From positions 660,001 through 692,000 of the forward strand of contig CP061211.1 in assembly GCA_026016245.1 (NCBI GenBank): DNA of 32,000 bases. The letters are read 5' to 3'. Made by a program: the position numbers and the translations under genes. Positions 1 through 32,000 of the stretch are shown here, piece after piece (position 1 is the stretch's first letter; the number at the start of each line of letters is the position of its first letter). The stretch comes from Candidatus Pacearchaeota archaeon (lineage in GTDB: Archaea; Nanobdellota; Nanobdellia; Pacearchaeales; UBA284). The notes below the pieces were generated by a model that was not told the DNA's origin, ran no database searches, and was given only the letters and a program-made list of their open reading frames with translations.

Positions 1-2
1 AA

Positions 3-1226
3 GGAACATATCTTGACATAACTCTTGAAGAGCCAGATGATGGTGATGATTTTAATATTGGTGATGAGATTGAAGTTAAGGTAGAAATAGAAAATGATGG
101 TAATGAAGACTTAGATATTGTTGTTGAGGCAGAACTTTATGATTTAGATGATGAAGATACTATAGTTGATGAGGAATATGAGACTGAAATAGAAGAAGAT
201 GAGTCAATAACAGTTACATTAAAATTAAAGATTCCTTCTTCAGTTGATGAGGATAATGATTTTGTTGTTAATATTAAGGTTTATGAGGATGGAGAAGAAG
301 ACGAGCAATGTAAAGAAGATTCTATTGAGGTTGATATAGAAAGAAAGAAACATGATATAACAATAAGAGATATTTCTTTGAGTACAGATACAGCTGCTTG
401 TGGTGATTCTTTCAATCTTTATTTGAGTATTGAGAATAATGGTGCTGAGGATGAGGATGTGAAAATAACTGTTTATAATTCTGTCTTGGACATAGATTTT
501 GAGAGAACTCTTTCCTTGGATGAAGGTGAGGATTATACTACAAACATTTTATTTGATGTACCTTTAGATATACAAGAAGGAAACTATTTGATAGATATTA
601 GAGTTTATTATGATTATTATGATAACAGCTATCATGAATCAGCATCAGAGGACTTACAATTAAAAGTTGAGGGTAATTGTCTACCTCCGTCTATGTCTGA
701 TGTTTCTCTGATTCTATCACAAACAGGAGATGTTTTTGCAAATTATGGGTTTAGAACAAAAGTTACTATAACAAATACAGGAAATCTCAGAACTACTTAC
801 AATATAGATGTTTCTGGATATGAAAATTGGGCAACTGTATCAAGTCTAAGTCCTGATACATTAACACTTGATGCTGGCGATGTTGGTTATGTTTATGTTA
901 CATTAAAGCCTTCTGAAGAGGCTTATGGAATGTATGATTTCAAAGTGAAGGTTAGTTTTGATGGTAAGACAGAAGAGCAGAGCATGAGTGTTAATGTTAA
1001 GCGTAGATCAGAGGCTGCAGCTACATGGGATCAACTATGGTTTGAAATCAACAGATACTGGCACTGGGCATTAATCAATCTAGCTCTTATTGCGGCAATC
1101 ATTATTTTAATAATCTGTTTAGTAAAATCAAAAAGATCAAAAACAAAACCAAAAGCAACAGAGATCAGATTAAGATCATTTCAACCTGAGTGGAAACCAA
1201 AAAAAGCAGGAAGAAAAAGGAGATAA
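3..1226 (+). CDS. Surface/S-layer-like protein, 5' end cut by window edge: three tandem acidic CARDB/COG1361-like beta-sandwich modules, C-terminal TM anchor, basic tail
   Basis: Frame 3 is open from nt 3 (GTYLDITLEEPDDGDDFNIGDEIEVKVEIENDGNEDLDIVV...) and runs without a stop into tracked ORF 378..1226, so TTG-378 is not the start. Three modules share an I-x-N-x-G strand pattern (VEIENDGNEDLDIVV / LSIENNGAEDEDVKITV / VTITNTGNLRTTYNIDV). It ends with helix WALINLALIAAIIILIICLV and the tail KSKRSKTKPK...KKAGRKRR. Confidence 0.6.
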   Translation, partial: GTYLDITLEEPDDGDDFNIGDEIEVKVEIENDGNEDLDIVVEAELYDLDDEDTIVDEEYETEIEEDESITVTLKLKIPSSVDEDNDFVVNIKVYEDGEEDEQCKEDSIEVDIERKKHDITIRDISLSTDTAACGDSFNLYLSIENNGAEDEDVKITVYNSVLDIDFERTLSLDEGEDYTTNILFDVPLDIQEGNYLIDIRVYYDYYDNSYHESASEDLQLKVEGNCLPPSMSDVSLILSQTGDVFANYGFRTKVTITNTGNLRTTYNIDVSGYENWATVSSLSPDTLTLDAGDVGYVYVTLKPSEEAYGMYDFKVKVSFDGKTEEQSMSVNVKRRSEAAATWDQLWFEINRYWHWALINLALIAAIIILIICLVKSKRSKTKPKATEIRLRSFQPEWKPKKAGRKRR

Positions 1227-1252
1227 GGAGAAGATAAAAGAGATAAAGTAAG

Positions 1253-1262
1253 TTTTATAAAA
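1253..1262 (+). promoter_or_regulatory. TATA box for pheS-pheT; leaderless transcript predicted
   Basis: TTTTATAAAA is centred ~26 nt upstream of the pheS ATG (1283). No SD-like purine run lies between them. Confidence 0.45.
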
Positions 1263-1282
1263 CTTAGGCTTCTTGTTCTGTT

Positions 1283-2827
1283 ATGAATAAAAAAGAAGTA
1301 GATTTAGAGGATTTGTTGTTAAGTTTAAGCCCGCTTGAGAGAACTATACTGCCTTTATTACACTTAAGCAGCGTAGATAAAATATCTGAGCAAGGAAAAC
1401 TTGATATGATAAGCCTAAATAGAGCTTTTCAGTTTCTTGGCAATAAAAATCTAATTAAGTTAAGCAAAGAAAAGAGGAAATTTGTTAAGATTGATACTAA
1501 TGGAATTCTTTATCTAAAAAAAGGATTGCCAGAAAGGAGACTTTTAAGTCTGCTTTTTGATATAAAGAAAATTGGTCTTGGAGATGCTAAAAAAAGATCT
1601 GGTTTGAGTGATAATGAATTTGCTATTGCTTTAGGAGTTTTGAAAGAAAAAAAGTTTGTTGAGGTAATTACTGGGAGCATCAATTTAAAAGTGTCTAAAG
1701 AGGAAGCAACAAAAAAATTCCCAGAAGAAAAATTTCTTGAAAGCCTGCCTCTTGAATTAGAAAAGTTGAATGAAAAAGAGAAAAATATCTTCCAAAAACT
1801 AAAAACTAGAAAGGATCTTGTAAGAATCGATGAAATTTCTAAAATTAGTTTTGAGATAACAGAGCTTGGCAAAAAAGTTATTGATGAGTTGCCTAAATTT
1901 AAGAAAGAGTTGATAGAGCAGCTTAGTTCTGATATGATAAAGAAAGGGACATGGAGGGGAAAGGTATTTAGAAAGTATGATATTAAAAGTAGGGCACCAG
2001 AAATTTATGGTGGGAAGAGACATTTTGTTAACCAGGCTATAGATTATGCGAGGAAGATTTGGATAGAGATGGGATTTAAGGAGATGACAGGAACTCTCGC
2101 ACAGGTTTCTTTTTGGAATTTTGATGCCTTATTCACAGCTCAAGATCATCCAGTTAGGGAAATGCATGACACTTTCTATGTTCAGGAATTAAAAGGAAAG
2201 CTTCCAGACAAGAAAATAGTGAAAGCAGTGAAAGGGGCTCATGAGAAGGGTGTTCATGGAAGCAAAGGATGGAAATATGAATGGAAAGAAGATGAAGCAA
2301 AAAAAATTATTCTGAGAACACATACTACTTGTTTATCAGCAAAAACTCTGGCAATTTTAGGGAAGTTGAAAGATAAGAAGAATAAAAGAGGAAAATTCTT
2401 CGCAGTAGGAAAATGTTTTAGAAATGAAACTCTTGATTGGAGCCATGGTTTTGAGTTCTACCAGACAGAGGGCATTGTTTTAGATAAGAATGCAAATTTT
2501 AGGCATCTTCTTGGCTACTTGCAAGAATTCTACAAAAAAATGGGTTTCAATAAAATTAGATTTGCTCCTGCTTATTTTCCTTATACAGAACCTAGTATGG
2601 AAATAACAGTATGGCATCCTGAAAAAAAAGTCTGGTTAGAGTTAGGAGGAGCAGGAATCTTCAGACCAGAGGTCACTATACCTTTGCTAGGAGAGTTTAT
2701 CCCTGTCTTAGCTTGGGGTCCTGGATTTGATAGGGCAATAATGGATTATTATCAGATTAAAGACTTGAGAGAAATGTACAAAAATGATATAAATCAGCTA
2801 AGAAAAATAAAATTTTGGTTGAAATAA
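1283..2827 (+). CDS. pheS: Phenylalanyl-tRNA synthetase alpha subunit, archaeal/eukaryotic type
   Basis: Class II motifs are present: FRNETLDWSHGFEFYQTEG (motif 2) and GAGIFRPEV...GPGFDR (motif 3). A long N-terminal helical/wHTH-like extension is typical of archaeal alpha subunits. The beta subunit follows after 1 nt. Confidence 0.9.
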   Translation: MNKKEVDLEDLLLSLSPLERTILPLLHLSSVDKISEQGKLDMISLNRAFQFLGNKNLIKLSKEKRKFVKIDTNGILYLKKGLPERRLLSLLFDIKKIGLGDAKKRSGLSDNEFAIALGVLKEKKFVEVITGSINLKVSKEEATKKFPEEKFLESLPLELEKLNEKEKNIFQKLKTRKDLVRIDEISKISFEITELGKKVIDELPKFKKELIEQLSSDMIKKGTWRGKVFRKYDIKSRAPEIYGGKRHFVNQAIDYARKIWIEMGFKEMTGTLAQVSFWNFDALFTAQDHPVREMHDTFYVQELKGKLPDKKIVKAVKGAHEKGVHGSKGWKYEWKEDEAKKIILRTHTTCLSAKTLAILGKLKDKKNKRGKFFAVGKCFRNETLDWSHGFEFYQTEGIVLDKNANFRHLLGYLQEFYKKMGFNKIRFAPAYFPYTEPSMEITVWHPEKKVWLELGGAGIFRPEVTIPLLGEFIPVLAWGPGFDRAIMDYYQIKDLREMYKNDINQLRKIKFWLK

Positions 2828-2828
2828 G

Positions 2829-4454
2829 ATGGCTATAGTAAAGTTTTCACGGAAAGAATTTGAAAAATATGTGAAGATAAATGATAAGATAAAAGAGAAG
2901 ATAAGCATGTTTGGAACTCCTTTTGAGTCTATAGATAAAAAAGAAATACAGATAGAAATTTTTCCTAATCGTCCTGATTTACTTTCTTTGCAAGGTTATA
3001 TTAGAGCTTTTCTTGCTTTTCTTGGAAAAAAGAAGGGACTTAGACAATATAGTATCAAGAAGCCAGAAAAAAATTATGAAGTCAAGATAAACAAGTCAGT
3101 GAGAGATGTGAGGCCATATACAGCTTGTGCAATAATCAAAAAGCTGAAGTTTGATGATGAGAGGATAAAAGAGGTAATAGATATACAGGAGAAGATTCAT
3201 GCAACTCTAGGAAGAAATAGAAAAAAAATAGCTATTGGTATTTATCCTCTTGAAAAAATTTTCCTTCCAATAAAATATGAGGCCAGAAAGCCTGAGGATA
3301 TAAAATTTGTTCCATTAGAGGGAAAGAGGGAGATGAATGGCCTACAGATTTTACAAAAACATCCAACAGGCAAGGAATATGGGTATCTATTAGAAGGAAA
3401 AAAGAAATTTCCTGTTTTTGTTGATGTTGCTGGAAACATTTTGAGTATGCCCCCAATCATAAACTCGGAACAGACAGGCAAGATAACTAAGAATACAAAA
3501 GAAGTTTTTGTTGAGTGTTCTGGATTTGATTTTAATATTCTAAAGAAAACACTGAATATTATTATCACAATGTTTGCTGACATGGGCGGGGAGGTTTATC
3601 AGATGAGGCTAAATTATGGTTTTAGAAAACAAGAATTAACACCTAATCTACAGCCAGAAAAGATGAAAATAAACTTGAATAATATTAATAAACTTTTAGG
3701 CTTGGACTTGAAAGAAAAAGACATTAAAAAGCTGCTAGAGAAAATGGGCTATGATTATAGGAATAAGGAAGTTTTAATTCCTGCTTGGAGAACTGATATC
3801 TTACATGAAGTGGATATTATTGAAGATATAGCTATAGCTTATGGCTATGATAACTTTGAACCAGAATTACCAGAGATATCAACAGTAGGAGAGGAAGACA
3901 AGAAAGAGATAATAAAAAGAAAAATTTCAGGAGTATTGACAGGATTAAATTTTATAGAAGTCTCTTCATATCACTTACTAACAAAACAGGATATGAAAAA
4001 GTCAGGCCATAGAGCAGGAATAGAAATTGAGAAGAGCAAAACAGATTATAATTTTCTAAAACCTGATTTGCTATGCTCTGCTCTTAAAATTTTAAGTGAG
4101 AATACAGATGCTGAATATCCCCAAAAAATATTTGAAATAGGTAAAGTTTTTGAAAAGAATGACAAGACTGAAACAAGAATAGAAGAAAGAGATAAGCTCA
4201 TTATAACAATTACTCCTGGAAATTTCACACAGATAAAACAGATTTTTGATTATTTGACAAACATGACAGACACGAAATTTGAGATTTCAGAAACTATAGC
4301 ACATAATTTTATTGAGGGAAGGACAGGTAGGATAATGATGGAAGGAAAGCAAATAGGTATCTTAGGAGAGATTCATCCCTCTGTTCTTAGAGCATGGCAT
4401 CTAAAAATGCCTCTGGCGTGTTTAGAAATTGATCTAGAAAAAATAATTAGCTAA
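2829..4454 (+). CDS. pheT: Phenylalanyl-tRNA synthetase beta subunit, archaeal type
   Basis: 541 aa. B3/4- and B5-like segments are present (IEIFPNRPDLLS, RPYTACAII, LIPAWRTDILHEVDIIEDIAIAYGYDNF). The ATG lies 1 nt after the pheS stop. Confidence 0.85.
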   Translation: MAIVKFSRKEFEKYVKINDKIKEKISMFGTPFESIDKKEIQIEIFPNRPDLLSLQGYIRAFLAFLGKKKGLRQYSIKKPEKNYEVKINKSVRDVRPYTACAIIKKLKFDDERIKEVIDIQEKIHATLGRNRKKIAIGIYPLEKIFLPIKYEARKPEDIKFVPLEGKREMNGLQILQKHPTGKEYGYLLEGKKKFPVFVDVAGNILSMPPIINSEQTGKITKNTKEVFVECSGFDFNILKKTLNIIITMFADMGGEVYQMRLNYGFRKQELTPNLQPEKMKINLNNINKLLGLDLKEKDIKKLLEKMGYDYRNKEVLIPAWRTDILHEVDIIEDIAIAYGYDNFEPELPEISTVGEEDKKEIIKRKISGVLTGLNFIEVSSYHLLTKQDMKKSGHRAGIEIEKSKTDYNFLKPDLLCSALKILSENTDAEYPQKIFEIGKVFEKNDKTETRIEERDKLIITITPGNFTQIKQIFDYLTNMTDTKFEISETIAHNFIEGRTGRIMMEGKQIGILGEIHPSVLRAWHLKMPLACLEIDLEKIIS

Positions 4455-4927
4455 CCAAAATAACTCTTTCTCTTTTTTTCTCTTGCTTTTGTTTTTGTTC
4501 TTTCTATGACTCTGGAAAATTCAATTAATTCTTTCTTAAAACCTTGCCATTTCTTGAAAATATATCTTATGAATTCAGCTTCTTTCTTTTCATTATAAAC
4601 TATATCTAAAGTTATTGCAGTTAGCTCAAAAGCCACAAGATTATGATAAATTTTTTCAACAAGTTCCTTATCTCTAACATTTAAAGTTTTAAGCAGAGCA
4701 AGGATAAAGACTGGCGCTGTTGTTGGATTCAAAAAAAGCTCAAAAAATCTTAAGAAAGCTGCAATCTTATCACTTATAGCCCTTCTTATCTCCCTTAACA
4801 GAAACTCAGTTTCTTTTTCCTGAATCTTCTCAATCTCAAATTCCTGATTTAGTTCAGAAAATCTAGGCAACTTATACTTTTTTCGGTATTTTTCATATTC
4901 TTTTTTCAATGCAGCTAATCCTTTCAT
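4451..4927 (-). CDS. Hypothetical helical protein (158 aa), Lys-rich C-terminus
   Basis: Long ORF with no competing gene on either strand. Its stop codon overlaps the pheT stop (CTAA, 4451-4454). No family recognised. Confidence 0.5.
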   Translation of the reverse strand: MKGLAALKKEYEKYRKKYKLPRFSELNQEFEIEKIQEKETEFLLREIRRAISDKIAAFLRFFELFLNPTTAPVFILALLKTLNVRDKELVEKIYHNLVAFELTAITLDIVYNEKKEAEFIRYIFKKWQGFKKELIEFSRVIERTKTKAREKKRKSYFG

Positions 4928-4952
4928 TTTATTTTTTAAGAAGAAGCTCTAT

Positions 4953-5390
4953 TTAAGCTTTGCTTTTTGATTTTTCCATTTTATCCCTAAAATCAACATA
5001 AGCCATGAAAAAATTATCTTTTGAAAAACTATTATCTATTCTTATTGGATTTGCTAAAAAATACCATTCCTGACCTTTTATTCTTGGATTGCTATTGTAA
5101 AAATTCACTGTTTTCTCTTTCTTTTCAATATGATAAAGAATAGACATCACTACTTCTCTTTCGTTTTCTCTAACTCTTTTGACAAATGCACTGGTTAGAT
5201 TCCCCCAACTTATTCCTTTTATATATCCCTGATCTAATAATAAGAAAGTATTTGGTTCTGTTGGTTCAATGATTTCAATTAAGTATCTTTTATTCCTAAA
5301 TCCCTCGTTTTGTACTTTAAATTGTAGAATATTAACTATATCTTTAGCTTCATGTTCATTCAAAGTTAGATCAGCTATAGTTTTTTCCAT
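4953..5390 (-). CDS. Hypothetical protein (145 aa)
   Basis: Intact ORF. A TATA-like CATTTATAAGTA on the minus strand (top 5420-5431) lies ~30-40 nt upstream of the ATG at 5390. No family recognised. Confidence 0.5.
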   Translation of the reverse strand: MEKTIADLTLNEHEAKDIVNILQFKVQNEGFRNKRYLIEIIEPTEPNTFLLLDQGYIKGISWGNLTSAFVKRVRENEREVVMSILYHIEKKEKTVNFYNSNPRIKGQEWYFLANPIRIDNSFSKDNFFMAYVDFRDKMEKSKSKA

Positions 5391-5452
5391 ATTTAAGATA
5401 TATCATAAATACTTATAAATGTTTTTATTAGTTAGTAGATACAGAAATAAGC

Positions 5453-5460
5453 AAGAAAAA
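5453..5460 (-). terminator. Oligo-T terminator after tRNA-Thr
   Basis: The minus strand reads ...CCGAGGC-T-GG-TTTTTCTT immediately after the discriminator. Confidence 0.4.
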
Positions 5461-5463
5461 CCA

Positions 5464-5537
5464 AGCCTCGGGCGTGAGTTGAACACGCGACCCCTACCTT
5501 ACCAAGGTAGTGCTCTGACCAACTGAGCTACCGAGGC
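5464..5537 (-). tRNA. tRNA-Thr (anticodon GGU), 74 nt, no encoded CCA
   Basis: Manual cloverleaf: acceptor GCCTCGG/CCGAGGC, D stem GCTC/GAGC, anticodon stem CTACC/GGTAG with loop TTGGTAA, T arm GCGTG-TTCAACT-CACGC, discriminator U. Confidence 0.9.
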
Positions 5538-5558
5538 ATAAATCAGAGAGAGAAGAAG

Positions 5559-5568
5559 AATTTTTAAG
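5559..5568. promoter_or_regulatory. Single shared TATA element between divergent tRNA-Thr and tRNA-Gln
   Basis: AATTTTTAAG is centred ~27 nt from the tRNA-Thr 5' end (5537) and ~29 nt from the tRNA-Gln 5' end (5593). On each transcribed strand the element is preceded by a purine-rich BRE-like run (AGAAGAAGAA on top, AAAAAGGC on bottom). Confidence 0.45.
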
Positions 5569-5592
5569 CCTTTTTGTTTTTTATCATAATAT

Positions 5593-5665
5593 AGCCCTGT
5601 AGTGTAGTGGTCAAGCATACGAGGCTCTGGACCTCGTGACAGTGGTTCGAATCCGCTCAGGGCTA
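5593..5665 (+). tRNA. tRNA-Gln (anticodon CUG), 73 nt, A1:U72 first pair, A73
   Basis: Acceptor AGCCCTG/CAGGGCT (7 perfect pairs only if nt 5593 is position 1), U8, D stem GTGT/GCAT, anticodon stem CGAGG/CCTCG with loop CTCTGGA, T arm AGTGG-TTCGAAT-CCGCT. Confidence 0.9.
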
Positions 5666-5677
5666 TTGTTATTTTAT
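5666..5677 (+). terminator. T-rich stretch after tRNA-Gln
   Basis: TTGTTATTTTAT directly follows the discriminator. Confidence 0.35.
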
Positions 5678-5731
5678 AGTAGTTAAAAAGAAAGGTTTAT
5701 AAATTATGGTTTCTTTTTAATATAAATTAAA

Positions 5732-6565
5732 ATGTTAAAAAAATTACTTAGCAAACTTGATGAAAACCCGAATAAGCAAATAGCTTCTTCATTGGTAAGA
5801 TATATAAGCAAAAGTGAAGAATTTCAACATACTTTAAACATATTTAGACAAACAGAAGATATCAAAAAAAGAAAAGGAAGATGCCTCATAGATGGAAAAA
5901 TGCATGTAAAAGAGGCTATGATGGAAGGAATATTAAGATATTATAGGCAGCATATAGATAAAATAAATGAACTAGAACAAGATTTGGAACTTGCTTCACA
6001 AAAACAAAATAAAGAGATTGATTCTATTTGTCACGGAACAAATAAATTTCTTTATGCTTTTGGATTAAAAAATATTAACTCAGTATTAGAAAATATTGAA
6101 GATATATCTTCTTTTATTGGAAAGATGGCTTATCTTTACTCTAATTTTAGAGAAAAAAAAGGAGTACTCGACAAAACAACATGTAAAATAGCTTTAATTT
6201 ATTTAAATTCTATAAATAATTTCTTAGAAGGACCTTCAAATATTCAAGAAAATTTACTTCCAATAGTAAAAAAAGAAATTAAGGATAAAATATCTCATTG
6301 TTTTTGGAGAAGTATACACAACTTACTTCATTGCCAAACTTGGTCAGATATTAAAATTAATTTATATTTAGATGATCAATTTCTTTCAGATGAAGTGTCT
6401 AAAAAATATGAAGAAACAATCTTGAAAAATCCAAAAAATTTAACTTTGATAGCAGATAGTATAAATCCTATTCTTGAATCAAAATATCCTAAATCATATC
6501 AAAAATTTAATGATATAATATTCAAAAAAGCTGAAGAATTATCCACTTATTACTTAAATCTGTAA
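5732..6565 (+). CDS. Hypothetical all-helical protein (277 aa), orphan
   Basis: Intact ORF embedded in the tRNA cluster. TTTATAAATT (5697-5706) lies ~30 nt upstream of the ATG. No motif recognised. The region looks more AT-rich by eye than neighbouring housekeeping genes. Confidence 0.5.
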   Translation: MLKKLLSKLDENPNKQIASSLVRYISKSEEFQHTLNIFRQTEDIKKRKGRCLIDGKMHVKEAMMEGILRYYRQHIDKINELEQDLELASQKQNKEIDSICHGTNKFLYAFGLKNINSVLENIEDISSFIGKMAYLYSNFREKKGVLDKTTCKIALIYLNSINNFLEGPSNIQENLLPIVKKEIKDKISHCFWRSIHNLLHCQTWSDIKINLYLDDQFLSDEVSKKYEETILKNPKNLTLIADSINPILESKYPKSYQKFNDIIFKKAEELSTYYLNL

Positions 6566-6626
6566 ATAGATCTATTTTAGAAAATTTTATATATCTGAAT
6601 AGCTTTGCGTTAATGGCTAGGGGAAA

Positions 6627-6779
6627 ATGGCAAAAGCAAGATATGAAGAAAGGGAAATAGAAGTTGAGTGCCCTAAATGTAAAATGCATAGCAAGGTTAA
6701 GGCAAATAATTTCTTTGATACCATGTATAGTTGTAGTAATTGTAAAGAACTGATTATTATCAAGAAATTGAAAGACTAA
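6627..6779 (+). CDS. Small zinc-ribbon protein (50 aa), not in the ORF track
   Basis: My translation: MAKARYEEREIEVECPKCKMHSKVKANNFFDTMYSCSNCKELIIIKKLKD*. It has two CxxC pairs (CPKC, CSNC). The start sits in a GGGAAAATG context and TTTTATATAT (6583-6592) lies upstream. Confidence 0.5.
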   Translation: MAKARYEEREIEVECPKCKMHSKVKANNFFDTMYSCSNCKELIIIKKLKD

Positions 6780-6802
6780 GTTAAACCTGCTTCTTAGAAT
6801 AA

Positions 6803-6814
6803 CTTTTAAATATT
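6803..6814 (+). promoter_or_regulatory. TATA box for tRNA-Glu
   Basis: CTTTTAAATATT is centred ~28 nt upstream of the tRNA 5' end (6836). The same AA-CTTT(T)(A/T)AAA pattern precedes tRNA-Tyr, tRNA-Asp and tRNA-Lys. Confidence 0.5.
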
Positions 6815-6835
6815 ATCCATATCTTTATCTTTCAA

Positions 6836-6908
6836 GCCCCCATGGTGTAGAGGCCAAGCATCGGGCCCTCTCGAGGCTCAGACCCGAGTTCGAATCTCGG
6901 TGGGGGCA
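6836..6908 (+). tRNA. tRNA-Glu (anticodon CUC), 73 nt
   Basis: Acceptor GCCCCCA/TGGGGGC, D stem GTGT/GCAT, anticodon stem GGGCC/GGCTC with loop CTCTCGA, T arm CCGAG-TTCGAAT-CTCGG, discriminator A. Confidence 0.9.
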
Positions 6909-6914
6909 TTTCAA

Positions 6915-7085
6915 ATGAAAAAAATATTAATTAAGGTTTTAAGCATAATTCTTACAATCATACTTATTTTTTCCTTAGTTCTCTTAGCTGTTGGAACTCT
7001 TAATCCACTTTACTTTTGGATTATTTTAGCATTCTGCGCAGTAATAGCTTTTTTTGGAATTCCTAGATTACGTAAAAAGAAATAA
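6915..7085 (+). CDS. Small membrane protein (56 aa, two predicted TM helices)
   Basis: MKKILIKVLSIILTIILIFSLVLLAVGT...FWIILAFCAVIAFFGIPRLRKKK. I place the start at ATG-6915. The tracked GTG-6900 start lies inside tRNA-Glu. Confidence 0.5.
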   Translation: MKKILIKVLSIILTIILIFSLVLLAVGTLNPLYFWIILAFCAVIAFFGIPRLRKKK

Positions 7086-7122
7086 TGAAAACTTTTATTA
7101 ATCTTCTTTAAATTATTCTATT

Positions 7123-8556
7123 ATGGATTATGAAAAAATTGGTTTAAAGTCTGGAATAGAGATACATCAACAATTAGATACACATAAATTATTCTGCGAA
7201 TGTCCCTCCTTATTGAGAAAAGATGATCCTGACATTATTATTAAAAGAAGATTATATGCAGCTGCTGGTGAGACAGGAAAAGTTGATGTTGCAGCTTTTT
7301 ATGAACAATCCAAGCAGAAAGAATTTGTTTATGAAGCATATTCTAATTCCACATGTTTAGTTGAGCTTGATGAAGAACCTCCTCATCAAATAAATGAAGA
7401 GGCTTTGAGAATTGCATTGCAGATTTCCTTATTACTTAATGCAAAACCTCTTAATGTTACACAAGTTATGAGAAAGACAGTTGTTGATGGTTCTAATACT
7501 TCTGGTTTCCAAAGAACTTTACTTATAGCAAGAAATGGTTTTATTGATGTTAAAGGTAAGAGAATTGGTATTCAAAATATCTGTTTAGAAGAAGATTCTG
7601 CCAGGATTATCAAAAAGACAGATAAAGAAGTTACATTCAGATTAGATAGGTTAGGGATTCCTCTTGTTGAAATAGCTACAAGTCCTGATATAAAAAATCC
7701 TGAAGAAGCAAAATTAGTTGCATTAAAAATTGGTGAAATTCTGAGAAGTTGTAAAGTTAAGAGGGGAATAGGGACAATAAGGCAAGATGTTAATATGTCT
7801 ATAACAAATAGACCAAGAATAGAAATTAAAGGTGTTCAAGATCCTAGATTAATAGATAAAACAATTGAGACAGAAATTGAAAGGCAGTTAAAACTAAAGA
7901 AGCAGAAAAAAAAGTTAGAGCAAGAAGTTAGAAAAGCAAATCTAGATGGCACAACATCATTTTTAAGACCATTGCCAGGAGCTGCTAGAATGTATCCTGA
8001 AACAGATATTCCTTTAGTAAAAATAACATGGAAAATGCTTCAAGATATCAAGAAGAGTTTACCAAGACCAAAACATGAGATTAGACAAGAATTAGAAGAA
8101 AAAATGCATAGTGAACTGGCAAAAGCTCTATTAAAAGAAGGTAAACTTGAAGATTATAAAGTTCTAATCAAGATTTACAACAAACCTGGCCTTATTACAA
8201 AGATGCTAGCAATATGGCCAAAAGAAATTGCAAGCCATGAAAAACTAAGTATGGAAAAAGTAAATAGCAGGTTAAGTATGGATGTTCTTGAAACAATAAC
8301 AGAAAATTTGGCTTCTGGAAAAATTGATCAAATAGATGTGAAGAAGATTTTGGTGGATATTATAAAAGGAAGATCTGTAACAGAAGCTATTAAGATTGAA
8401 AAAGTTGATATGAAAAAAATAGAGAATGAAATAAAGAAGTTCATCAAGAAAAAACCTGGCTTGAGAATTAATGCTTATATGGGATTAATTATGAAAAAAT
8501 ATAAAGGGAAGATAAATGCTGCTCAGGTTGTTGAGATCATAAAAAAATATATTTAA
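7123..8556 (+). CDS. gatE: Glu-tRNA(Gln) amidotransferase subunit E, short form (477 aa) lacking the GatE-specific insertion domain
   Basis: GatE-type N-terminus MDYEKIGLKSGIEIHQQL..KLFCECP (GatB has HVQL). Also TCLVELDEEPPH, VVDGSNTSGFQRT, DRLGIPLVEI, RGIGTIRQDVNMSI, EIKGVQD, LRPLPGAARMYPETDIP, and a C-terminal YqeY/GatB-tail-like MGLIMKKYKGKINAAQV. Leaderless TATA candidate CTTTTATTAAT at 7091-7101. Confidence 0.8.
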   Translation: MDYEKIGLKSGIEIHQQLDTHKLFCECPSLLRKDDPDIIIKRRLYAAAGETGKVDVAAFYEQSKQKEFVYEAYSNSTCLVELDEEPPHQINEEALRIALQISLLLNAKPLNVTQVMRKTVVDGSNTSGFQRTLLIARNGFIDVKGKRIGIQNICLEEDSARIIKKTDKEVTFRLDRLGIPLVEIATSPDIKNPEEAKLVALKIGEILRSCKVKRGIGTIRQDVNMSITNRPRIEIKGVQDPRLIDKTIETEIERQLKLKKQKKKLEQEVRKANLDGTTSFLRPLPGAARMYPETDIPLVKITWKMLQDIKKSLPRPKHEIRQELEEKMHSELAKALLKEGKLEDYKVLIKIYNKPGLITKMLAIWPKEIASHEKLSMEKVNSRLSMDVLETITENLASGKIDQIDVKKILVDIIKGRSVTEAIKIEKVDMKKIENEIKKFIKKKPGLRINAYMGLIMKKYKGKINAAQVVEIIKKYI

Positions 8557-8580
8557 AAATATCACTTTGCTTTTAAAAGA

Positions 8581-9867
8581 ATGAAAAATAAAAGAGTGTA
8601 TGTGAATGAAATAAAAAAAGGTCCTGTGTTTTTACAAGGATGGGTTCATGAGCTTAGAGATTTAGCAAAAGTAAAATTTATTCTTTTGCGAGATGTTTCT
8701 GGAATTATTCAGTGTGTTGTTAAAGACAAGAAACTATTCAAAGATTTTTCAAAATTAACTCTCGAATCTGTTGTTGCTGTTAAAGGTAAGGTGAATGCTG
8801 CTAAAATCAAAAGTCCTGAAGTAACAAGGAAAGAGATAGAAATTGAAATTACAAATATTGACATTATCAATAAAGCAGAACAATTACCTATTCTAGTAGT
8901 TGAAAAAGACAAGACTATTAAAACTGATTTATCAAAAAGACTTGATTATAGAAGTTTAGATATAAGAAAACAAAAAGTTAAGGCAATTTTTTATATCCAG
9001 AGTGAGATTGTTCATACTTTCAGAGAATTTTTCAAAAAAAATAAATTTGTGGAAATCCAAACACCTTGTATTATAGCAAGTGCAAGTGAAGGTGGGACAG
9101 CTTTATTTCCTGTTCAGTATTTTGAGAAGAAAGCATTTCTTGCTCAGAGTCCTCAGTTATACAAGCAGTTAGCAGCAATAAGTTTTGAAAAAGTTACTTG
9201 TGTTGTTCCTGTATGGCGTGCAGAAAAACACAATACAGTAAGACATCTGAATGAATCAAGACAGATGGATATGGAAATGGCTTTTGCAGATGATTTTGAT
9301 GTTATGAAATATCTTGAAGCCTGTATTCAGTTTATGATTTCTGAAGTTAATAAGAATTGTAAGAAAGAACTTGAACTTCTAAGCCTGAAATTGAAAATTC
9401 CTAAAGCAAAATATTTGAGTTATGATGAAACAATCAAACTTTTACAAAAAAATAAATCTAAAACAAAGCAAGGTGAGGATTTAGCACCTGAAGATGAGAA
9501 AATACTTTATAAATTATATCCTGATACTATTATTTTTGTGCATTCTTGGCCTAATAAATTGAAACCATTCTACATCTGGCCAAAAGACAAGAAGGTTAGT
9601 GCAGGTTTTGATGCACTTTATGGCGGCATCGAAATATCAAGTGGAGGCCAGAGAGTTCATGTTCCAGAAATTTTAATAAAAAGGCTTAAGGAACAGAGAT
9701 TAAATCCAGCTAACTTTAAACATTATATTGATTCTTTCCGTTTTGGAGCTCCTTATCATTCTGGCTGGTCAATAGGGTTAGAAAGATTCACTATGGCTTT
9801 GTTGGGATTAGATAATATACGTGAGGGTTGCTTGTTTCCTCGTGATAGAGAAAGATTAACTCCTTAA
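8581..9867 (+). CDS. aspS: Aspartyl-tRNA synthetase, archaeal type (class IIb)
   Basis: An N-terminal OB-fold region (VFLQGWVHELRDLAKVKFILLRD) is followed by class II motifs: WRAEKHNTVRHLNESRQMDMEMAF, GGIEISSGGQRVH, GAPYHSGWSIGLERFTMALLGLDNIREGCLFPRDRERLTP. Confidence 0.85.
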   Translation: MKNKRVYVNEIKKGPVFLQGWVHELRDLAKVKFILLRDVSGIIQCVVKDKKLFKDFSKLTLESVVAVKGKVNAAKIKSPEVTRKEIEIEITNIDIINKAEQLPILVVEKDKTIKTDLSKRLDYRSLDIRKQKVKAIFYIQSEIVHTFREFFKKNKFVEIQTPCIIASASEGGTALFPVQYFEKKAFLAQSPQLYKQLAAISFEKVTCVVPVWRAEKHNTVRHLNESRQMDMEMAFADDFDVMKYLEACIQFMISEVNKNCKKELELLSLKLKIPKAKYLSYDETIKLLQKNKSKTKQGEDLAPEDEKILYKLYPDTIIFVHSWPNKLKPFYIWPKDKKVSAGFDALYGGIEISSGGQRVHVPEILIKRLKEQRLNPANFKHYIDSFRFGAPYHSGWSIGLERFTMALLGLDNIREGCLFPRDRERLTP

Positions 9868-9873
9868 AAGAAA

Positions 9874-9883
9874 CTTTTTAAAG
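9874..9883 (+). promoter_or_regulatory. TATA box for tRNA-Tyr
   Basis: CTTTTTAAAG is centred ~27 nt upstream of the tRNA 5' end (9906). Confidence 0.5.
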
Positions 9884-9905
9884 TCACTTGTTTTTATTCT
9901 TTCAT

Positions 9906-10029
9906 CCCTGCGTAGCTCAATGGTAGAGCACTCGGCTGTAGTCTTATGCTTTCCTAAAAAGAATGCATGAGGCACTCGCAGGTGCTCGCAGAACCCGGGG
10001 TGTTGGCGGTTCGAATCCGCCCGCAGGGA
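9906..10029 (+). tRNA. tRNA-Tyr (anticodon GUA) with C1:G72 and a 52-nt intron at the canonical 37/38 site
   Basis: Acceptor CCCTGCG/CGCAGGG (C1:G72 is the archaeal/eukaryal tRNA-Tyr hallmark), D stem GCTC/GAGC, anticodon stem CTCGG/CCGGG, anticodon GTA at 9938-9940, T arm GGCGG-TTCGAAT-CCGCC, discriminator A. The mature length would be 72 nt. Confidence 0.85.
9942..9993 (+). other. tRNA-Tyr intron (52 nt), bulge-helix-bulge-compatible
   Basis: A central 4-bp helix CTGT (9936-9939) / GCAG (9988-9991) is flanked by 3-nt bulges AG|T and AA|C. Internal helices are CTTATGC/GCATGAG and GCAC/GTGC. Confidence 0.65.
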
Positions 10030-10030
10030 C

Positions 10031-10042
10031 TTTATTTTTGTT
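10031..10042 (+). terminator. Oligo-T terminator after tRNA-Tyr
   Basis: TTTATTTTTGTT begins 2 nt after the discriminator. Confidence 0.4.
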
Positions 10043-10113
10043 ATTCGAAAAGTTTATAAAACAATCAAGCGTTAAATTTTCAGTTCTTGGAAATTATATG
10101 GAGCTAATGTAAT

Positions 10114-10773
10114 ATGGAAGACGAATTAAAAAAAAGTATTTTAAAGACAGGCACTACCACTATAGGTATTGTCTGTAAAGAAGGTATTGTCCTTTGTGCT
10201 GATAAAAGAGCAACTTTAGGAGAAGGACTTTTTATTGGACATAAAAGAGTAGATAAGATTTTACCTATAACAGACAGTATAAGTGTTACGACAGCTGGGA
10301 GTGTTTCTGATATTCAATTGCTTGTGAAATTGACGAAAGCTGAATTAAGATTAAAGAAGTTGAGAACAAGAATTGAGCCAAATGTTAAAGAAACTTCTAG
10401 CTTATTTGGAATGCTTGTTTATGAAAATATCAGAAAGTTCAGTCCGATTCTTGGCATCACAGCTTTCTTGATTGGTGGGGTTGATGATAAAGGTTTTTGG
10501 TTATTTGAAGTAGGTCCTGATGGTAGCGCTTTACAACATAAAGATTTTGTAAGTACTGGTAGTGGCATGGTTGTTGCTTATGGTCTATTAGAAGATTCTT
10601 ATAAGGAAGATATAACTGTAGAAGATGGTGTTAAATTAGCGGTTAGAGCATTGAGTGCCGCAATGCAGCGTGATACACCAACTGGATCAGGAATAGATGT
10701 TGTTGTTATTAATAGGGATGGAACAAAAAAAGTTGTGGAAGAGGAAGTAAGACAAGTTTTAATTAAGAAATAA
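10114..10773 (+). CDS. psmB: Proteasome subunit beta
   Basis: Short propeptide, then the active-site threonine context KTG|TTTIGIVCKEGIVLCADKRAT. Ntn-hydrolase beta-subunit length (219 aa). Confidence 0.9.
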   Translation: MEDELKKSILKTGTTTIGIVCKEGIVLCADKRATLGEGLFIGHKRVDKILPITDSISVTTAGSVSDIQLLVKLTKAELRLKKLRTRIEPNVKETSSLFGMLVYENIRKFSPILGITAFLIGGVDDKGFWLFEVGPDGSALQHKDFVSTGSGMVVAYGLLEDSYKEDITVEDGVKLAVRALSAAMQRDTPTGSGIDVVVINRDGTKKVVEEEVRQVLIKK

Positions 10774-10801
10774 TTTTAATCTATTTTAAAAATTTAAGAA
10801 A

Positions 10802-12691
10802 ATGCCAGATATTCTAAAAACAATTTTGAATGAATTACCTCCAAAAGTAATTGATTCTGCAAATTTTGAAGGAGCTAATATAGTTGTATATACATCTGAC
10901 GAGGATTTTTTTCTTAAAGGCGAGGAAAAGATCAGGCAGGTTGTGGACAAGATAAAGAAAAGAATAGAGTTGAGAGCAAGCAAGAGTTTATTAATTGAGC
11001 AAAAGAAGGCTGAAGATTTTATCAAGAAAACTATTCCGAAAGATGCTGATATACAGAATATTTTGTTTGATGAACAGAGAAGTATTGTTGTTATTGAAGT
11101 TAAGAAACCAGGAATTGCTATAGGTAGGGGTGGGGAGATTCTGAAAACAATTAAAGAAAAGACCTTCTGGATTCCTCAAGCAATAAGAAGCCCTGCCATA
11201 AGATCAAAGATTACTGAGGCTATTCGTCATGTTCTATTTACAAAGGAAGAATATAGGAAAAAATTCTTGAATTCTGTAGGTAAAAAGATCTATAAGGAAT
11301 GGTCGCCAGAGAAAAGAGAAGAATGGATTCGTTTGACTTTTTTAGGTGGTGCGAGACAAGTTGGAAGAAGTTGTATATTATTACAGACACCTGAATCAAA
11401 AATCTTGCTTGATTGTGGAATTGATATTGCTGCCAGTAATTCAGATAAATTTCCATATCTTAATGTTCCAGAGTTCAATATAAAGGAGATTGATGCTGTG
11501 ATCTTAAGTCATCCTCATCTAGATCATTCAGGATTACTGCCTTATTTGTATAAGATAGGTTATAGGGGGCCTTGTTATATGACAACCCCTACGAGAGATA
11601 TAACTTCTCTGCTTGCTCTTGATTTTATAGGTGTGAGTTATAAAAAAGCTGTAACCCCTTTATATAGGATAGTTGATATTAAGACTATGGTTAAGCATAG
11701 TATTGACTTGAACTACAATGAAGTTACTGATATTACCCCTGATGTAAGACTTACTTTTTATAATGCAGGCCATACTCTTGGAAGTGCTATGATTCATCTT
11801 AATATTGGAAATGGCTTACATAATCTGCTCTATACTTCTGATTTCAAATATGCAAGAACAAGAGTTTTGGATTTAGCATCTTGTAAATTCCCTAGACTTG
11901 AAACTTTAATTATTGAAAGTACTTATGGTGGCAAACAGAATATTTTACCTTCTAGAAGAGATGCTGAAGAGGTGTTTATTGCTGCTATAAACAAAACAAT
12001 AAAGAGAAAAGGCAAGGCTTTAGTTCCAGTTTTAGGAGTAGGAAGAGCACAGGAGGTTATGATGATTGTTGATAATGCTGCTAGAGAAGGCAAATTGCCT
12101 AATGTGCCAATTTATGTTGATGGAATGGTTTGGGATGTCACTGCAATCCATACAGCATATCCAGAATTTTTATCACCTTACTTAAGAAGTCAGATATTTC
12201 AGGACAAGAATCCATTTACTAGCAAACTTTTCAAGAGAGTTGGGAGCCCTCAAGAAAGGAAAGAGATTATTGAGGGAGGTCCATGTATAATTCTTGCTAC
12301 AAGCGGCATGTTAGTTGGCGGAGCTTCTGTTGAGTATTTCAGAGAGCTGGCTGATAATAAACATAACAGTATTATTTTTGTGAGTTATCAAGGACCGGGC
12401 TCACTGGGAAGGCAAGTGCAGGAAGGAATAAAAGAGGTTAAGTTTAGTGTTGGAAGTAGAGAAGAAAGGGTGTCTGTGAATATGGAAACTGTAACCATAG
12501 ATGGGATGACAGGCCATGCAGGAAGAAATGAATTGTTATCCTTTGTAAATAATCTTAGCCCGACACCAAGAAGGATTATTGTTCAGCACGGTGAGGTTTC
12601 TCGTTCTCTAGATCTAGCATCAACTCTTTATAAGCTACATAAGATAGAAACAACTGTGCCTAGGAATCTAGAAACAATAAGACTTAGATAA
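10802..12691 (+). CDS. fttA: aCPSF1-type KH-domain / metallo-beta-lactamase / beta-CASP ribonuclease (archaeal transcription termination factor FttA family)
   Basis: N-terminal KH-like segments (KKPGIAIGRGGEILKTIKE), the MBL motif ILSHPHLDHSG, beta-CASP region, 629 aa. It lies directly downstream of psmB, an adjacency I recall from other archaea. Confidence 0.85.
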   Translation: MPDILKTILNELPPKVIDSANFEGANIVVYTSDEDFFLKGEEKIRQVVDKIKKRIELRASKSLLIEQKKAEDFIKKTIPKDADIQNILFDEQRSIVVIEVKKPGIAIGRGGEILKTIKEKTFWIPQAIRSPAIRSKITEAIRHVLFTKEEYRKKFLNSVGKKIYKEWSPEKREEWIRLTFLGGARQVGRSCILLQTPESKILLDCGIDIAASNSDKFPYLNVPEFNIKEIDAVILSHPHLDHSGLLPYLYKIGYRGPCYMTTPTRDITSLLALDFIGVSYKKAVTPLYRIVDIKTMVKHSIDLNYNEVTDITPDVRLTFYNAGHTLGSAMIHLNIGNGLHNLLYTSDFKYARTRVLDLASCKFPRLETLIIESTYGGKQNILPSRRDAEEVFIAAINKTIKRKGKALVPVLGVGRAQEVMMIVDNAAREGKLPNVPIYVDGMVWDVTAIHTAYPEFLSPYLRSQIFQDKNPFTSKLFKRVGSPQERKEIIEGGPCIILATSGMLVGGASVEYFRELADNKHNSIIFVSYQGPGSLGRQVQEGIKEVKFSVGSREERVSVNMETVTIDGMTGHAGRNELLSFVNNLSPTPRRIIVQHGEVSRSLDLASTLYKLHKIETTVPRNLETIRLR

Positions 12692-13732
12692 TTATTTGTT
12701 TTCTCCTAATATTGGAATAGTTTGTCTTGAAAACCAAAACAATTCACTTTCTATTTTCTTTAGAATCCCTTCTCTTGATAATCCATAAAAATTATTATTT
12801 TCTGTTATTTTTAATTTTTGACTCCAATATTTATAGAAATTAGTGGCATCATTTTGATAATGTACAGTTTCCCTTATAAATGGAATCCCCTCTTCTTTTT
12901 TTACAGGACCAAGACCAGCATTATAAGCAGAAAAACTTTCACGGAAATCTCCTTTCCTTGATTTGAAACAAAAGGCTAAATGTCTTGTTCCAGCATCTGT
13001 AGCAGCTTCTATATCAAAAGGAGTTTTTTTCAAATCCTCTTCACTCGCTGTTTTTAACCAGTTTTTGATTTCTCTTTTGCATATTGAATAAAGTTCTTCA
13101 GCTATCTTTTGATTTTTTTTATAAATTGAACGATAGTATTTTGCTGTCTCATCTTCTTCCCTTAGAAAAGCATTTATCGCCAAACTATGATAGCTAGAAG
13201 CATTTCTGTCATAAATTCTTGCTTTATAAAAACCCTCTGGCTCAAGTTCTTTAGGAACCTTTAGTCCGAGGTCTTTTGCTGTGTATGGCATTAATTGACA
13301 TGGTCCTAATGCAATTTTAGGAGAAATAGCAAATTGACTAAATTCAGATTCAAATCTAATCTTAGCGAAAACAGTTAAATTATCAATTGGCCACATATGT
13401 TGGTATTTTTTAACAGCTTTATTTATGTAAGGAATATAGGGTTTAGCTTTAGGGTATCTTTTTAAAAGCCCTTCCAAATCATACTGCTTGGACTCTTCTT
13501 TTAGAATCAAGAAAGTAATTCCTTTTTCTTCAACCTCTTCTTCTGAAAATTTTTCGTTTTCTAATTTCAACTCTTCTTGGATAGGTTCTTTTGTGAGATT
13601 ATTTATCTGATAAGTATTATAGAGAGTAATTGAGGATAAAAAAAGAAGAATTGTTCCAAAAAAAATATCTCGAAAAGAGATTTTTGAAAAGAAACTATTA
13701 TACATATTCCTTAGTTTTTCTTTTGTAATCAT
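12692..13732 (-). CDS. Membrane-anchored lytic transglycosylase (SLT / GH23-like domain)
   Basis: N-terminal TM helix (IFFGTILLFLSSITLYNTY). SLT signature series: RFESEFSQFAIS (catalytic E-S), GPCQLMPYTAKDLG (GLMQ-MP-TA equivalent), SAYNAGLGPV (AYNAG), RETVHYQ. Confidence 0.7.
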   Translation of the reverse strand: MITKEKLRNMYNSFFSKISFRDIFFGTILLFLSSITLYNTYQINNLTKEPIQEELKLENEKFSEEEVEEKGITFLILKEESKQYDLEGLLKRYPKAKPYIPYINKAVKKYQHMWPIDNLTVFAKIRFESEFSQFAISPKIALGPCQLMPYTAKDLGLKVPKELEPEGFYKARIYDRNASSYHSLAINAFLREEDETAKYYRSIYKKNQKIAEELYSICKREIKNWLKTASEEDLKKTPFDIEAATDAGTRHLAFCFKSRKGDFRESFSAYNAGLGPVKKEEGIPFIRETVHYQNDATNFYKYWSQKLKITENNNFYGLSREGILKKIESELFWFSRQTIPILGENK

Positions 13733-13757
13733 TATAAAAAGACAACATACAGAAAGA

Positions 13758-13765
13758 TTTATAAA
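13758..13765. promoter_or_regulatory. Palindromic TATA (TTTATAAA) between divergent SLT and signal-peptidase genes
   Basis: It is centred ~29 nt from the SLT ATG (13732, leaderless geometry) and ~49 nt from the ATG at 13811. That gene carries the SD-like TAAGGGAAAATG in the resulting short leader. Confidence 0.4.
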
Positions 13766-13810
13766 TATATGACACTATTTTTGAGTGATAATAATCAAGA
13801 CTAAGGGAAA

Positions 13811-14314
13811 ATGAAAAAAGCAATATTTTGGTTTATTGGAATTTTTGCAATTGCTCTTTTTATTCTTTTTAGTTATAATTTTCTGGTTTCTGGTTATGCA
13901 GAAACACCTTTACTAAGACTTACTGAATTCGGAAGTTCTTTTTTTGATAAACCAAGTCCAGGAAATTGGATAAAAGAAAATCAAATACTTCTTTATGAAG
14001 ACAGGATTGTTATTTTCATTCCAAATGCGACTATAAGCACATATGCTAATACAAACAGCATGGATCCAGTCTTTGATTCTACTGCTAATGGTATAGAGAT
14101 AGTGCCACAAGGTCCTGAGGATATTCATGTTGGTGATATTATAGCTTATGAGTCTAATCCTGGGAGTAATATGCTGATAGTGCATAGAGTTATAGAGATT
14201 GGTATTGATAAAGAAGGATGGTATTGCATTCCTAAAGGAGATAATGCAATACAGGATGATGGAAAAATTCGTTTCCAAAGAATTAAATATATTACAATAG
14301 GGATATTATGGTGA
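13811..14314 (+). CDS. Signal peptidase I, archaeal/eukaryotic (S26B, Sec11-like) type
   Basis: N-terminal TM anchor, a Ser motif (TNSMDPVF), GDIIAY...LIVHRVIEI and the downstream KGDNAIQDDG box. Confidence 0.6.
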   Translation: MKKAIFWFIGIFAIALFILFSYNFLVSGYAETPLLRLTEFGSSFFDKPSPGNWIKENQILLYEDRIVIFIPNATISTYANTNSMDPVFDSTANGIEIVPQGPEDIHVGDIIAYESNPGSNMLIVHRVIEIGIDKEGWYCIPKGDNAIQDDGKIRFQRIKYITIGILW

Positions 14315-14598
14315 AAATGGAAATTAAGGATTTAGATTTTATTAAAAATTTAATTTTGCCAGGACAAGTAATACAATTAAGTAAAGAAGAATTAATGTTG
14401 TTAGATAAATTATATCATGACTTCCCAGAGGATATAAGAAAAAAAATAGATTATGAAGCTGTGGGCGTTTATGAGGAGATACCTAAAAATGTTCAAGGGA
14501 ATAGATTTGGATTTGCTCAGATTTATTTAACAGCAGAGTATCTTAGATTAGAGCAAGAGAAGAGTCAATACCAGACCCAAGAAACAGCCAGCGCTTAA
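14308..14598 (+). CDS. Hypothetical protein (96 aa)
   Basis: ATGGTGA start/stop overlap with the signal peptidase gene suggests coupling. Its last 51 nt overlap the convergent presenilin-like gene. No family recognised. Confidence 0.4.
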   Translation: MVKMEIKDLDFIKNLILPGQVIQLSKEELMLLDKLYHDFPEDIRKKIDYEAVGVYEEIPKNVQGNRFGFAQIYLTAEYLRLEQEKSQYQTQETASA

Positions 14599-15597
14599 GA
14601 AAGGCATTGCTGGATAAAATTTTCCTTTTTCTGAGAAAGTCAATAAAAGAGTTAATGCGAGAGTTGTTGATAATATTGTGATAATAGCAGGAGCAAGCCC
14701 ATATGCAAATAAAATTGTTCCAGCAAAAATTAATGGAAAAGCAACATCACCACCACCAAGAACAGCTAAATTTACTCTTACTTTTATTTTCTTTTCCTTC
14801 CTCTTTCTTAGTTTCTTGCCTTTTTTCTTCATCTTCTTCTCTTTTTCTTTCCTTCTTTTTTCCATTACTTTCAGTCTCTGAATCTTAACTTTGTCTTTAG
14901 GACTGACAAAAGGTAGGAAAAAACCAGCAAAAACTTTTAGATGATGCATCTGGAATTTTGCCATCTTTATCATAAACTTAGATCTGCCCCAGACAGCAAT
15001 CATGTCATATATTGAAATAATAACCAGAAGGATAGCTGCAGCAATCACATTTAATAACGGAAGGAAAATGATGGCAAGTCCAGGATAGATAAAAAGCTCT
15101 GTAAAATTATGAACAAAAATATTTCTTCTAACAATTTTATAGAAGGTTAGAATTAGAGCAAGAGGTATAGCAATGACTTCTGCCAGAGCAACTTTTTTTC
15201 CAAATACCTTAAAAATGGATGTGCTTAGATATGGGTAAAGGAATAAGGTAAAAGCTAAACTGAGACAGATAAAAACAACAACAGCAAACCAGATTTTTAG
15301 AATTATAGTTATCCTGACCTTAGAGAGCAGAAAGAAAAGAGCTATTGCAATTATTAATGCTACAATAATACTTGATATGATCCTTACTATATCAATTGGT
15401 TCCTTTAATTCTATCTCTGGTGGAACTGTTTCGCGAACAACAGAAATCTCTGGCTGTACAATCTTTCCTGTTCTAATTTCTTCCTCTGCGCCTTTTCCAA
15501 AATAATTATCATAAGAAGTAATGACAGCCAAGCCTATGAATTGTGCAAGAAGGAACATAACTAAAATTATGACATTTACCTTTGAAGGATATTTCAT
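14548..15597 (-). CDS. Presenilin / signal-peptide-peptidase homolog (A22 GxGD intramembrane aspartyl protease)
   Basis: Polytopic protein with YD (SIYDMIAVW), GxGD (LGGGDVAFP) and a PAL-like motif (YPAMPFL) in the canonical order. I place the start at ATG-15597 (MKYPSKVNVIILV...) rather than tracked 15681, which would overlap trpS and the promoter. Confidence 0.75.
   Translation of the reverse strand: MKYPSKVNVIILVMFLLAQFIGLAVITSYDNYFGKGAEEEIRTGKIVQPEISVVRETVPPEIELKEPIDIVRIISSIIVALIIAIALFFLLSKVRITIILKIWFAVVVFICLSLAFTLFLYPYLSTSIFKVFGKKVALAEVIAIPLALILTFYKIVRRNIFVHNFTELFIYPGLAIIFLPLLNVIAAAILLVIISIYDMIAVWGRSKFMIKMAKFQMHHLKVFAGFFLPFVSPKDKVKIQRLKVMEKRRKEKEKKMKKKGKKLRKRKEKKIKVRVNLAVLGGGDVAFPLIFAGTILFAYGLAPAIITILSTTLALTLLLTFSEKGKFYPAMPFLSAGCFLGLVLTLLLL
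14781..14863. repeat. Polypyrimidine (top strand) low-complexity tract encoding the Lys/Arg loop of the presenilin homolog
   Basis: 78 of 83 top-strand bases are C/T. The minus strand encodes KRRKEKEKKMKKKGKKLRKRKEKKIK. The tract also produces the spurious tracked ORFs 14678..14881 and 14703..14888. Confidence 0.8.
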
Positions 15598-15616
15598 AAA
15601 TCTTTGAGTGCAAAAG

Positions 15617-15627
15617 CTTTTTAAAAT
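15617..15627. promoter_or_regulatory. Single central TATA element shared by the divergent presenilin-like gene and trpS
   Basis: CTTTTTAAAAT is centred at 15622, exactly 25 nt from ATG-15597 (-) and 25 nt from ATG-15647 (+). The whole spacer is 49 nt. Confidence 0.45.
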
Positions 15628-15646
15628 CTTTCCTCTTAAATTGCTT

Positions 15647-16792
15647 ATGAAAAAGAGGAAAGTCAAAGAGGGGATATTCAAAGTAACACCATGGGAAGTT
15701 TCTGGAAAAATCGATTATGATAAACTAATTAAAGAATTTGGATTAAATCCATTAAGATTCTTACCAAAACAATTTAACAAACTACCCTTATTTAGAAGAG
15801 GGATTGTTTTTGCTCATCGTGATTTTAAACAAATAGTGGAAGCTATACAAAAAAAGAAGAAATTTGTAATGATGACTGGATTAATGCCTTTTGGAAAATT
15901 TCACTTTGGGCATAAGGCAGTTGCAGATCAAATAATATTTTACCAGAGTTTAGGAGCAAAAATATATCTGGCTGTTGCAGATATTGAAGCATATAATACT
16001 AGAAATCCTAATATGGAAGAGTTAAGAGAGACAGCAATAAAAGAATATTTAACAAATTATATTGCTCTAGGTTTAAAACCAAAGAATTGTGACTTTTATT
16101 TTCAATCTCAAAGATCAAAAGACGGAAAAAAAGCTAATGCTTACTATAGTCTAGCTAATTTACTTGCAAGACATGTAACATTCAATGAATTTAAAGCAAT
16201 TTATGGTGAAATAAATCCAGGAAAAATGATTTCTGCTCTATTGCAGGCATCTGATATGTTACATCCACAACTTCCTGAATTTGAAGGTAAACCTTTGCCT
16301 GTTGTTGTTCCTGTAGGAGCTGATCAAGATCCTCATTTAAGATTAGCCAGAGATATAAGCCAGAGAATTAAAATTTACAAATTTACACAACTCAGTTCTA
16401 CTTATCTTAAATTTATCCCTGGATTAAAAGGTATTGATACAAAAATGTCAAGTTCAGATCCTAATTCTTATGTAGCTTTAACAGACTCGCCAAAACAAGT
16501 AGAAGAAAAAATAAAAAAGCATGCCTTTAGTGGCGGTAAAGGAAGTGTGGCAGAGCATAGAAAACTAGGAGGAAATCCAGATGTTGATGTTTCTTACCAA
16601 TATCTCAGAATGTTTTTTGAACCAGATGATAAAAAACTAAAGAAGATTCATGATGATTATAAATCTGGAAAACTTCTTACTAGTGAACTCAAAGAATATC
16701 TTATCAAAAAGATTAATGTTTTCTTAAAAGAACATCAAAGAAAAAGAAAACTTGCTGAAAAACAAGTTGATAAATTTATTTTTAAGGCTTAG
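15647..16792 (+). CDS. trpS: Tryptophanyl-tRNA synthetase, archaeal/eukaryotic type
   Basis: N-terminal FKVTPWEVSGKIDYDKLIKEFG, HIGH-type motif GKFHFGH, KMSKS-type motif TKMSSSDPNS. The C-terminal FFEPDDKKLKKI...LKEHQRKRKLAEKQVDKF closely resembles archaeal TrpRS as I remember it. Start placed at ATG-15647. Confidence 0.85.
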   Translation: MKKRKVKEGIFKVTPWEVSGKIDYDKLIKEFGLNPLRFLPKQFNKLPLFRRGIVFAHRDFKQIVEAIQKKKKFVMMTGLMPFGKFHFGHKAVADQIIFYQSLGAKIYLAVADIEAYNTRNPNMEELRETAIKEYLTNYIALGLKPKNCDFYFQSQRSKDGKKANAYYSLANLLARHVTFNEFKAIYGEINPGKMISALLQASDMLHPQLPEFEGKPLPVVVPVGADQDPHLRLARDISQRIKIYKFTQLSSTYLKFIPGLKGIDTKMSSSDPNSYVALTDSPKQVEEKIKKHAFSGGKGSVAEHRKLGGNPDVDVSYQYLRMFFEPDDKKLKKIHDDYKSGKLLTSELKEYLIKKINVFLKEHQRKRKLAEKQVDKFIFKA

Positions 16793-16793
16793 A

Positions 16794-17414
16794 ATGGAAT
16801 CAAAAACAATTTTAGTTTTTGGAGATAGTATAGTTTCTGATGAACAATTGGATTTTGATAATTGGGTCACTAAATTAAGAAAATTTATGAATGAAAAAGA
16901 GGAAAATAGCGTCTTTAACTTGGGGATATGTGGGGAAACATCTAGAGGTTTATTAGAAAGAATGGATGTTGAATGCAAAGCTAGAGAGCCTGATGTTATA
17001 ATAATAAGAACTGGTGGAAATGATTCAAGATATAACAATAAAATAGAAGATAGTGTTGAAACTTCTATTGATAAATTTGAAGAAAATATAATGAAAATAA
17101 TAAAAATATGTAAAAAATACTCAAATAAGATTATTTGGGTTGGAGAGATACCTTGTGATGAATCAAAAACTATGCCAACAATTTGGAGTCCTACAGAATA
17201 TTTTACAAATAAAAGTATAAAGAAATATAATGATGCTATAAAAGAAATCTGTAAAAAAGAAAAAGTTCTTTTTTTAGAATTATTTGATGAATGGATAAAA
17301 AAAGATTATAAAAAATGGTTGGATGGGGAAGATGGAATGCATCCAAACCCCAAAGGTTATGAAATAATTTTTAAAGGCGTGAGGGATTTTTTGATTAGGC
17401 AAAAGATTATTTAA
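16794..17414 (+). CDS. SGNH/GDSL-family hydrolase
   Basis: Block I ILVFGDSIVSD, block III TGGNDS, block V DGMHPNPKGYE (DxxH). Start placed at ATG-16794, 1 nt after the trpS stop. Confidence 0.7.
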   Translation: MESKTILVFGDSIVSDEQLDFDNWVTKLRKFMNEKEENSVFNLGICGETSRGLLERMDVECKAREPDVIIIRTGGNDSRYNNKIEDSVETSIDKFEENIMKIIKICKKYSNKIIWVGEIPCDESKTMPTIWSPTEYFTNKSIKKYNDAIKEICKKEKVLFLELFDEWIKKDYKKWLDGEDGMHPNPKGYEIIFKGVRDFLIRQKII

Positions 17415-17415
17415 A

Positions 17416-18018
17416 ATGATAAATTTCAGAAAAGATATTGTAAATATAGATTTAGAATGTACTGCTAGTGAAAAAGAGTTAGGTTCTATTTGTGATATTG
17501 GTGCTGTATTAATTGATAAAAATACCTTGGAAATAAAAAATGAATTTAGTTCGCTTATAAGACCCTATAAAATATATTTTGATCCAAGAGCTATGGCAGT
17601 ACATGGAATACCAAAAGAAGAATTAATGAAAGCACGCCCACTTGAGATGGTTCTTGATAATTTTCAATTATGGATTACTAGAGATTGTGAAAAGCAAAAT
17701 GAGAAACATGTTCACCTCTCTTCATGGGGTTCTTATTTTGATATACCTTACCTCATTGAAGCATACAAATTCTTGCATAGAGATTATCCATTTGATTATA
17801 AATATATGAATCTTAAGGATTTTATGAGGTATGATTGTGCTTTGACAGGAAAGCCATTTAAGGGTGGTTTAGGGAGAGCATCAAGAGTCCTTGAACTCCC
17901 ACAAGAATGGGAAAAACATAGAGCGTTGCCAGATGCAATCCAAGGAGCTTTAATTCTAAAAGCTTTAGTAGAAAGAAGATTAAAAAATAAGATTTCTAAA
18001 GAGTTTTTATCTCTATAA
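17416..18018 (+). CDS. DEDDh-type 3'-5' exonuclease (DnaQ/RNase T-like fold)
   Basis: ExoI VNIDLECT, ExoII-like SWGSYFDIPYL, ExoIII HRALPDA (H-x4-D). Confidence 0.65.
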   Translation: MINFRKDIVNIDLECTASEKELGSICDIGAVLIDKNTLEIKNEFSSLIRPYKIYFDPRAMAVHGIPKEELMKARPLEMVLDNFQLWITRDCEKQNEKHVHLSSWGSYFDIPYLIEAYKFLHRDYPFDYKYMNLKDFMRYDCALTGKPFKGGLGRASRVLELPQEWEKHRALPDAIQGALILKALVERRLKNKISKEFLSL

Positions 18019-18577
18019 TATCATGAAAATAAAAATTATTATCTGTATCATAGGACCATTCCAAAACTACATTTTTATAAGGAATTTTTCTAGCATGGTC
18101 TAAAAGATTTGTTATTTCTAAAGAAGATAACAGGTCTCTGTTCCCTTTAACTTCCACATCACAAATGTAAATTTTATCATCATATTTTGGATATTTATAA
18201 TAAACATCAACTTTTTTACCATCTGCTAAATCTCTCACAAAGCCTTCGACAGCTTCAATTATTATGCTATTTTCTAGAAGCATTAGATTGCCAGATTTTT
18301 CAAATTTCCACGCAGGATAAACTACAAAAATGCCTTTTCCTCTAAATTTTTTCTGAAATTTTTCTATTATTTTTGAAACTTCTTCTGTCTTAACATAGGC
18401 TGCAAACGGTAATGCCAATTCATCTTTTTTTATCTCAGGGGGTAAGCAACTTCTTATGCACCAGCCATGTTTTGTTTTTTTATTTAAATTGAGTTCACTA
18501 GCTTTTTTTATAATTTGCCAATCTCCATGCGGTAATGCCAATTCTTCTAATTTTAATATTCCTTCTAATTTATTCAT
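17996..18577 (-). CDS. Hypothetical protein (193 aa), possibly a stand-alone PEP/pyruvate-binding (PPDK_N-like ATP-grasp) fragment
   Basis: SIIIEAVEGFVRDLADGKKVDVYY and LLDHARKIPYKNVVLEWSYDTDNNFYFHDI resemble the ...IEAvwGLGe.vVsG.v.pD.y... and ...a.kiE..fg.pqDiEWa.d..g.lyiLQ segments of PPDK_N domains. This is a weak by-eye similarity only. Confidence 0.3.
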   Translation of the reverse strand: MNKLEGILKLEELALPHGDWQIIKKASELNLNKKTKHGWCIRSCLPPEIKKDELALPFAAYVKTEEVSKIIEKFQKKFRGKGIFVVYPAWKFEKSGNLMLLENSIIIEAVEGFVRDLADGKKVDVYYKYPKYDDKIYICDVEVKGNRDLLSSLEITNLLDHARKIPYKNVVLEWSYDTDNNFYFHDIIEIKTL

Positions 18578-19428
18578 TTTAAATATCCTATTTTTTTAAG
18601 TTGCTTCTTCATAAAATTTGCACCAAGATCCTGGCTATCTTTAAATTCACTTATTAATGTAGGATGCATTTTAAATTCTTTTATAAGTTCTGCGAACGGT
18701 TCAAAGTGTGGTAAAGCTTTTTTATCTTTAAATGGAGCATGAGATTTTTCACCCTTGTCCCCATAATAAACAGGATAAAAATGACAATGAAGATTTCTTA
18801 AAAATTTTTTTCCAAGTTCTTTTTCAATTTTTTCTAAAATTATCCTAAAATCTTTTTTAGTTTTCAAACTTCCAAAAGTTCTTGCATGCACATGTGCAAA
18901 ATCAATGCAGGGTATACATTTAGTCTCCTTGCATATTTGGATAATATGATCAAATGAACCTAATTGTGAAGTCTTACCCATTGTTTCGAGTGCAATTTTA
19001 GTTTTATATCCTAATTGTTTTGCTTTTTCATTTATTTTATTCAAGTTTTTGATGACTCTTCCGATTGGATCATTAACATTCATAAATCCGGGATGTAACA
19101 CAGCAGTTTTTGAATGCATTAAATCAGATAATTTAAGAGTCTTAAGCATCTCATTAAATGAATTTTTAATCACTTTCTTTTTATTGCTTGTTAAAACAAC
19201 ATAATAAGGAGAATGAACACTTAGCTGAACATCAAACTTCTTAGCATTTATTCCCATCTGCAAAGCATTTTGTTCTGAGGTTCTTGCGCCATACGTAAAC
19301 ATAATTTCCAGAGCATTCAATCCAATAGAATTTAACCATTCAGGACAATTTAATCTATTATTGATAAATTTTGAACTAAAAAAATTGGGGGGATTTCCGG
19401 AAGTACCTATTCTTATCATTTTAGACAT
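18574..19428 (-). CDS. AP endonuclease family 2 / xylose-isomerase-like TIM-barrel protein (endonuclease IV-like)
   Basis: Metal-ligand-like series in order: VHSPYY, LHPG, IALETMG, CIDFAHVHA, LHCHF. 284 aa. The first ATG (19428-19426) shares its A with the tRNA-Lys discriminator; an alternative ATG lies at 19419 (MIRIGTSGNP). Confidence 0.55.
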   Translation of the reverse strand: MSKMIRIGTSGNPPNFFSSKFINNRLNCPEWLNSIGLNALEIMFTYGARTSEQNALQMGINAKKFDVQLSVHSPYYVVLTSNKKKVIKNSFNEMLKTLKLSDLMHSKTAVLHPGFMNVNDPIGRVIKNLNKINEKAKQLGYKTKIALETMGKTSQLGSFDHIIQICKETKCIPCIDFAHVHARTFGSLKTKKDFRIILEKIEKELGKKFLRNLHCHFYPVYYGDKGEKSHAPFKDKKALPHFEPFAELIKEFKMHPTLISEFKDSQDLGANFMKKQLKKIGYLK

Positions 19429-19532
19429 GGGCCCGACGCGATTCGAACGCGCGACACCTTGGTTGCTTCAAAGCTTAGGCTTTGACCCTTGCTTATAAAA
19501 GCCAAGTGCTCTACCAACTGAGCTACGGGCCC
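19428..19532 (-). tRNA. tRNA-Lys (anticodon UUU) with a 32-nt intron at 37/38
   Basis: Acceptor GGGCCCG/CGGGCCC, D stem GCTC/GAGC, anticodon stem CTTGG/CCAAG, anticodon TTT (top 19499-19497), T arm GCGCG-TTCGAAT-CGCGT, discriminator A (19428). Mature length 73 nt. Confidence 0.85.
19464..19495 (-). other. tRNA-Lys intron (32 nt), bulge-helix-bulge-compatible
   Basis: A central helix CTTT (nt 32-35) / GAAG is flanked by 3-nt bulges TA|t and ca|A. Confidence 0.6.
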
Positions 19533-19555
19533 TTGTTTTAAAGAGTGTAAATAAA

Positions 19556-19563
19556 TTTATAAA
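19556..19563. promoter_or_regulatory. Single palindromic TATA (TTTATAAA) shared by tRNA-Lys (-) and the small membrane gene at 19585 (+)
   Basis: It is centred at 19559.5, 27.5 nt from the tRNA 5' end (19532) and 25.5 nt from ATG-19585. The total spacer is 52 nt. Confidence 0.45.
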
Positions 19564-19584
19564 GTTTCTTATTAAAATATAGAG

Positions 19585-19803
19585 ATGGAACAAGCAACTT
19601 TAATGATTTTAATTTTAATTGCACTAGCTTGGACAATACCTTGGAAAGGTGTTGCTTTATGGAGAGCATCAAAAAAGAATCATCTGGTTTGGTTTATTGT
19701 TCTTCTTTTAGTAAACACTCTAGCTATTCTTGAAATCCTCTACATTTTTATATTTTCTAAAGAAAAGAAAAAACAGAAGAAAAGGAAGAGAAGAAAAAGG
19801 TAG
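19585..19803 (+). CDS. Small membrane protein (72 aa), DUF5652-like, with a poly-Lys/Arg tail
   Basis: Two TM helices; WKGVALWRASKKNHLVWFIVLLLVNTLAILEILYIF resembles the DUF5652 family as I recall it. The tail is KEKKKQKKRKRRKR. Confidence 0.45.
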   Translation: MEQATLMILILIALAWTIPWKGVALWRASKKNHLVWFIVLLLVNTLAILEILYIFIFSKEKKKQKKRKRRKR

Positions 19804-19852
19804 AAGAGAAGAAATAACAATAGAAAATGAGTTTTAAATTTTCTTAGATTCA

Positions 19853-20155
19853 TTAGCCTTTCATGTGTTTTTTAAGATACTGCCAAGGAATTAATATAAA
19901 TAAAAACCAGAGAACAAGACAGCCAAACTCTTCTATTGGAATGCCAAATCCTACTGTTATTCCTGTGATTTGTTCTGGAAAATTAACCCACCACCTACCA
20001 TAAGCTATTATTTCTATTAAATATAAAAAAACAATACCAGATACCCAGAAAATAATTTTTCCTTTAGTAAACTTAAGAACCTCTGTTTTAAGAAAATAAT
20101 CTAGCAAGATAAGTATTACAATTCCTACAATTGTGGTAATCGTGTATTCCATCAT
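19853..20155 (-). CDS. Lycopene-cyclase-domain-like small membrane protein (100 aa), second half of a split pair
   Basis: Three TM helices. GRWWVNFPEQITGITVGFGIPIEEFGCLV matches the G.W.y...l.G..i..hPhEE..ff pattern of heterodimeric CrtYc/CrtYd-type domains. It overlaps the upstream partner by 4 nt. Confidence 0.4.
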   Translation of the reverse strand: MMEYTITTIVGIVILILLDYFLKTEVLKFTKGKIIFWVSGIVFLYLIEIIAYGRWWVNFPEQITGITVGFGIPIEEFGCLVLWFLFILIPWQYLKKHMKG

Positions 20156-20475
20156 TTTTTCTTATGTTCTTTGTCAAATTTTAAATATCTTTCCCAGACA
20201 GCTATGACTATCATAGGAGCTATTACATACAGAAAAGCGTCTTCAAGATAAATTGGTGGAAGAGAAATTCCAACTAAAACCTCATGACCTATATCCCACC
20301 ATTGTCTGGCATAACCTAACATTGCAAGAGTTTCAGCAATAAAAAATGAGAGAATTATAACTAAGATTAATTTTTTTCTGTTCTTTTTATTAAATAAATT
20401 AAGATTATATGTTTTGTTTACAATAAGTGCTATTACAAGAATGATAATATTAAAGATCAAAAATTCTCCAATCAT
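20152..20475 (-). CDS. Lycopene-cyclase-domain-like small membrane protein (107 aa), first half of a split pair
   Basis: Three TM helices; ARQWWDIGHEVLVGISLPPIYLEDAFLYV is the same pattern with LED. TATA-like AGATATATAAAATT (20494-20507) lies ~26 nt upstream of the ATG. Confidence 0.4.
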   Translation of the reverse strand: MIGEFLIFNIIILVIALIVNKTYNLNLFNKKNRKKLILVIILSFFIAETLAMLGYARQWWDIGHEVLVGISLPPIYLEDAFLYVIAPMIVIAVWERYLKFDKEHKKK

Positions 20476-20646
20476 AATTTTAATTATTTTATTAGATATA
20501 TAAAATTTTCCAAGAAAACGCCCTAGCCAAATGGTTAGAATTTGTTTGACGCTCTTATTGAATTTTTACAAGAGGATTAGGTTTAAATATTTTGCTTCTT
20601 TTAGAAAATTACCTCCTTAGTCTTTGATCTCAAAATTAAATGGTCA

Positions 20647-20656
20647 ATTTATATAG
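20647..20656 (+). promoter_or_regulatory. TATA box for the small-ORF / SDH-protease transcript
   Basis: ATTTATATAG is centred ~26 nt upstream of ATG-20677. Confidence 0.4.
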
Positions 20657-20676
20657 TATATTCAATTATTGTAATC

Positions 20677-20820
20677 ATGAAGAAAAAAAATAAAAAGTTT
20701 GATGAATTAGTAGAGAAAGAACGTTTAAAATTAAAGGATTTTATGGATATTCTTGAAAAAATAAATCAGACGGAGGAAAAAGATGTCGCAGAAATCAAGT
20801 TCAAATTCTCAGCAAGTTAA
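20677..20820 (+). CDS. Small Lys/Glu-rich ORF (47 aa), leaderless geometry, overlapping the start of the protease gene; not in the ORF track
   Basis: My translation: MKKKNKKFDELVEKERLKLKDFMDILEKINQTEEKDVAEIKFKFSAS*. The ATG sits at the leaderless distance from a TATA box. The ORF contains the GGAGG that precedes ATG-20783 and ends 38 nt inside that gene. Confidence 0.35.
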   Translation: MKKKNKKFDELVEKERLKLKDFMDILEKINQTEEKDVAEIKFKFSAS

Positions 20821-21712
20821 GACAACTAAAACTTCTTTTAATTTGGGTCAATTAGATAAAGAACAAAATTTAAAGCGTAAAGAATTAATATTGGACATAG
20901 AAAAACAATTGAAAGGAAAAGTTATTATTTATTTCGCAAATTTCACTCACCCCTTTGGTATAATTTCTGGAGAAGACATAATGCTTTTTGAAGAAACTCT
21001 TGCATCAATAGGGAAAACAGAGAGATTATTTTTAATTATAAATAGTCCAGGAGGTTACCCTGATGCTGCAGAAAAAATGATAATGTTGTGTAGAGCGAGA
21101 TGTAAAAAATTCTATGTGGTGGTTCCAAATGAAGCCAAAAGTGCAGCCACAATGATATCTCTTGGAGCAGACGAAATATGGATGAGTCACATATCTGAAC
21201 TTGGCCCGATAGACCCAATTATAACACATAATCAAAACAATTTCCAAGCTTGGGCATATCTTAGTGGTTTTAATAGTATCAAAGGGGAAATTATAGAATC
21301 TAAAAATCCTTTATTAATACAAATGTATTTACCTTTATTGAATAAGATAGATCCAACTATCTTAGATATCTGTTTGAGAACTACATATGATGCAAAAAAA
21401 TTTGCGGAGAAATGGCTTAAGAAACATATGTTGAAGAGAAATCAAAAGCAGGCTGAGAAAACAGCAGAGATTTTATCTTCAGCTGATAAATATTTAACTC
21501 ACACAAAAGTAATTGATTATAAAGAAGCAAGGAGACATCTTAAATTAAAGGTGAAATACATAAGAAAAGAAACGCGATTGTGGAAAAATATATGGGAACT
21601 ATACGTAAGGGCCCAGAAACACATTACAGATCAAAATCTAACAAAAATGGTCGGCAGCAGTTCTATAGAGATTGGGCAGAGTGTTTCTGTAAAGAAAATT
21701 GAAAAGAGTTAA
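20783..21712 (+). CDS. ClpP/crotonase-fold serine protease of the SDH (serine dehydrogenase proteinase) / SppA-like type
   Basis: LFLIINSPGGYPDAAEKMIMLCR...VVVPNEAKSAATMISLGADEIWMSHISELGPIDP carries the NSPGG oxyanion/nucleophile-region pattern. GGAGG lies 6 nt upstream of the ATG. Confidence 0.55.
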   Translation: MSQKSSSNSQQVKTTKTSFNLGQLDKEQNLKRKELILDIEKQLKGKVIIYFANFTHPFGIISGEDIMLFEETLASIGKTERLFLIINSPGGYPDAAEKMIMLCRARCKKFYVVVPNEAKSAATMISLGADEIWMSHISELGPIDPIITHNQNNFQAWAYLSGFNSIKGEIIESKNPLLIQMYLPLLNKIDPTILDICLRTTYDAKKFAEKWLKKHMLKRNQKQAEKTAEILSSADKYLTHTKVIDYKEARRHLKLKVKYIRKETRLWKNIWELYVRAQKHITDQNLTKMVGSSSIEIGQSVSVKKIEKS

Positions 21713-21725
21713 TATAAAAAACCAT

Positions 21726-21950
21726 CTACTTCTTCACATAATGCCTAAACCTATCATCTTTTGGATTAATGCACTTGATAAAGCCTTTCTTTTCCAGCTC
21801 TAAAAGAATACGACTTATTGAACTCCTATGTTTTTTCATTTCCTTTGCCAATTCTGTTGCGGTTTTTGGCTCTTTTAATCTTGACAAGACTTCTTTTCTT
21901 AACCTACCTTTCTTTAGAAATATCTCTTTTTTCCACTCTCTTTTATTCAT
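21726..21950 (-). CDS. Small winged-helix transcriptional regulator (74 aa)
   Basis: LSRLKEPKTATELAKEMKKHRSSISRILLELEKKGFIKCINPKDDRFRHYV is an HTH plus wing. Confidence 0.6.
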   Translation of the reverse strand: MNKREWKKEIFLKKGRLRKEVLSRLKEPKTATELAKEMKKHRSSISRILLELEKKGFIKCINPKDDRFRHYVKK

Positions 21951-21986
21951 AGAGAAAAAGCGTATTATTTATTTTAATATCAGAGT

Positions 21987-22003
21987 AATGTTAGCGTAAC
22001 ATT
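21987..22003. promoter_or_regulatory. Perfect 7-bp inverted repeat AATGTTA-GCG-TAACATT, candidate operator
   Basis: It lies in the 80-nt divergent spacer between the wHTH gene and the lipoprotein gene, and its right arm overlaps the TATA box at 22001-22010. Confidence 0.4.
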
Positions 22004-22010
22004 TATAAAA
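22001..22010 (+). promoter_or_regulatory. TATA box for the lipoprotein / membrane-protein pair
   Basis: ATTTATAAAA is centred ~25 nt upstream of ATG-22031. Confidence 0.45.
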
Positions 22011-22030
22011 TAAGAAAAATTAAGTTAATC

Positions 22031-22588
22031 ATGGAAACTAAATATCTATGCATAGTTTTAGTCTTGCTATTGACAATAGGTATTCTTTTTGTTTCTGGAT
22101 GTGGAAAACCGGTTTACTTTGGAAATGAGAGTAATGCATCTCAAGGTGATAACCAAAATAATCAGCAATCAGGTGATCAAGTCCAAGAAACTAAAGTTCA
22201 AACAATAGGAGATGTATATTTTCTTGCTAAAAATTGGGATAGTGATTCAGAAGTAGATGGATTAGAATTTGATTTAAATCCAAAGGACAAGGATGATTCT
22301 CTTGTAATGACTGATGGAAAAGTTTCTATAAAATTATGGAAAATAGTGCAGCAAGGATATGAAAACAAATGCTTGAAAAGAAATGAAGACCTTTTAGAGT
22401 CTTGGGATAACATTCAGGTTAAAAAAGGTGATTACAGTATTTTTGGAGTAACAGTAAGAGCAGAATACAAAAGTTATGAAATTACTGATGACAAGTATGC
22501 CCTTGGTTGTGCAGAGGTGGTCTTTACAACCCCAGATGGAAAGAATTTTACATCTTCAGAAGATACAATATTTATTAATGGATTGTAA
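22031..22588 (+). CDS. Secreted lipoprotein-like protein (185 aa)
   Basis: Signal peptide ending in a lipobox-like FVSGC|GKP, a Q/N-rich linker, then a beta-rich domain. No family recognised. Confidence 0.5.
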   Translation: METKYLCIVLVLLLTIGILFVSGCGKPVYFGNESNASQGDNQNNQQSGDQVQETKVQTIGDVYFLAKNWDSDSEVDGLEFDLNPKDKDDSLVMTDGKVSIKLWKIVQQGYENKCLKRNEDLLESWDNIQVKKGDYSIFGVTVRAEYKSYEITDDKYALGCAEVVFTTPDGKNFTSSEDTIFINGL

Positions 22589-22589
22589 A

Positions 22590-22916
22590 ATGGCAAAAAC
22601 AAGTTTTATTTTGGGTTTAATTGGAGGAATTTTGGGATTTTTTAGTGGAATTCTAGCTTTAACTATTGGTGGGGTAGGTGAAGCATTTAACCTTTTAGGA
22701 GCTGGAGAACTTACCGGATTAGGAATTGCTGCTATTATTTTTTCTATAATTGCCATAATATTCTCAGTTATATCTACAAAGAAGCCAAAATTGGGTGGTT
22801 GGATTATGATAATTTCTGGAATAGCTATTTTGATATGTATTTCATTGTTTGGATTGCTTCCTGCAGTACTTATTATAACTGGTGGAATAATGGCTTTAGT
22901 TAAAAAGAAAAAATAA
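22590..22916 (+). CDS. Gly-rich small membrane protein (108 aa, 3-4 TM helices)
   Basis: MAKTSFILGLIGGILGFFSGILALTIGG... Start placed at ATG-22590, 1 nt after the upstream stop. The tracked start 22476 would overlap the lipoprotein gene by 113 nt. Confidence 0.5.
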   Translation: MAKTSFILGLIGGILGFFSGILALTIGGVGEAFNLLGAGELTGLGIAAIIFSIIAIIFSVISTKKPKLGGWIMIISGIAILICISLFGLLPAVLIITGGIMALVKKKK

Positions 22917-22946
22917 TTTTTAGAAAGCTTTTTAAGAAATAAGAAA

Positions 22947-23261
22947 TCATTTACTTTTTATTTTTTTATAATAACCTTTATTTTTTAATTCTTCGTAAAG
23001 TTCTTTTCCTTTCAGTGTTAAGATATAAGAATCAAAAGTTCCATTTTCAGTAGGAATCATAGTTCCTGAAGCTTTTTTCTCTACCAAACCTATTTTTTGT
23101 AATAATTTTAGAGACAAAATATTATTGCTAATGATATAATAATCATTTCCTAAATAATCTTTACTTGAAAAAATTTCTTTTAGATATAATGCAATTGTTT
23201 CAAATATAAAATTCTTATTTATTTTTCCTATTTCTTTCTTGATATCTTGTTCTAGTCCCAT
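22947..23261 (-). CDS. Hypothetical protein (104 aa), possible wHTH-like C-terminus
   Basis: LLQKIGLVEKK...YILTLKGKELYEEL resembles a recognition helix plus wing. The start sits in a GGGAAAATG context 25 nt downstream of tRNA-Asp. Confidence 0.4.
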   Translation of the reverse strand: MGLEQDIKKEIGKINKNFIFETIALYLKEIFSSKDYLGNDYYIISNNILSLKLLQKIGLVEKKASGTMIPTENGTFDSYILTLKGKELYEELKNKGYYKKIKSK

Positions 23262-23286
23262 TTTCCCTTAACCTAAAATCATGAAG

Positions 23287-23358
23287 CGCCCCCGCCGAGA
23301 ATCGAACTCGGGTCGGAGCCTCGACAGGGCTCTATGCTAACCTCTACACCACGAGGGC
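23287..23358 (-). tRNA. tRNA-Asp (anticodon GUC), 72 nt
   Basis: Acceptor GCCCTCG/CGGGGGC (one G-U pair), D stem GTGT/GCAT, anticodon stem GAGCC/GGCTC with loop CTGTCGA, T arm CCGAG-TTCGATT-CTCGG, discriminator G. Confidence 0.9.
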
Positions 23359-23380
23359 ATAATTAATAGGGAAGTCAGGA

Positions 23381-23390
23381 ATTTTTAAAG
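23381..23390 (-). promoter_or_regulatory. TATA box for tRNA-Asp
   Basis: The minus strand reads AAGCTTTAAAAATTCC, centred ~27 nt upstream of the tRNA 5' end (23358). Confidence 0.5.
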
Positions 23391-23406
23391 CTTTCTCATC
23401 GCTATC

Positions 23407-23622
23407 TTACTTCCTTCTTTTCTTGTTCTTTTTGTGGAAAGGTTTGAAATGATCTACAATTAATTCACTTATAACAGCAAAAGGTAATGATACTAATGCT
23501 ATAATTCCTACAATATGCCAAGTTATTGTTGCTCCTGTTGCTAGTCCTATTGCTATAAGATCTTCGATTATTCCTAAACCCATACCAACAATAAAAAATT
23601 CTAATAAGCGTCCTAATTTCAT
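23407..23622 (-). CDS. Small membrane protein (71 aa, two TM helices), last gene of the thiol/Fe-S array
   Basis: 4-nt ATGA overlap with the TrxR-like gene. FIVGMGLGIIEDLIAIGLATG...IIALVSLPFAVISELIV, with tail HKKNKKRRK. Confidence 0.5.
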   Translation of the reverse strand: MKLGRLLEFFIVGMGLGIIEDLIAIGLATGATITWHIVGIIALVSLPFAVISELIVDHFKPFHKKNKKRRK

Positions 23623-24569
23623 TTTCTTTTTTTTATTTCTTGAATATAATCTTGGGCTGATATTGCGGCTGTGGCGCCTTGAGCTGCTGCAGTTAGGATT
23701 TGTTTTAATTTTCTGTTTGTTATGTCACCTGCAGCAAATATTCCTTTAATGTTTGTTTTCATTTCTTCATCTACAACAATAAAACCACCCCCATCTAATT
23801 TTATATCTAATTGTTTTACAAGTTCTGTTGAGGGAGTCATACCTATTTCAATTATTATGCCCTGAATTGGGAGCTCTTTTTTCTGTCCAGTTTCTTTGAA
23901 TTCCTTATCCTGCCATTCAACTTCTTCTATTTCTATTGCATTGACAAATTCTTTTCCCTTGATTTCATTGACTTTATGACTGCTTAAAATTTCAAGCTTT
24001 TCTTTACCTTCTTTTTTTAACTGCTCTAATCTGAATGCTTTTGCTCGAGGTTTCTTTTCTATATCTATCATATAAATCTTGTTAGCATATTTTAACATTA
24101 ATAATGCTGCAATTACTGCTGAATCTCCTCCTCCAATTATTGCTACATCTTTGTCCTTAAAAAAAGGAGCATCACATAATACACAATAGGTAATCCCCTT
24201 TCCCTTAAACTCTTGTTCTCCTTTAATGCCTAGCTCTCTCCTTTTGCTGCCTAAAGCAAGAATTAGTGTTTTTCCCAAGTAAGTGTCTTTATTTGTTTTT
24301 ATTACAAATTCATTTTCTACTTCTTTAATTTCTAATATTTCTTCCTCTATTTTGATGTCTATGGCTTGAACTTGCTCATACATCTTTTTTGCCAAATCCA
24401 TGCCAGAAATTTCCTTAAATCCAGGATAGTTTTCTATTAAAGGAGTTTCAACTACATAGCCTCCTACTTGTTTTCCTACAAGAAGAGTATTGAGTTTTGA
24501 TCTTTCTGCATATAAGGCTGCTGCAAGTCCTGCTGGTCCTATGCCCAAAATAATTAAGTCATATATCAT
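23619..24569 (-). CDS. trxB: Thioredoxin-reductase-like FAD-dependent disulfide oxidoreductase (low-Mr TrxR fold) lacking the NADPH HRR motif
   Basis: FAD motif YDLIILGIGPAGLAAALYA, redox CxxC in YCVLCDAPFF, second dinucleotide motif VAIIGGGDSAV, C-terminal IFAAGDI. The position of E. coli LIHRRDGFRA reads MIDIEKKPRA. Confidence 0.8.
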   Translation of the reverse strand: MIYDLIILGIGPAGLAAALYAERSKLNTLLVGKQVGGYVVETPLIENYPGFKEISGMDLAKKMYEQVQAIDIKIEEEILEIKEVENEFVIKTNKDTYLGKTLILALGSKRRELGIKGEQEFKGKGITYCVLCDAPFFKDKDVAIIGGGDSAVIAALLMLKYANKIYMIDIEKKPRAKAFRLEQLKKEGKEKLEILSSHKVNEIKGKEFVNAIEIEEVEWQDKEFKETGQKKELPIQGIIIEIGMTPSTELVKQLDIKLDGGGFIVVDEEMKTNIKGIFAAGDITNRKLKQILTAAAQGATAAISAQDYIQEIKKRK

Positions 24570-24582
24570 TTTTTATATTTTA

Positions 24583-25284
24583 TTAGTAAACCCAGCCAAA
24601 TAATAAAGCTATACCAATTAACACAAGCAAGATACCAGCAATAAGATGCAATAATCTTAGATTCTTCTCACGCCATCCATAAACAGCGTCAATAGTTGAA
24701 AAGCCAAAATAAATTATTAAGGTTATTGCTATCATTGGCAAGACAAAAATCAAATTATAAACCAAAAGCATGGGGACTATTTCCAGAAGCGTTATAGGTT
24801 CGAGAATTCCACAACATATTATGTAAGGGCCCATAGTACATGGAGTGAGGAATAAAGAACAGAAAATACCAATAATAATAGCTCCCTTTACTGAAGTAAT
24901 TCTTGAAATGAGATCTTTCATTCTTGGACGCCATTTTCTTGGCACCTCAGTAACAAAACCTCCTGCTCCATAAGAGAAGAAATCTTTTATGTTAAATCCT
25001 CCTAATACAATGCCAACAATACCTAGAGTACGGTAAAGCCATATTTTAAACACAGCAAGTTGGGTTAATGCTTTGAAAAAATTAATTAGGATAAGACCAT
25101 AAAAAAAATACATTACAAAGATAGCAGCTGTAAAAGCAAATCCTATTTGTAAAACTTTTTTTCTTTGTCTTGGAAATCTTGTAAGTATGGCTATGAGCGC
25201 AAGAGTTAGGACTGCTAGCTCACAAGGATTCACAGCATCAGCTGCAGCAAGTCCTAATAATGTTGCCCAAGTTAGATCTACCAT
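24583..25284 (-). CDS. ccdA: CcdA/DsbD-family transmembrane thiol:disulfide electron transporter
   Basis: Polytopic protein with the two membrane-embedded Pro-Cys motifs DAVNPCELAVL and FLTPCTMGPY. Confidence 0.75.
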   Translation of the reverse strand: MVDLTWATLLGLAAADAVNPCELAVLTLALIAILTRFPRQRKKVLQIGFAFTAAIFVMYFFYGLILINFFKALTQLAVFKIWLYRTLGIVGIVLGGFNIKDFFSYGAGGFVTEVPRKWRPRMKDLISRITSVKGAIIIGIFCSLFLTPCTMGPYIICCGILEPITLLEIVPMLLVYNLIFVLPMIAITLIIYFGFSTIDAVYGWREKNLRLLHLIAGILLVLIGIALLFGWVY

Positions 25285-25285
25285 T

Positions 25286-25690
25286 TTATTCAGCTAAAAT
25301 TGCCTCTTTATATTGCTCTTTACTTCTGACACCAACATAAACTTTACAATTTATAATTATTGTTGGTATAGCTTCAGGAATTAACCCTAAACTTAATATT
25401 CTTTCTTTATCAGCATCTATAGCAAGATCATAATAACCAAATTCCATTTCTAGTTCTTGTTCCAATTCTTGTAATCTTGGAATAGCTATTGCGCAAGCCC
25501 CACAGCCTGCTCCATGAATTGTAATGACTTTTTCCAATTGTGAACATTTTTCTGAAGGAATGATCATACCATCCTTTAATAAAATATCTTCTGTGTTTTG
25601 ATTGGAAAATTTAGGGATAAGTATTAGAATAACAATTATCAAAACTGCGATAATTAATGCTACTATGCCCAAAAAAAGTTTTTTATTCAT
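25286..25690 (-). CDS. Membrane-anchored thioredoxin-fold protein (CGAC active site), predicted extracytoplasmic
   Basis: N-terminal TM anchor LFLGIVALIIAVLIIVILILIP, then HGAGCGACAIAIP (CxxC) and the cis-Pro element EAIPTIII. Confidence 0.65.
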   Translation of the reverse strand: MNKKLFLGIVALIIAVLIIVILILIPKFSNQNTEDILLKDGMIIPSEKCSQLEKVITIHGAGCGACAIAIPRLQELEQELEMEFGYYDLAIDADKERILSLGLIPEAIPTIIINCKVYVGVRSKEQYKEAILAE

Positions 25691-25691
25691 T

Positions 25692-25928
25692 TTATTCTTT
25701 TATCTTGAGCAGTTGTTTCAATTTATTTATATCAAAACCTACAATAAATCGGCCATCTATCTCTGTTACTGGAACTCCCATCTGCCCAGTTTTTTCAACC
25801 ATCTTTTTTGCTGAGTCTAGATCAATACTTACATCAATTTCTTCAAATTCAATATTTTTTTCTTTTAGCCAATCTTTTAATTTACCGCACCAAGGACATA
25901 TCGGCGTTGAATAAACTTTTACTTTCAT
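25692..25928 (-). CDS. Glutaredoxin / NrdH-like small redoxin (CPWC)
   Basis: MKVKVYSTPICPWCGKLKDWLKEKNIEFEEIDVS...GQMGVPVTEIDGRFIVGFD. Confidence 0.85.
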   Translation of the reverse strand: MKVKVYSTPICPWCGKLKDWLKEKNIEFEEIDVSIDLDSAKKMVEKTGQMGVPVTEIDGRFIVGFDINKLKQLLKIKE

Positions 25929-25931
25929 TTT

Positions 25932-26846
25932 TCAAAGGCATATTTTTGATTTTAATTTCATTAGTGCTCTTAACTCTTTCATCGTGTTTTTCAGCGAAGG
26001 AAGTTCTTCTGATTTCTCAAGCAAAGACTCCTTAATTTTCCATAAAACCCAAGTTATCATTAGAATAAGAAGTGCTTTTTTCTCCTCATTGTTTAATCTT
26101 ATACGTTTTTGATATATCTCAAGATATCTGGAAGCTTTTTTTGTATCAAATTTTTTTGTTATGCACAAACTTAAAAGTGCCTTGGAAAGGTCATAAGCAA
26201 CATATCCATATGCTAAATCATCAAAATCAATTATCCCTATTCTTTTATTGAAGATGATAGCATTCTCTTTTTGTATATCATTGTGCACTATTTGTTTTTT
26301 AAGTTTGACCCAATTGATTTTTTTGTATTCAAACTTGACAAAATTATAGGCTTGCAAAGTTAATTTATGGTTTATCTGCTTATGTCTTCTTATTTTATTT
26401 AGTTCTTCTTTGCTTAGAAAGATTCTTGGATTATCGAATTTGCTTATTGGCTTTATTTTCTTGAGGTTTTTTGTTAATCCGCTATGTGAATCAGCTATTA
26501 ATTCTATTTCCCTCAAATTTGGAAACCTTTTCTTGAATGTTCTTCCAGGTATATATTCAAGAAGAGCAGTTCTTCTTGGTTTAGTTGGGTTTATTAGTTC
26601 TTTCTTCTTTGTTCTTGTTGGCCTTGGAACTGATTCTACTGAAAGTTTTTCAAGAACTTTAAAGATATCGTCTTTCTTCATTTTTGGGATCCCAATATTC
26701 CAACCTTCTTTTATTCTTCTAAAAACATATTTCTTATCACCATCATAAATTAAATAAGATTCATTTTCAACTCCTTCAGTAAATCTTTTAATTATTTTTG
26801 GATTTTTTAGCTTCCAGGCAGATAGCTCTTTTTTAGTTGGTTTCAT
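25932..26846 (-). CDS. Aminoglycoside-phosphotransferase/choline-kinase-fold small-molecule kinase (APH family)
   Basis: Catalytic loop [12 protein letters not shown] (HxDxxxxN) and metal-binding [12 protein letters not shown] (DFD). Confidence 0.65.
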
Positions 26847-27040
26847 TTTATATCCTTACAAAAATTTTTAAAACTTCTATCATAAGTGGCTTCAGCTTCT
26901 TTTGAAAAACAGCAAGCTGGAAGTTCATTTCTTGATAAATGATAGGCTATACATTCACAACATATTCCTTTTTTATCACAATCATAAGTGCAAGGACATT
27001 TTTTTAAATTTTTTTCTCTGTTAATACAATCTTTGGTCAT
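26843..27040 (-). CDS. Cys-rich small protein (65 aa), DUF6485-like
   Basis: [45 protein letters not shown] has nine Cys; the pattern matches my memory of the DUF6485 family. Confidence 0.5.
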
Positions 27041-27041
27041 T

Positions 27042-28025
27042 TTATATTCTTAATTTTTCTACTTTTTCTTTATTAATTGGAAAAATTTCTATTGATTTAT
27101 TAAGTTTTCTCTTTCCATACCTCACAATGCATTTTTTCTCATGTTTTGCATCTGAATGTGGTGCTGTAAGGGCTGCAGCTAATTGTATACTTCTTTTATT
27201 TACTTTTCCTTCTAGTAATGTTATAGGACTTGGCCAATCTTTTACTTCAAATATCAGGTTTTTTGCTAGCTTCATTAGTTTTTTATTCTCTTGTTCATTT
27301 CTTCCAATGATTATTTTATTTTTCTTATAACGAAAATGTCTTCCTATCTTTAGTAATTCAATATCTCTTGGCTCAATTTTCTTTTTATGCTTGAATAGAT
27401 CTATAAGTTTAGATGCAAAAACCTTCTCACATAACAGACAGCCTCCTGCTGGTGTTGGATATGAAATTTTGTATTTTTTTGCAAGAACTATCTGTTGTAT
27501 TCTTCTTCTACCTTCTATGGCTAATAATTTATTTCTATCAACAAATTTTTTCTTTTCAGCTTCTGTTTTAGGTAATAATTTTGCTGAAAGCGGCCTGAGA
27601 ATTTTTCCTTTCAAGCCAGCCTCTTTTTCTATTAACATTAAAGCATGTTTTGTCTGGCTCATTGGCCTTTCATTAAGAACTTCCCCTGTTACTATAAATG
27701 CTGCTTTTTCCTTCTTCATGACTTGTTTTGCTTTTTTAAACATGAAAATTTTACAATCAATACATGGATTAACAGCTGAGCCATAACCATGTCTAGGTCT
27801 TTTTATCATTTTAATATATTCTTGAAAATCCTTCCCTTTATTTAGGTCTACTCTTATTAATTTAGTTTTTAATTGTCTTGTTGCTTCTAATGCTTTTTTT
27901 TCAGAAAAGAATGAAGATGAGAAATTTATTGTTATAACTTCTATTTTTTGATCTTGCAGAAGTTTTACAGCTAGAATTGAATCCAAACCACCGGATAAGA
28001 GAGCAATAGCCTTAGCCTTAATCAT
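27042..28025 (-). CDS. PP-loop ATPase, ThiI/MnmA-like tRNA sulfurtransferase without a THUMP domain, four conserved-looking Cys
   Basis: PP-loop [26 protein letters not shown]...[15 protein letters not shown] (ThiI-like NPC..C...TGE.LGQ..SQ) and a second pair GGCLLCE. The start sits in a GGGAAAATG context overlapping the IscU stop. Confidence 0.65.
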
Positions 28026-28435
28026 TTTCCCTTTTTCTTACTTTTCTTTTGATAGTTTTTAATTGCAAGATGTAGGGCATCAGCAGCAAGATTCGAACAA
28101 TGCATCTTTATTGGTGGCAATCCTTTCAAGGCAGAAGCAATATCATTTCTTGTTATTTTTTTTGCTTGCTCCAGAGTTTTTCCTTTAGCTAGTTCAGTTA
28201 TCATTGAAGAACTGGCTATTGCAGCAGCACATCCTAAAGTCTTGAATTTTATTTGTTTGATGTAATCTACCTGCTTATCTTTCACTTTTTTCTTGCTGAC
28301 TTTGATATAAACCCACATTATATCCCCACATATAGGATTTCCAATCTTTCCCATACTATCAGGGCTCTTTATCTTACCAACATTTTTTGGGTGCATAAAG
28401 TGCTGTATTACTTTTTTGCTATAGTGGTATGGCAT
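28022..28435 (-). CDS. iscU: IscU/NifU-type Fe-S cluster scaffold
   Basis: YSKKVIQHFMHPKNVG, GNPICGD, FKTLGCAAAIASSS, KMHCSNLAADAL supply the three scaffold Cys. Start taken at MPYHYSKKV (28435); the tracked alternative is 28453. Confidence 0.85.
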   Translation of the reverse strand: MPYHYSKKVIQHFMHPKNVGKIKSPDSMGKIGNPICGDIMWVYIKVSKKKVKDKQVDYIKQIKFKTLGCAAAIASSSMITELAKGKTLEQAKKITRNDIASALKGLPPIKMHCSNLAADALHLAIKNYQKKSKKKGK

Positions 28436-28634
28436 TTTCTTTGTTTGGATCATATCCTAAGCATTTAGTTTTAAATCCATTACATTCTCCACAGAGATAG
28501 ATATAATTGATTAAGGAACTTCTGTAATCATCTATTCTTCTTTCTGCTTCTTTAGATTTTTTAAGGAGCATCTTATAATTACAGATCTTTATACCTTCTT
28601 CATTCTCATCTTCAACTTCTTCATCTAATGGCAT
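28419..28634 (-). CDS. Possible small acidic/Cys protein (71 aa)
   Basis: It overlaps the HAD stop by 14 nt and the IscU start by 17-35 nt. It contains C-x(29)-CGEC-x7-C. No family recognised, so it could be non-coding. Confidence 0.3.
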   Translation of the reverse strand: MPLDEEVEDENEEGIKICNYKMLLKKSKEAERRIDDYRSSLINYIYLCGECNGFKTKCLGYDPNKENAIPL

Positions 28635-29250
28635 TTTTCAGACAAGTTAGATCTTTTATTATAAATTTTTGTTTTCTTTTTTTGAATATTGCTTTATCCC
28701 AAGAGCAAGCTAGAACAATTATAATTTTACAACCAACTTTTCTTGCTGTTTTTACATCACTTTTTTTATCAGCAACATAAATAATTTCTTTTTTCTTTAC
28801 TTTGTATTTTTTGGCAATATATCTAATGGCTTCTTTTTTTGTTTTAAAATTTTCAGCACAGAAAATTCTGTTGAAGAATTTGTCTAGTTTATTTCTTTTT
28901 AAGAATAAAGTGGTATATTTTCTTGCAGAATTTGTTAGAAGTACAATCTTAACTTTTTCTTTTTTTAATCTTTTAAGGGTTTGTTTGACATAAGGGCATA
29001 ATTTTAATTTTTTTGTTTCTTTTACAATCCATTCATTGATTTCTTTCTTTAATTTATCTACAATTTTTGGATCAAATTTTGCAATATTTTTGAGAGTAAA
29101 CTCAACTTTTGGTCCTAAGGATTTAGCAATATGACTTTTTGGAAAAATAAGATAATTCTTAAGTAGAGAACCGTGAATTGTTTCTATGTAAAGTTTTTTT
29201 GAATCAACAAGAGTCCCATCAAGATCAAAAATAATTAATTTTGTTTTCAT
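28621..29250 (-). CDS. HAD-superfamily phosphatase (subfamily IA-like)
   Basis: Motif I IIFDLDGTLVDS, motif II LLTNS, motif III/IV K...YVADKKSD. Confidence 0.7.
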   Translation of the reverse strand: MKTKLIIFDLDGTLVDSKKLYIETIHGSLLKNYLIFPKSHIAKSLGPKVEFTLKNIAKFDPKIVDKLKKEINEWIVKETKKLKLCPYVKQTLKRLKKEKVKIVLLTNSARKYTTLFLKRNKLDKFFNRIFCAENFKTKKEAIRYIAKKYKVKKKEIIYVADKKSDVKTARKVGCKIIIVLACSWDKAIFKKRKQKFIIKDLTCLKNAIR

Positions 29251-29474
29251 TTTTTCTTTTTTAATTTTTTATTTAACTCTTCGATTAATTTTTTTGTGCT
29301 GATGCCATGGACTTTTGCTCCTTGTTCTATTGTTTCTTGCATTGCAAAAGGACATCCAACACACATCATTCCATGTTTAAAGAAAATCTCTGCTGATTCA
29401 GGATACTTTTCTAAGACCTTAGCAAAAGTCATATCTGTTGTTATTCTTTCTTTTTGTTTTATTTGTTTTTTCAT
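29247..29474 (-). CDS. DUF1858 / hybrid-cluster-protein-associated redox disulfide domain protein (75 aa)
   Basis: MTFAKVLEKYPESAEIFFKHGMMCVGCPFAMQETIEQGAKVHGISTKKLIEELN. Confidence 0.7.
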   Translation of the reverse strand: MKKQIKQKERITTDMTFAKVLEKYPESAEIFFKHGMMCVGCPFAMQETIEQGAKVHGISTKKLIEELNKKLKKKK

Positions 29475-29674
29475 CTTTTCTTTTTTAATTTTTTTTGAAA
29501 ATCTTTTACTTTAGTTTTCTCTATTTCAGGAAAAATTCCTCTAGCTCTACAATCAAGACAATAATCTCTAAAAGTCAATTTTAAATCCATTCCTGCAGGA
29601 GGCATCTTCACTTTTGTTGAGCCACATTTAGGACATATTTTAATAAATTGCTTCTTGCTTTTTTTCTTTACCAT
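29471..29674 (-). CDS. Zinc-ribbon protein (67 aa)
   Basis: CPKCGS...x19...CLDC, with a Lys-rich N- and C-terminus. It overlaps NifS by 7 nt and the next gene by 4 nt. Confidence 0.55.
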   Translation of the reverse strand: MVKKKSKKQFIKICPKCGSTKVKMPPAGMDLKLTFRDYCLDCRARGIFPEIEKTKVKDFQKKLKKKR

Positions 29675-30822
29675 GGGCTTATTTTTCTTAATGAATTTAT
29701 AATTTTTTTAAGTTGTTCTAAAACATAATCAATATCTTGTTCTGTGTTATCTTTTCCTAAAGTAATTCTAAGAGAGCCGTGAGATTGTTCTGCTGTTAGA
29801 CCTATTGCTGTTAATACATGACTTGGTTTAAGACTTTTTGTTGAACATGCTGAGCCAGTTGATACTGCCATTCCTTTATCATTTAATCTTATCAATAGGG
29901 CTTCTCCTTCTATTCCCTTTATACTCACATTAATATTATTTGGGAGTCTTTGTGTTCCATGGCCATTTAATTTTGCTCCTTCTATTTTTAGGATTTCTTT
30001 AATTATTCTATCTCTTAATCTTATTTCTCGTTCTGCTTCTTTTTTCATATTCTTGTCTGCTAGCTCTATAGCTTTTGCAAAACCAACTATTCCAGAAGTA
30101 TTTTCTGTTCCACTTCTTAAACCAGATTCATGACCACCTCCATGTGTTATTGGTTCTATTTTGACATCCTGCTTGATGTACAGAAGACCAATACCTTTTG
30201 GTCCATATAATTTATGAGATGATGCACTTAGAAGATCAATATTCATTTTTTTTATGTCTATTGGAATTTTTCCGAATGCTTGAACAGCATCTGTATGAAA
30301 ATAAATTTTATGTTTTTTGCAAATTTTTCCTATCTCTTCTATAGGTTCAATTGTTCCTATCTCATTATTTGCGAACATGATTGAAACAAGAATAGTGTCT
30401 TTTGTTATTGCTTTTTCTAATTGTTCTGTATTTATTAGGCCTGTTTTATCTACATCTAAGTATGTTACTTTGAAACAATGTTTTTCTAACCATTCGCATG
30501 GCTTGAGTATTGCTGGATGCTCTATTTTACTTGTTATAATATGATTCCCTCTGTTTTTGTTAGCAAAAGCAATTCCTTTTAGTGCCAAATTATCTGATTC
30601 TGTTCCGCCGCTTGTGAAAATTATCTCTACTGGCTTGGCATTTAGAAATTTAGCTGCTGTTTTTCTTGAATTCTCTACAGCTTGTCTTGCTTCCTGACCA
30701 AATGAGTGTAAGGAAGAAGCATTTCCAAATTTTTCTGAGAAATATGGTTGCATTGCTTTTAGAACTTCGCTATCTACAGGGGTTGTTGCAGCATGATCTA
30801 AATATATTTTTATTTTTGACAT
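29668..30822 (-). CDS. iscS: Cysteine desulfurase (NifS/IscS class V aminotransferase)
   Basis: IYLDHAATTP, the PLP-lysine context SASSHKLYGPKGIG, and the catalytic Cys loop STGSACS. Confidence 0.9.
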   Translation of the reverse strand: MSKIKIYLDHAATTPVDSEVLKAMQPYFSEKFGNASSLHSFGQEARQAVENSRKTAAKFLNAKPVEIIFTSGGTESDNLALKGIAFANKNRGNHIITSKIEHPAILKPCEWLEKHCFKVTYLDVDKTGLINTEQLEKAITKDTILVSIMFANNEIGTIEPIEEIGKICKKHKIYFHTDAVQAFGKIPIDIKKMNIDLLSASSHKLYGPKGIGLLYIKQDVKIEPITHGGGHESGLRSGTENTSGIVGFAKAIELADKNMKKEAEREIRLRDRIIKEILKIEGAKLNGHGTQRLPNNINVSIKGIEGEALLIRLNDKGMAVSTGSACSTKSLKPSHVLTAIGLTAEQSHGSLRITLGKDNTEQDIDYVLEQLKKIINSLRKISPW

Positions 30823-31142
30823 TTTTTACACACTATGCAGATATATCTTGTTTTTTTCATCTTATTTATTATCTTTAAAATTTCAGTGTTAGCATCTTTT
30901 CCTTTAGATATCTCTTTTGCAGATTTTTCTATTTCTTTTTCTATATCTTTTGGAAATTTGAGATGTTTGCCTCTTTTTTTGTGTTTATATTGGCTTACTG
31001 CTGCCTTTGTAATATTAAATCTTTTAGCTATTTCTGAATCTTTCATGCCTTGCTTTTCTAGAATTTCTATAAAATGAATTCTTATCGCTGGAATAATGTA
31101 ATTCAATTCAATTTTCTGTGTTAAACAATTAAATAATTTCAT
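30810..31142 (-). CDS. HTH transcriptional regulator (COG2522-like) with a C-terminal CxxCxxC
   Basis: HTH MKDSEIAKRFNITKAAVSQYKHKKRG and the C-terminal YICIVCKKCQK. It is the first gene of the array and overlaps the NifS start by 13 nt. Confidence 0.55.
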   Translation of the reverse strand: MKLFNCLTQKIELNYIIPAIRIHFIEILEKQGMKDSEIAKRFNITKAAVSQYKHKKRGKHLKFPKDIEKEIEKSAKEISKGKDANTEILKIINKMKKTRYICIVCKKCQK

Positions 31143-31148
31143 AAAAAT

Positions 31149-31165
31149 AGTTAACGTTGATAACT
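31149..31165. promoter_or_regulatory. Inverted repeat AGTTA-ACGTTGA-TAACT, candidate operator of the thiol/Fe-S array
   Basis: It sits exactly between the minus-strand TATA (31166-31176) and ATG-31142, and contains the nested palindromes GTTAAC and AACGTT. Confidence 0.35.
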
Positions 31166-31176
31166 ATTTAAATATT
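31166..31176 (-). promoter_or_regulatory. TATA box (ATTTAAATATT) for the minus-strand array
   Basis: It is centred ~29 nt from ATG-31142. An identical 11-mer is repeated at 31189-31199. Confidence 0.45.
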
Positions 31177-31188
31177 GTGGATGGTAAG

Positions 31189-31199
31189 ATTTAAATATT
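31189..31199 (+). promoter_or_regulatory. TATA box (ATTTAAATATT) for lemA-htpX
   Basis: It is centred ~25 nt upstream of ATG-31219. Confidence 0.45.
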
Positions 31200-31218
31200 C
31201 ATTCTCTTATTTTGTTGT

Positions 31219-31782
31219 ATGATATGGTGGCTAATAGTTTTAATTATAGTAATTGTATTGATTTTGCTTATTGTTTTTGGCTACTACAACAGATTTACAG
31301 TTTTGCAAAATCGCATTAACAATTCTTTTGCACAGATAGATGTTCAACTCAGGAAGAGATCGGATTTAGTACCTAATTTGGTTCAGGCAGTGAAAGGCTA
31401 TATGAAACATGAGCAAAAGATAATGAAAGAGGTTACTGAAGCAAGAAAAGCTCTGCTTAAAGTTATACCTTCTAAAGATGTGGCAAGTAAAATGAAAGCA
31501 GGAGACGCATTGCAAGGAGCTTTGAAGAGTTTATTTGCTATCGCTGAAAATTATCCTAACTTGAAAGCTAGCGAGAATTTCTTACATTTACAAAGAGAGC
31601 TTAGTGCCATAGAGGATAAGGTTGCTTATGCTAGACAATTTTACAATGATTCTATTTTAGGTTACAATAATCTATGCAAAACTATTCCAGGAAGATGGTT
31701 TGCAGCTATGTTTAGCAAAAAAGCAGGCAAGTACTTGGAAATACCAGCAGCTTCAAGAGCAGTTCCAAAGATAAGTTTCTGA
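31219..31782 (+). CDS. lemA: LemA family protein
   Basis: N-terminal TM helix, then YNRFTVLQNRINNSFAQIDVQLRKRSDLVPNLVQAVKGYMKHE...ENYPNLKASENF..LQ.EL...E.K+..AR..YN. Confidence 0.85.
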   Translation: MIWWLIVLIIVIVLILLIVFGYYNRFTVLQNRINNSFAQIDVQLRKRSDLVPNLVQAVKGYMKHEQKIMKEVTEARKALLKVIPSKDVASKMKAGDALQGALKSLFAIAENYPNLKASENFLHLQRELSAIEDKVAYARQFYNDSILGYNNLCKTIPGRWFAAMFSKKAGKYLEIPAASRAVPKISF

Positions 31783-31786
31783 TTAA

Positions 31787-32000
31787 ATGAAGAAAATAAG
31801 TTTTCATGACCAAATAGCTAGAAATAAGAGGAATTCATTTTTCTTGGTTATTATTGTTTTTATTGTCATGATTGTTCTTGGTTATGTTATTAGTATGGCA
31901 TTTTCTCCAGATTATTTCTTTTTTATTATGATTCTTGCCATCATAATCTCCTTAGTTTATGTTCTTATTACATATTATAATTCTGATAAAATTGCTCTTG
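31787..32000 (+). CDS. htpX: HtpX-like M48 membrane metalloprotease, N-terminal part only (runs off the window)
   Basis: The ATG lies 4 nt after the lemA stop. MKKISFHDQIARNKRNSFFLVIIVFIVMIVLGYVIS...YYNSDKIAL has the typical two-TM N-terminus and the Y..SDKI.L segment, and LemA-HtpX pairing is common. The HExxH motif lies beyond the window. Confidence 0.55.
   Translation, partial: MKKISFHDQIARNKRNSFFLVIIVFIVMIVLGYVISMAFSPDYFFFIMILAIIISLVYVLITYYNSDKIAL

Follow-up and report, generated by a model that had tools for sequence, protein, structure and literature searches.

GatE is subunit E of the archaeal Glu-tRNA(Gln) amidotransferase GatDE, and structures have been solved for M. thermautotrophicus (2D6F) and P. 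abyssi (1ZQ1). All characterised members contain an AspRS-like (GAD) insertion of ~125–130 residues, and in reviews up to 2022 it is the hallmark by which GatE is told apart from GatB. In the solved GatDE the tRNA D-loop is read by the tail domain. The A1-U72 pair is named as a recognition element (PMC2943598, PMC9499178). The insertion domain and the catalytic domain form a concave pocket that holds ND-GluRS, which has been proposed to explain a tRNA-independent GluRS:GatDE complex; with ND-AspRS the insertion domain clashes sterically, and this is predicted to bar an association with GatDE (Rampias et al. 2010, PMC2943598; Sheppard et al. 2008, PMC2330236). The domain is the proposed structural basis of both the tRNA-independent transamidosome and the confinement of GatDE to glutamine. 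A 2022 review still gives the canonical GatDE mechanism.

Two other arrangements are relevant here. GatB of GatCAB (3AL0_B, 3H0L_B, 2DF4_B) has a cradle, a helical domain and a YqeY-like tail within ~480 aa and no insertion, and its partners are GatA and GatC. Nanoarchaeum equitans (NEQ245/NEQ396) and Nst1 have a DPANN-specific rearrangement of the Glu-tRNA(Gln) amidotransferase gene, which is cut into two ORFs (PMC3655853, Table 1). This split is the sole published DPANN peculiarity that we found for the gene.

Here we describe a GatE gene that remains one ORF from which the insertion domain has been removed. It lies in a window of 32,000 nucleotides from a Candidatus Pacearchaeota archaeon, whose genome is a single contig of 710,724 bp and is 91.8% complete. 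A full-text literature search for a GatE without the insertion domain returned no paper that describes one, and the short form seems to be undescribed.

A GatE-lineage protein with a GatB-like layout

The protein encoded by the short gene passed the cut-offs of both GatE equivalog models (510.5 bits on the NCBIfam model NF003107, cut-off 456; 459.8 bits on TIGR00134, cut-off 319.55). It failed all of those for GatB (166.3 bits, cut-off 338; 150.4 bits, cut-off 314.8). The match to the GatE model was split, with residues 1–267 corresponding to model positions 2–270/272 and the remainder to positions ~399–619, while positions ~271–398 had no counterpart. The same two-block pattern was evident in phmmer alignments to solved structures. 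Query residues 1–267 and 264–411 matched residues 1–268 and 394–538 of 2D6F_C, respectively, and the alignment to 1ZQ1_C extended to its residue 625. The residues of canonical GatE that are missing number ~125, for a domain of ~125–130, and the KGVQ and LRPLPG motifs are 42 residues apart, compared to 152–206 in 110 long relatives. Pfam placed GatB_N at residues 10–306 (193.7 bits) and found no GAD domain in the protein. A GAD domain was not found anywhere else in the genome either, so the insertion has not been split off as a separate gene. As judged from these alignments, the AspRS-like insertion domain is missing and has not simply diverged.

The rest of the protein closely follows canonical GatE, with which it forms one orthologous family. 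Its cradle is 50–60% identical to the canonical one over residues 1–267, the helical and tail domains are shared, and the His of EIHQQL, LEED, the Glu of PLVEI, TIRQDxNxS and KGVQ are identical to those of 2D6F and 1ZQ1 in the alignment. Among 25 short forms (see below), the catalytic-site residues H15, E156/E157, E183, R220-Q221-D222, N224, S226 and K236 do not vary, and they are the same in both structures. The 150 best representatives of a database search were all GatE-like. In a tree of GatE-like sequences only, the window protein is sister to P0001, a long GatE of 618 aa.

Identification of the protein as a GatB was rejected. It resembles GatB in size and in having cradle, helical and YqeY-like tail domains without an insertion. 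However, the fold is paralogous, with an identity of just 19–24%, the N-terminus is of the GatE type, the GatB scores are far under cut-off, and no gatA was found in the genome.

An initial annotation of this stretch had claimed that the 477-aa protein at 7123–8556 lacks the GatE insertion, and had read it as a GatE with GatB architecture from a set of quoted motifs. Every one of these motifs is present, the alignments skip the ~125 residues in question, and the protein groups with GatE, the GatB structures being far more distant. By sequence, then, the window gene encodes a protein of the GatE lineage whose domains are laid out as in GatB, and it is a variant of GatE, not a canonical member. 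A GatE of GatB size could be mislabelled as GatB in annotation.

Table 1. Features of the gatE locus (positions in the window), and GAD-containing AspRS genes of other genomes (positions in the genome or locus named).
Feature	Position	Strand	Description	Basis
tRNA-Gln(CUG)	5592..5666	+	substrate tRNA; best read as 5593-5665, A1-U72, A73	ARAGORN, sequence
tRNA-Glu(CUC)	6836..6908	+	G1-C72; tRNA that GatDE must reject	ARAGORN, sequence
gatE, short form	7123..8556	+	477 aa; Glu-tRNA(Gln) amidotransferase subunit E without AspRS-like/GAD insertion	ORF, equivalog scores, structure alignments, AlphaFold model
Catalytic 'cradle' domain	7150..8040	+	aa 10-306; kinase and amidotransferase site	Pfam GatB_N, residues invariant/identical
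Lys-rich linker	7888..7923	+	aa 256-267, KLKKQKKKLEQE region, where canonical GatE has ~130-aa insertion	junction alignments
C-terminal tail domain	8227..8553	+	aa 369-477; helical/YqeY-like	model positions ~399-619, 1ZQ1_C tail, AlphaFold
aspS	8581..9867	+	archaeal-type AspRS without GAD, 24 bp downstream of gatE	ORF, profile matches
Bacterial-type AspRS with GAD	G001:C5:30952-32700 (L106 653-2401); L107 655-2421; L108 580-2358			

An AlphaFold2 model of the short GatE, built on 25 short homologues, had a pLDDT of 90.2 and a pTM of 0.80. At the junction it runs from a helix (residues 241–260) through a short loop into strands (residues 268–283) with high confidence, and the predicted structure shows an insertion domain that has been excised cleanly. 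Its closest folds were 1ZQ1_C and 2D6F, at 32–36% identity, followed by the GatB chains. The tail domain is all-helical in the model; its Pfam match to GatB_Yqey was weak (20.4 bits) and under the cut-off of 27.

Could the gene instead be an artefact or in decay, that is, mis-assembled, frameshifted or pseudogenised? The assembly is small, MAG-like and, as noted, not fully complete. Yet no interruption breaks the ORF, which sits on the genome's one contig of 711 kb, and AlphaFold confidence stays high over the junction. Hundreds of independently assembled genomes share this architecture and keep the catalytic residues, and the pathway is essential here, with no GlnRS found. We regard this explanation as vanishingly improbable.

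Genomic context and the route to Gln-tRNA

The initial annotation had noted that gatD is not adjacent to gatE and that aspS is the next gene, and had named gatD, gatA, glnS and asnS among the genes to look for. The gatD gene is elsewhere on the contig (G000:C1:344193-345392), 323 kb from gatE. It scored 455 bits (cut-off 310) and its domain set is intact, with GatD_N and the N and C domains of asparaginase. In contrast to GatB, the short GatE would therefore have GatD as its partner, as canonical GatE does: gatA (TIGR00132) was not found in the genome, and no gatB was found beyond a cross-match to gatE itself. The short gene is the sole gatE. No GlnRS was found in the 91.8%-complete genome, a feature shared with the genomes of canonical GatE. 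The only match to the glnS model (217 bits, cut-off 426) is the archaeal GluRS, of which there is one (404 bits on TIGR00463). The genome also encodes a true AsnRS (415 bits, cut-off 342.6). Since no GlnRS was found, the GatDE pathway would be indispensable in this genome.

The genes for tRNA-Gln(CUG) and tRNA-Glu(CUC) are located just upstream of gatE, and the A1-U72 pair of the window tRNA-Gln agrees with the published GatDE identity element. For tRNA-Gln(CUG), ARAGORN gave a length of 75 nt and put the anticodon at position 36; the sequence is better described as a standard tRNA of 73 nt (5593–5665). The flanking T and T could lengthen the acceptor helix of the precursor to 8 bp. An ORF of 277 aa (5732–6565, + strand) lies between the two tRNA genes, upstream of gatE.

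Downstream, aspS is probably co-transcribed with gatE, and it follows the short gatE in the closest relatives too. A scan of 6500–10200 for sigma-70 promoters and terminators gave sites that were not above those in shuffled sequence, the sigma-70 model being unsuited to an archaeon. The ORFs beyond aspS (10114–12691, + strand) fit an archaeal housekeeping gene cluster: by eye only, 10114–10773 resembles a proteasome beta subunit and 10802–12691 (+ strand) a beta-CASP/KH ribonuclease of the aCPSF1 type.

Pairing with GatD and a proposed mechanism

Whether so small a subunit still pairs with GatD was a question raised by the initial annotation, and the answer is very probably yes. An intact gatD is on the contig, and in relatives gatD lies on the same strand directly upstream of the short gatE (loci L029, L048, L049, L052, L057, L066, L067, L071, L072 and L073) or, in many of the other loci examined, within 1–3 kb of it. 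The lack of linkage between gatD and gatE in the window genome is an argument against a functional GatDE, as is the sub-threshold Pfam match of the tail domain. Set against this, the intact gatD, the relatives with adjacent gatD, the invariant catalytic residues and the failure to find a GlnRS together point to one that functions, and the persistence of the short form under purifying selection also argues for function. We consider it highly likely that the short GatE belongs to a functional archaeal GatDE that amidates Glu-tRNA(Gln), and that the GAD domain is all it has lost.

Our inferences on how the enzyme works, on its partnership with GatD and on the effect of the domain loss are as follows. 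The single archaeal-type GluRS would mischarge tRNA(Gln) with Glu, and the cradle and tail domains of the short GatE would bind the resulting Glu-tRNA(Gln). The subunit would then use ATP to phosphorylate the gamma-carboxyl group, and amidate it with ammonia supplied by the distantly encoded GatD. In the window genome this would be the only route to the product, Gln-tRNA(Gln). The stable GluRS:GatDE transamidosome should have been lost or weakened in the short enzyme, which would behave more like GatCAB and meet GluRS only on the tRNA, or never.

The short form is common in the class

The initial annotation had taken the gene to be a one-off. This did not stand, as the short form is a common and recurrent lineage variant. 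An exhaustive HMMER search covered 1.84 billion representatives, and 25 of the top 150 matches, those examined, were proteins of 455–496 aa that aligned to the query end to end. They represent 25 short GatE clusters at 50% identity and are conserved along their full length. The spacing between the motifs that flank the junction was bimodal, at 38–44 residues in 26 sequences (query included) and 152–206 in 110, and only two sequences had intermediate values (120 and 127 residues).

Genomes of the window's phylum, all from the same class, gave a similar picture, with GatE found in 397 out of 401. Approximate counts, read by eye from best E-values (long, 1e-140 or stronger; short-like, about 1e-88 to 1e-122 with split matches), were about 178 short (~44%), 201 long, 7 intermediate and 11 weak or fragmentary, and 4 genomes had no match. 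These tallies, like those of GAD and AsnRS below, take in six unpublished genomes (G243, G244, G322, G333, G360 and G396); dropping them would shift the counts by at most 6, and none of our individual claims depends on them. Within the window's order, all genomes save one have a short GatE. Among named DPANN loci, ~65 of 80 carry the short form. The GTDB loci with short forms are labelled Woesearchaeota, Pacearchaeota, Nanoarchaeota and Nanoarchaeia, together with a few Aenigmatarchaeota, Parvarchaeum and Iainarchaeum.

A search for GAD (PF02938) was rejected as a means of counting long GatE. It matched 291 of the 401 genomes, including ones with short GatE, because many carry a bacterial-type AspRS with GAD. 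In genomes with short GatE the domain sits in this AspRS of ~585 aa, as verified for G001, G117 and G206. Such an AspRS with its GAD insertion occurs in many genomes of the class and is unlike the archaeal-type AspRS of the window. The remaining 110 genomes have no GAD at all, and include nearly all of the window's order.

Short forms arose many times

To place the short forms relative to the long, we stripped the insert columns from an alignment of 138 complete sequences and built an unrooted maximum-likelihood tree. Explaining the short state takes 20 changes on this tree, of which well-supported branches force at least 12. Short and long forms are paired as sisters with 98–99% support in P0039/P0093, P0018/P0062, P0042/P0139 and P0079/P0087. 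N-terminal identity is 56–74% within such pairs, compared to 46–55% between short forms of different clades. Constraining all short forms to one clade made the tree 809 log-likelihood units worse and was rejected (AU test in IQ-TREE, p = 2e-8; 58 sequences, 435 columns). The linkers that replace the domain vary in both sequence and length, being 38, 41–42 or 44 residues long. Even a single genus (g4) contains both forms: the long GatE of G319 (608 aa) and the short GatE of three congeners share 63% identity. Among the congeners identity is 69–73%, and all of these are only 51–54% identical to the window protein. On the evidence of these trees, the short forms are not one clade and have multiple origins.

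We read the direction of change as loss of the domain, because short forms nest among long ones, partial domains exist, and the characterised GatE of other phyla all have the domain; this reading comes from unrooted trees, and lateral exchange of alleles may also have played a part. P0117 and P0122 keep 120–127 residues between the anchor motifs, and in family f19 (genus g40) GAD scores only weakly (E about 1e-6 to 1e-10) alongside intermediate GatE scores. This suggests that these are partly eroded insertion domains, at intermediate stages of loss.

Under the reverse order of events, a short, GatB-like form would be ancestral, GAD would have been gained repeatedly or spread laterally to give the long form, and the window gene would be a relic and not a reduced form. 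The layout does match GatB topology nearly gap-free in an alignment to 3AL0_B, and counts of changes on unrooted trees cannot separate gain from loss. However, the nesting of short forms is inside long-form clades, the partial domains of P0117, P0122 and f19 fit erosion, and deleting the domain repeatedly is far more plausible than inserting it each time at one position. Moreover, the domain is present in all characterised GatE from other archaeal phyla. An ancestral short form is very unlikely. Repeated loss of the domain, the reading we prefer, would fit the idea that selection on this accessory domain is relaxed in DPANN genomes, which are streamlined.

Predicted consequences for the archaeal transamidosome

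The domain is absent from ~44% of the sampled genomes of the class and has disappeared on twelve or more occasions, one of them inside a genus, so it is dispensable in nature. As the insertion domain is the proposed dock for ND-GluRS (PMC2943598), the transamidosome of the short GatE should be weaker, tRNA-dependent or not formed at all. This altered interaction with GluRS should hold to the extent that modelling and a pull-down for one euryarchaeal enzyme can be carried over. The short GatE brings no new chemistry; what it challenges is the generality of the archaeal transamidosome model, which may fail for a large part of archaeal diversity. We consider it much more probable than the Asp/Glu-dual activity discussed below that the tRNA-independent GluRS:GatDE 'archaeal transamidosome' is absent from nearly half of Nanoarchaeia, and hence is not a general archaeal feature. 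Natural pairs of long and short orthologues, such as G319 and its congeners, make the function of the domain directly testable.

Specificity for Asp-tRNA(Asn) and the neighbouring AspRS

With the steric block gone, the short GatDE might also convert Asp-tRNA(Asn) together with the adjacent AspRS, a relaxed specificity that the initial annotation had put forward. In favour of this, the insertion domain is predicted to keep GatDE from ND-AspRS (PMC2943598, PMC2330236), aspS begins 24 bp after gatE and follows the short gatE in the closest relatives, and the gatA and gatB profiles found no GatCAB in the window genome. However, the window genome has a true AsnRS, well above cut-off, and its AspRS has the longer L1 loop of AsnRS-type genomes (see below). 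Genomes of the order carry either AsnRS or a genuine GatB, whatever the form of their GatE, and many genomes have short GatE and GatCAB together. Nearly all of the 401 genomes of the class have AsnRS or GatCAB, with little regard to their GatE form. Only about seven have neither a GatB-like match nor an AsnRS, and these are spread over long (G053, G187 and G352) and short forms (G102, G177, G193 and G331), as incompleteness would give. Conversion of Asp-tRNA(Asn) by the short GatDE is thus unneeded and unsupported, and has in our view a very low probability. An Asp/Glu-dual amidotransferase activity of the short GatDE, whether latent or actual, with physical coupling to the neighbouring AspRS is likewise distinctly unlikely.

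AsnRS scored above cut-off in 251 of the 401 genomes of the class. In the window's order, genomes with AsnRS have no extra GatB-like match, whereas those without it have a genuine GatB (400–490 bits, cut-off 315). The L1 loop in the anticodon-binding part of AspRS differed between the two types in a small sample that is phylogenetically non-independent: it reads 'SK-QAPGG-EI' in three GatCAB-type genomes, which lack AsnRS and whose AspRS must be non-discriminating, and is 4–5 residues longer ('AKIKSPEVTRKE'-like) in six AsnRS-type genomes, which lack GatCAB, the window's included. We infer from its sequence that the window AspRS belongs to the class that needs no Asp-tRNA(Asn) amidotransferase.

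This loop, in the OB fold (residues ~70–85; window 8581–9867 and loci L098-L105), co-varies with the Asn-tRNA route and may mark discriminating versus non-discriminating AspRS in the window's order. A residue rule for telling discriminating from non-discriminating archaeal AspRS uses Trp/His at position 26 and Lys/Pro at position 85. When the His/Trp position was compared between AsnRS-type and GatCAB-type genomes, it did not separate the two classes, and loop length served instead.

AsnRS and GatCAB look nearly mutually exclusive in the window's order, and the switch occurs between genera of one family (f2). This implies that the Asn-tRNA route has often been replaced in the order. G319 is an exception, with an AsnRS and extra GatB-like matches.

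Follow-up and report, generated by a model that had tools for sequence, protein, structure and literature searches.

Animal mitochondrial tRNA punctuation was reportedly described by Ojala, Montoya and Attardi in 1981. Among archaea, Kroemer and Arndt are said to have found in 1991 that a tRNA is co-transcribed with ribosomal protein genes in the tRNA-Leu/L18e (S9) operon of Haloarcula marismortui. The closest documented cases to the locus presented here come from two other archaea. In Thermococcus kodakarensis, the TKt3 tRNA-Lys is co-transcribed with TK0306, as observed by dRNA-seq, and the 5'-UTR has a length of 159 nt (PMC4247193). In the tRNA-Val/sRNA8 dicistron of Nanoarchaeum equitans, an RNase Z cut was proposed to make the 5' end of the downstream RNA (PMC3491384). 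tRNA-mRNA co-transcripts are already known in archaea, and the layout analyzed in this study is of this known kind. A literature search for leaderless or tRNA transcripts in Pacearchaeota found nothing.

The window, which is the whole 32,000-nt stretch of DNA that was analyzed, belongs to a 710,724-bp single-contig archaeal genome (G000). On its minus strand, an endonuclease IV-like coding sequence lies directly behind a tRNA-Lys(UUU) gene, with neither a promoter nor a terminator between them. The locus probably represents a clean example of an ordinary tRNA-headed operon, in which the tRNA-Lys promoter drives the endonuclease gene and a following 193-aa gene, RNase Z releases the mRNA and translation starts at position 19419. 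The host genome yields profile matches to GatE, archaeal PheRS and aCPSF1. Its 16S 3' end retains the anti-SD sequence, and an SD-like motif is found at only 69 of 369 confident starts. AAA is typical just before the start codons, and A occupies position -3 in 80% of cases. Upstream of operon-leading genes, TATA elements cluster sharply at -29/-30 relative to the ATG, which indicates that many mRNAs of G000 are leaderless. Start contexts were scored with a matrix built from the starts of G000 and promoters with a position weight matrix (PWM) trained on the leaderless promoters of G000 (training-site median of 13 bits and 5th percentile of 5.6), and both matrices depend on ORF calls made within the same analysis. 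A sigma-70 promoter and terminator scan was set aside, as its model is not applicable to archaea.

The tRNA gene spans positions 19532-19428 (minus strand; 59.9 bits with Rfam RF00005) and is composed of exon 1 (tRNA positions 1-37; 19496-19532), a 32-nt intron at the canonical 37/38 position (19464-19495) and exon 2 (19428-19463), which ends at A73 (19428). The intron, which the initial annotation did not mention, appears as an Rfam insertion in the anticodon loop and has a bulge-helix-bulge-like junction. The sequence allows a 4-bp central helix (C32-U35 with intron GAAG) and 3-nt bulges to be drawn, and the MFE fold picks a shifted register. Removal of the intron restores a canonical 73-nt tRNA, which ARAGORN identifies as tRNA-Lys(ttt) and which is nearly identical to the intronless gene of the congener G002. 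The corresponding genes of G001 and G009 are also devoid of an intron. A tRNA-SeC call by ARAGORN at this locus was rejected because the intron was misplaced and the spliced gene is tRNA-Lys(UUU).

Genes for RNase Z (G000:602090-602980), a homologue of the CCA-adding enzyme, EndA and a member of the RNase J family are found in G000. A gene resembling RNase P RNA was also matched (E value of 8e-20, below the gathering score), and a Nanoarchaeum-like scheme of leaderless tRNAs without RNase P was rejected on the basis of this match. Archaeal RNase Z needs a mature 5' end and cuts directly 3' of the discriminator in CCA-less pre-tRNAs, including those with introns (PMC7479834). The initial annotation drew attention to the absence of both an encoded CCA and an oligo-T tract behind tRNA-Lys. 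The latter part stands, as the longest T-run in the 25 nt past A73 is 1, compared with T4-T5 after tRNA-Thr, tRNA-Gln and tRNA-Tyr, but the former is ordinary, given that CCA is encoded by no tRNA in the whole of G000. tRNA-Lys(UUU) is apparently the sole intact lysine tRNA of the genome and must therefore be matured.

A tRNA-Lys(CUU) gene (G000:C1:87029-87138, plus strand; locus L327) was missed by both ARAGORN and Rfam. Its promoter, anticodon arm, intron and 3' half are intact, and 8 of its first 13 nt differ from those of congeners, so that the acceptor and D stems cannot pair. This gene, which still lies 7 nt before a conserved toprim-like gene, is a pseudogene or an assembly error; a trans-splicing donor fragment was looked for and none was found. 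The introns of tRNA-Lys(CUU) (G000:C1:87066-87102) and tRNA-Arg(UCU) (23774-23881) have nearly the same opening sequence, and in G019 the tRNA-Lys(UUU) intron is similar to those of tRNA-Lys(CUU) in G001 and G002. These resemblances suggest that introns may move between tRNA genes. Another intron-containing tRNA (G000:C1:272307-272420, minus strand) is read by ARAGORN as Ile with the anticodon UAU, which archaea rarely have, and tRNA-Tyr(GUA) of the window (9906-10030, plus strand) carries a 52-nt intron.

At the junction between the tRNA and the coding sequence, the 3' acceptor strand CGGGCCC extends to 19429, and A73 (19428) doubles as the first base of an in-frame ATG (ATG1), exactly as the initial annotation had read. 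ATG1 opens a 284-codon ORF (18574-19428), and a second ATG (ATG2) sits 9 nt after A73 at 19419. The zero spacer claimed for this junction is an artefact of taking the longest ORF; the gene call of the sequence collection (P0001) is the 281-aa product from 19419. The start-context score is +3.0 for ATG2 (60th percentile) and -6.5 for ATG1, a value as low as which occurs in 0.3% of the 369 starts. CCC, which precedes ATG1, is found before none of these starts. The only close orthologue, in G009 (80% amino-acid identity), also resides behind tRNA-Lys(UUU). Its spacer is one base longer and places ATG2 10 nt past A73; as a result, A73-TG opens a 14-codon out-of-frame ORF and the protein can be made only from the second ATG. 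Moreover, the near-identical trailer of G019 (A-TGTCTA) is not followed by any gene on the same strand, indicating that this ATG can be present in the trailer without the gene. The N-termini of the endonuclease family vary, with 3-12 residues before the conserved Gly, and the alignment cannot choose between the two ATGs.

The overlap between an ATG and A73 does not exceed chance. A73-T-G is present in 5 of the 42 tRNAs of G000, and the chance of at least one in-frame A73-TG among 14 tRNA-led genes is ~0.43 (~0.10 for at least two). The second in-frame case in G000 is found between tRNA-Glu(UUC) (G000:C1:270983-271055, minus strand; locus L278) and AMMECR1, and the homologues of AMMECR1 use the second ATG as their start. 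What precedes AMMECR1 in G002 resembles a degenerate tRNA-Glu 3' end. In four relatives, an ORF starts 7-19 nt downstream of 23 of 126 tRNAs and less than 7 nt downstream of none. The frame loss in the G009 orthologue and the anomalous context speak against A73 as the real start codon: it is very unlikely that translation truly begins at this ATG, and the start codon without a gap is almost certainly coincidental. For start codons beside tRNAs in such genomes, longest-ORF calling is to be avoided.

The promoter of the tRNA is a BRE-TATA element at 19556-19571 (minus strand), which constitutes the best PWM site (14.7 bits) and is conserved in G009 (15.0 bits). Its palindromic TATA box (19563-19556) ends 23 nt before G1 of the tRNA, with position 19563 located 31 nt before G1, and most tRNAs of G000 are preceded by a TATA box at -31/-30. 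In archaea, ~23 bp separate the TATA box from the initiation site downstream (PMC4247193), a distance by which transcription would start at G1 or slightly before it. No good promoter site other than the TATA box at 19563 was found. The PWM detected no promoter-like site inside tRNA-Lys (best score of -2.1 bits), and the position expected for a leaderless gene, -26 to -32 before the endonuclease start, scored -24 bits or worse. No terminator was found between tRNA-Lys and the coding sequence. Because the only promoter is the tRNA TATA and no terminator follows, the endonuclease gene is likely to be transcribed together with tRNA-Lys and freed by RNase Z. On the opposite strand, a divergent DUF5652 gene (19585-19803, plus strand) begins 29 nt from the palindromic TATA box. 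The box (19556-19563) forms a shared bidirectional core promoter, 31 nt from the tRNA G1 and 29 nt from the DUF5652 ATG, and both the 53-nt spacing between the tRNA and the DUF5652 ATG and the box position are conserved in G001 and G006.

In the proposed mechanism, transcription would begin from the TATA box at 19563 and, in the absence of a terminator, read through into the endonuclease IV-like gene and on into the 193-aa gene coupled to it. RNase P would trim any short 5' leader, and EndA would remove the intron. RNase Z would cut after A73 (19428/19427), a cut site known from other archaea, and the CCA enzyme would complete the tRNA. The 3' product, an mRNA, would carry a 5'-monophosphate and a leader of 8 nt derived from the tRNA trailer (19420-19427, minus strand); the 7-nt leader given by the initial annotation is corrected to these 8 nt (19427-19420). 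The trailer lacks an SD motif and ends in the genome-typical AAA. A leader of 8 nt qualifies as leaderless by the definition of PMC4247193, which would apply to the predicted mRNA. Translation would start from the AUG at 19419, as in many leaderless or short-leader messages of G000, and the ATG at A73 would be a coincidence of the common A73-U trailer without any role. The two-gene cassette would occupy the interval from tRNA-Lys to trpS as a variable insert and make use of the tRNA promoter. Transcription from the tRNA promoter without room or signal for a separate one, release of the downstream mRNA by RNase Z and translation from the second ATG had all been put forward in the initial annotation, and the present evidence argues for each of them.

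Translation could instead take place mainly on the intact precursor from ATG2, with the folded tRNA as a protective 5' UTR and the RNase Z cut leading to decay. The RNase J family protein of G000 might degrade the 5'-monophosphate product and leave translation mostly to the unprocessed precursor, in which structure prediction leaves the A and U of AUG2 unpaired, and the TK0306 mRNA of T. kodakarensis carries its tRNA-Lys in the 5'-UTR (PMC4247193). However, initiation would have to occur internally, behind a folded tRNA and without an obvious signal, as no SD motif precedes ATG2, and the apparent floor of 6-7 nt in the spacing fits a minimal free leader. Translation on the intact precursor is an unlikely alternative to the RNase Z-released mRNA.

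A promoter of the gene's own inside the tRNA, acting without any processing, is improbable. A TATA-like run is located at the anticodon/intron junction (TTTTATAA, 19500-19493), but this site scores -2.1 bits without a BRE, compared with a 5th percentile of 5.6 for real sites, and the intron is missing from G009. The T-loop, at -28, would lie near -29 for spacers of ~10 nt and scores -24. Archaea commonly have internal start sites (644 in PMC4247193), yet the spacers behind the tRNAs of G000 range over 6-16 nt, in contrast to the sharp -29/-30 TATA spacing of leaderless genes. The switch envisaged in the initial annotation, in which the AUG at A73 yields a protein extended by MSK from the unprocessed precursor and is lost when the tRNA matures, so that the two fates are exclusive, is highly improbable: ATG1 is in frame without a stop, has a second in-frame counterpart at tRNA-Glu/AMMECR1 and would give a 7-residue N-terminus within the family range, but its frame is lost in the orthologue, its context is in the worst percentile, it abuts the 7-bp acceptor stem, two in-frame cases arise by chance at ~0.10 with AMMECR1 homologues starting at ATG2, and the need to mature the apparently only intact tRNA-Lys argues against sacrificing it. 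The RNase Z-released message that starts at ATG2 is preferred over these readings.

The first gene of the operon (18574-19419, minus strand) encodes an endonuclease IV-like TIM-barrel protein of 281 aa from the ATG at 19419. The protein matches PF01261 (AP_endonuc_2) with an E value of 8e-23 and 81.8 bits (cut-off of 31.1) and yields profile matches to solved endonuclease IV structures in the PDB. The trinuclear metal site of E. coli endonuclease IV is formed by His69, His109, Glu145, Asp179, His182, His216, Asp229, His231 and Glu261. A 36-row alignment of the endonuclease IV-like protein shows no variation at H69, H109, E145, D173, H176, H213, E224, H227 and E258. Glu seems to replace Asp229, and the C-terminal ligands were paired up solely from the order of the motifs. 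A literature search for the Nfo ligand list found nothing. Like endonuclease IV (Nfo), the protein of the window is a TIM barrel, and its His, Glu and Asp residues appear to lie at the expected motif positions. Unlike Nfo, it falls below the TIGR00587 cut-off (60.9 bits versus 129.65) and belongs to a distinct clade that is distributed across DPANN archaea and some Planctomycetota. By its sequence, the gene product is an endonuclease IV-like protein of the DNA-repair type with putative activity. A total of 122 homologues were found, and G000 contains a paralogue at 336054 (33% identity) that is widespread in the family. A family-wide linkage of this endonuclease clade to tRNAs was rejected, given that a tRNA lies just upstream at only 1 of 83 homologous loci (G009).

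The second gene (17996-18577, minus strand) encodes 193 aa of an unknown family, with no match in Pfam or NCBIfam, and overlaps the endonuclease gene by 4 nt (ATGA). It also follows the endonuclease orthologue in G009 (74% identity) and is likely the last gene of the transcript. Farther along the window, a 346-aa ORF (12692-13732, minus strand) displays weak matches to lytic transglycosylase models, here in an archaeon.

The convergent trpS gene (15608-16792, plus strand; Pfam tRNA-synt_1b) provides the fixed far border of the tRNA-Lys-trpS interval, which is a variable slot that holds different genes in different relatives. In G001, G002 and G019, tRNA-Lys converges directly on trpS. In G016, a different 130-aa gene is located 10 nt behind tRNA-Lys, and in G000 and G009, the endonuclease and 193-aa cassette occupies the slot. 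A comparison of the junction in related genomes, which had been recommended, gave a mixed outcome: no same-strand gene is present in G001/G002 and G019, and the 10-nt distance from A73 to the ATG is kept in G009 and G016. The endonuclease clade of the cassette was detected in only 2 of the 24 family genomes searched (G000 and G009). Between these two, the endonuclease is 80% and the 193-aa protein 74% identical, compared with 63-66% for vertical genes between genera, and the cassette DNA is 79.6% identical over 1472 nt. This excess over vertical genes suggests lateral exchange of the cassette or mis-binning of the G009 contig. The G009 locus lies on a 9-kb contig, and its trpS looks nearer to the type of the G000 genus (81% versus 70%). 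The locus may be recombined or mis-binned; it is still an orthologous locus that is 20% diverged. The family contains two TrpRS types (L034 versus L059/L032), with ~82% and 45% identity to the TrpRS of the window, and in G009 the tRNA-Lys resembles that of its own genus and the TrpRS is of the other type. An integrase/att-site origin of the insert was not supported by a flanking duplication of the tRNA 3' end or by an integrase: the last 25 nt of tRNA-Lys recur only in the tRNA-Lys(CUU) gene ~590 kb away, and profile searches matched no integrase among the four ORFs between the tRNA and trpS.

The arrangement is frequent in G000, where 14 of 42 tRNAs are followed by a same-strand ATG ORF 6-16 nt past N73; a random intergenic position gives 10% (binomial p of 5e-5). 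Ordinary CDS-to-CDS coupling in G000 amounts to 35%, and tRNAs therefore behave as any first cistron of a compact genome. tRNA-led ORFs are similarly found in G002 (11/33) and G016 (8/33), compared with 1/26 and 3/34 in genomes of other families, a difference that the Fisher p overstates because kin are not independent. About one-quarter to one-third of the tRNAs in the lineage lead a protein gene at 6-19 nt. The tRNA-led genes of G000 include ones with Pfam matches to L37ae, RNase HII, AMMECR1 and AlkD, one for an alpha/beta hydrolase and one with a weak match to the L18e family. Within the window, at 6836-7085 (plus strand), tRNA-Glu(CUC) leads a 56-aa hydrophobic ORF 7 nt later.

It is conceivable, although doubtful, that tRNAs in this Pacearchaeota family act systematically as promoter-plus-processing modules, that an RNase Z cut is needed to uncover a 5' end with a short leader before translation of the genes behind them (ribosomal protein genes included) and that the tRNA-Lys trailer is a socket for acquired genes ~10 nt downstream. 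If RNA evidence confirmed the tRNA-headed operon, mRNA 5' ends would be produced routinely by RNase Z in these uncultured archaea, and acquired genes would find a simple route to expression in tRNA trailers.

Among known systems, mitochondrial punctuation, to which the initial annotation likened the locus, resembles it loosely at the tRNA 3' side, where an RNase Z cut would define the mRNA 5' end. The likeness fails for a flush junction and for a long polycistron: the best-supported start lies 9 nt after A73, tRNA-Lys is preceded by its own TATA box at -31 and leads a unit of two genes, which runs up to a convergent gene, and the 3' end of the mRNA is not set by any tRNA farther downstream. 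As in the Haloarcula operon, G000 has a tRNA-Leu 7 nt before an L18e-like gene, whereas its tRNA-Lys carries a variable accessory cassette rather than a conserved operon. The N. equitans tRNA-Val/sRNA8 pair shares a reduced DPANN genome and a proposed RNase Z-made 5' end, but its downstream RNA is a C/D box sRNA instead of an mRNA, and N. equitans is devoid of RNase P, while G000 has an RNase P RNA-like gene. In TK0306, as at the present locus, an archaeal tRNA-Lys heads a protein-coding transcript. The co-transcript is documented in T. kodakarensis and predicted in G000, where the leader would comprise only 8 nt after A73 and one-third of the tRNAs are arranged in this way.

Follow-up and report, generated by a model that had tools for sequence, protein, structure and literature searches.

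In the 32,000-nucleotide stretch of Candidatus Pacearchaeota DNA analysed here (the window), genes for Fe-S assembly, tRNA thiolation and a transmembrane thiol-reductant relay follow one another in a single array, which raises the question whether they form one system, joined operons or merely compacted neighbours. Comparison with related loci favours, with a probability of roughly 0.55, a supra-operon of a Pacearchaeota-type DPANN clade, made up of two older separable operons (modules A and B) and five lineage-specific small insertions.

Extent and compactness of the array

An ORF listing of the window returned 15 minus-strand ORFs, from 31142 down to 23407, with exactly the coordinates of the initial annotation (Table 1). 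Read from the HTH side, with overlaps as negative values, the junctions measure -13, -7, -4, -4, -14, -35, -4, 1, -4, 3, 1, 1, 13 and -4 nt. All 14 overlap or leave no more than 13 nt. The same is true of only 5 of the 15 same-strand junctions in the rest of the window, where the gaps are -4, -4, 1, 1, 1, 24, 25, 28, 31, 56, 56, 145, 190, 246 and 557 nt. This tightness exceeds chance for the host genome, which is streamlined (~89% coding), and the spacer-less array first described is thus real and unusually tight. Since the identical gene string was found in an independent Logan assembly (L001), and the PP-loop protein is also encoded on a 710,724-bp NCBI Pacearchaeota contig, the array is not an assembly artefact. 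A separate TATA box (TTTAAAAA at 23382-23389) precedes the tRNA gene that marks its end.

Table 1. Features of the array and its flanks, listed from the promoter side
Feature	Position	Strand	Length (aa)	Remarks
TATA box TTTAAATA	31165..31172	-		array's sole canonical promoter
Candidate palindromic operator GTTATCAACGTTAAC	31150..31164	.		between TATA box and HTH start codon
HTH regulator	30810..31142	-	110	Cys6; C-terminal C102-x2-C105-x2-C108
NifS/MisS cysteine desulfurase	29668..30822	-	384	PF00266, 1e-95; TIGR03402, 571 bits (cutoff 531)
Zn-ribbon ORF (CPKC...CLDC)	29471..29674	-	67	lineage-specific passenger; variable slot after NifS
DUF1858 redox-disulfide protein (CVGC)	29247..29474	-	75	PF08984, 1.5e-18; TIGR03980, 9e-25
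HAD-family phosphatase	28621..29250	-	209	HAD_2, 1e-32
4-Cys mini-protein	28419..28634	-	71	C18, C48, C51, C58
IscU/MisU scaffold	28022..28453	-	143	NifU_N, 4e-44
ThiI/TtuI-type PP-loop ATPase + NFACT-R_2 fusion	27042..28025	-	327	ThiI, 1e-12; NFACT-R_2, 1e-21
DUF6485 Cys-rich protein	26843..27040	-	65	PF20095, 2e-7; sporadic passenger
APH-fold kinase	25932..26846	-	304	PF01636, 2.5e-18; lineage-specific passenger
YruB-family glutaredoxin-like protein (Grx; CPWC)	25692..25928	-	78	TIGR02196, 93.8 bits (cutoff 88.6)
Membrane-anchored thioredoxin-fold protein (mTrx)	25286..25690	-	134	N-terminal TM helix; C63-G-A-C66
CcdA-like six-helix membrane protein	24583..25284	-	233	N-P-C21 in TM1; P-C149 in TM4
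Low-Mr thioredoxin-reductase-like flavoprotein (TrxR; CVLC)	23619..24569	-	316	Pyr_redox_2, 2e-46
Two-helix membrane ORF (tm71)	23407..23622	-	71	last array gene
tRNA-Asp(GTC)	23286..23358	-		48 nt downstream of array; marks array end

Promoter, candidate operator and the HTH regulator

The first base of the TATA box lies 30 nt ahead of the HTH ATG. The same 8-mer class, TTTA[AT]A[AT]A, is found in this window ahead of nine further unit-head genes, at -28 to -36, and ahead of three tRNAs, at -31, and a counterpart of the HTH box was found in relatives. Of the array genes, the HTH gene alone is preceded by the genome's canonical TATA 8-mer at the usual distance (-36 to -28); no internal gene is, which bears out the proposal of one canonical promoter at the array head. 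The accompanying argument that there was no room for other promoters is correct for the intergenic space, but promoters could lie within coding sequence. One-mismatch TATA motifs upstream of the genes for the Zn-ribbon protein (ATTATAAA at -29), the 71-aa Cys protein and DUF6485 point against a single-promoter array, and oligo-T runs of 6 nt or more on the sense strand inside the mTrx, CcdA, TrxR and tm71 genes, where transcription could be attenuated, point against a one-unit reading. From its layout, the array would be expected to form a single transcript.

The candidate operator has the consensus GTTAWC-N3-GTTAAC. It occurs exactly once in the window and once each in L082, L083/84, L085/86, L088, L089 and L094, always immediately upstream of the HTH gene in those syntenic loci, and in 0 of 160 other loci. 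Variants of the palindrome occur at L087, L093 and L036, a nanohaloarchaeal locus that also encodes an HTH homologue ahead of NifS-IscU.

The HTH gene precedes NifS in all syntenic loci. Its product gave only weak matches to Pfam HTH profiles, and its AF2 model (pLDDT 86) only weak matches to Xre-type HTH folds. The family has 137 members at E ≤ 1e-3, and the source names, where given, are all DPANN lineages or unclassified archaea; in the family alignment the CxxC is invariant and the third Cys is also present. The protein is a candidate autorepressor that may sense metal or Fe-S, possibly by binding a cluster. Because the palindrome lies between TATA box and start codon, the HTH protein with its Cys-rich tail, once bound there, should block RNA polymerase, and module A would be autoregulated. 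It would thereby take the place that belongs to IscR in bacterial isc operons; the equivalent position ahead of NifS-IscU is occupied in L143 by an Rrf2/IscR-like protein. Both the DPANN-only HTH family at the head of NifS and the conserved palindrome between the TATA box and ATG of its gene are new.

Module A: a minimal ISC operon

Module A is a minimal ISC ("MIS") operon with the order HTH(Cys tail)-NifS-DUF1858-HAD-IscU. In NifS the PLP lysine (SSHK) and the catalytic loop (GSAC) are readable, and the gene after it, whatever its identity, always overlaps it by 7 nt in the window and in relatives. The DUF1858 gene, whose TIGR03980 match is named 'HCP-associated redox disulfide domain', is present in 9 of 9 syntenic loci and is a conserved accessory of the module. 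The slot between DUF1858 and IscU is likewise conserved, with a HAD gene in 8 of 9 loci and a PALP enzyme in L089; the HAD protein itself is 62% identical to that of L088 versus only 26-28% to those of L082/83/85. In the proposed mechanism NifS would convert cysteine to persulfide sulfur and IscU would build clusters, with the CxxC protein DUF1858 and the HAD phosphatase as conserved accessories.

The 71-aa Cys ORF was compared with L094:5268-5447 and found to be 37% identical (E 3e-8), with slot and 14-nt HAD overlap also matching. Its motif, CxxC[ND]x[YF]xxxCxxY, did not turn up outside the window/L001, L094 and L085/86, where it always lies within module A, and an exhaustive phmmer search with the protein returned only itself. 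Because L094 and L085 share the 4-Cys motif, the ORF is probably translated and appears to be a real, sporadic mini-protein. The initial annotation had allowed for an internal promoter here (ATTTAAAA at 28469-28476) should the ORF be untranslated; that motif falls outside the genome's promoter geometry.

The predicted PP-loop thiolase

SGGLDS, C88, C91 and C196 of the PP-loop enzyme are invariant in 20 homologues. Archaeal TtuI holds an essential [4Fe-4S] cluster through its CXXC+C motif (PMC9825150), and the window enzyme is predicted to be a [4Fe-4S]-type tRNA uridine thiolase, with both the cluster and the modified tRNA position putative. The invariant CxxC+C predicts a catalytic cluster, which would make the thiolase a client of IscU, and NFACT-R is its RNA-binding domain. 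The IscU stop and PP-loop start overlap by 4 nt (ATGA) in the window, L082 and L087, which in this genome points to coupled translation.

The enzyme's family has already been described: IscS and IscU/NifU occur in gene neighbourhoods of the ThiI+DUF814 family (Burroughs and Aravind 2014, PMC4075521). A desulfurase/scaffold pair beside a tRNA sulfurtransferase is thus known for this family; a three-way linkage, of thiolase and Fe-S genes to a CcdA relay, was not found in a literature search. NifS and/or IscU also adjoin the PP-loop gene in bacterial loci L046, L048, L054 and L076, and TrxR or Grx lies near it in L020 and L040. TusA is a conserved partner in the bacterial neighbourhoods of this thiolase family. 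It is absent here, a difference that counts against the supra-operon.

Module B: a predicted thiol-reductant relay

Module B consists of the ThiI-type PP-loop+NFACT-R thiolase, Grx, mTrx, the CcdA-like protein and TrxR. The Grx gene, assigned to a probable cytoplasmic dithiol carrier, stands immediately 3' of the PP-loop gene in L082, L083, L085, L087, L090 and L093. Trx profile matches of mTrx are weak (3e-5); its CxxC is kept in six orthologues, and its alignment to the signal-peptide Trx domain of Trx-CcdA-like fusions is in register. It is predicted to face outward. The CcdA-like protein has no Pfam match and only one NCBIfam match (ArsG, 3e-7), and its family label and that of mTrx are softer than in the initial annotation. 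Both of its cysteines (PC motifs) are invariant. By hhalign it matched a DsbD_TM protein with 90% probability (E 1.5e-6), and Foldseek ranked CcdA 5vkv second, with a TM-score to CcdA of only 0.37-0.39. Its relatives match SfLAP (13/24) or DsbD_2 (6/24) and are annotated as CcdA by JGI. This similarity, whose remoteness counts against the supra-operon reading, points to a divergent member of the DsbD/CcdA superfamily. TrxR scored 315 bits to TIGR01292, under the cutoff of 343, and an HRRxxxR NADPH motif is not readable in its sequence.

Together, the TrxR-like flavoprotein, the cytoplasmic Grx-like dithiol protein, the two-Cys CcdA-like protein and the outward-facing anchored Trx would make a canonical reductant chain. 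Electrons from TrxR/Grx may serve the cytoplasmic persulfide or disulfide chemistry of desulfurase and thiolase, and may also pass to CcdA, towards presumed extracellular targets if flow runs in the direction supposed.

Conservation of the core and insertion of passengers

A neighbourhood survey found the adjacency in other contigs as well. Ten genes (HTH, NifS, DUF1858, HAD, IscU, PP-loop, Grx/Trx, mTrx, CcdA-like, TrxR) keep their order in Pacearchaeota-type contigs L082, L083/84, L085/86, L087, L088, L090, L093 and L094. The nearest relatives, L082 and L090 (79-86% identity), have this core without Zn-ribbon, DUF6485 or APH. No homologue of the Zn-ribbon ORF was found in any fetched locus, and its slot in relatives is empty or holds DAC. 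APH is absent from all relatives, even from L090 (82-86% identical), in which the PP-loop and Grx genes are direct neighbours. DUF6485 recurs only in the Woesearchaeota contig L002, in the order IscU-PPloop-DUF6485-DUF1858-Grx. A 69% identical tm71 orthologue lies 3' of TrxR in L082 only; other relatives have a CBU_0592-type 80-aa membrane ORF ahead of TrxR. These four genes are lineage-specific passengers, and the proposal of a 15-member system fails on them.

Nor is the array an obligate single unit. Modules A and B adjoin directly in the window and in L082 and L087; in L083 they lie 268 nt apart. They are parted by opposite-strand or unrelated genes, with differing inserts, in L085/86, L088, L093 and L094, and divergent in L089. 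Among 80 GTDB species that carry the thiolase gene, only 6 have NifS within 10 kb of it, 5 have IscU and 3 a CcdA-like gene. When metagenome loci were collected around the CcdA-like gene, only 3 of the 28 with at least 3 kb of upstream sequence contained the thiolase. Full A-B linkage is, from this rarity, limited to one clade, and the synteny could be by descent.

Alternative explanations

The separability of the modules is what would be expected if A and B were independent housekeeping operons, ancestral neighbours whose spacers collapsed in a compacting genome, with co-transcription a mechanistically meaningless by-product. Each module seems functional without direct linkage, such linkage is seldom seen outside the clade, and a separate TATA box precedes the PP-loop gene in L083, L085, L088 and L089, the loci read. 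Genes without obvious sulfur role insert freely (APH here; DAC, His_Phos_1, RNase_T and HCP in relatives), and string membership is therefore no proof of function. Flanking housekeeping genes are also shared, SPP and a class-Ib tRNA synthetase in L083, L085 and L088, and a proteasome subunit and FttA in L088. However, the array is far tighter than the remaining window, and the start/stop overlaps at NifS/next gene and IscU/PP-loop are kept across relatives of 64-79% identity. Distant lineages repeat the pairings NifS/IscU-thiolase, TrxR/Grx-thiolase and CcdA-like-NifS-IscU, and the linkage has a biochemical rationale in that a thiolase of the [4Fe-4S] type depends on a cluster donor. We regard compaction of mere neighbours as possible yet unlikely.

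In split genomes the thiolase gene remains with the relay, away from NifS/IscU, and Trx-CcdA fusions are widespread in DPANN with no thiolase or NifS nearby. Module B, a complete and canonical relay, might accordingly serve mainly envelope protection or surface-protein reduction in an episymbiont (TrxR-Grx-CcdA-mTrx), whose extracellular cysteines it would hold in the reduced state, with the thiolase merely heading the operon and the Fe-S genes unrelated. This is improbable, as it gives no reason for the conserved placing of a tRNA thiolase at the head of the relay operon in all close relatives, nor for a Trx-CcdA fusion gene in L165 that only 1 nt separates from NifS-IscU downstream of it.

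A single dedicated system of all 15 genes, in which NifS sulfur and reducing power would pass via small Cys proteins and be exported through CcdA, is very improbable despite the single promoter, the absent spacers, the many small Cys-rich ORFs, the recurrence of DUF6485 beside thiolase in L002 and that of the mini-protein within module A, since 5 of the 15 members are missing from most or all relatives and CcdA-family proteins carry electrons, not sulfur, through their Cys pair.

The supra-operon is thus composed of known kinds of component, and its conserved linkage and its HTH regulator with operator are, as far as found, undescribed. In this tiny-genome archaeon, genes for minimal Fe-S assembly, tRNA thiolation and a transmembrane reductant relay are brought together in one gap-free string.

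Organization of the array

ORF listing of the window revealed 15 minus-strand ORFs, running from the gene of the helix-turn-helix regulator (HTH) through the 71-aa membrane ORF (tm71), at exactly the coordinates reported in the initial annotation. In order, the junctions are overlaps of 13, 7, 4, 4, 14, 35 and 4 nt, a gap of 1 nt, an overlap of 4 nt, gaps of 3, 1, 1 and 13 nt, and a last overlap of 4 nt. The same-strand junctions outside the array, taken from a crude gene call over the whole window, were -4, -4, 1, 1, 1, 24, 25, 28, 31, 56, 56, 145, 190, 246 and 557 nt. All 14 junctions inside the array are thus 13 nt or shorter, versus 5 of 15 same-strand junctions elsewhere in the window; the description as a spacer-less string holds, and such tightness is unusual for this genome. 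The array has the features of an operon, namely a single strand, no spacers, one promoter at its head and no canonical promoter inside. Elsewhere in the window, Rfam found two extra tRNA genes of 124 and 105 nt, unreported by ARAGORN, which presumably contain introns, as archaeal tRNAs often do.

Table. Coordinates of features in the window and in comparison loci
Feature	Location	Coordinates	Strand	Remark
tRNA gene, Rfam only	window	9906-10029	+	
tRNA gene, Rfam only	window	19428-19532	-	
T-rich tract	window	22904-22918		TTATTTTTTCTTTTT
104-aa ORF	window	22947-23261	-	no family match
TATA box, tRNA-Asp	window	23382-23389		
tm71	window	23407-23622	-	last gene of array
TrxR-like	window	23619-24569	-	
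Rejected promoter, IscU	window	28469-28476		ATTTAAAA
HAD	window	28621-29250	-	
Overlap of NifS and next gene	window	29668-29674		
HTH	window	30810-31142	-	first gene of array
Candidate operator	window	31150-31164		GTTATCAACGTTAAC
TATA box, HTH	window	31165-31172		TTTAAATA
TATA box, LemA	window	31190-31197		
LemA	window	31219-31782	+	
Diadenylate cyclase (DAC)	L083	7485-8117		directly after NifS
Diadenylate cyclase (DAC)	L085	2140-2784		directly after NifS
Diadenylate cyclase (DAC)	L087	7518-8132		directly after NifS
Hybrid-cluster protein (Prismane)	L083	11285-13213		inside or between modules
Hybrid-cluster protein (Prismane)	L085	5145-6686		inside or between modules
Second DsbD_TM/DsbD_2 protein	L087	14255-15718		

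Since the organism is archaeal, promoters were sought with a TATA signature derived from the genome itself rather than with a sigma-70 promoter model. This signature, TTTA[AT]A[AT]A, begins 28-36 nt upstream of start codons and 31 nt upstream of tRNA 5′ ends. The geometry is rigid window-wide, as seen for the LemA, HTH and tRNA-Asp genes, and implies that transcripts are mostly leaderless or have short leaders. The HTH gene was the sole array gene with the canonical signature, and an exact match at positions -36 to -28 was found for none of the 14 internal genes, in agreement with the single transcription unit proposed initially. One-mismatch matches precede the Zn-ribbon gene, the 71-aa Cys ORF and the DUF6485 gene (background frequency 0.06 per gene).

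A possible internal promoter had also been pointed out upstream of IscU. The site does not match the 8-mer and, at 23 nt before the IscU ATG, has the wrong geometry; nor would any alternative IscU start bring a match with two or fewer mismatches into the -36 to -28 interval. An exact TTTAAAAA 26 nt before the ATG of the APH-fold kinase gene was likewise rejected as a promoter: its spacing is 2-3 nt shorter than in the leaderless geometry found elsewhere, and one such match arises by chance about 10% of the time. The array ends at tm71, and tRNA-Asp with its own TATA box is located 48 nt downstream. On the strand of tRNA-Asp, the 104-aa ORF begins after a further 24 nt, and its stop codon is followed by the T-rich tract; no terminator-like signal outside coding sequence occurs between the end of the array and this tract. 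Oligo-T runs inside the array are located at 25677, 25108 and 24165.

Conservation across relatives

A thiolase-anchored survey covered the 10-kb neighbourhood in 80 GTDB species, and within 10 kb of the thiolase gene NifS was found in 6, IscU in 5, the CcdA-like protein in 3 and TrxR in 6. The survey returned mostly distant Bathyarchaeia and bacteria, in which no linkage was found; linkage of the modules is not general across thiolase-bearing species. Informative relatives were obtained through exact-protein contig look-ups.

Table. Arrangement of the core genes in syntenic relatives
Locus	Identity	Arrangement
L082	79%	HTH-NifS-DUF1858-HAD-IscU-thiolase-Grx-mTrx-CcdA-TrxR-70 aa; every gap 13 nt or less
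L087	64%	same core; RNase_T, DAC and His_Phos_1 inserted
L083/84	69%	core; DAC and hybrid-cluster protein inserted; 268-nt gap before thiolase gene
L093		core; single opposite-strand gene between IscU and thiolase gene
L085/86, L088, L094		halves 2.6-6 kb apart; unrelated genes between, some on opposite strand
L089		halves divergent; relay absent

The adjacency is hence not unique to this contig, and a ten-gene core recurs in close relatives. From the places where the relatives are split, the units are therefore module A (HTH, NifS, DUF1858, HAD and IscU) and module B (thiolase, Grx or Trx, the membrane-anchored thioredoxin-fold protein mTrx, the CcdA-like protein and TrxR). The single 15-member system first proposed is replaced by this two-module core; the Zn-ribbon and APH genes have no counterpart in any relative. 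Where the modules are separated, the thiolase gene remains with the relay and not with NifS/IscU, and in a CcdA-anchored metagenome survey thiolase was found upstream only in relatives at least about 60% identical. In four bacterial loci NifS and/or IscU adjoin thiolase, in two loci TrxR or Grx is near it, and in locus L165 a gap of 1 nt separates NifS-IscU from an upstream Trx-CcdA fusion.

The main rival explanation is that modules A and B are mere ancestral neighbours squeezed together in a streamlined genome, and their repeated, independent separation is in its favour; we nevertheless consider it somewhat unlikely, given the conserved start/stop overlaps and the pairwise gene links that recur in distant lineages. 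An origin as a mobile element or assembly artefact was rejected on account of archaeal housekeeping flanks (PheRS, GatE, AspRS, a proteasome subunit, FttA, signal-peptide peptidase and a class-Ib aminoacyl-tRNA synthetase), a uniform window GC of about 0.30 and the agreement of two independent assemblies: the entire string is present in an independent Logan assembly, whose gene caller called all 15 ORFs, and the thiolase protein is identical on a 710,724-bp NCBI contig of a Candidatus Pacearchaeota (DPANN) archaeon.

The putative HTH regulator and its candidate operator

A candidate operator, the palindrome GTTAWC-N3-GTTAAC, separates the HTH ATG from its TATA box. It was found once each, at the same place, in the window and in relatives L082, L083/84, L085/86, L088, L089 and L094, and in none of 160 other loci; variants are present in L087, L093 and a nanohaloarchaeal locus with an HTH homologue before NifS-IscU. 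In genomes with a separate module B, the thiolase gene is preceded by a TATA box of its own, and the operator is missing there. The LemA gene is divergent from the HTH gene, and a 76-nt control region with back-to-back TATA boxes is common to both. LemA is at the same position in L082, L083 and L088 and not in L085 or L087, and is followed by an M48 peptidase gene in L001, L082 and L083.

The HTH family comprises 137 proteins without a Pfam model, and every given source name is a DPANN lineage or an unclassified archaeon. A C-terminal CxxC is invariant, with a third Cys in addition. Searches of the HTH protein gave no match to the Rrf2 domain and only sub-threshold matches to HTH_23, HTH_7 and HTH_3, and a fold search with its model retrieved only generic Xre-type HTH domains with E near 1. 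A genuine Rrf2/IscR-like protein occupies the equivalent position in locus L143. Like IscR, the Rrf2 [2Fe-2S] autorepressor of isc operons, the HTH protein is small, has 3-4 conserved Cys and is encoded by the first gene of a desulfurase/scaffold operon with a palindromic site overlapping the promoter. Unlike IscR, it is non-homologous to Rrf2, its Xre-like HTH has no Pfam family, and its predicted Cys ligands are in a C-terminal CxxCxxC tail. The most economical reading, by analogy, is an autorepressor sensing metal or Fe-S status, which is not a member of the Rrf2/IscR family and may work like IscR without being related to it.

Fe-S assembly genes of module A

Profile searches confirmed most of the initial labels, namely NifS, DUF1858, HAD, IscU, the PP-loop ATPase, DUF6485, APH, Grx and TrxR-like, while two proved looser than written: 'CcdA', with no Pfam match, and membrane thioredoxin, with weak Trx matches. 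NifS is a class-V PLP cysteine desulfurase (PF00266, 1.3e-95; TIGR03402, 570.6 bits versus a cutoff of 530.75), in which the PLP lysine (SSHK) and the catalytic Cys loop (GSAC) are readable. IscU (NifU_N, 4.3e-44) has the CGD, GC and HC motifs of a single-domain U-type scaffold with three Cys ligands; it scored 174 bits against equivalog TIGR03419, under the cutoff of 188. HscA/HscB, Fdx and IscA had no match among the 15 array ORFs in profile searches. The DUF1858 protein has a redox-disulfide domain (TIGR03980) with CVGC, and HAD is a HAD_2 phosphatase.

The HAD slot is kept and its occupant is not. The window HAD shares 62% identity with its L088 counterpart and only 26-28% with those of L082, L083 and L085, far under the 58-90% of its neighbouring genes to their counterparts in the latter three, which suggests that HAD was replaced within its slot. 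L089 has no HAD gene, and there NifS is separated from DUF1858 by a PALP (cysteine-synthase-like) gene. Hybrid-cluster protein (HCP) genes were located in L083 and L085; TIGR03980 names DUF1858 the 'HCP-associated redox disulfide domain', so the clade may have kept a DUF1858-HCP link.

NifS overlaps the next gene, whichever it is (Zn-ribbon, DAC or DUF1858), by exactly 7 nt in the window, L082, L083, L085, L087, L088, L093 and L094. In the window, the ATG of the gene after NifS is embedded in the C-terminal P-W-stop codons of NifS (CCATGGTAA). The NifS 3′ end looks like a conserved translational-coupling site taking varied downstream genes.

The predicted thiolase

The putative tRNA thiolase contains a ThiI-like PP-loop ATPase domain (PF02568, 1e-12; 48.5 bits versus a cutoff of 20.5) and, at residues 228-324, NFACT-R_2 (PF18297, 1.2e-21; 77 bits versus 26.9); the Pfam profile search found no THUMP or rhodanese domain in it. 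S11-G-G-L-D-S16, C88, C91, C196 and G172-R173-x-R175-x-x-Q178 are invariant in 20 homologues. These are all the family features (SGGLDS, CxxC plus an internal Cys, GRxRxxQ) of ThiI+DUF814 (NFACT-R), defined by Burroughs and Aravind in 2014 and predicted to replace THUMP-ThiI as tRNA 4-thiouridine synthase (PMC4075521). In that survey the family was mostly bacterial, with TusA as a conserved neighbour and IscS and IscU/NifU in a subset of neighbourhoods (PMC4075521). The window thiolase is like this family in its ThiI-like PP-loop, C-terminal NFACT-R, lack of THUMP and rhodanese, and desulfurase and scaffold neighbours, and differs in being found in DPANN archaea with a Grx-like protein and CcdA relay directly after it and without TusA, profile searches having found no TusA-like ORF in the array. 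In the DPANN loci a Grx-like protein takes the position adjoining the thiolase. Each module is of a known kind, and the novelty claimed for a desulfurase/scaffold pair beside a tRNA sulfurtransferase does not stand, that neighbourhood having been published in 2014 (PMC4075521).

In TtuI (ThiI) of Methanococcus maripaludis and Pyrococcus furiosus, U8 sulfuration requires a [4Fe-4S] cluster that is ligated by CXXC+C (He et al. 2022, PMC9825150). Like TtuI, the thiolase is a rhodanese-less PP-loop enzyme with a CXXC+C motif; unlike TtuI, which has an N-terminal THUMP and cysteines 265/268/348, it has a C-terminal NFACT-R, and the insert that separates its CxxC from its third Cys is longer (88/91/196). 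By this analogy the thiolase is probably [4Fe-4S] cluster-dependent; the overlap of its start codon with the IscU stop codon would then make biochemical sense.

The putative thiol relay

Profile search identified Grx as a YruB-family glutaredoxin-like protein with CPWC. The CxxC of mTrx is kept in orthologues. In other DPANN lineages, CcdA-like proteins are fused to a Trx domain that bears a signal peptide, and mTrx can be aligned in register with that domain. These fusions, of 360-400 aa, consist of a signal peptide, a Trx domain (CPHC) and a CcdA-like domain. The CcdA-like protein of the window had no Pfam match even at E ≤ 10, and so none to DsbD_TM or DsbD_2; against NCBIfam ArsG it reached 3e-7, far under the cutoff. 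Among the 24 members of its family, DsbD_2 matches 6 (best 3.6e-5) and SfLAP 13 (best 2.2e-11), and N19-P-C21 in TM1 and P148-C149 in TM4 are invariant or nearly so. The AF2 model is the expected helical bundle, hhalign gave 90% probability against a DsbD_TM protein, and Foldseek ranked the CcdA structure 5vkv second, with a weak score. Neither the single sequence nor a profile retrieved anything relevant in sequence searches of the PDB, and a canonical DsbD_TM template was present only once among the fetched loci. On the invariant cysteine motifs, the SfLAP/DsbD_2 matches of relatives, hhalign, Foldseek and the Trx fusions, we assign it as a putative divergent electron carrier of the DsbD/CcdA superfamily. 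Its gene adjoins those of Grx, mTrx and the TrxR-like protein, candidate donors and acceptors. L087 encodes a second, canonical DsbD_TM/DsbD_2 protein 2 kb downstream of the array, behind an ArsR-type HTH and a 152-aa ORF, so a single genome can contain two distinct CcdA-type systems.

The TrxR-like protein (Pyr_redox_2, 1.8e-46) is a two-dinucleotide-fold flavoprotein with a readable redox-active CVLC, and its TIGR01292 score of 314.9 bits is just under the equivalog cutoff of 343.45. The NADPH motif HRRxxxR is absent from its translation; the region that we take to correspond to the motif reads ...KIYMIDIEKKPRA... Because of the sub-cutoff score and the missing motif, its electron donor may differ, and the reductant may be NADH, ferredoxin or another donor.

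The arrangement is like the bacterial Trx/TrxR-CcdA-extracytoplasmic Trx pathways (CcdA-ResA/CcsX/StoA; DsbD; CcdA 5vkv), in which a cytoplasmic flavoprotein reductase and a small dithiol protein are combined with a six-helix membrane protein with one essential Cys each in TM1 and TM4 and an outward-facing CxxC Trx-fold protein, from genes that are adjacent and sometimes fused. Unlike in those pathways, the membrane protein is too divergent for Pfam DsbD_TM, with relatives matching SfLAP or DsbD_2, a YruB-type glutaredoxin-like protein takes the place of thioredoxin as donor, the reductase lacks HRRxxxR, no cytochrome c maturation genes are nearby, and the operon is headed by a predicted tRNA thiolase.

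Passenger genes and mini-proteins

Varied inserts are found across genomes in four slots: after NifS, between HAD and IscU, after thiolase, and around TrxR. DAC genes directly after NifS occupy the slot that holds Zn-ribbon in the window. In L090 (82-86% identical) the thiolase gene directly abuts Grx. DUF6485 was found elsewhere only in a Woesearchaeota contig (L002), and tm71 only in L082.

An exhaustive phmmer search with the 71-aa Cys ORF, a 4-Cys mini-protein, matched only itself. Through synteny and a Cys-motif regex, homologues were found in L094 (59 aa, 37% identity, same slot and same 14-nt HAD overlap, all four Cys kept) and in L085/86 (66 aa, just upstream of NifS), and the motif was found nowhere else in about 170 loci. 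Judging from the cysteines, slot and overlap kept in L094, this ORF is not junk and is probably translated, contrary to the earlier doubt.

Proposed function of the linked modules

The minimal ISC Fe-S assembly system (MIS) has been described as having no additional or accessory components and an unclear electron donor (2026 review, PMC13066941; Garcia et al. classification). The locus is like MIS in having a NifS-type desulfurase, above the TIGR03402 cutoff, and a single-domain IscU in one operon, without HscAB, ferredoxin or IscA genes. Unlike in the MIS of PMC13066941, the pair is accompanied by a conserved Cys-tailed HTH together with a candidate operator, by DUF1858 and by a HAD phosphatase, and is physically linked to a TrxR/Grx pair. 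We propose, at a probability of roughly one in four, that the TrxR-like and Grx-like proteins would be the donor for MIS persulfide reduction and for the [4Fe-4S] thiolase, that the HTH protein would be a non-Rrf2 Fe-S autorepressor recognising GTTAWC-N3-GTTAAC, a DPANN analogue of IscR, and that DUF1858 and the 4-Cys mini-protein would be cluster or sulfur accessories. In the broader mechanism favoured here, HTH would repress from the operator; NifS and IscU would make clusters; the thiolase would take a [4Fe-4S] cluster and thiolate tRNA; TrxR would reduce Grx; and Grx would feed cytoplasmic persulfide or disulfide chemistry and also the CcdA-like protein, which would reduce the outward-facing mTrx.

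In the searchable literature we found no description of a thiolase-headed TrxR-Grx-CcdA-mTrx operon linked clade-wide to a MIS operon, of DUF1858, HAD and the 4-Cys mini-protein as conserved MIS accessories, or of the HTH/operator pair. MIS is the least studied Fe-S biogenesis system, and if the proposal is true, the conserved linkage supplies two of its missing pieces, the electron donor and the regulator. Given the absence of accessories and the unclear donor in the review, the locus, conserved in Pacearchaeota-type DPANN, therefore gives testable candidates: a regulator with a defined operator, DUF1858, the HAD phosphatase and the TrxR/Grx pair. It also provides the first archaeal genomic context for the ThiI+NFACT-R thiolase family. 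Cytochrome c synthesis is not expected in DPANN archaea; the complete putative CcdA-type transmembrane reductant relay that they keep prompts the question which extracellular thiols must be kept reduced by an episymbiont.
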